Virus record (IMG/VR): IMGVR_UViG_3300034106_003048
DNA: 20,000 bases
Source of the DNA: an uncultured virus (IMG/VR IMGVR_UViG_3300034106_003048)
Lineage: Duplodnaviria > Heunggongvirae > Uroviricota > Caudoviricetes
Strand: one strand, 5' to 3'
The position numbers and the translations under genes are program-made. Below are positions 1 through 20,000 of the stretch, piece after piece. The notes below the pieces were generated by a model that worked only from the letters and a program-made list of their open reading frames with translations, did not search any database and was not told the DNA's origin. How positions within the stretch are numbered: the first letter of the stretch is position 1; each line of letters starts with the position of its first letter.

Positions 1-147
1 AAAAACAAATATACGACTCTTTTATAGAAAAGTATAGATCTAATCGCATGACAGTAGAAGAATTCGCTGGAATCATGATAGTTGTCTGGAATACTACTCC
101 TCACAGAGCCATAGACAATATAGGAGGACAATACATGGGTCCTACAC

Positions 148-336
148 TTATGAAGCCCAAAGACTAATATGATTTAGTGCTTTATTGAATAAAGCCATCT
201 CCATGGGATTCCTAGGAGGAATTAGTCTGACCTTTTGATTCTTACGCAAATAGATATAACTGGCTATAATCTCTAGCCCTTCGGGTACTGATACGTTTCC
301 TTCTCTTAAGCGCAAGTTTATTTCCTCCTTAGACAT
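148..336 (-). CDS. hypothetical protein (62 aa)
   Basis: ATG-started ORF directly after the stop of the 337-459 ORF; co-oriented with the left-arm genes. Confidence 0.7.
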   Translation of the reverse strand: MSKEEINLRLREGNVSVPEGLEIIASYIYLRKNQKVRLIPPRNPMEMALFNKALNHISLWAS

Positions 337-459
337 TTATTCTAAATTAAGAGGTATAAACTCTTCTTGGCTTACTTCTATTGAGTAAAACCTTTTTTTA
401 ACCATCAAATAAAAAGTACTTTCTTTTTGATTTGATTTATATTCTGATACTCTTTCCAT
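337..459 (-). CDS. small hypothetical protein (40 aa, MERVSEYKSNQKESTFYLMVKKRFYSIEVSQEEFIPLNLE), possibly leaderless
   Basis: Translated by hand; ATG lies 4 nt after a TATATTTG -7 box and its TAA abuts the next ATG. Confidence 0.6.
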   Translation of the reverse strand: MERVSEYKSNQKESTFYLMVKKRFYSIEVSQEEFIPLNLE

Positions 460-463
460 AGAA

Positions 464-495
464 CAAATATAGTAAATATTACTTACTATAACAAA
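464..495 (-). promoter_or_regulatory. Bacteroidota-type housekeeping promoter
   Basis: Minus strand TTTG (495-492), 20 nt, TATATTTG (471-464); fits the -33 TTTG / -7 TAnnTTTG consensus. Confidence 0.7.
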
Positions 496-837
496 AAAGA
501 TTAACAAAAAAAGTTATTTATTTTTTCAACACCAAGTATTTGAACTCGGTGAAAGCTTGAGGAGAATGAATAGTGTGACTATTCCTGAAACAGGTTGCAC
601 ATCATTCATTACGCCTAACTTGATCCTATTGGTTTTTGAACTACGGAGCCAAGCCTTCGTCGAATGTCTTAAATCGTGGATTAGCCGTTTAAGATTGGAG
701 TCAACTTTTCAGCTTCTAATCAGCCTTAGTATCCCTTTCTCTCCTCTGTGTCAAGGTTGGGTATGATACATTCCCCCGCTACCCTTAAAGTTTCTGTCTG
801 CGGTGCACTTCGCGTCTCTACACAGAAACCGTTTTAC

Positions 838-1224
838 TTATTTGTCTGTGTCGCTACCAGGTTCGTCATCCTCAGACCAGTAATCTTCCCAGTCTTCATC
901 TTCCCAATCGTCAGAGTCTTCGTCAAGTAAGTCTTCTAAGTCTATGTCTAAGAAGTCAGCAAACTCAATTATATCTTCTACAGAGTCAAGCTTAGTTACC
1001 TCAAATTTTTCTGGGTTCAGTCCCATGTCCTTGAATTCTTGGAAAAGAACCTCAAGCTCTTCGTCTGTTCCGTAAAAGGTAGTTTCGATGTCTATGGAGA
1101 CTTCAGGAAAAAGTTTTTTAATCTCTTCCATGTGAGGCGCAAGATCATGGTCTTCCACCCAGATATCATCTCCTTGCTTTTTAAAAGGAATTCCTTTTTC
1201 TTCTAAGAATTCTTCAAACGACAT
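838..1224 (-). CDS. highly acidic hypothetical protein (128 aa)
   Basis: About 48 D/E versus 9 K and no R by hand count; D/E/W-rich tail; own promoter upstream. Confidence 0.8.
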   Translation of the reverse strand: MSFEEFLEEKGIPFKKQGDDIWVEDHDLAPHMEEIKKLFPEVSIDIETTFYGTDEELEVLFQEFKDMGLNPEKFEVTKLDSVEDIIEFADFLDIDLEDLLDEDSDDWEDEDWEDYWSEDDEPGSDTDK

Positions 1225-1236
1225 AACTTAGTATTA

Positions 1237-1266
1237 CAAATATAATACTTTAAAAAAGGAATGCAA
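1237..1266 (-). promoter_or_regulatory. Bacteroidota-type promoter
   Basis: Minus strand TTG (1266-1264), 19 nt, TATATTTG (1244-1237), 12 nt before the ATG at 1224. Confidence 0.65.
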
Positions 1267-1359
1267 CTCTACTTTGAAACATTTTTCCACTTGAACCAGT
1301 GAAGCCCAATACAGACTAGAAAGTAGCCTAAAAAAATTATTAATCCTGTCATGTTTTTA

Positions 1360-1554
1360 TTATGTCTTTCTTCCAAAGGTTATGTTGTCTCTGACCTTTA
1401 TGTCTTTGTGGGTAAACTGCCACATCTCTCCGTTATCTAGAATTACCGTATAAATAGTATCGGTCTCGTGTCCGTAATCTGTAACCAGCCAGACTATGCC
1501 TTTTCCTTTAGGAGTTATTACTTCTAGTCTATTGTGGGGTTCGTATATTGTCAT
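1360..1554 (-). CDS. hypothetical phage protein (64 aa)
   Basis: Protein-like ORF (VITPKGKGIVWLVTDYGHETD..GEMWQF) overlapping the end of the transferase gene. Confidence 0.75.
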   Translation of the reverse strand: MTIYEPHNRLEVITPKGKGIVWLVTDYGHETDTIYTVILDNGEMWQFTHKDIKVRDNITFGRKT

Positions 1555-2212
1555 CTCTTTTACATAGGGTTAAATAAAGTTCTTTGTCTGTGGACCACTC
1601 TTCGCCTGTCCACCACTCAAATCCTTTGTAGTCTGCTTTATAGGAAGAGCTTGATTCGTATCCTCCTAAAAGGTATAGGTGTTCACATTGAAAAAACTGG
1701 GCGACTTTGCACTCATAAAACTGAGACACATTACCAAGAGATAGTTTGGGGTTTTCATAGTCCCACAAAAACTGATAGGATACAAAAGCTCTACCTGTTT
1801 GGTCTCGGTATAGCTTAAAGATGTTTGCTCCTATAACCTTATTGTCTTGGTGATAGAGGATACATTCAAATCCTTTAAAGTCGTTAAGGTTTATGTCTCG
1901 TTTAAATCCATGTCTTTCTACGTACTTAAGATAGATAGGTTGTAAGACTTCTAGTATTTCATCAGACACAAAATGCAGGGAGTAGTCAACCTGCTTACTT
2001 AGTTTTTTAACAGTCTTAGTAGGTTGGTATTCCTCCACTCTAAGTCTTACCGACCTTAAATTATACCAATAGTCTCCCCACTCTACCCAACCTTCTTCTA
2101 AATACCTAAGATAAGTAGTATCCAAAGCTACTCCCTTGGGATCTGAATAGATGAAGTCTTGTTGAGAAACTTTACCAAATCCTTCTATATGGTTAAACTT
2201 TACTTTTATCAT
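1529..2212 (-). CDS. ATE1/Bpt-family aminoacyl-tRNA-protein transferase (227 aa)
   Basis: ATE_N-like LEEGW..G.YWY..SVRL; ATE_C-like YLKY...H, WDYENPKLSLG, HLYLLGGY, YKADYKGFEWW..W. Confidence 0.8.
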   Translation of the reverse strand: MIKVKFNHIEGFGKVSQQDFIYSDPKGVALDTTYLRYLEEGWVEWGDYWYNLRSVRLRVEEYQPTKTVKKLSKQVDYSLHFVSDEILEVLQPIYLKYVERHGFKRDINLNDFKGFECILYHQDNKVIGANIFKLYRDQTGRAFVSYQFLWDYENPKLSLGNVSQFYECKVAQFFQCEHLYLLGGYESSSSYKADYKGFEWWTGEEWSTDKELYLTLCKRDDNIRTPQ

Positions 2213-2254
2213 AGTTTATTATAGTCTATCACAACTTAGGGTAATACAATAATA

Positions 2255-2262
2255 CAAAGATA
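2255..2262 (-). promoter_or_regulatory. possible -7 box for the transferase operon
   Basis: TATCTTTG on the minus strand 42 nt upstream of the ATG at 2212; no -33 TTTG seen. Confidence 0.4.
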
Positions 2263-2492
2263 CGGGTACTTTATAAAAACCCCCCACCCTATTTTTAAAT
2301 TTTAATTTAGCCCCACCCCTTAGATTTTAGATTTTAAAAAATTTTTCCCAATTTTAGGTTCCCGAAAATTTTTTCAAAATTTTAGAAAAGGGTTTTATGT
2401 ATAGGAGGGTAGACATCACCTTATAAAACTACCCCCATCAAATAAGGTGTGTGGGTGTACCCCGCACATCGGTTTATGCTAATACTTGACAT

Positions 2493-2972
2493 ATGTCGGC
2501 AACAACACAAACTCGGACACGTGGTAAGCAACGTGGCATTTCTCGTTCGTTGAACGAGAACCCTGCAAATGCTACAAAGAAACTCACAGTACATGGTACG
2601 GTTAAAGAATTCTTCAAAAAGCACGGACTCGTTCCTGAAAGCGAAATTCGTGCTTCAAAGAATGAATTTAATCCTGCGCCAATTCTTCGCTTTCGTGTTA
2701 CAAAAGACGTTCAATTAGGAAACGATAAATTGTACACAGTAAAGAACGAAGACGGTCAGATTGCGAACTACGGTATGGTTTTGTCAAAGAACGCTTCGGC
2801 ATATTTGGCAGACGGCGATACCGAAGACCTTGCTTGCGTAGGTGTGCAAATTACCGCAGAAGATTGTGATATCCTGAAAGTAGCCGAACGTACTAACGAC
2901 GACGGCGAATATCAGGGTTTCATCATCATCACCAACAGCGGTAACGAATTCGTCGCCGCCAACCTTTGGTGA
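2493..2972 (+). CDS. hypothetical protein (159 aa), first gene of the rightward arm
   Basis: Longest ORF in the region, with strongly biased codons (CGT, AAC, GAC, TTC); followed by strong stem-loops. Confidence 0.8.
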   Translation: MSATTQTRTRGKQRGISRSLNENPANATKKLTVHGTVKEFFKKHGLVPESEIRASKNEFNPAPILRFRVTKDVQLGNDKLYTVKNEDGQIANYGMVLSKNASAYLADGDTEDLACVGVQITAEDCDILKVAERTNDDGEYQGFIIITNSGNEFVAANLW

Positions 2973-3073
2973 TGCGTGTGTGAGTTTCGGGTTGTCTTGC
3001 GTAGTCCTCGCAAGAGCAATTGTCGTCGGGTCTCGACAGCAACCCAAATTCCAAATACCGTATGCGGTAAACA

Positions 3074-3136
3074 AAATGCGAATGCGTAAATGCAGAAATA
3101 CAAACTGCAAAAAACGCTTCGCATTTTTTTTGTTTC
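3074..3136 (+). terminator. stem-loop with T-tract, probable intrinsic terminator
   Basis: AAAATGCGAA(T)GCGT ... ACGCTTCGCATTTT followed by a T-run; inner TGCAG/CTGCA stem. Confidence 0.5.
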
Positions 3137-3292
3137 AAAACAATCGGTATTCATTCGTTGCACTCATTCATACGTGTTTAGTTTTGTTCCATTGCATTAC
3201 ACAAAACTTTCTATTTGGGGACGCTTCCTTCCATATTTGGACAGTGACTATGGCAACAATCGAGTATTTTCCCCCTTTTACAAGATTTCTTT

Positions 3293-3420
3293 GTAAAAAG
3301 TGGTGTTTTCCCGGGAATTTCGGAGACAAATCGAATAAAATCTACGTTGATAAGTGGTAAAAAGTGGTAAAAAGTAGTCATTTTTACCCCCTTATTACCT
3401 ATGAATTGGTAAAAAATGGG
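3293..3420. repeat. 10-bp periodic AAGTGGTAAA repeats
   Basis: AAGTGGTAAA at 3352 and 3362, degenerate copy at 3372; GTAAAAAGTGGT at 3293; TGGTAAAAA near 3407; inverted TTTTTACC at 3381. Confidence 0.65.
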
Positions 3421-3499
3421 GTAGTGAAAAGTCAAAATTTTGCTGAACAACGTGGCTAACTTGAAAAAAGGGGTTTATTTGACTCTAATAAAGATATTT

Positions 3500-4570
3500 A
3501 CTCATATCGGGTAAAAGGGGTTCTACAGCCTTACTGTAGATAGATATAACAGGCGTTGACTGAAGCTTGTAACCGTGTCATAGCGATAGGTAGTGTGATT
3601 ACTACATTAATAGGCACGTGAGTTTCTTGCGATATGGGCAAATTTATCAATTGCTGATGTATTGCATTAAACAAGGAGGGAGTACAGGGTCTACAAATTG
3701 CCTGTACTCTCAGATTTTTTATGACGGGTGATGGCCAACATCAATAAAACAAAAGTGCAAGGCAGTAATCCTTGTCGCAACTAATAAGGCTAACCAATAA
3801 TGCCTTATACATGTTCCCTTGCGAATTATCTGATTTGCAGGGGAACTTTAAAAATCTTCTCTTTGTGCTAACCCTTTTGGGTGAATAGTTGTAGGTACGT
3901 ATTAAAATAACGTCCTATTGACCAGGTTGAAATAACCGTAGAATATCTATAACTAAGTGCGGAGAAAGTGAGTTTGTTTGGGCATTGTTCTCACTCTAAT
4001 CTAGTGAATGCATCCTATCCAGTAAGTTACTGGCGTATCAGAGAAGATACAGTAATAAAAACTCAAATAATACATTGACTGTAAATAACCGAGGGGGAGT
4101 CTTTGACCTTTGTACTCTATGCGGTTTACATGCAAGTAGAAATACTTGGGGGGGTTGTCGATGTTAAACAAAGTACTAATGCACCATTCTCACTTCCCAA
4201 GGGTGAGCAGTTGTAATAATGGTAAATATAGAATGTATCTATAAAATCTACGGACATTATTACAACTGAGTGCAGAGGGGTAAAACAAACAACTAACGTT
4301 GCAGAAGAGCAATAGTAGAATAAGAACGTATGCTTATTTGAAAACAATCTGTTGTTTGTTATTTAAAAAACTCAATAACTTTCCAAGATGTTGAGGACAC
4401 CAGTTTCTTATTGACATAGTGATTTTAGCGGTCGTGCTATCAGTGTAAATCTGATAATGGAGCACATCAATTCCATGTAAAAACGTTAGATATTGAACTA
4501 ATGTATTGGATTACAGCTCTGCAAATCATGTAACTTAGAGTCTATGCAGCTAGCACAAATAAGCATAGAT
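3500..4570 (+). ncRNA. putative long structured ncRNA or array of ncRNA modules
   Basis: No convincing ORF; many long stems whose G-U pairs favour the + strand (3501-3638, 3679-3711, 3784-3808, 3813-3846, 3860-3965, 4080-4130, 4180-4280, 4285-4359). Confidence 0.55.
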
Positions 4571-4631
4571 GCTCATGCCGTTAAAGAAATCAATAAGTTT
4601 TAGGTGTAAAACACAAATTAAAAAATTACCT

Positions 4632-4844
4632 ATGAAAATATTTGCAATAAACAAAAGGTTTTGGAATTCAAACCATGAAGGTTGGAAACAATGGATTGAG
4701 TCTGAAATAATTTCTTATCATGCTACTGAAGAAGGAGCAAATGCTAAAATATCTTCTTTTGATGATAAAGATGAAGAAATTACAGATGAGTATGGCGATT
4801 TAAGTTCTGTTTACTTCATATCTTGTATTGAAGTAAAAGAATAA
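4632..4844 (+). CDS. hypothetical protein (70 aa)
   Basis: ORF-track 4569..4844; ATG 4632 after an A-rich leader is the likelier start (MKIFAINKRFW). Confidence 0.7.
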   Translation: MKIFAINKRFWNSNHEGWKQWIESEIISYHATEEGANAKISSFDDKDEEITDEYGDLSSVYFISCIEVKE

Positions 4845-4995
4845 AAGATGAAAGAAGAATAGAGTATTTCCGAAAACTGATTTAACGAGTAGGAAAAAGG
4901 GTAAGTCTTCTATTTTAGCGAAAATTGCACTGAGTAGCTAGGGTATATATATAAGAAAGTCAGGCATGCAGTGCTATGCATGTGGTTAAATCATT

Positions 4996-5041
4996 AAAGG
5001 GAGTGACCTATAGGATCGTAGGTAGCCCTTTTGCTTTTTTT
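4996..5041 (+). terminator. hairpin plus T-tract upstream of a tRNA-like element
   Basis: AAAGGG..ACCTAT/GTAGGT..CCCTTT followed by TGCTTTTTTT. Confidence 0.45.
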
Positions 5042-5137
5042 GAGAGAGTGGCGAAATTGGTTGTGTCAATGGCGAACTAACTATGATTATTCAAATGTTA
5101 GCGTACCATATTACAGGTTCGAATCCTGTCTCTCTCA
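5042..5137 (+). ncRNA. tRNA-like element without a canonical anticodon arm
   Basis: Acceptor GAGAGAG/CTCTCTC + A; TGGCGAAATTGG D-region; T-arm ACAGG-TTCGAAT-CCTGT; middle is an irregular CTAAC/GTTAG stem with a 15-nt loop. Confidence 0.75.
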
Positions 5138-5301
5138 CAAATCTATACGCATGGGTACTGGTGTGTAGTGCATAAAGACTGATCAACTTTATGTACACGT
5201 GTATCGCTTAGCATAAGGGCAACAAACAATGCAACAGTTTCTAATAACGTATAGCTAACGTGTTAGAACGGGACCTGAGCAAGTCTATAAACTGCTTATT
5301 T

Positions 5302-5374
5302 GGCCCTTTCGTCTAATGGTTAGGACAACAGGTTTTCATCCTGTAAATGGTGTGTTCGATTCATCCAGGGGCTA
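5302..5374 (+). tRNA. tRNA-Glu(TTC) with irregular T-stem, CCA not encoded
   Basis: GGCCCTT/AGGGGCT acceptor; GTC-TAATGGTTAG-GAC D-arm; ACAGG-TTTTCAT-CCTGT anticodon arm (TTC 5335-5337); TTCGATT T-loop. Confidence 0.9.
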
Positions 5375-5387
5375 CTAAATTAAAATT

Positions 5388-5459
5388 ATGAGTTACGTAA
5401 TAGCTATTGCGATTGTTTTCATATTCGCAGCATGTATCGAGTCAAATAAAATAAACTAA
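5388..5459 (+). CDS. micro-ORF, hydrophobic peptide (23 aa, MSYVIAIAIVFIFAACIESNKIN)
   Basis: Translated by hand; A-rich leader, hydrophobic stretch ending in a lipobox-like FAAC. Confidence 0.45.
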   Translation: MSYVIAIAIVFIFAACIESNKIN

Positions 5460-5468
5460 ATAAATACT

Positions 5469-5618
5469 ATGAAAAAGACAACTTATCAAACTCAGAAGAA
5501 CTCTGGCGAAAAGATTCCAGAGAGAGTAAGCGAAGGGGTTATGCAGCAAACTGCAAAAGCCTATGTTAAAAAATTGACCGATAAATTCGGTCCAAAAGGT
5601 GGGTTTAGGTGTTTTTAA
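5469..5618 (+). CDS. small basic hypothetical protein (49 aa)
   Basis: Translated by hand (MKKTTYQTQKNSGEKIPERV...GGFRCF); typical AAATACT-ATG-AAA start. Confidence 0.6.
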   Translation: MKKTTYQTQKNSGEKIPERVSEGVMQQTAKAYVKKLTDKFGPKGGFRCF

Positions 5619-5646
5619 TCTAACCCACCTCCCTTATGGGGAAAAT

Positions 5647-5760
5647 AGTCAGGTGGCGGAACGGCTAAACGCACCGAATAGTGAAACGGAGTGGAACAAA
5701 CCGCAATATAGTTGAAATACACACAAGGTCCACATGCAGGTTCGAATCCTGTCCTGACTA
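5647..5760 (+). ncRNA. tRNA-Leu-like element with remodelled anticodon/variable region (114 nt)
   Basis: Acceptor AGTCAGG/CCTGACT + A; D-arm GCG-GAACGGCTAAA-CGC; T-arm GCAGG-TTCGAAT-CCTGT; middle is a CCG/CGG minihairpin plus a GTGGA/TCCAC stem with a long loop. Confidence 0.8.
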
Positions 5761-5787
5761 CAAATTAAAAAACTAACTAAAAAAACT

Positions 5788-6891
5788 ATGGAACAAAGAA
5801 TTGAATTACAGAAAATTTATCTTGGGTGGCAAGAGTTTCTTGCTATGCCTGAAGGGATAAAGAAAAATCTAGCGTATTCAAAGAAGATACAAGGCGTAGG
5901 TTGTTTTGTTTCTTCTATTCTAAAAAAAGAAGATGGTACTATCCATTACTCTAACACGGAATACCGTGTCTCAAAAGGTAAAGTTTATTTTCTTAAAAAA
6001 GGTAAGAAAAGCGGATTTACTGTTGACCCAAAGGGTAAGATGAAGATTTGGTTTGGTAAGAAACTAAATGAGTTTCCAATTAATTATGAATTTTTTGAAG
6101 CTTTAAAACAAGAATGGTTTAAAATAATTTATTTTAATTATGTTACACCGGCTGTTCTTGGTAAAGTGATTGCAGGAAAGATTACTAATCCTACTGATTT
6201 AGCCAAAGCAATCTTAAAGGCTTACAGAATTCAAGGTTCTCCTGCGTTTTTCTTAAAAGCCATTAATAACCAATCAGGACACTTTAGCAAAAGTCTTTTC
6301 TTAAAAGGTATTAAGGTTGCAAAGAACTTTGACCACTTTCTTCTTTACTTTGCTGAAAACGGAGCCTATAACAGTAGTTTGTTTGACATGATAGACCAAG
6401 CAATTATTTTAGAATCTAAAATAGATTTTAACTGGTCTACAAAACGAATTGAAGAAGAACACAACAACTTTACTGCTCAACTAATGGATTTAGAATCAGA
6501 CGAGTTATCTGATGAACCTCTTGAATGGCTTGAAAAGTTAAATCTTAATCTTCCAGAAAGTTGCAGACTTCTTAAATCACAAAAAGAAGTTTATAAAGAA
6601 GGAAAAATGATGCACCATTGTGTTTACACAAACTATTGGAACAGTATTGTTTCTCAATCTTTTATTGCAATTAGTGTTAATTACCAAGGATCTAATTATA
6701 CTTTGGGAATTAATTACAATAAAAATTCAGCTCAAAACAGATTTGAATTTAATCAATTGTCAGGCAAATGTAACAATCCTTCGCCACAAGAGTTAAGAGA
6801 TCAAATGAAAAACTGGATTGAAAGTCTAAACTCTACATCTAAAATTATTGAAGAATGGTCTACAATAACCGAAGAAGTATTACCCTATTAA
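5788..6891 (+). CDS. PcfJ-like domain protein (367 aa)
   Basis: C-terminal EVYKEGKMMHHCVYTNY...YTLGI...QLSGKCN matches the PcfJ EG..M.HCV..Y signature. Confidence 0.8.
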   Translation: MEQRIELQKIYLGWQEFLAMPEGIKKNLAYSKKIQGVGCFVSSILKKEDGTIHYSNTEYRVSKGKVYFLKKGKKSGFTVDPKGKMKIWFGKKLNEFPINYEFFEALKQEWFKIIYFNYVTPAVLGKVIAGKITNPTDLAKAILKAYRIQGSPAFFLKAINNQSGHFSKSLFLKGIKVAKNFDHFLLYFAENGAYNSSLFDMIDQAIILESKIDFNWSTKRIEEEHNNFTAQLMDLESDELSDEPLEWLEKLNLNLPESCRLLKSQKEVYKEGKMMHHCVYTNYWNSIVSQSFIAISVNYQGSNYTLGINYNKNSAQNRFEFNQLSGKCNNPSPQELRDQMKNWIESLNSTSKIIEEWSTITEEVLPY

Positions 6892-6941
6892 ACTAAAAAA
6901 CTAAAAAACTAAAAACAAATTAAAAATTAATTAAAAATACC

Positions 6942-7280
6942 ATGAGAAAAATGTTTCAACCCGAAGAAGACAAAGTGATCTTACAGAATGTATCACTTTA
7001 CCCTAACAATCTTGCTTACTCTTTTGAGTTATCAGCAGAACAATTAGGAAGAAACGCAGCAGGCTGTTCTGCTCGTTATTACGCTAGATTGCGTTCAAAA
7101 GAAACTATGATTGCAGTAGCTTCGTCAAATGGCGTAGTTACTCTGAACAATCAAAAGAACGCAAGGCGTGACTTTAGTACTGATTTAACTGATCAAGATC
7201 GTCTTGAATTTGTTCAAGAGATGATCAGAAAGATGCCAAGGAATATGAAGAAAGAACTTGCTAAAATCTTATTCTCTTGA
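6942..7280 (+). CDS. Myb/SANT-like (RsfA-like) DNA-binding protein (112 aa)
   Basis: N-terminal FQPEEDKVIL...SFELSAEQLGRNAAGCSARYY resembles the Myb-like repeat of RsfA-family regulators. Confidence 0.6.
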   Translation: MRKMFQPEEDKVILQNVSLYPNNLAYSFELSAEQLGRNAAGCSARYYARLRSKETMIAVASSNGVVTLNNQKNARRDFSTDLTDQDRLEFVQEMIRKMPRNMKKELAKILFS

Positions 7281-7282
7281 GT

Positions 7283-7633
7283 ATGAGAACTTTCAATCTC
7301 AATTGTGCTCTGGGATTGATTATCTTTGGTATTTTGGGACTACAGGCATCTGCTTGTAGTACCCAAACTGCCAAGGTAGTCGACAGTCTCCCAAAACTTT
7401 GTATTGATCCAAAATTTGGAAAACTTACAAAGGATGACTCTACTTTTGTTTTCAACGTAATTAATCGTGAAAAGCCGATTAAACATCATATCATAAAGGT
7501 TGACAGTGGTGTAATTTTAACAATAGTTAAGAAAAATCTTGAACAGGTTTACGTAACTAGAAACGGTGCAATAGATGATTATTACGAAATAGAAAACGGA
7601 AAGGTAGTACTTTATTGTAAAGAATTTGAATAA
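7283..7633 (+). CDS. putative secreted protein or lipoprotein
   Basis: Hydrophobic N-terminus ending in ASAC; ATG 7283 preferred over TTG 7277. Confidence 0.65.
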   Translation: MRTFNLNCALGLIIFGILGLQASACSTQTAKVVDSLPKLCIDPKFGKLTKDDSTFVFNVINREKPIKHHIIKVDSGVILTIVKKNLEQVYVTRNGAIDDYYEIENGKVVLYCKEFE

Positions 7634-7636
7634 GTT

Positions 7637-7879
7637 ATGAGAACATTTTTATTAGTCGTACTTTATTCTCTTATGATTATGCTTATAGTCGGCATTGTAG
7701 GACTTGTAGGATGTCAAGATGAAGAAGTGCCAAAAAAAGAAAGTCATAAACTTAGTGATTTTGGCTATAAAATTGAAATTGTAACAATAGATTCTTGCGA
7801 ATATGTTTTTGGACCTTGGGGAAATGGAGCAGTCTTAACCCATAAAGGTAATTGTAAAAATCCTATTCACAAAAAGTAA
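7637..7879 (+). CDS. putative lipoprotein (80 aa)
   Basis: Hydrophobic leader ending in LVGC; C-terminal IDSCEY...LTHKGNCKNPIH motif. Confidence 0.75.
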   Translation: MRTFLLVVLYSLMIMLIVGIVGLVGCQDEEVPKKESHKLSDFGYKIEIVTIDSCEYVFGPWGNGAVLTHKGNCKNPIHKK

Positions 7880-7888
7880 CAGAAATTT

Positions 7889-7975
7889 GGCCGGATCGTC
7901 TAGTGGTTTCCATTTGGATATAAGGACGCTGGATTTTCATTCCAGAAACGGTAGGTTCGATTCCTCCTCCGGCTA
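7889..7975 (+). tRNA. tRNA-Glu(TTC) with enlarged D-loop and bulged T-stem, CCA not encoded
   Basis: GGCCGGA/TCCGGCT acceptor; CTGGA-TTTTCAT-TCCAG anticodon arm (TTC 7936-7938); GG[T]AGG-TTCGATT-CCTCC T-arm; D-loop insert containing TCCA/TGGA. Confidence 0.85.
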
Positions 7976-7990
7976 CTAATTAAACTAACT

Positions 7991-8404
7991 ATGAATAAGT
8001 ACATTAAACCCACAAAGAAAGTAGTTATAGACGGCAAAGTCTATACTGCTGTAAGAGAAAGGAATTACATTCCTGAACCTGAAACTAAACCCAGGAGAAT
8101 TACCGATGAGTATGTTAGTCCAAAAGCTAACAATCCTATTGTTAAGACTCTTGAAGAGATTATCGAATCTAACTTGAATGATTATTTTAAATCTGTTGAG
8201 TTAGAAATTTCTGAATTAAAGAAAGAATCTCTCACCCTAATTATTAGCGGATATACCGAAAAAGGTATTGACATGTTAAAACATGCTAATCAATTAGAAA
8301 CTGAAATTACCTCTGCTAAAACCAAAGCAAAGATTGATTGGATGAGTCGTATCTTAATTAGATATAACGACTTGACTAAACAAATTGTAGGCAGAGAATT
8401 CTAA
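7991..8404 (+). CDS. hypothetical protein (137 aa)
   Basis: ORF with A-rich leader and helical C-terminal half. Confidence 0.8.
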   Translation: MNKYIKPTKKVVIDGKVYTAVRERNYIPEPETKPRRITDEYVSPKANNPIVKTLEEIIESNLNDYFKSVELEISELKKESLTLIISGYTEKGIDMLKHANQLETEITSAKTKAKIDWMSRILIRYNDLTKQIVGREF

Positions 8405-8414
8405 CGCATTTCAT

Positions 8415-8448
8415 AGTTACCCCGTCCAGGTAGTGCTGAGGGGTAACT
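8415..8448 (+). terminator. intergenic stem-loop
   Basis: AGTTACCCC/GGGGTAACT inverted repeat; weak T-tract. Confidence 0.5.
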
Positions 8449-8466
8449 TAAATTTAACCCAATCTT

Positions 8467-8835
8467 ATGAGTATTAATAAATTAAAGTGGGCAGTAAGAA
8501 TACTTTCACTATTGCTTGTATTCATTGCTGTACTCTGGGGATTTAACATTGGTTTATCCAATCCTTTTAATCCTTGGAAAGCAATTGCTTTTGCAGTTGC
8601 AGGCATTTGGTTGTTTATGTTTGCCGTAGACAATCTCTTTATTCGGTTTTTAGACAAACCAATCAATTTTACTAGAGAAGTAACAGAGTCAAAGTATTTA
8701 ACAGAATACGATGATTTTGATCTTGCTTCAAAACCAGTTTTACCAGAAACTCCTCAAAAAACTAAAGTTAAAAGGGGACCTTACAAAAGAAAAAACTACT
8801 ACAAAAAAAGAAAAAGTAGTTTTTATTATATTTGA
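8467..8835 (+). CDS. membrane protein with two TM segments and a basic C-terminal tail (122 aa)
   Basis: Two hydrophobic stretches; K/R/Y-rich tail (KRGPYKRKNYYKKRK). Confidence 0.75.
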   Translation: MSINKLKWAVRILSLLLVFIAVLWGFNIGLSNPFNPWKAIAFAVAGIWLFMFAVDNLFIRFLDKPINFTREVTESKYLTEYDDFDLASKPVLPETPQKTKVKRGPYKRKNYYKKRKSSFYYI

Positions 8836-8838
8836 AAT

Positions 8839-9180
8839 ATGAAAGGTAAATTACAATGCCAAGATAGAAATTGGTACGTTTCTTTTGAAGAGAAAGAATT
8901 AAAAGTACATCCTGTTGATTCTGCTGTATTAGATACTTTTGCTGCACATCTTTGTGAAACAGAATTAGAATTTGAAATAGTAGATGAGTTTAGTCATCCT
9001 GAATTTTATAAAGATACTCCTATTTATCAAGGACAAGTTTACGCAAAATTAGTAGACAATGATCTTATGTGGGAGATAATCTTTTATGAGTATCGTACCA
9101 GCTATCGTACTCATTATCTTACTTTGGAGAATTGGCTTAAATCTAGATTTAAAATCCCTAAAAGAATAACCTATGTCTAA
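8839..9180 (+). CDS. hypothetical protein (113 aa)
   Basis: ORF in tightly packed + strand run. Confidence 0.8.
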   Translation: MKGKLQCQDRNWYVSFEEKELKVHPVDSAVLDTFAAHLCETELEFEIVDEFSHPEFYKDTPIYQGQVYAKLVDNDLMWEIIFYEYRTSYRTHYLTLENWLKSRFKIPKRITYV

Positions 9181-9346
9181 AAGTTTTAAAACCCTTTTGG
9201 GAGTAACAATTATGTTGCTTTCCTATTTGTGTATTCATCAACTTGTTATTATGAATCCGCATCCTATTGTTTTTGCTGTATTAGTTACTAGTAGCATTTT
9301 TAGCGGAATATTAGGATTTATTCTTGCTGTAAAGTCTTTACAGTAA
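9173..9346 (+). CDS. small membrane protein (57 aa)
   Basis: Translated by hand (MSKSFKTLLGVTIMLLSYLC...GFILAVKSLQ); fills the gap; two hydrophobic segments. Confidence 0.65.
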   Translation: MSKSFKTLLGVTIMLLSYLCIHQLVIMNPHPIVFAVLVTSSIFSGILGFILAVKSLQ

Positions 9347-9354
9347 CTTTACTC

Positions 9355-10233
9355 ATGGAAACAAAAGGAAGTATGGTTGAGCATGTCAACCGTAAGTCAA
9401 TGCTTATTAGACCATCAGGTCGTTCTACAGATTTTATTAGTCCTTCTTTTGGTTATGGTTGTCTCTATAACTGTTCTTATTGTTATATGAAACGCCATAA
9501 ACCAGAAGGATTAACTGTTGCAACTAATATCGGGGATATTTTGACTGCTATAAACAATCATGCCATGTTCGCAGTTGTAGATAAGCCTAATCAAACTCAC
9601 GAGTCATTAGTAACTTATGACATCTCTTGTAACGAAGACTTTTGTTTGCATGCGAAGTTTTATGATTGGAAACGTATCTTTGATTTCTTTAAAGATCATC
9701 CAAGGGCTATGGGTTCATTCGCAACCAAATATGTAAATAAAAATTTACTTGAGTACAACCCAGAAGGAAAGATTAGGATTAGATTTAGTCTTATGCCACA
9801 ATGTTATGCGGACTATTTAGAACCTAATACTACCCCTATACTTAATCGTATGGAAGCAATAAACAGTTTTATAGAAGCCGGCTACGATGTTCATGTAAAT
9901 TTTAGTCCAGTTATTTATGAAAAAAACTGGACAGATGCATACAAAGAACTCTTTATACAATTAGACCATGCAGTCAACCCTGAGTATAAAGATAGAGTTA
10001 AAGCAGAAGTTATCTTTCTAACGCATAATGAAGATAAGCATAAAAGAAATCTTATTTATGATCTTCCAGGTGAACATTTACTTTGGCGACCTGAAATACA
10101 AGAAAACAAAATATCAGAGTACGGTGGCGAAAATATCCGCTACAAACACAATCTAAAAGCTAGTTACATTGATCAGTGGACAGAACTACACGATGAGATA
10201 ATCGGCTGGAATACGATTAGGTACATATTTTAA
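9355..10233 (+). CDS. splB: spore photoproduct lyase-family radical SAM protein (292 aa)
   Basis: GYGCLYNCSYCYM (CxxxCxxC), YDISCNEDF, FATKYVN, RIRFSLMP, EAGYDVHVNFSPVI motifs typical of the SPL family. Confidence 0.85.
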   Translation: METKGSMVEHVNRKSMLIRPSGRSTDFISPSFGYGCLYNCSYCYMKRHKPEGLTVATNIGDILTAINNHAMFAVVDKPNQTHESLVTYDISCNEDFCLHAKFYDWKRIFDFFKDHPRAMGSFATKYVNKNLLEYNPEGKIRIRFSLMPQCYADYLEPNTTPILNRMEAINSFIEAGYDVHVNFSPVIYEKNWTDAYKELFIQLDHAVNPEYKDRVKAEVIFLTHNEDKHKRNLIYDLPGEHLLWRPEIQENKISEYGGENIRYKHNLKASYIDQWTELHDEIIGWNTIRYIF

Positions 10234-10243
10234 AACAAAAAAA

Positions 10244-10531
10244 ATGAAAAATAATAAAACACACGAACAATTTAATGAGTCAAACTCAAATGAACTTGAT
10301 TGGAAGTCAATTGAATCTAAATGGGATGATTGGTATGAAAAAAGCAATGGAGAAGCAGATTATGATGATGAATATGATGCCATGAAATCATTTGTAAAAG
10401 ATGTTAAAGTAGAATGGTCTAAAGTTAAAAAAGAATATTTTGATTACATAGAAAGAACAAACAATGAAGGTGACTATGATGTTAAATTTGTAAAGTTCAA
10501 GTCATTTGTGAAAAATAACTTAAAATCATAA
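10244..10531 (+). CDS. hypothetical protein with internal duplication (95 aa)
   Basis: Two ~37-aa repeats each ending in E.DYD.....KSFVK. Confidence 0.8.
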   Translation: MKNNKTHEQFNESNSNELDWKSIESKWDDWYEKSNGEADYDDEYDAMKSFVKDVKVEWSKVKKEYFDYIERTNNEGDYDVKFVKFKSFVKNNLKS

Positions 10532-10574
10532 CTTATTTTTTTATTACACATATTCGTTACAGATATATTCTTTA

Positions 10575-10781
10575 ATGAAAGAACTAACACACTTGTTACG
10601 CTACCTAGTGGTTTGGATAAGTCAAAACTTATCCATTCCATTTTGGGTAGTGGGACATGTACACTTAACTATGAACGTATATAGCGATTTAAACGAACTT
10701 CTTGCTTCAATAGGAATGAATCTTATTGTATTGACAGGATTTATAATCAGCTATATAGATGAAAGAAAAAACAAAAATTAA
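10575..10781 (+). CDS. small membrane protein (68 aa)
   Basis: Hydrophobic ORF (WISQNLSIPFWVVGHVHL). Confidence 0.75.
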   Translation: MKELTHLLRYLVVWISQNLSIPFWVVGHVHLTMNVYSDLNELLASIGMNLIVLTGFIISYIDERKNKN

Positions 10782-10787
10782 ATTAAA

Positions 10788-11141
10788 ATGAACAAAGAAT
10801 TTATACCTTATGAGATTGCATTAGAACTTAAAGAATTAGGATTTGATGAACCTTGTTTTGCTGTTTATATTGATAAAACATTAATAATGGAAGATGATTG
10901 GTTATATTCAACAAACCAAGATACTTTTATAGAATCAAGTAATTTTACTGCACCACTATACCAACAAGCATTTAGATGGTTTAGAGAGAAGTATGGATTA
11001 TACTCAGTTGTAGATGGTTTAGAGAACAGACAATACTATAAAATAACTCAACTTAACAGTTACTCAAAAGAGTATGAGACCTACGAAGAAGCAGAACTTG
11101 CTTGTCTTAAGAAGTTAATCGAGATAGTAAAAACAAAATAA
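10788..11141 (+). CDS. hypothetical phage protein (117 aa)
   Basis: EFIPYEIALELKELGFDEPC / APLYQQAFRWFREKY / TYEEAELACLKKLIEI blocks, recalled as common in aquatic phage ORFans. Confidence 0.8.
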   Translation: MNKEFIPYEIALELKELGFDEPCFAVYIDKTLIMEDDWLYSTNQDTFIESSNFTAPLYQQAFRWFREKYGLYSVVDGLENRQYYKITQLNSYSKEYETYEEAELACLKKLIEIVKTK

Positions 11142-11148
11142 AAACAAA

Positions 11149-11562
11149 ATGAACATACAAGTAAGAAAAGCCACAGTAAATAACATAGACGAATGGAGAG
11201 TTTATGTAGACGGAGAAATAGTAGCACGTTGTCCAGAAGAAGAATGGGCTGAAAGAGTAGCCGAATGGATTAAAGCTCTTCCTATTGGATATTTAGAAAA
11301 AGATTCTGATGAAAAAGATTTTAATTTTACTTTTGAAACAGAAGCGGATTACGAAAAAGCAAAGTCTTCCGGATACATTACAACCTTTGACATAGTTAGA
11401 ATTAAAATCAAAGACATTGTAGCAGAAAGAACTATTGATTATCCTATTCATACCAGAGAACAATACAGTAAAGAGCTTAGGAAGCTTACTCTTCTTCCTC
11501 AAATCCAAGTATTAGATATCTATCAAGATAAACTTTATTACGACATTCAAGAAAATGACTAG
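11149..11562 (+). CDS. hypothetical protein (137 aa)
   Basis: ORF in tightly packed + strand run. Confidence 0.75.
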   Translation: MNIQVRKATVNNIDEWRVYVDGEIVARCPEEEWAERVAEWIKALPIGYLEKDSDEKDFNFTFETEADYEKAKSSGYITTFDIVRIKIKDIVAERTIDYPIHTREQYSKELRKLTLLPQIQVLDIYQDKLYYDIQEND

Positions 11563-11749
11563 ATTTTTAATAAACGTAATTGCTGTTTTATTTTTAATAG
11601 CAATTATAGCAATTTGGCTGTTTCCAATCTTAATAGCTTACTATGAAAACAACTATTGGTTGATTTTTCTTTATGCTGTTTGGTGGTTTCCAGCTGCAAT
11701 CATTACAAGCATTACTATTGCTTTAGTAGAAAACATAGACAGATGGTAA
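11555..11749 (+). CDS. small membrane protein (64 aa)
   Basis: Two hydrophobic segments; overlaps its neighbours by a few nt. Confidence 0.7.
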   Translation: MTRFLINVIAVLFLIAIIAIWLFPILIAYYENNYWLIFLYAVWWFPAAIITSITIALVENIDRW

Positions 11750-12063
11750 AAATAAAACAAGAAACACTTGAAGAAGTTTTAGGAAGCTCAATGTGCGAGT
11801 TCTCTGTAATAGAAAACAAGCTTGCTATTTTGTATAGAAATCAAGTTAAAATTTATGAAGCTATTATTAACCAGCAAGCTGAAAGAATGTATAGTGAGGA
11901 AGATTTAATTTCATTCTATGATTTTATTGAAAATCATCAACTAAGAAAGTATGGGAATATTTGGAAAAGAATAACTAATGACCCTAATGTTAGACCCTTG
12001 AACTTTGAATCTGTAGATGATAAATATATTATAGAATGGTTTAAACAATTTAAAAAGAAATAA
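11743..12063 (+). CDS. hypothetical phage protein (106 aa)
   Basis: ORF-track 11656..12063; ATG 11743 likelier (MVKIKQETLEE..QQAERMYSEEDL..WFKQFKKK). Confidence 0.75.
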   Translation: MVKIKQETLEEVLGSSMCEFSVIENKLAILYRNQVKIYEAIINQQAERMYSEEDLISFYDFIENHQLRKYGNIWKRITNDPNVRPLNFESVDDKYIIEWFKQFKKK

Positions 12064-12065
12064 CA

Positions 12066-12536
12066 ATGAAAAAGTATATTTTTTTAATCTTAATGTCTTT
12101 ACTTAGTGAAAGTAAAGCACAATGGACAACTAAAACAGTAGAGAACGGATTTGACCCTACATATAGGGTAGCTATCTGTCACAGTACTACGGGGAAAGAG
12201 TTTCTTAAAATGATGAAGATGCCTGATGGAGGAGTTTTACTTCTTCTTTACGTAGGTTATGTTTGCACAGAAAATCCCACAGTAGAGTACACTTACAAAA
12301 CAGTTAGTGGATGGGAACCATTTTCAAACACAGGAGTAACGTCAACAGACAAGAAAAAAGTTTACTTATCAGGAAACCTATCAGAGTCTATTATGCTTCC
12401 TTACTTTAAGAATACTTCTCTGTTTAAAATTAGACTAGATGATGAGCACTGCGGAACAACCATTTACCAATTTAACATGGTAGGTAGTACCAGAGCTTAT
12501 GACTTTATTGAATCAGATGTAACCCCAGCAGAGTAA
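12066..12536 (+). CDS. putative secreted protein (156 aa)
   Basis: Signal peptide MKKYIFLILMSLLSESKA followed by Q, typical of Bacteroidota secreted proteins. Confidence 0.75.
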   Translation: MKKYIFLILMSLLSESKAQWTTKTVENGFDPTYRVAICHSTTGKEFLKMMKMPDGGVLLLLYVGYVCTENPTVEYTYKTVSGWEPFSNTGVTSTDKKKVYLSGNLSESIMLPYFKNTSLFKIRLDDEHCGTTIYQFNMVGSTRAYDFIESDVTPAE

Positions 12537-12538
12537 TT

Positions 12539-12778
12539 ATGATTAAGACCCCAGTAGAAACAATTTACGACCTATTAGAAAACGGAGCCAGCTTAGAAGA
12601 TTTAAAAAATATTAAACCTGTTATGTTAGCTCTTGAAGAGGCTCATGGTAATGATATATTTGAATGTAGTCGTCTTGCAAACAAAGATGGAATTGTCTAT
12701 CCTACATTTCAAGATTATCTAAAAGAATTAAAATCTGAAAACAATGACACTAACAATGAATCTGATAACGAAAATTAA
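12539..12778 (+). CDS. hypothetical protein (79 aa)
   Basis: ORF in tightly packed run; KTPVE start resembles the KQTAVE family. Confidence 0.7.
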   Translation: MIKTPVETIYDLLENGASLEDLKNIKPVMLALEEAHGNDIFECSRLANKDGIVYPTFQDYLKELKSENNDTNNESDNEN

Positions 12779-12986
12779 GTCTTGGTTTACTTCTAACGAA
12801 GTAGAGATTCAAGAAGCAGAAAGATTTGAAGATTGGTTTCATCGTCTCAACCCCAGTTGTGCAGTAGATCCAGAAATCTTCAATGAATTTCACAAAAACC
12901 TAAGAAAGCAAACTACCAATGAAAGCAAAAATCACAAAAATTACAAACAACATGGAGGTAGAAGACATCACCTCCGTGTGGCGTAA
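12744..12986 (+). CDS. hypothetical protein (up to 80 aa)
   Basis: ORF filling the gap with overlaps at both ends; start uncertain. Confidence 0.6.
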   Translation: MTLTMNLITKIKSWFTSNEVEIQEAERFEDWFHRLNPSCAVDPEIFNEFHKNLRKQTTNESKNHKNYKQHGGRRHHLRVA

Positions 12987-13503
12987 TAAAAACAGATTAA
13001 TTTGGTTTTTGTTTGGAGTTTCTCTTACGCTATCAACTATTATTGTTCATCGCAGTATTTATCCTGTAGTTTACAGAAGTTTAGAACAAGATAATTTAAT
13101 GATAAAAATGTATGACTCTATGTCATTAAAATTAAAAATTATAAGTTATCGTGATTCTAATTTAAACGAAAGAAATTTGTATGAGTACACTCGTCTTATC
13201 GGGTGTACTCATCCTTATGAAACTACTGCACAAGCTTTATTTGAAACAGGCGGATTCTCTAGAGGAAGTTCAGCTTCTATGAATAATCTTTTTGGTTTTA
13301 AAGACCACAAAGGATACATAGGATTTAAGCATTGGACTTATTCAGTAGATTTTATGATTAATTCTTATCAGAGTAGAAACGGATTAGAAGAAGGAATGAA
13401 CTATTATCAGTGGCTTCCTAAATCTTATCATCAGGCAGATAGAAAAGCGTACAACCAAGGAGTTCACTATCTAGAATTAAAACTAAAACAAAAGTACAAA
13501 TGA
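12919..13503 (+). CDS. membrane-anchored glucosaminidase (GH73-like peptidoglycan hydrolase, 194 aa)
   Basis: AQALFETG (putative catalytic Glu), NNLFGFK, F.HW..SV motifs; N-terminal TM LIWFLFGVSLTLSTIIV. Confidence 0.7.
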   Translation: MKAKITKITNNMEVEDITSVWRNKNRLIWFLFGVSLTLSTIIVHRSIYPVVYRSLEQDNLMIKMYDSMSLKLKIISYRDSNLNERNLYEYTRLIGCTHPYETTAQALFETGGFSRGSSASMNNLFGFKDHKGYIGFKHWTYSVDFMINSYQSRNGLEEGMNYYQWLPKSYHQADRKAYNQGVHYLELKLKQKYK

Positions 13504-13760
13504 GTCAAACAGCATTAGATATTTTCTTTAGTAAATTAGGTATGCACGAACAATGGGTAATGCAACACGATTATGAACAAGCAAAAGAAATAGAGAAGCA
13601 ACAGAAAATGGATGCTATTAAAAATGAATTAAAATTAATAGGTAATTACTTTGATGTAAGTAAACTTGAAACAAAAGAACAAAAACATCATATTCGTTTT
13701 ACAGCTATTCTCAAAGATAGATTTGATTACTACAACAAAACCTACGAAGATAAAAAATGA
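13500..13760 (+). CDS. hypothetical protein, paralog of 19588-19803 (86 aa)
   Basis: Shared QTA.., EQAKE/QMEKQQK and YYN.TY blocks. Confidence 0.8.
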   Translation: MSQTALDIFFSKLGMHEQWVMQHDYEQAKEIEKQQKMDAIKNELKLIGNYFDVSKLETKEQKHHIRFTAILKDRFDYYNKTYEDKK

Positions 13761-14023
13761 AAGATAGATTAAAATCAGAATCCGAAATAATGGCAGAAGA
13801 CTTAAGATTGGAAATAGAAGCTTGGCAAAATCCAGTCTTTGAAACAATCTTAGGTCCTCTTCCACAAAACATTGTAGATAGCGAAATTGAAAAAATTGAA
13901 CTAGAAGAAGCTCAACAAGAAGCGAAACTTAGAGAAATTGCATTAACTTTGCCAAAAGAAACCTTAGAAGAAAACAACTATGATTCGCGACTCTCACAAC
14001 CCGATGTACCACATGTTGACTGA
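13757..14023 (+). CDS. acidic hypothetical protein (88 aa)
   Basis: ATGA-coupled ORF. Confidence 0.75.
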   Translation: MKDRLKSESEIMAEDLRLEIEAWQNPVFETILGPLPQNIVDSEIEKIELEEAQQEAKLREIALTLPKETLEENNYDSRLSQPDVPHVD

Positions 14024-14195
14024 AGATGATATCATCTTAGTTAACGACGAATACTATGATTACACAACAGATACCTGGCACCAAGTAGACCAAAAACACG
14101 TAGGAGATCTGTATAAAGGACCTTATGGTTATTACCACTTCATTATTATCAGAAGAAAAAACCCAGAGTACATCAAAAGCGAACCTTGGATTTAA
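13980..14195 (+). CDS. hypothetical protein (71 aa)
   Basis: ORF in packed run. Confidence 0.7.
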   Translation: MIRDSHNPMYHMLTEDDIILVNDEYYDYTTDTWHQVDQKHVGDLYKGPYGYYHFIIIRRKNPEYIKSEPWI

Positions 14196-14212
14196 ACCTA
14201 ATTGCTAGATTT

Positions 14213-14380
14213 ATGATTTACATAGAACTTTCAGCAGAAACAGAAGAAGCACTAAAAGCTAAAATTGAAAAGTATTTAAAAAGATACCCTATGAAAGCAT
14301 ACAAAACTTTTGTTAGAGAAATAAAATTCTATAACGATAAGTATACTTGCATAGTGTCAAGAGAAAACAGCTCCGATTGA
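14213..14380 (+). CDS. hypothetical protein (55 aa)
   Basis: ORF-track 14186..14380; ATG 14213 likelier. Confidence 0.65.
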   Translation: MIYIELSAETEEALKAKIEKYLKRYPMKAYKTFVREIKFYNDKYTCIVSRENSSD

Positions 14381-14403
14381 GTTGTGATTTTTCATAGTGT
14401 TTG

Positions 14404-14432
14404 AGGGGAGTCAGAGATGGCTCCCCTTTTTT
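14404..14432 (+). terminator. intrinsic terminator
   Basis: AGGGGAGTCA-GAGA-TGGCTCCCCT followed by TTTTT. Confidence 0.85.
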
Positions 14433-14492
14433 ATTTAACTAAAACCAAGAAAGAAAAAAAACAAATTAAAACCCAATTAAAAAACCAAAATT

Positions 14493-16331
14493 ATGAAATT
14501 AGTAATAAACGAAGTACTGATTGACAAACTTAACAGAATAGACTCTTCTATCGCTAAAGCGTTAGTAGAATTGAACCAGCAAGAGATTGAAGGACTCAAC
14601 ATCAATTATATTGGTATAAGCCGAGACAATCCTTCTTACATTAGTTATTTGGATATTCCTAGAATAGAAAGGATTACAAACGAAGAAAGAAAGATTTATA
14701 AATTAAGTCAATTTACTTGTAATGTTAATCCTGCAGGCTTTGAAATGTTTAGAGGACATGATTCAGATTGGCCTCTTCAAGTAGAGAACGATAACACTAC
14801 AGCAGAAGTTTTTCTTAATCATGGATACCAAACCATGAATTCTGATACAATATCTATTTATCGAGACTTTATGTATTTTAAAGAGTCTGAGATCAGTAAT
14901 ATAGAACTGATAGAATCTAGAATTCGTGACTTTGCTAATGCAATGAGTAATCTTTTTATAGGATTAGGAGAGCGTCATAACCTTATAGCTAGAGCTGTAG
15001 GATATAGTAGACCAAATGCTTACATTGGATCTAGACTATTTACTGGTTATATGTTTCAAGGCAGTGTTAGAGGAGCTATGTTTGAAAAGGCAGGAGAAAA
15101 CTTAGAAGAAGACTTTTGGAATCCTAACAAGCGTTATCATAGTTCTATAGGTAAGATTATTCGCAGAATCATAACAGACTTTGAAGATAGATTTACTTTT
15201 AAAGACTTAGAACATTTTGTTTCTCTTTACAAACTAGAATCTTTTAAGGAGTGCGGTGAGCTTGGCGATCTAATCTTTGAAGAAGTTAGCGGAGAAAAGA
15301 TTAAATGGGCTTATCATGAAGACAATTATTATCAAGGTACTGGTGAGTTAGGTAGTAGCTGTATGCGTTATCGTTATTGTCAGCCTTATCTAGACATTTA
15401 TGCTGCAAATCCAGACAAGATTAGTCTTGCACTTCTTTTGAAAAAAGATAGAGTTGCAGCTAGATGTTTGCTTTGGAACATAAGTGAAAGTGAAAGATGG
15501 CACGATAGAATTTATGCAATAGACGAGAATACCAAAATTGCTATGAAGTCTAGACTAGAAGCTTATCATGATTGTTATCACGGAAGTTCGTCTATGTTTA
15601 TTCCTTTAAAGTATACAGATTTTGACACTTATCCTTATATGGATACTTTCAAATATCTAAATACAGGTAAAGGTTTGTCTAATGATTGTAATTATAGCTA
15701 TGACAAAGAGCTTACAGATGCAGAAGGTAATACTGATGGTGGCAACGAATGTAGTCATTGCGGAAGTCACGAAAACTCAGAAGATCTATACGAGATTACT
15801 ATGGGTCGTTACAGAGGCGATTACATGTGTTCTAACTGTTGTACTCATACAAACGATGACGAATGTATTGTTAGCGACAGTGCTATTTGGTGTGAGTATG
15901 TACAAGCATATTATCACGTAGATGACGTAACAGAACTTCATAACGGAGATTATGCCCACAATGATGATGTGATTGAAAGTTATGAAGGCAACTATTACAT
16001 AGACGATGATATTTCCGACTATGCAGTTAGACACAAAGGTCAGTGGTATGAGTTTACGGGAGATTACACAGTAGAAGTAAACGGAGAATGGTATCACAAA
16101 GACTCTGAAGATATTGAATATCTTGAAGGAGAATATGTTGAAGCCGAATCAGAACGTTACTATGAATTATTAGAACAAGTTAAATTAAGAGAAAATGTCC
16201 AGAAAACGAAAGAAGAAAGCAAGATACAAGAAAACCAAGCAAATCAACCAATCAACGAAAGCAGTACAACCAACGAAAGTTACACAGTCGAATCAATCCA
16301 ACCAATCAACAACAATGAGTTCATATTATAA
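14493..16331 (+). CDS. uncharacterised phage protein with SCM/YPYMDT motifs and a Cys/His/acidic C-terminal region (612 aa)
   Basis: GELGSSCMRY, ARCLLW, DRIYA, YPYMDTFKY motifs; CSHC, CSNC and repeated Y/D/E-rich units. Confidence 0.85.
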   Translation: MKLVINEVLIDKLNRIDSSIAKALVELNQQEIEGLNINYIGISRDNPSYISYLDIPRIERITNEERKIYKLSQFTCNVNPAGFEMFRGHDSDWPLQVENDNTTAEVFLNHGYQTMNSDTISIYRDFMYFKESEISNIELIESRIRDFANAMSNLFIGLGERHNLIARAVGYSRPNAYIGSRLFTGYMFQGSVRGAMFEKAGENLEEDFWNPNKRYHSSIGKIIRRIITDFEDRFTFKDLEHFVSLYKLESFKECGELGDLIFEEVSGEKIKWAYHEDNYYQGTGELGSSCMRYRYCQPYLDIYAANPDKISLALLLKKDRVAARCLLWNISESERWHDRIYAIDENTKIAMKSRLEAYHDCYHGSSSMFIPLKYTDFDTYPYMDTFKYLNTGKGLSNDCNYSYDKELTDAEGNTDGGNECSHCGSHENSEDLYEITMGRYRGDYMCSNCCTHTNDDECIVSDSAIWCEYVQAYYHVDDVTELHNGDYAHNDDVIESYEGNYYIDDDISDYAVRHKGQWYEFTGDYTVEVNGEWYHKDSEDIEYLEGEYVEAESERYYELLEQVKLRENVQKTKEESKIQENQANQPINESSTTNESYTVESIQPINNNEFIL

Positions 16332-17505
16332 CAGCTACTATAGAAGTAGCCAAAAACCTGAGTTTCCTAAACTAGATAACGAAATTAAGATAGACTGGGA
16401 TCTATTTTATACTTTGCTTTATAAGCAGAGTCCAAGTAAAACCCAACATCAAGATCGTTATGTAGCTTGGCTACTTGATTATCTTAAGCAGAAACCAGGA
16501 CTAGAGATATCCGTAGACCACTATGGAAATATTTATGTTGTTAAAGGTGAAGCTGATTTGTATCCTTGTGTTGTGTGTCATACCGACATCAATCAAGACT
16601 ATACTCCTAATCTTAAAATCGAAAGAAATGAGAAATGGGTTTATGGTATGGATATGGATACCGGTCTTCAGTGTGGTGTAGGTTTTGATGATAAGAATGG
16701 TAATCTCTTTGCTTTAATGATGCTTGATCGTTTAGATACGATTAAAGTAGGTTTCTTCAAGGATGAAGAGATTGGTGCTGTAGGCTCTAAGCAAGCTGAT
16801 CCTCTGTTCTTTGCCGATTGTTCTATGATCTTTCAAATGGATCGCAACTCTTATGCAGGGTTAGAACTAATCACAAGAACCAATGGGGTTTATACTTGTA
16901 ATTCAGAGTTTGTACATGCAGCTGCTGGTCTAATGAACAAGTATCATGTAATAGAAAGTACTGGTAGTTTTACTGATGTAGGTGAAATCGTAAAGTTGAA
17001 CGGAGTAAACTGTATCGGTTGTAATATTGGTGCTGGTTACTTTGATGAGCATTCCGAACAAGAAATCACTTCTATTCAAGCTTTAGAGAACTCTATTAAC
17101 TTTGGTTATGAGTGTCTTGTACAGCTTGGCGGAACAAAGTGGTTTCATAGAGCTATGAGCATTGATTACGGAAAGAGCTACGGAAATGTTCGTTCTACTC
17201 AAAGTACTTATTACGATCGCTATGATGAGTTCTATGACATTTATGATGATTTAGCTTACAATAAATCGTTTAATGTAGACACAGAACTTAAAGAGAACAA
17301 AAACTATCGTCATATCTTTTCTGATGGAACTATTGATGTTACAGACAAGGAAGTAGAAGAATGTCTAATGGATGGATATTGTCCTTGCTGTTTCAGTGAG
17401 AAAACAGTAGAAGACATTAACGGAACAGTAGCTTGTGAAGATTGCGGTTCTTATTATTATGTACCTGAAGACTGGTTTGACACTAAGTCAGATTTATTAG
17501 ATTAA
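16315..17505 (+). CDS. M20/M28/M42-type zinc peptidase with C-terminal Zn ribbon
   Basis: Metal-ligand motifs CHTD, GFDDKNG, DEEIG, QMDR, FTDV, GYFDEHS; CPCC..CEDC tail; ATG 16315 preferred over 16195. Confidence 0.85.
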   Translation: MSSYYNSYYRSSQKPEFPKLDNEIKIDWDLFYTLLYKQSPSKTQHQDRYVAWLLDYLKQKPGLEISVDHYGNIYVVKGEADLYPCVVCHTDINQDYTPNLKIERNEKWVYGMDMDTGLQCGVGFDDKNGNLFALMMLDRLDTIKVGFFKDEEIGAVGSKQADPLFFADCSMIFQMDRNSYAGLELITRTNGVYTCNSEFVHAAAGLMNKYHVIESTGSFTDVGEIVKLNGVNCIGCNIGAGYFDEHSEQEITSIQALENSINFGYECLVQLGGTKWFHRAMSIDYGKSYGNVRSTQSTYYDRYDEFYDIYDDLAYNKSFNVDTELKENKNYRHIFSDGTIDVTDKEVEECLMDGYCPCCFSEKTVEDINGTVACEDCGSYYYVPEDWFDTKSDLLD

Positions 17506-17508
17506 CAT

Positions 17509-17539
17509 TTTGCATATTTAAGTTTGTTTTGTATATTTG
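17509..17539 (+). promoter_or_regulatory. Bacteroidota-type promoter for the helicase operon
   Basis: TTTG (17509-17512), 19 nt, TATATTTG (17532-17539). Confidence 0.75.
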
Positions 17540-17541
17540 AA

Positions 17542-17572
17542 GAAGGGAGAGCTAATGCTCTCCTTTCTTTTT
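17542..17572 (+). terminator. intrinsic terminator
   Basis: GAAGGGAGAGC-TAAT-GCTCTCCTTTC followed by TTTTT. Confidence 0.75.
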
Positions 17573-17585
17573 AATTTAAAAAAAA

Positions 17586-18638
17586 ATGAGTAACGATATA
17601 AGACAACAATATCAAGACGAGGCTTACGAGTCTCTAAAAGGAAGAAGCGGTTGTGCTGTTATGCCTATGAGAAGTGGAAAGACTGTCGTAGGATTAAAGG
17701 TAGCAGACTTCTATGATGAAGTTCTAGTAGCTTATCCTAACAAGTCAATTTATGAAGCTTGGAAGTCTGATAGCGAAAAGTTTGGTTTTGATATTAGTCA
17801 TATCACTTTTACCACTTTTGCTAGTTTAGACAAACATGACTTAAATGATTACGATTGCGTACTAATAGACGAAATAGACCAACTTTCTGAAGCTAAGTGG
17901 AATTTTGTAATGAGCAATCGTCCTAAGACTTTAAACGGATTAACAGGCACGCTTCCACGTAAAGGAACAAGAAAGAGATTCTTTATTGAGACTTTGTGTC
18001 CTGTAAGATATGAAAGAACTATTGATGAGACCACAGGAATCTTAAATAAACCTTATCATATTTACGTACACTTAGTTGATCCAAGCGAGAAAAGAGATAT
18101 TCCCAGAAAGTCTGGCGGATTCTGGAGTGAAAAAGCTAAAGTTAATTTCTTTGAAATGCATTGTAACGACAACTTTGCTATGATGATTAAACTAATTCAG
18201 AGTATAGCCGGTAGTCCTACTAAATGGGCTAAACTTAGAGAACTATTGAGTAGTTTTGACAGATGCTTAGTTTTTGTAGAAACTATACAACAATGTAACG
18301 AGATTTGTCGCTACACCTACCACTCAAAAAACTCCGAAGCTACTAATAAAGAAGCTTTGGCTAAGTTTAACTCAGGAGAAGTTAACTTTCTCGCCACAAT
18401 CAACCAACTAAATGCTGGTGTGACTTTTCCTAATCTTAATAGAGCAGTACTCTTACATACTTACGCTTCTTCTTCTAAAGCGGCTCAAAGAATCGCAAGA
18501 ACTCTTAACTTCTTAGAAGGAGAAAAAGCCGAACTACACATAATCTGTATGAATAATACAAGAGATGTAGCTTGGACTAAAAAAGGTCTAGAGTACTACG
18601 GACAAGAAAATATTACATGGATAAAACCTAAAATTTAA
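17586..18638 (+). CDS. superfamily 2 DNA/RNA helicase (350 aa)
   Basis: Motif I MRSGKT, II DEID, III TGT, V LNAGVTFPNL, VI QRIAR. Confidence 0.85.
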   Translation: MSNDIRQQYQDEAYESLKGRSGCAVMPMRSGKTVVGLKVADFYDEVLVAYPNKSIYEAWKSDSEKFGFDISHITFTTFASLDKHDLNDYDCVLIDEIDQLSEAKWNFVMSNRPKTLNGLTGTLPRKGTRKRFFIETLCPVRYERTIDETTGILNKPYHIYVHLVDPSEKRDIPRKSGGFWSEKAKVNFFEMHCNDNFAMMIKLIQSIAGSPTKWAKLRELLSSFDRCLVFVETIQQCNEICRYTYHSKNSEATNKEALAKFNSGEVNFLATINQLNAGVTFPNLNRAVLLHTYASSSKAAQRIARTLNFLEGEKAELHIICMNNTRDVAWTKKGLEYYGQENITWIKPKI

Positions 18639-18641
18639 ACG

Positions 18642-18827
18642 ATGAATAAAATAGAAAAACTTAAAACTACAGAAGAATCAAATTTAGCAGAAGAAACGGT
18701 TGGAGAAAAGTTTAACCAGTTTAGAAATAAAATAAATGAAATTATTGACTGTGTTAATACTCTTCAAGAACTAAAAATCAAAGAAGATATAAAAAGTCTC
18801 ATGGAAGAGATTAAATATAAGATTTAA
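18642..18827 (+). CDS. hypothetical protein (61 aa)
   Basis: ORF with a KINEIIDCVN coiled segment. Confidence 0.7.
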   Translation: MNKIEKLKTTEESNLAEETVGEKFNQFRNKINEIIDCVNTLQELKIKEDIKSLMEEIKYKI

Positions 18828-18836
18828 TTTAATATT

Positions 18837-19409
18837 ATGAACCTAACACAATTTCAAGAAAATCTAATTGAAGACCTCAAAAAGGAATTCAATAAACTAA
18901 ATCCTCCTAAAATAGAAACACCTGGTCGTTTCTCTCTACAAGCTGTAAAGAAAGATTTAGACGATACAGAAGCATTTAGAAAGTCTGTCTTTGATTTTAA
19001 TGCAGTTATAGCTAGACAGCTAGAACAAGACCTTTATAGACAAATAGACGAGTTTAACAAAGAGTTTAGTCCTGTTATGATTTTTACTAAAGACTTAAGT
19101 AACATATTTAAAGCTGAGTATTACATTAAAAATCCTCACCATGGAGATATAAGTATTTACTTTGGAGGAGAAACAGATGTAAACAGACATCAACTTAATG
19201 TAATGTATGACTATGAACCAGTAGAAATAAAAACACATTGTCAACTTATCAGACTATATAAAATTAAAGGACTTCTCTTCAATCGTCTTGGATACTTGCA
19301 TCGTGAGAGGTCTGATTATAAATCTTATGATACTTTAGATGAGTTTGTTCAGAACTACAAACAGTTCCAGCAAAATATTACAAGCGAATACAAAAAGCTA
19401 ACTCAGTAA
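18837..19409 (+). CDS. hypothetical protein (190 aa)
   Basis: Long ORF in the + strand run. Confidence 0.8.
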   Translation: MNLTQFQENLIEDLKKEFNKLNPPKIETPGRFSLQAVKKDLDDTEAFRKSVFDFNAVIARQLEQDLYRQIDEFNKEFSPVMIFTKDLSNIFKAEYYIKNPHHGDISIYFGGETDVNRHQLNVMYDYEPVEIKTHCQLIRLYKIKGLLFNRLGYLHRERSDYKSYDTLDEFVQNYKQFQQNITSEYKKLTQ

Positions 19410-19437
19410 GGTCTCATTTGGGACCTTACTTTAATTT
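19405..19437 (+). terminator. probable intrinsic terminator
   Basis: AGTAAGGTCTC-ATTT-GGGACCTTACT followed by TTAATTT. Confidence 0.65.
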
Positions 19438-19444
19438 AATCTAA

Positions 19445-19591
19445 ATGAAAGAAGAACCTATAGCAACTACAAGAAGCAAGCAGTATTGTCCCACTTGTAA
19501 AAAAGAAACAATGCACACACCTAAGTTAGGACTTGCTCCTTATAACAAAAGGTTGTGCGAAGAATGTAGAACAGTAAATGAAGTAAAATGA
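19445..19591 (+). CDS. small Zn-ribbon protein (48 aa)
   Basis: Translated by hand: YCPTCKKETMH...LCEEC; ATGA overlap with the next gene. Confidence 0.7.
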   Translation: MKEEPIATTRSKQYCPTCKKETMHTPKLGLAPYNKRLCEECRTVNEVK

Positions 19592-19803
19592 AACAAACAG
19601 CAGTAGAATGGTTAGAAAATGAGTTAAAAAAGATACCATTTATTAATCCTCAAGATGCATTTGAACAAGCCAAACAAATGGAGAAGCAGCAGAAAATAGA
19701 AGCATATATTGCAGGAAGTTTAACTGGATGTGGATGTTATGATTATATGAAAAAAGAAGATGGAGAACAATACTACAACGAAACATACGGAGGTAACAAA
19801 TGA
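19588..19803 (+). CDS. hypothetical phage protein, KQTAVEWL type (71 aa)
   Basis: MKQTAVEWL..EQAKQMEKQQ..EQYYNETYGGNK. Confidence 0.8.
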   Translation: MKQTAVEWLENELKKIPFINPQDAFEQAKQMEKQQKIEAYIAGSLTGCGCYDYMKKEDGEQYYNETYGGNK

Positions 19804-20000
19804 AAATACATACACAAGAAGAGTTAATATCTATTGCAGATAAACTTTACAGAGAACAAAACCCAACAGAAACTATGTGTACACCAAACAGCGTATATAT
19901 AACAGTGCTTGAAAAATGGTATCCTAAATATCTTGAATCTAAAAGTGAATTAGATTTTTATGATTGGTGTATTAAAACATACGGAGGTAACAAATGAAAA
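19781..20000 (+). repeat. 26-bp direct repeat flanking one gene
   Basis: AAACATACGGAGGTAACAAATGAAAA at 19781-19806 and 19975-20000 (second copy reaches the window edge). Confidence 0.9.
19800..19997 (+). CDS. hypothetical protein (65 aa)
   Basis: ATGA-coupled ORF with the same TYGGNK ending. Confidence 0.75.
   Translation: MKIHTQEELISIADKLYREQNPTETMCTPNSVYITVLEKWYPKYLESKSELDFYDWCIKTYGGNK

Follow-up and report, generated by a model that had tools for sequence, protein, structure and literature searches.

A mosaic of small structured RNA modules, two of them twister-like, ahead of the rightward genes of a freshwater crAss-like phage

Few viruses of the human gut are as abundant as crAss-like phages, which also occur commonly in lakes, and to our knowledge the control of their early genes is poorly known. 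In one of them, phi14:2, long intergenic regions are transcribed rightward and early into RNAs of unknown function that exceed most genes in abundance and stay abundant, according to the available text of the report (bioRxiv 10.1101/2020.03.07.982082). Small self-cleaving RNAs also occur in phage genomes: theta (minimal HDV-like) ribozymes lie beside tRNA genes of gut phages in the accessible part of PMC10879173. Twister ribozymes, as set out in the accessible part of PMC5408937, have helices P1, P2 and P4, called essential, two pseudoknots, a U-A cut site and, optionally, P5, and the same text gives P1 as dispensable for activity. At the other end of the size range, the GOLLD and ROOL RNAs are phage-associated and often found near tRNA genes.

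The window (the whole stretch of 20,000 nucleotides that was analysed) belongs, judging from its sequence matches, to a freshwater (lake-water) crAss-like phage; matches to the element described below fell in crAss-like phages only. A gene-free kilobase block occupies a switch of gene strand from minus to + at about 3450-4633, with the minimum of cumulative GC skew at about 2400-3400. Like phi14:2, as far as its available text goes, the window has more than 1 kb free of genes close to where rightward early genes begin; gene order is all that is shared, as there is no similarity of sequence or model (at E up to 10 our model of the 3' element, R1, has no match in phi14:2 bases 1-9000), and ribozymes are not described in that text. 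The likeness to theta ribozymes, in the part of the source available, is that of small self-cleaving RNAs (cleavage being predicted here) in phage non-coding DNA near tRNA genes; theta is a different class and sits directly beside tRNAs, whereas here the nearest tRNA-like gene lies 430 nt beyond the element.

The block is not one large RNA but a mosaic, and its small modules turn up in varied combinations in other crAss-like contigs. We think it probable that it forms the non-coding leader of a rightward, probably early, unit, built of exchangeable RNA modules of which two, of twister type, would cut in cis; behind this reading stand the observed helices, their covariation, a + strand preference, a wide distribution and RNA contigs over 4192-4575. 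If the modules do cut themselves, they would offer a concrete route for processing a leader into a stable RNA and an mRNA whose 5' end is defined, and the predicted cut sites are exact. If the reading is true, a known ribozyme class has large phage-specific branches that escape the standard RNA catalogue, and one twister branch lives without a stem thought essential. The literature searched contained no paper describing these modules, and a motif search in the smaller supplementary files of two candidate structured-RNA catalogues returned nothing.

A reading of the window from its letters alone (hereafter the sequence-only reading) had placed structured RNA at 3500..4570, in a stretch without a credible ORF. 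The absence of ORFs holds under three genetic codes: in the ORF listing the + strand of 3450-4568 has no ORF of at least 40 aa (the longest is 37 aa), the ORFs on the minus strand measure 40-73 aa and all start with TTG or GTG, and decoding TAG as Gln, or TGA as Trp (table 4), gives at most 103 aa, on the minus strand only. Reassigned stop codons as the cause of the missing ORFs were rejected, since neither code opens anything convincing. That the block encodes several very small proteins and that its stems are incidental is barely credible: there are + strand ORFs of 20-37 aa and the minus strand ORFs just mentioned, but all the small + strand ORFs except one start with TTG or GTG, substitutions among homologues preserve base pairs and not reading frames, and differences in spacer length are not divisible by three.

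Every stem that had been named was recovered by an inverted-repeat search, among them the following; the proposed extent was too short at its 3' end, as the element continues to about 4615.

3487-3509 / 3630-3652, + strand: stem
3668-3688 / 3701-3721, + strand: stem
4208-4221 / 4255-4268, + strand: perfect 14-bp stem, the P5 arm of module H (below)
4284-4293 / 4351-4360, + strand: 10-bp stem

Folding compared with shuffled controls is uneven along the block. In 120-nt windows of the + strand, z runs from -3.8 to -7.5 at 3621-3920 and reaches -5.0 at 4161-4280 and -4.4 at 4281-4400, against values near 0 at 3921-4220 and 4401-4640; the mean for the block is -1.65 versus -0.54 for 40 coding windows (Mann-Whitney p = 0.058).

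The sequence-only reading had likened the block to GOLLD and ROOL without being able to match it. Structured non-coding RNA of the + strand without an Rfam match is what the analysis bears out; a single large RNA of that kind is not. Neither family's covariance model scores in 3440-4630, even at E up to 10, and Rfam searches of the window, of sub-stretches and of short family members, at gathering and at lax E-values, gave only chance-level miRNA, snoRNA and SAM/SAH matches (10.9 bits). Like GOLLD and ROOL the block is phage-associated and near tRNA genes; unlike them it is modular and has no one conserved large fold. That the whole 1.1 kb nevertheless acts as a unit, a large non-coding RNA of a new class comparable to GOLLD, ROOL or OLE, is very improbable. 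A gene-free kilobase near tRNA genes, its many closed stems and the abundant long non-coding RNAs that phi14:2 makes at a syntenic place (in the available text of that report) would suit such an RNA, but no large-RNA family of Rfam scores, RNA contigs cover the last 380 nt only, two terminator-like hairpins lie within the block, and its modules are separate and reordered in other phages, a close relative included. Distinct patches match different contigs among the homologous loci fetched by BLAST or pattern, and in that relative (locus L260) a flanking gene is 97% identical, yet the patches stand in a different order and 3470-3714 is missing at the matching place; the block is thus a mosaic and not a unit. 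The 227-aa flanking gene, used as a search handle, retrieved distant relatives that have no M1-M2 element (below), and a metagenome scan added one close relative, L260. The PcfJ-like flanking gene retrieved four contigs, each ending 0-820 nt upstream of the gene.

The 5' part of the block (3450-4170), with two terminator-like hairpins and patchily conserved modules, is less certain than the rest. Its features are:

3497..3642, + strand: module A, a putative multibranch domain closed by CUCAUAUCG / CGAUAUGGG (fold and inverted repeat)
3678..3720, + strand: 11-bp hairpin (3678-3688 / 3701-3711) followed by six U at 3715-3720 (inverted repeat)
3755..3808, + strand: module C, a two-hairpin motif with invariant loops CAGUAAU and UAACCAAUAAU (covariation)
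3813..3846, + strand: module D, a 15-bp hairpin with U-rich sequence after it and a small hairpin at about 3867-3889
3958..4066, + strand: module E, three short hairpins (homologues and fold)
4066..4176, + strand: module F, a conserved element rich in G runs, just ahead of module H (homologue alignment)

Covariation tests were passed by module C and by the two larger elements, modules H and M1-M2, treated below. In module C (alignment A9, ten distinct sequences) pairing holds in 99.2% of cells and in 35-52% when the partners are slid; double-sided changes occur in eight of the 12 pairs, and the motif scores 0.648 for covariation versus at most 0.163. The hairpin and U run at 3678-3720 look like an intrinsic terminator or attenuator; 3664-3726 folds with z -3.43 (none of 200 shuffles as good), and a terminator scan passed over the hairpin because its 12-nt loop exceeds the scan maximum of 8. 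Module D folds well (3809-3895, -29.9 kcal/mol, z -5.25) and is conserved in L260 only, at 95% identity. Module A, at -38.6 kcal/mol and z -1.58 (12 of 200 shuffles equally good), has no homologue among the fetched loci and is absent from the matching place in L260. The evidence for module E as a conserved structure is weak: its fold has z -1.48, its homologues are L023 (85% over 105 nt, directly upstream of that locus's M1), L220 and L260, and double-sided changes seen by eye in alignment A6 are GUGAG/CUCAC versus GUCAG/CUGAC and GUAUC/GAUAC versus AUAUC/GAUAU. Module F is known in eight distinct copies, the window's included, with long invariant stretches, and its inner hairpin is wholly replaced in L145 and L139; its minimum-energy fold (4066-4177) is no better than shuffles (z -0.86). 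A known ribozyme was considered for module F and set aside, as it bears no resemblance by eye to the pistol consensus and has no Rfam match.

Immediately downstream lies the first twister-like element.

4174..4282, + strand: module H, candidate type-P1 twister ribozyme (pattern and covariation)
4174-4176 / 4280-4282, + strand: P1
U4177 / A4178, + strand: predicted cut
4180-4184 / 4270-4274, + strand: P2
4189-4193 / 4203-4207, + strand: P4
4194-4202, + strand: L4 loop, UUCCCAAGG
4208-4221 / 4255-4268, + strand: P5 arm
4275-4279, + strand: GAGGG

The pattern of module H, whose search form fixed the loop letters, CCC included, occurs in at least 120 IMG/VR stretches, with 112 distinct copies among the matches listed. 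An alignment of 66 sequences (A4; P5 inserts of 20-75 nt, 15 sequences with a displaced 5' half) has 89.2% of cells paired against at most 48% with slid partners, and a covariation score of 0.257, versus at most 0.098, that none of 500 shuffles reached. P4 is the most thoroughly exchanged helix (all five pairs changed on both sides, 90.3% of cells paired in the 66 sequences); in P2, with 86.2% of cells paired, three of five pairs change on both sides (CG/UA, AU/GC, CG/UA), and in P1 all three do, yet just 64.6% of its cells are paired. The two pseudoknots are outside the reach of covariation because both are invariant: in T1, CCC and GGG can pair in 94.9% of cells without variation, the CCC being fixed by the search pattern, and in T2 the loop GG could pair with the C(C) after P2, where one C doubles in the fifth P2 pair. 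The window has U4177 A4178 A4179, and TAAT precedes P2 in copies with a canonical 5' half; 24 of 80 distinct copies have no 5' half adjoining the loop.

The order and spacing of these parts (P1, U-A-A, P2, P4 closing the loop, an optional P5, P2', five bases, P1') are what liken module H to twister, since they fit the description in PMC5408937. Compared with the type-P1 twister (Roth et al. 2014, reviewed in PMC5408937; Rfam clan with RF03160), as covered by the accessible part of that review, module H is alike in P1, U-A-A, P2 and P4, in a loop CCC able to pair with GGG after P2 (T1), in an arm at the P5 position and in G-A-G-G-G before P1'. It is unlike in the length of P5 (from 13 nt up to about 180 nt, its base of 8 bp invariant), in a P1 of just 3 bp in the window, in one extra U in the loop, and in T2 loop bases GG where the twister consensus has GC. 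The module H loops also resemble the letters conserved in the twister consensus, U-CCC-AA-G in the loop and G-A-G-G-G. This match of letters suggests a putative homology; the PMC5408937 text in its accessible part names the features without letters. At E up to 10, Rfam twister models found neither 4160-4300 nor six loci whose P5 arms are short. From its sequence, module H looks like a twister of type P1 in which the P5 arm is long, and self-cleavage is predicted for it.

Module H is followed by a hairpin domain and by the second twister-like element, M1-M2.

4283..4362, + strand: long hairpin domain closed by ACAAACAAC / GUUGUUUGU (inverted repeat and fold)
4362..4615 (about), + strand: M1-M2, a twister-like core with P1 closed and P4 absent (covariation)
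4371-4376 / 4388-4393, + strand: local hairpin of M1-M2 competing with P2
U4380 C4381 C4382 with G4393 G4394 A4395, + strand: T1
4387-4390 / 4610-4613, + strand: P2
4391-4395, + strand: GAGGA
4396-4399 / 4603-4606, + strand: P1
4405-4409 / 4593-4597, + strand: P3, a stem extending P1 beyond an invariant internal loop
4410-4592, + strand: variable domain, 183 nt
U4607 / A4608, + strand: predicted cut

The hairpin domain folds at -19.3 kcal/mol (z -3.52, none of 200 shuffles as good) and has few homologues, with nine BLAST matches over 4300-4340. M1-M2 is shared between this lake phage and human-gut crAss-like phages: at least 116 IMG/VR stretches and 15 gut crAss-like reference records carry the M1 pattern, and M2 follows it at a distance of 12-187 nt in 120 of 127 cases, four of the seven exceptions being loci cut short. 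Across 107 distinct sequences (alignment A2), 98.2% of cells are paired against at most 45% with slid partners, and the covariation score is 0.253 versus at most 0.077; model R1 gives the window's copy 97.6 bits. All four pairs of P2 are paired in 100% of cells and two change on both sides (CG 91/UA 15 and AU 91/GC 14); by P2 type the 107 sequences comprise 90 of CA/UG, 14 of UG/CA, one of UA/UA and two wobble variants. For the outer pair of T1, 84 of the 107 have C-G and 23 have U-A, never broken, and both states are found with both P2 types; the other two pairs are invariant. Between P1 and P2 there are invariably three bases (U-A-A) opposite five (G-A-G-G-R), and the closed P1 holds the invariant internal loop AGUUU/UUUUA. 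Relative to L040, 14 of the 47 pairs predicted for the variable domain show compensation, with z -1.73 for 4405-4600. The competing hairpin is kept as well, its sixth pair running through U-A, U-G and C-G.

Circularly permuted twisters (types P3 and P5), in the accessible part of PMC5408937, resemble M1-M2 in that a loop closes its P1, and M1-M2 retains P2, T1 and the U-A-A / G-A-G-G-R loop with compensatory changes. It differs in being open at the place of P4, and not in P3 or P5, so that no P4 is possible alongside P2: one base only separates the loop motif from the P2 strand, and the sole local hairpin takes three of the four P2 bases, which makes P4 and P2 mutually exclusive. The 5-by-5 internal loop of P1, the 12-187-nt variable domain and a local hairpin that competes with P2 are further differences. 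Having no P4, M1-M2 is not classed as a twister member. At E up to 10, Rfam twister models matched neither 4350-4630 nor L045's minimal copy of 88 nt, nor, on stretches of 116-141 nt, either of the two modules or their short members. Pairing of the M1 local hairpin with the GGR after it as an H-type pseudoknot was discarded on geometry, since it leaves no linker. A two-part promoter made of M1 and M2 was likewise rejected because the spacer varies (12-187 nt) and is closed by a covarying stem.

Could these hairpins serve as non-catalytic cis-regulatory RNA? A phage or host protein might bind the shared UUCCCAAG loops, for antitermination as at lambda nut or HK022 put sites, or as at a translational operator; alternatively, the two rival folds of M1-M2 might act as a switch on the first early gene. 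We judge this unlikely: the set of helices, their order and the three-versus-five loop spacing match twister in two modules, none of which a simple protein-binding hairpin needs, T1 covariation ties the loop to the bases after P2, and no candidate binding protein was found. The idea is not without merit, as invariant loop letters over covarying stems are typical of protein-binding hairpins, two same-strand copies of the loop motif stand 186 nt apart (TTYCCAAGR has four matches in the window versus 0.88 expected), and the element heads a long co-directional gene block. M1-M2 moreover keeps both of two mutually exclusive pairings, its internal loop AGUUU/UUUUA is invariant where the twister consensus is not known to require one, and Rfam detects no ribozyme.

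An improbable alternative is that the block acts as DNA, being a replication origin, a pair of divergent promoters or a packaging site whose pairing occurs in single-stranded DNA or cruciforms. It would account for the position at a strand switch adjoining the GC-skew minimum, for iteron-like AAGTGGTAAA repeats at 3352-3375 with a third copy at 3404, and for the frequency with which relatives' contigs break nearby; the repeats and the skew minimum, however, lie upstream of the block and outside it, and a promoter-like scan is at chance (10 found versus 10.4 expected). The covarying stem that closes the M1-to-M2 spacer of variable length also speaks against DNA, as do RNA-library contigs over the 3' part and not the flanks. 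The sequence-only reading had noted that G-U pairs favour the + strand, and the tested helices agree: G-U cells outnumber A-C cells by 80 to 41 in module H (A4) and by 103 to 4 in M1-M2 (A2), where a single, possibly unreal pair supplies 84 of the 103 and its removal leaves 19 versus 4. The excess in M1-M2 indicates one RNA strand.

As to transcription, RNA-library contigs cover part of the block.

4192..4575, strand not assigned: stretch under contigs from four lake-water RNA libraries (comparison over 2800-5800)

All four metatranscriptomes have contigs matching the window only within this stretch, five of them exact and one with two differences. Contigs without differences are 4192-4429 (library X21), 4193-4440 (X22), 4257-4436 and 4425-4575 (X20) and 4258-4409 (X19); the second X19 contig, 4380-4556, has the two differences. 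These are assembled contigs that carry no ends, strand or level, and DNA can occur in RNA libraries. No contig covers 2800-4191 and little covers 4620-5300; assembled contigs drop rare sequence, so the empty 2800-4191 gives nothing firm on 5' transcription. The starts at 4192 and 4193 fall inside P4 rather than at the predicted cut and are more likely branch points of the assembly graph. On the sequence, the span of the contigs, within 4177/4178 and 4607/4608, fits an excised RNA of about 430 nt and an mRNA starting 25 nt before its ATG.

In the preferred reading, that of a self-cutting leader, the leader would begin just past the strand switch and the GC-skew minimum, and its small folded modules would be swapped independently among phages. 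Module H would cut it in cis at U4177/A4178 and M1-M2 at U4607/A4608, the latter having retained the twister active-site loop (U-A-A opposite G-A-G-G-R), P2 and T1, lost P4 and closed P1 with a variable domain. The two cuts would free a structured RNA of about 430 nt, which would accumulate, and leave the downstream mRNA with a 5'-hydroxyl end 25 nt before the ATG. A bolder version, which we offer only tentatively and hold to be more doubtful than not, makes M1-M2 a P4-less, P1-closed twister heading the rightward genes of many Crassvirales, human-gut Suoliviridae included, which has a fold switch and, together with module H, would excise the stable ~430-nt RNA. The switch would set the local hairpin against P2 plus T1 and so time self-cleavage and the fate of the first early mRNA, and the swappable inner domain of the excised RNA might carry a phage-specific function.

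The gene that would receive the processed end is:

4633..4844, + strand: first ORF of the rightward genes, 70 aa when read from ATG 4633 (ORF listing 4569-4844)

ATG 4633 is the likelier start since M2 (4595-4615) overlaps the longer ORF 4569-4844, and the product has no PHROG or Pfam match. Among 78 distinct tails downstream of M1-M2, 65 have an ORF of at least 30 aa within 400 nt, and in 32 of those 65 the ATG lies 21-59 nt past the predicted M1-M2 cut.

The gene-free block at ~3450-4615 is genuinely structured RNA made up of separate modules, so that the sequence-only reading, which had proposed back-to-back structured RNA modules with large phage RNAs as precedents, stands as regards structure but not as regards a large single RNA. 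The stems it named are all present at 3500..4570, and its view that the block holds no credible ORF is borne out on the + strand, where 3450-4568 is free of any ORF of at least 40 aa; the minus strand has 40-73 aa ORFs only, starting with TTG or GTG. Reassignment of stop codons (TAG as Gln, TGA as Trp) was tried and rejected, as nothing longer than 103 aa was opened in the block, and that on the minus strand only. A search of the block against Rfam gave no match, either with Rfam's own cut-offs or with E relaxed to 10. Better folding than in shuffled controls held for parts of the block: on the + strand, z (fold energy relative to shuffles, 120-nt windows) is below chance over 3621-3920 (-3.8 to -7.5) and 4161-4400 (-4.4 to -5.0), with values close to zero for 3921-4220 and 4401-4640, and the mean for the block (-1.65) is only marginally lower than that of the coding background (-0.54; p = 0.058).

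The phage itself is, by its DNA matches, a freshwater member of Crassvirales, because the only matches to the window in the phage collection were 15 records of human-gut crAss-like phages, limited to 4352-4411, and 18 lake-water metagenome runs carry 0.57-0.99 of the sampled words of the window's own DNA. ORFs lie on the minus strand up to ~3450 and on the + strand from ~4633 on, and cumulative GC skew is lowest at ~2400-3400; the block therefore heads the rightward gene block, just past the divergence point. At the strand switch, adjoining the skew minimum, are iteron-like direct repeats AAGTGGTAAA (3352-3419; 2.4 copies in tandem, then a third at 3404), which may mark an origin or divergent promoters.

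Alignment of the window with ten reference genomes revealed two conserved motifs, M1 (4362-4411) and M2 (4593-4615), which each reference genome carries past the strand switch, in a 0.5-2.2 kb gap without annotation. The M1 pattern occurs in at least 116 IMG/VR stretches; among the matches listed, 120 of 127 M1 copies have M2 after them, 12-187 nt away (185 nt in the window), and in four of the seven loci with M1 alone the sequence ends early. When homologues were collected, as had been proposed, the M1-M2 helices were found to covary: across 107 distinct sequences, a nested model of 15 pairs had 98.2% of cells paired (26-45% with slid partners), with a covariation score reached by none of 500 shuffles. 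The outermost helix is CA/UG in 90 sequences, UG/CA in 14, UA/UA in one and a wobble variant in two, and the stem closing the variable spacer has at least five pair types at two positions. The spacer is, on its predicted fold, structured itself, with 14 of 47 predicted pairs retained by double-sided changes relative to a 76% identical phage contig (L040). In ~18 loci (e.g. L109, L099, L071, L031, L037) one shared, unrelated 25-nt sequence replaces the M1 5' half and conservation starts at TCCCAAGA, a recombination boundary within M1-M2.

Beside M1, window 4165-4306 recurs in other contigs (local BLAST), and this stretch contains module H (4174-4282). According to a review, twister ribozymes have essential stems P1, P2 and P4 and optional stems P0, P3 and P5, form the pseudoknots T1 and T2, are cut at a U-A step, with a conserved A lying between P1 and P2, have a conserved G in the active site, and also occur circularly permuted (PMC5408937). 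Module H agrees with the twister in feature order and spacing:

4174-4176 / 4280-4282, + strand, P1
4177-4179, + strand, U4177-A4178-A4179 directly after P1
4180-4184 / 4270-4274, + strand, P2
4189-4193 / 4203-4207, + strand, P4, closing the loop
4208-4221 / 4255-4268, + strand, arm at the place of P5
4275-4279, + strand, G-A-G-G-G, its GGG able to pair with loop CCC

The loop letters are, as we take it, the conserved letters of the published twister consensus. Rfam twister models gave no score on module H or six short-armed relatives. The module H pattern was found in at least 120 stretches, with 112 distinct copies among the matches listed; in an alignment of 66 sequences picked for inserts of 20-75 nt (27 pairs tested), 89.2% of cells were paired, compared with 31-48% with slid partners. 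Double-sided change was seen in all five pairs of the hairpin with loop UUCCCAAGG and in three of five in the outer stem, and T1 and T2 are invariant across copies. The perfect 14-bp stem noticed earlier exists and is the variable arm of module H, conserved in its 8-bp base only. Sequence comparison makes module H a probable candidate twister-type ribozyme. Three observations count against membership: the negative Rfam result, the invariance of T1 and T2, and, among the matches listed, 24 of 80 distinct copies (including L146, L149, L158, L160, L165, L172, L182, L191, L198, L203, L207, L213 and L217) in which the 5' half flanking the loop is missing. Of these, 14 have a corresponding 5' motif 85-322 nt upstream, which would fit insertion of a large arm before the loop. 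Another phage contig with module H (L236) has a weak match to the Pistol ribozyme at 90-147 (25.4 bits, below the gathering score of 34.5; E 0.34).

M1-M2 also resembles a twister core in its sequence: its outermost helix, in the place of P2, is followed directly by G-A-G-G-R and a hairpin-closed helix, after which come U-A-A and the partner strand, and, as in permuted twister types, P1 is closed by a loop. The base preceding loop CC and the R of G-A-G-G-R covary, as T1 predicts (C-G in 84 and U-A in 23 of 107 sequences, no exceptions), and each state is found with either P2 type. Filing M1-M2 as a twister was nonetheless rejected, because P4 and P2 cannot coexist where the loop motif and the P2 strand are a single base apart, because a local hairpin, possibly standing in for P4, takes up three of the four P2 bases and is itself retained (sixth pair U-A, U-G or C-G), and because the closed P1 bears a 5-by-5 internal loop that never varies. 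M1-M2 may represent a twister variant without P4, a switch, or both, and as a twister-type ribozyme it is a possible candidate. Eight contigs (L022, L028, L044, L046, L048, L053, L078, L080) carry a second TYCCAAGR motif on the same strand 424-603 nt downstream of M1, possibly another twister-like module within the early genes.

Covariation supports a third motif, module C (3755-3808), within the 5' 700 nt: in ten distinct sequences, 99.2% of cells are paired and eight of 12 pairs compensated. Two hairpins look like terminators or attenuators:

3678-3711, + strand, strong hairpin, U-rich sequence after
3813-3846, + strand, strong hairpin, U-rich sequence after

Modules E (3958-4066) and F (4066-4176) have homologues but fold weakly or into no clear structure, and module A (3497-3642) has no homologue among the loci compared. 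A close relative (L260; flanking gene 97% identical) lacks 3470-3714 at the corresponding position and carries 3715-3811 at another place.

For 3300-5300, six metatranscriptome runs contain 11-15% of the words sampled. Four lake-water RNA libraries (X19-X22) were mapped as contigs onto 2800-5800, where five of six window-matching contigs have zero differences:

4192-4429, X21 contig, no differences
4193-4440, X22 contig, no differences
4257-4436 and 4425-4575, X20 contigs, no differences
4258-4409, X19 contig, no differences
4380-4556, X19 contig, 2 differences

No contig in these libraries fell on 2800-4191, and downstream there were only X19 4739-4889 and pieces from other organisms on tRNA-like parts. 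The probable function of the block is processing of an early leader via predicted cleavage, in which cuts at 4177/4178 and 4607/4608 would release a 430-nt RNA; since the covered span falls between the two predicted cut sites, the contigs, which reveal neither ends nor strand, fit such a stable product. At 4192/4193, where two contigs begin, the assembly probably branches. X19 contigs also connect 4218-4225 directly with 4258-4259 and so leave out the 14-bp arm's loop, which may reflect strain variation or an artefact at the inverted repeat.

The crAss-like phage phi14:2 has long intergenic regions, close to where its rightward genes start, that are transcribed early, abundantly and persistently (bioRxiv 10.1101/2020.03.07.982082). 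The phi14:2 record has a gene-free 1.7-kb stretch after g004, in which R1, our search model of M1-M2, found no match. The literature searched gave no account of these motifs from crAss-like phages, nor was there any motif match in the covered part of the supplementary files of two structured-RNA catalogues.

Downstream, ARAGORN made a sole call, tRNA-Glu at 5302-5375, alongside which are three tRNA-like features:

5042-5137, tRNA-model match, 33-nt insertion in the anticodon region, 32.2 bits
5642-5766, tRNA-like gene, 7-bp acceptor stem, normal T arm, long odd interior
7889-7975, tRNA-model match, 16-nt insertion in the D loop, 48.4 bits

Neither ARAGORN nor the Rfam tRNA model called 5642-5766; a weak PreQ1 match (5731-5782; 19.3 bits) coincides with its T arm, and many RNA contigs from other organisms have only 5733-5767 in common with the window. 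Four IMG/VR contigs (L011-L014) with relatives of the PcfJ-like gene (5788-6891) all stop 0-820 nt upstream of that gene, and these assembly breaks seem to fall in this mosaic, repeat-sharing leader.

Follow-up and report, generated by a model that had tools for sequence, protein, structure and literature searches.

Two anticodon-less tRNA-Leu-like elements of an uncultured phage belong to a large, apparently undescribed family

Introduction

The tRNA-like domain of tmRNA is an anticodon-less mimic charged by AlaRS, an enzyme that ignores the anticodon. Plant mitochondria reportedly carry t-elements, non-decoding tRNA shapes next to protein genes at which cuts by RNase P and RNase Z make the ends of mRNAs. 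In the engineered 'tRNA scaffold', an RNA of interest is said to take the place of the anticodon arm, after which tRNA enzymes trim the transcript and the product accumulates. A few stable RNAs in phage tRNA clusters have also long been known, T5 RNA1 and T4 rnaC among them being the nearest counterparts of the elements analysed here. By annotation, T4 rnaC and rnaD (species 1 and 2, NC_000866 70908-71171) are small stable RNAs located where the T4 tRNA cluster ends, and T5 RNA1 (NC_005859 30501-30644), a 'tRNA-like stable RNA with unknown functions', sits in a phage tRNA cluster, as do W1 and W2, the two elements analysed here in a stretch of 20,000 nucleotides from an uncultured lake-water virus (henceforth the window).

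T5 RNA1 and the family to which W1 and W2 belong are built alike: both combine a 7-bp acceptor with a T arm and a Leu-type D arm (CCG-GAAUUGGUAGA-CGG in T5 RNA1), and in both an insert (~75 nt in T5 RNA1) replaces the anticodon arm and the variable arm. Unlike the family, T5 RNA1, whose stability is given by the record's annotation, has different acceptor and T-arm sequences, comes from a coliphage and is a single copy next to three other 'stable RNAs'. T4 rnaC likewise combines an acceptor and T arm with a non-tRNA middle, but it also carries a 5' extension that lies beyond the tRNA-like fold, and it shows no Leu-type frame identity, no multi-copy family and no array. The t-elements match our reading of W1 and W2 in its punctuation part. 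They occur in organelles, show no sequence relationship and lack an invariant frame, a conserved insert and arrays. In the likeness to tmRNA, LeuRS would take the part of AlaRS, but pair 3:70 is U-A in W2 and G-C in W1 rather than G.U, and there is no tag reading frame. The engineered scaffold follows the same logic of frame and insert; it is man-made, however, and the natural elements replace the variable arm too.

Results

W1 and W2 lie on either side of a genuine tRNA gene. Their parts and the neighbouring features are as follows.

1529-2212: ATE_C-like (Bpt-type) ORF (24.4 bits, cut-off 25)
5042..5137, + strand: W1, anticodon-less tRNA-Leu-shaped RNA gene of 96 nt with the acceptor variant GAGAGAG/CTCTCTC
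5042..5048, + strand: 5' acceptor strand of W1, GAGAGAG, pairing with CTCTCTC at 5130-5136 (sequence)
5049, + strand: U8 of W1 (sequence, constrained fold)
5051..5065, + strand: D arm of W1, GCG, loop AAATTGGT and UGU, its stem G.U, C-G and G.U (constrained fold and sequence)
5069..5109, + strand: insert of W1, a hairpin of ATGG/CCAT plus CTAAC/GTTAG with a 15-nt loop (folds)
5113..5129, + strand: T arm of W1, ACAGG-TTCGAAT-CCTGT (sequence)
5137, + strand: discriminator A of W1, then CAAAT (sequence)
5302..5375, + strand: genuine tRNA-Glu(UUC) between W1 and W2 (ARAGORN; Rfam 50.5 bits)
5470..5618, + strand: 49-codon ORF that stops 28 nt upstream of W2 (sequence; under the 50-aa limit of the ORF list)
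5647..5760, + strand: W2, anticodon-less tRNA-Leu-shaped RNA gene of 114 nt with the commonest family frame, AGTCAGG/CCTGACT
5647-5653 and 5753-5759, + strand: acceptor of W2, AGTCAGG with CCTGACT, perfectly paired (sequence)
5654, + strand: U8 of W2 (sequence)
5656..5672, + strand: D arm of W2, GCG, loop GAACGGCTAAA and CGC, of leucine type (sequence, compared with host tRNA-Leu D arms)
5674..5733, + strand: insert of W2, two hairpins, then AU (folds)
5736..5752, + strand: T arm of W2, GCAGG-TTCGAAT-CCTGT (sequence)
5760, + strand: discriminator A of W2, then CAAAT (sequence)
5788..6891, + strand: 367-aa ORF that starts 27 nt downstream of W2, with a PcfJ-like C-terminal domain

The original prediction described two anticodon-less tRNA-like RNAs that share GTGGCGRAA..GG, an identical 17-nt sequence and a trailing ACAAAT, whose acceptors differ yet pair perfectly and whose middles are unrelated. 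The sequence bears out each of these statements. A shared stretch reads GTGGCGAAATTGG in W1 and GTGGCGGAACGG in W2. For the exact T-arm 17-mer CAGGTTCGAATCCTGTC, the 20 kb contain two copies, one at 5114 and one at 5737, where 0.01 copies are expected and none of 200 shuffles had two or more. Folding places an anticodon stem-loop in neither element. W1 has a 15-nt loop where an anticodon loop would have 7 nt, and its hairpin, closing 3 nt 5' of the T stem, occupies the position of a variable arm. A decoding tRNA has, at positions 27-43, a 5-bp anticodon stem whose 7-nt loop bears U33, the anticodon and R37; W2 has a 3-bp stem with a 10-nt loop instead; its first insert hairpin (5674-5689) is CCG/CGG with AGUGA in the loop and its second (5691-5733) is GTGGA/TCCAC with a 33-nt loop. 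The constrained cloverleaf energies are -25.4 kcal/mol for W1 and -25.6 kcal/mol for W2.

ARAGORN called only the tRNA-Glu in the window, passing over W1 and W2 as long as introns were disallowed, and its tmRNA search (-m) on the two elements found nothing. The Rfam tRNA model (RF00005, cut-off 29) gave W1 32.2 bits, aligning only the acceptor, the 5' D region and the T arm, and had no match to W2 at E up to 1. Between 3300 and 8100 of the window, YrlA/Y RNA-like (RF02553), mascRNA, skipping-rope and other Rfam tRNA mimics gave no match at E up to 1. R1 is a covariance model of a family not in Rfam that was built, as the original prediction had proposed, from relatives. It gave 74.6 bits (E 2.6e-16) for W2 and 57.0 bits (E 4.8e-12) for W1; the runner-up in the window had 15 bits. 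Both elements have the 7-bp acceptor, U8, D-loop GG, T arm RCAGGTTCGAWTCCTGT, A73 and C74 of the R1 family, a non-tRNA insert that separates the D arm from the T arm, and a phage setting, among tRNAs or between ORFs. R1 also aligned to the 3' 92 nt of T4 rnaC (25.7 bits) and to T5 RNA1 (30.7 bits, E 1.6e-6, 3 kb searched); since the T5 tRNA-Lys, a real tRNA, scores 29.4 bits, the T5 RNA1 score indicates likeness of build rather than proving common descent.

PHROG matches (peptidase, DNA helicase) mark the window as phage-like, and a promoter and terminator scan gave no signal above shuffles. Orthologues of the W1 and W2 inserts come solely from a near-identical 5.8-kb contig; G001, the same phage as the window, starts at window base 6811.

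In at least 123 viral loci, this frame was picked up by a pattern scan whose query prescribed portions of the D and T arms and which supplied most loci. Of 51 viral records, R1 matched 50, each of them 1-20 times, the lower-scoring matches being real tRNA-Leu or tRNA-Ser. On a 40.9-kb phage fragment, 13 elements are interleaved with 7 real tRNAs in an array that spans 5 kb. Frame frequencies were taken from 80 elements found without a D-arm constraint: U8 is present in 75, D-loop GG in 77, A73 in 70 and C74 in 79; position -1 is a U in 60, and a U precedes the T stem in 66. Of these 80 elements, 68 share the fixed acceptor sequence and 27 lack the canonical GCG...CGC D stem; the D stem of W1 is wobble-paired. 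The median element is ~105 nt long.

Among the matches listed, 86 of 126 parsed elements carry the acceptor AGTCAGG/CCTGACT, and other acceptors are fully complementary variants. W1 has one of these rarer, fully paired variants: its pairs 2-7 recur in two relatives, L183 (TAGAGAG/CTCTCTA) and L184 (CAGAGAG/CTCTCTG), in which pair 1:72 is altered on both strands. Compensatory changes preserve the acceptor helix among relatives: double changes affect 6 of 7 pairs (50 cells, in rows pre-selected for pairing), and pair counts exceed those of all 500 shuffles. These comparisons of sequence support the view that W1 and W2 are anticodon-less RNAs shaped by selection and are not decay products.

W2 searched by blastn against 50,697 GenBank phage records returned only generic T-arm and D-arm pieces, with a best coverage of 28%, and a full-text literature search found no description of the family. 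An isolate-genome search with the 3' 23-mer yielded 20 stretches on 18 contigs, all metagenome-assembled and 9 labelled Bacteroidota; the combination of acceptor and T arm was found in no normal host tRNA in that search. We conclude that this is a large phage family, apparently with no earlier description, whose carriers are probably freshwater phages of Bacteroidota.

The inserts range from 18 to over 105 nt, and the 188 elements among the matches listed carry 160 insert types. Where two elements share an insert, the insert identity is 0.73-1.0 (49 pairs), with both flanks at background in 47 of the 49. Identity begins at base 1 and stops at base 73/74, beyond which the flanks are unrelated, which argues that the whole tRNA-shaped unit is selected and not its top half alone. 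The analysis thus supports the original prediction as regards selection as opposed to decay, given the compensatory acceptor changes and the near-invariant frame, but does not support its restriction to the top half, since recurring middles are conserved equally. Insert helices carry compensatory changes, and inserts fold more stably than their shuffled versions, with a mean z of -0.71 over 144 inserts (p 2e-13). An RGTGA motif is enriched among family inserts, and the AGUGA in an insert loop of W2 is an instance. Some inserts are tiny, and those of 18 nt fit poorly with a functional payload in every copy. The middles of W1 and W2 had no antisense complementarity within the window beyond shuffles. 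Likewise, 19 inserts compared with the DNA of their own phages (a complete 197-kb genome, the 40.9-kb fragment and a 68-kb genome) gave no antisense match beyond shuffles, 2 of the 19 reaching nominal p <=0.03 with same-strand matches, and no Rfam family was found in inserts at E up to 1 across 50 kb of arrays.

Comparison with tRNA genes points to the source of the frame. In tRNA-Leu genes of Bacteroidota MAGs, the D arm is identical to that of the frame, the T arm agrees at 16 of 17 positions and A73 is followed by C; the phages' own tRNA-Leu genes have the D stem GUG/CAC, unlike the frame. According to PMC2377443, leucine identity resides in A73 and the tertiary core (U8-A14, A15-U48, G18-U55 and G19-C56), removing the entire anticodon stem-loop lowers LeuRS affinity only 2.5-fold, and acceptor base pairs are not read base-specifically by LeuRS. 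Judged by sequence alone, W1 and W2 hold all of these identity bases. On sequence grounds, then, the frame is a copy of host (Bacteroidota) tRNA-Leu in which the parts read by LeuRS are kept and those dispensable to it are replaced. Because needed features are kept and dispensable ones dropped, as far as that source defines them, recognition by LeuRS or another tRNA-Leu factor is probable and charging is possible. Recognition by LeuRS cannot hold family-wide, since 27 of 80 elements lack the canonical D stem and that of W1 is a wobble stem.

We lean towards the interpretation that W1 and W2 are non-decoding tRNA-Leu mimics that are excised by tRNA-processing enzymes, bear a functional insert and serve as transcript punctuation as well. 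The frame comprises the 7-bp acceptor, U8, the Leu-type D arm with G18G19, the T arm, A73 and C74, and an element-specific folded insert stands in for the anticodon and variable arms. The elements would be transcribed together with neighbouring genes; host RNase P would cut at base 1, a 3' tRNA-processing nuclease of the RNase Z type would cut after base 73/74, and the CCA would be completed. The excised RNA may then accumulate as a stable tRNA-like molecule, the same cuts separating the mRNAs of the flanking small genes. Host LeuRS or another tRNA-Leu-specific factor would probably recognise, and might charge, the frame, and the insert would make the functional difference from copy to copy. 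Counting against this interpretation are the missing D stems and tiny inserts described above, the searches that found no target for any insert, the hairpin and T-run immediately upstream of W1, which make its transcription unit doubtful, and an acceptor sequence whose constancy neither RNase P, RNase Z nor LeuRS explains.

The layout of the elements among genes bears on how much of this interpretation is needed. The stop codon of a co-oriented ORF lies 0-10 nt upstream of 44 of 183 elements, compared with 8 of 138 real tRNAs (p 6e-6), and an ORF starts 11-30 nt downstream of 38 of 139 elements, compared with 12 of 142 real tRNAs (p 4e-5), so that tight abutment to ORFs is ~4 times commoner for elements than for real tRNAs of the same loci. 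Within the 13-copy array, the spacers are taken up by small ORFs whose ends lie 5-7 nt ahead of the next element. This alternation, the tight abutment, the frequent U at -1 and the seating of W2 closely behind one ORF and ahead of the next would all suit elements that are mere RNase P and RNase Z cutting marks between small-gene mRNAs, the excised RNA and its insert being functionless. We regard this simpler account as unlikely. Processing enzymes read shape, yet the acceptor is largely fixed and the D arm is that of host tRNA-Leu; inserts are up to 100% conserved in unrelated contexts, with compensatory changes; and, given how compact a phage genome is, a median of ~105 nt is a considerable length for a cutting mark. 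The punctuation role offered by the original prediction accordingly fits the gene layout and leaves the fixed acceptor sequence and conserved inserts unexplained.

A second alternative gives the tRNA-Leu likeness itself the function, either as a LeuRS-charged, non-ribosomal donor of leucine or as a sponge for a host factor binding to or attacking tRNA-Leu or the 3' ends of tRNAs. The retention of A73, U8, A14, G18G19 and the T loop, the copied host D arm and, according to PMC2377443, the dispensability of the anticodon arm for LeuRS agree with it, and high copy number suits a need for dosage. According to PMC4105747, aminoacyl-tRNA protein transferases read acceptor-stem sequence, which could account for the fixed acceptor, and the ATE_C-like ORF of the window falls just short of its cut-off. 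This ORF showed no link to the family. Among 50 family-bearing records, none had a homologue of it and none a PF04377 (ATE_C) match (the control was positive in 1 of 14 genomes); conversely, none of 6 viral loci with Bpt/ATE-like homologues had an R1 match within 10 kb, and none of 5 whole records with such a homologue had an element. On this zero co-occurrence in both directions, the Bpt/ATE-like ORF was rejected as a partner protein. Nor did the ORFs flanking 148 elements include a conserved neighbour protein, the largest cluster having 3 members. Since the diverse, conserved inserts are left unexplained and about a third of elements (27/80) lack a canonical D stem, we consider a pure leucine donor or decoy decidedly unlikely. 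The amino-acid donor role in the original prediction is plausible in view of the kept LeuRS identity set, though it loses the ATE-like gene as its companion.

Very improbable is the reading of the elements as disguised decoding genes for tRNA-Leu or another tRNA, with a short intron or an expanded anticodon arm. With introns allowed, ARAGORN can force calls on W1, W2 and many relatives, and in some few relatives, such as L006 ('Glu(ctc)'), the D arm is followed by a 5-bp/7-nt hairpin. The forced calls, however, scatter in isotype, anticodon and intron position: W1 is read as Ala(agc) and W2 as Thr(agt), an isotype clash with their Leu-type frame. When introns are disallowed, ARAGORN recognises no more than 24 of 125 relatives, and no Rfam intron family was matched. 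Group I introns are larger than these inserts of 18-105 nt. Decaying tRNA-Leu pseudogenes, suggested by the missing anticodon arm and the silence of ARAGORN on W1 and W2, are scarcely credible in view of compensatory acceptor-stem changes, a frame near-invariant over at least 123 loci, up to 13 copies per phage fragment and identical elements in unrelated contexts.

Discussion

Our preferred reading of W1 and W2 as processed, insert-bearing tRNA-Leu mimics can be carried further, though what follows is tentative and on the doubtful side. Freshwater Bacteroidota phages might possess a natural 'tRNA-scaffold' cassette system, in which one invariant frame mimicking host tRNA-Leu ensures excision, stability and perhaps binding by LeuRS or EF-Tu, and displays hundreds of small folded RNA effectors that act on host proteins or RNAs, for example as anti-defence decoys. 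The conserved 25-nt halves of the frame could serve as homology arms for the swapping of inserts by recombination, among elements and from phage to phage, which would account for identical elements in unrelated contexts and for arrays with 13 different inserts.

The stable RNAs of T4 and T5 may thus be the tip of a large modular family, with one frame derived from host tRNA-Leu and at least 160 inserts, which tRNA finders overlook and Rfam does not contain. Should the inserts act as effectors, the family would represent a new phage route for small-RNA delivery; if the elements are mainly cutting marks, tRNA punctuation in the mitochondrial style would be far commoner in bacteria-infecting viruses than recognised. 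The family also provides testable substrates for the question of how anticodon-less tRNAs are handled by LeuRS, RNase P, RNase Z and EF-Tu, and bears on the annotation of such elements in viral metagenomes and on whether nature reached the design of the engineered scaffold. Family members are present in assembled contigs, which carry neither end nor strand information, are uninformative where they leave the stretch uncovered and may include DNA carry-over, from four lake metatranscriptome runs, and some of these contigs extend into the flanking sequence.

Two tRNA-Leu-shaped elements in an AT-rich phage window

The two elements predicted from sequence, W1 and W2, lie in a window that is AT-rich (29-40% G+C) and phage-like, with numerous small ORFs on one strand and PHROG matches (a peptidase, a DNA helicase); its DNA is also present in 20 lake-water metagenome runs. 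W2 is located 28 nt past a 49-codon ORF and 27 nt ahead of a 367-aa ORF.

Features of the tRNA region
5042-5137, + strand: W1 (from sequence)
5302-5375, between W1 and W2: genuine tRNA-Glu(UUC) (ARAGORN)
5647-5760, + strand: W2 (from sequence)

Inspection of the sequence bore out the described build: W1 and W2 have two different 7-bp acceptor stems, each perfectly paired, along with the common GTGGCGRAA..GG and the trailer ACAAAT, and neither has an anticodon stem-loop. The identical 17-mer T arm occurs exactly twice in 20 kb (expected 0.01; two or more copies in 0/200 shuffles). ARAGORN made no regular call on either element. With introns allowed, it named W1 as Ala(agc) and W2 as Thr(agt), identities that are implausible on a Leu-type frame (acceptor stem, D arm, T arm and A73/C74). 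The Rfam tRNA model matched W1 at 32.2 bits, from the top half alone, and gave no match on W2. When the frame helices were imposed, both RNAs adopted cloverleaf-like folds. That of W1 (-25.4 kcal/mol) combines a wobble-paired D stem, GCG/UGU, with a single long hairpin at the position of the variable arm; that of W2 (-25.6 kcal/mol) shows a D arm of canonical form plus two hairpins, the first of 3 bp and the second closing a 33-nt loop. The covariance model proposed as a check, built here from the frames of relatives (R1), scored 74.6 bits on W2 and 57.0 bits on W1, with the rest of the window at 15 bits or less. Tests excluded a tmRNA identity for W1 and W2, as well as YrlA and other catalogued tRNA mimics. 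We conclude that W1 and W2 very probably belong, as real members, to a large and uncatalogued family of phage RNAs that mimic tRNA-Leu but do not decode.

The family in viral genomes

A search pattern consisting of the two motifs common to W1 and W2, separated by a 50-80-nt gap, matched at least 123 stretches in IMG/VR viral contigs. Among the matches listed we parsed 126 elements, W1 and W2 included: 86 carry exactly the W2 acceptor (AGTCAGG/CCTGACT), most of the remainder have different acceptors that are fully complementary, and 108/126 have discriminator A. We aligned 98 non-redundant members; these rows were pre-chosen for full acceptor pairing, which fixes the percentage paired by construction, but not the compensatory changes. 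Changes on both sides were found in 6 of the 7 acceptor pairs (50 cells), above 500/500 shuffles and all slid controls. R1 matched 50/51 viral records, with 1-20 matches per record, the lower-scoring ones being real tRNA-Leu or tRNA-Ser. On one 40.9-kb fragment, a region of ~5 kb contains 13 elements (70-142 nt) with seven real tRNAs interspersed among them. At blastn sensitivity no member was detected in 50,697 GenBank phage records, and in bacterial genome collections the 3' 23-mer of the family was confined to 18 metagenome-assembled contigs, of which 9 carry a Bacteroidota label. We found no description of the family in the literature.

Two known phage RNAs resemble the family. T5 RNA1, annotated as a 'tRNA-like stable RNA with unknown functions', is put together in the same way from an acceptor, a Leu-type D arm, a ~75-nt insert and a T arm (R1 30.7 bits), and the 3' 92 nt of the T4 stable RNA rnaC align likewise (25.7 bits). 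Real tRNAs of these two phages score in the same range, and the resemblance is a likeness of kind that does not imply common descent.

The frame matches host tRNA-Leu

Five MAGs contain one element each, and from four of them we took 8 next-best R1 matches. All 8 are tRNA-Leu, seven host-type and the eighth on the element-bearing contig. Host tRNA-Leu genes share the family D arm, UG-GCG-GAAYUGGUAGA-CGC, and have A73 followed by C, as in the family; one has a T arm identical to the family's at 16/17 positions, and the acceptor sequence is the sole difference from the family frame. The tRNA-Leu genes of the phages themselves, by contrast, are unlike the family, with the D stem GUG/CAC. Judged by these sequence comparisons, the family frame copies that of host tRNA-Leu.

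Frame features among 80 elements found without a D-arm constraint
U8: 75/80
D-loop GG: 77/80
Canonical GCG...CGC D stem: 53/80
U before the T stem (position 48): 66/80
A73: 70/80
C74: 79/80
U at -1: 60/80

One study (PMC2377443) assigns bacterial LeuRS identity to A73 and the tertiary core, and reports that deleting the entire anticodon stem-loop lowers LeuRS affinity only 2.5-fold. By its sequence, the family thus appears to retain what LeuRS reads and to swap out what LeuRS can spare.

The C after the discriminator (79/80 elements; window 5138 and 5761) is also found in real tRNA-Leu of these phages and hosts. CCA is nonetheless unencoded, the usual trailers being CAA and CTA, a possible sign that 3' processing in these hosts follows a rule of its own.

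Inserts are diverse and conserved as part of the whole RNA

The insert, the middle that replaces the anticodon and variable arms, is highly diverse: when 188 unique elements are clustered by insert, 160 clusters result, of which 143 have a single member, and forced ARAGORN calls on relatives gave scattered isotypes. The original prediction of selection on the top half only did not survive the comparison of recurring inserts, which are 0.73-1.0 identical in 49/49 within-cluster pairs, while both 100-nt flanks are at background level (mean 0.59) in 47/49 same-insert pairs. Viewed side by side, same-insert elements become identical at base 1 and cease to be so at base 73/74. Since inserts are conserved, flanks are at background and the boundaries of identity are exact, the unit selected, or the unit that moves, is by this sequence evidence the entire tRNA-shaped RNA. 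Insert helices are kept via compensatory changes in orthologous groups, the predicted folding of inserts is better than that of their dinucleotide shuffles (mean z -0.71, n=144, p 2e-13), and the words RGUGA and UACAC are enriched. The inserts of W1 and W2 have matches only in a near-identical contig, so covariation is unobtainable for them and the covariation evidence comes from other family inserts. No insert matched an Rfam family, and antisense targets were found neither within the window nor in the genomes of the phages that carry the elements.

Among the viral loci with family members (L and G numbers), L017 and L074, L099 and L030, and L144 1992-2077 and 2525-2610 are pairs of elements that are identical or differ by 1-2 bases in wholly unrelated flanks, and in one case both copies belong to a single phage. 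Such pairs suggest that elements move like cassettes, or undergo gene conversion via the conserved frame halves. Inserts of L132, L044, L101 and L144 5141-5230 contain a second T-arm-like hairpin (e.g. ACGG-TTCGATT-CCGT), which may give them two 'elbows'; GGTTC is over-represented among inserts (9 observed, 3.1 expected).

Gene layout and a proposed mechanism

We counted adjacent ORFs, with real tRNAs in the same loci as control. A co-oriented upstream ORF of at least 40 codons stops 0-10 nt before 44/183 elements versus 8/138 real tRNAs (Fisher p 6e-6), and a downstream ORF starts at 11-30 nt for 38/139 elements versus 12/142 real tRNAs (p 4e-5). In the 13-copy array the spacers are filled by ORFs of 54-115 aa, which end 5-7 nt short of the element that follows. 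Because the ORFs abut the elements so tightly, cuts at both element ends would release individual small-gene mRNAs, much as cutting at the ends of plant mitochondrial t-elements frees mRNAs. We lean slightly towards a joint mechanism, in which tRNA-processing enzymes would excise the elements as stable RNAs, host tRNA-Leu factors would read the excised frame, the insert would carry a function specific to each copy, and transcript punctuation would be a built-in consequence of excision.

Family members are present in lake metatranscriptome contigs, some with two copies and some extending into the flanks. Summed depth is 13-27 on the conserved 3' part versus 2-4 on adjoining coding sequence, in assembled contigs that do not show ends and may include DNA carry-over. 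No promoter or terminator signal rose above chance, and no conserved neighbouring protein was found beside family elements.

Other features of the window and related loci

A 227-aa ORF at 1529-2212 (-) resembles ATE_C (arginine/leucine-tRNA protein transferase, Bpt-type; 24.4 bits, cut-off 25), has homologues in 6 viral contigs (31-59% identity) and is a candidate aminoacyl-tRNA-using enzyme in a phage; its homologues showed no link to family elements, and we rejected it as a family partner. A 235-nt stretch at L147 3428-3662 (-), equivalent to G039 near 63.9-64.2 kb, occupies the space that separates two tRNA genes in a phage tRNA array and aligns with the bacterial RNase P RNA class A model over its entire length (1-367; 49.7 bits, E 2e-12; below the cut-off of 100); the phage could thereby encode a reduced RNase P RNA. 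The G039 phage has ~30 tRNAs and 12 R1 matches.

Just upstream of the tRNA region, the ~1.1 kb at 3450-4570 lacks ORFs of at least 50 aa on the + strand, has only two short ones on the - strand, and matched nothing in Rfam at E up to 1. A second tRNA-Glu(UUC)-like gene at 7889-7975 (+), with a 16-nt D-loop insert able to form its own small hairpin, scores 48.4 bits with the Rfam tRNA model, drew no ARAGORN call and may be another non-standard phage tRNA. Finally, the spore photoproduct lyase (radical SAM) domain of a 292-aa ORF at 9355-10233 (+) is clear (85.6 bits) and marks this ORF as a DNA-repair gene carried by a lake phage.
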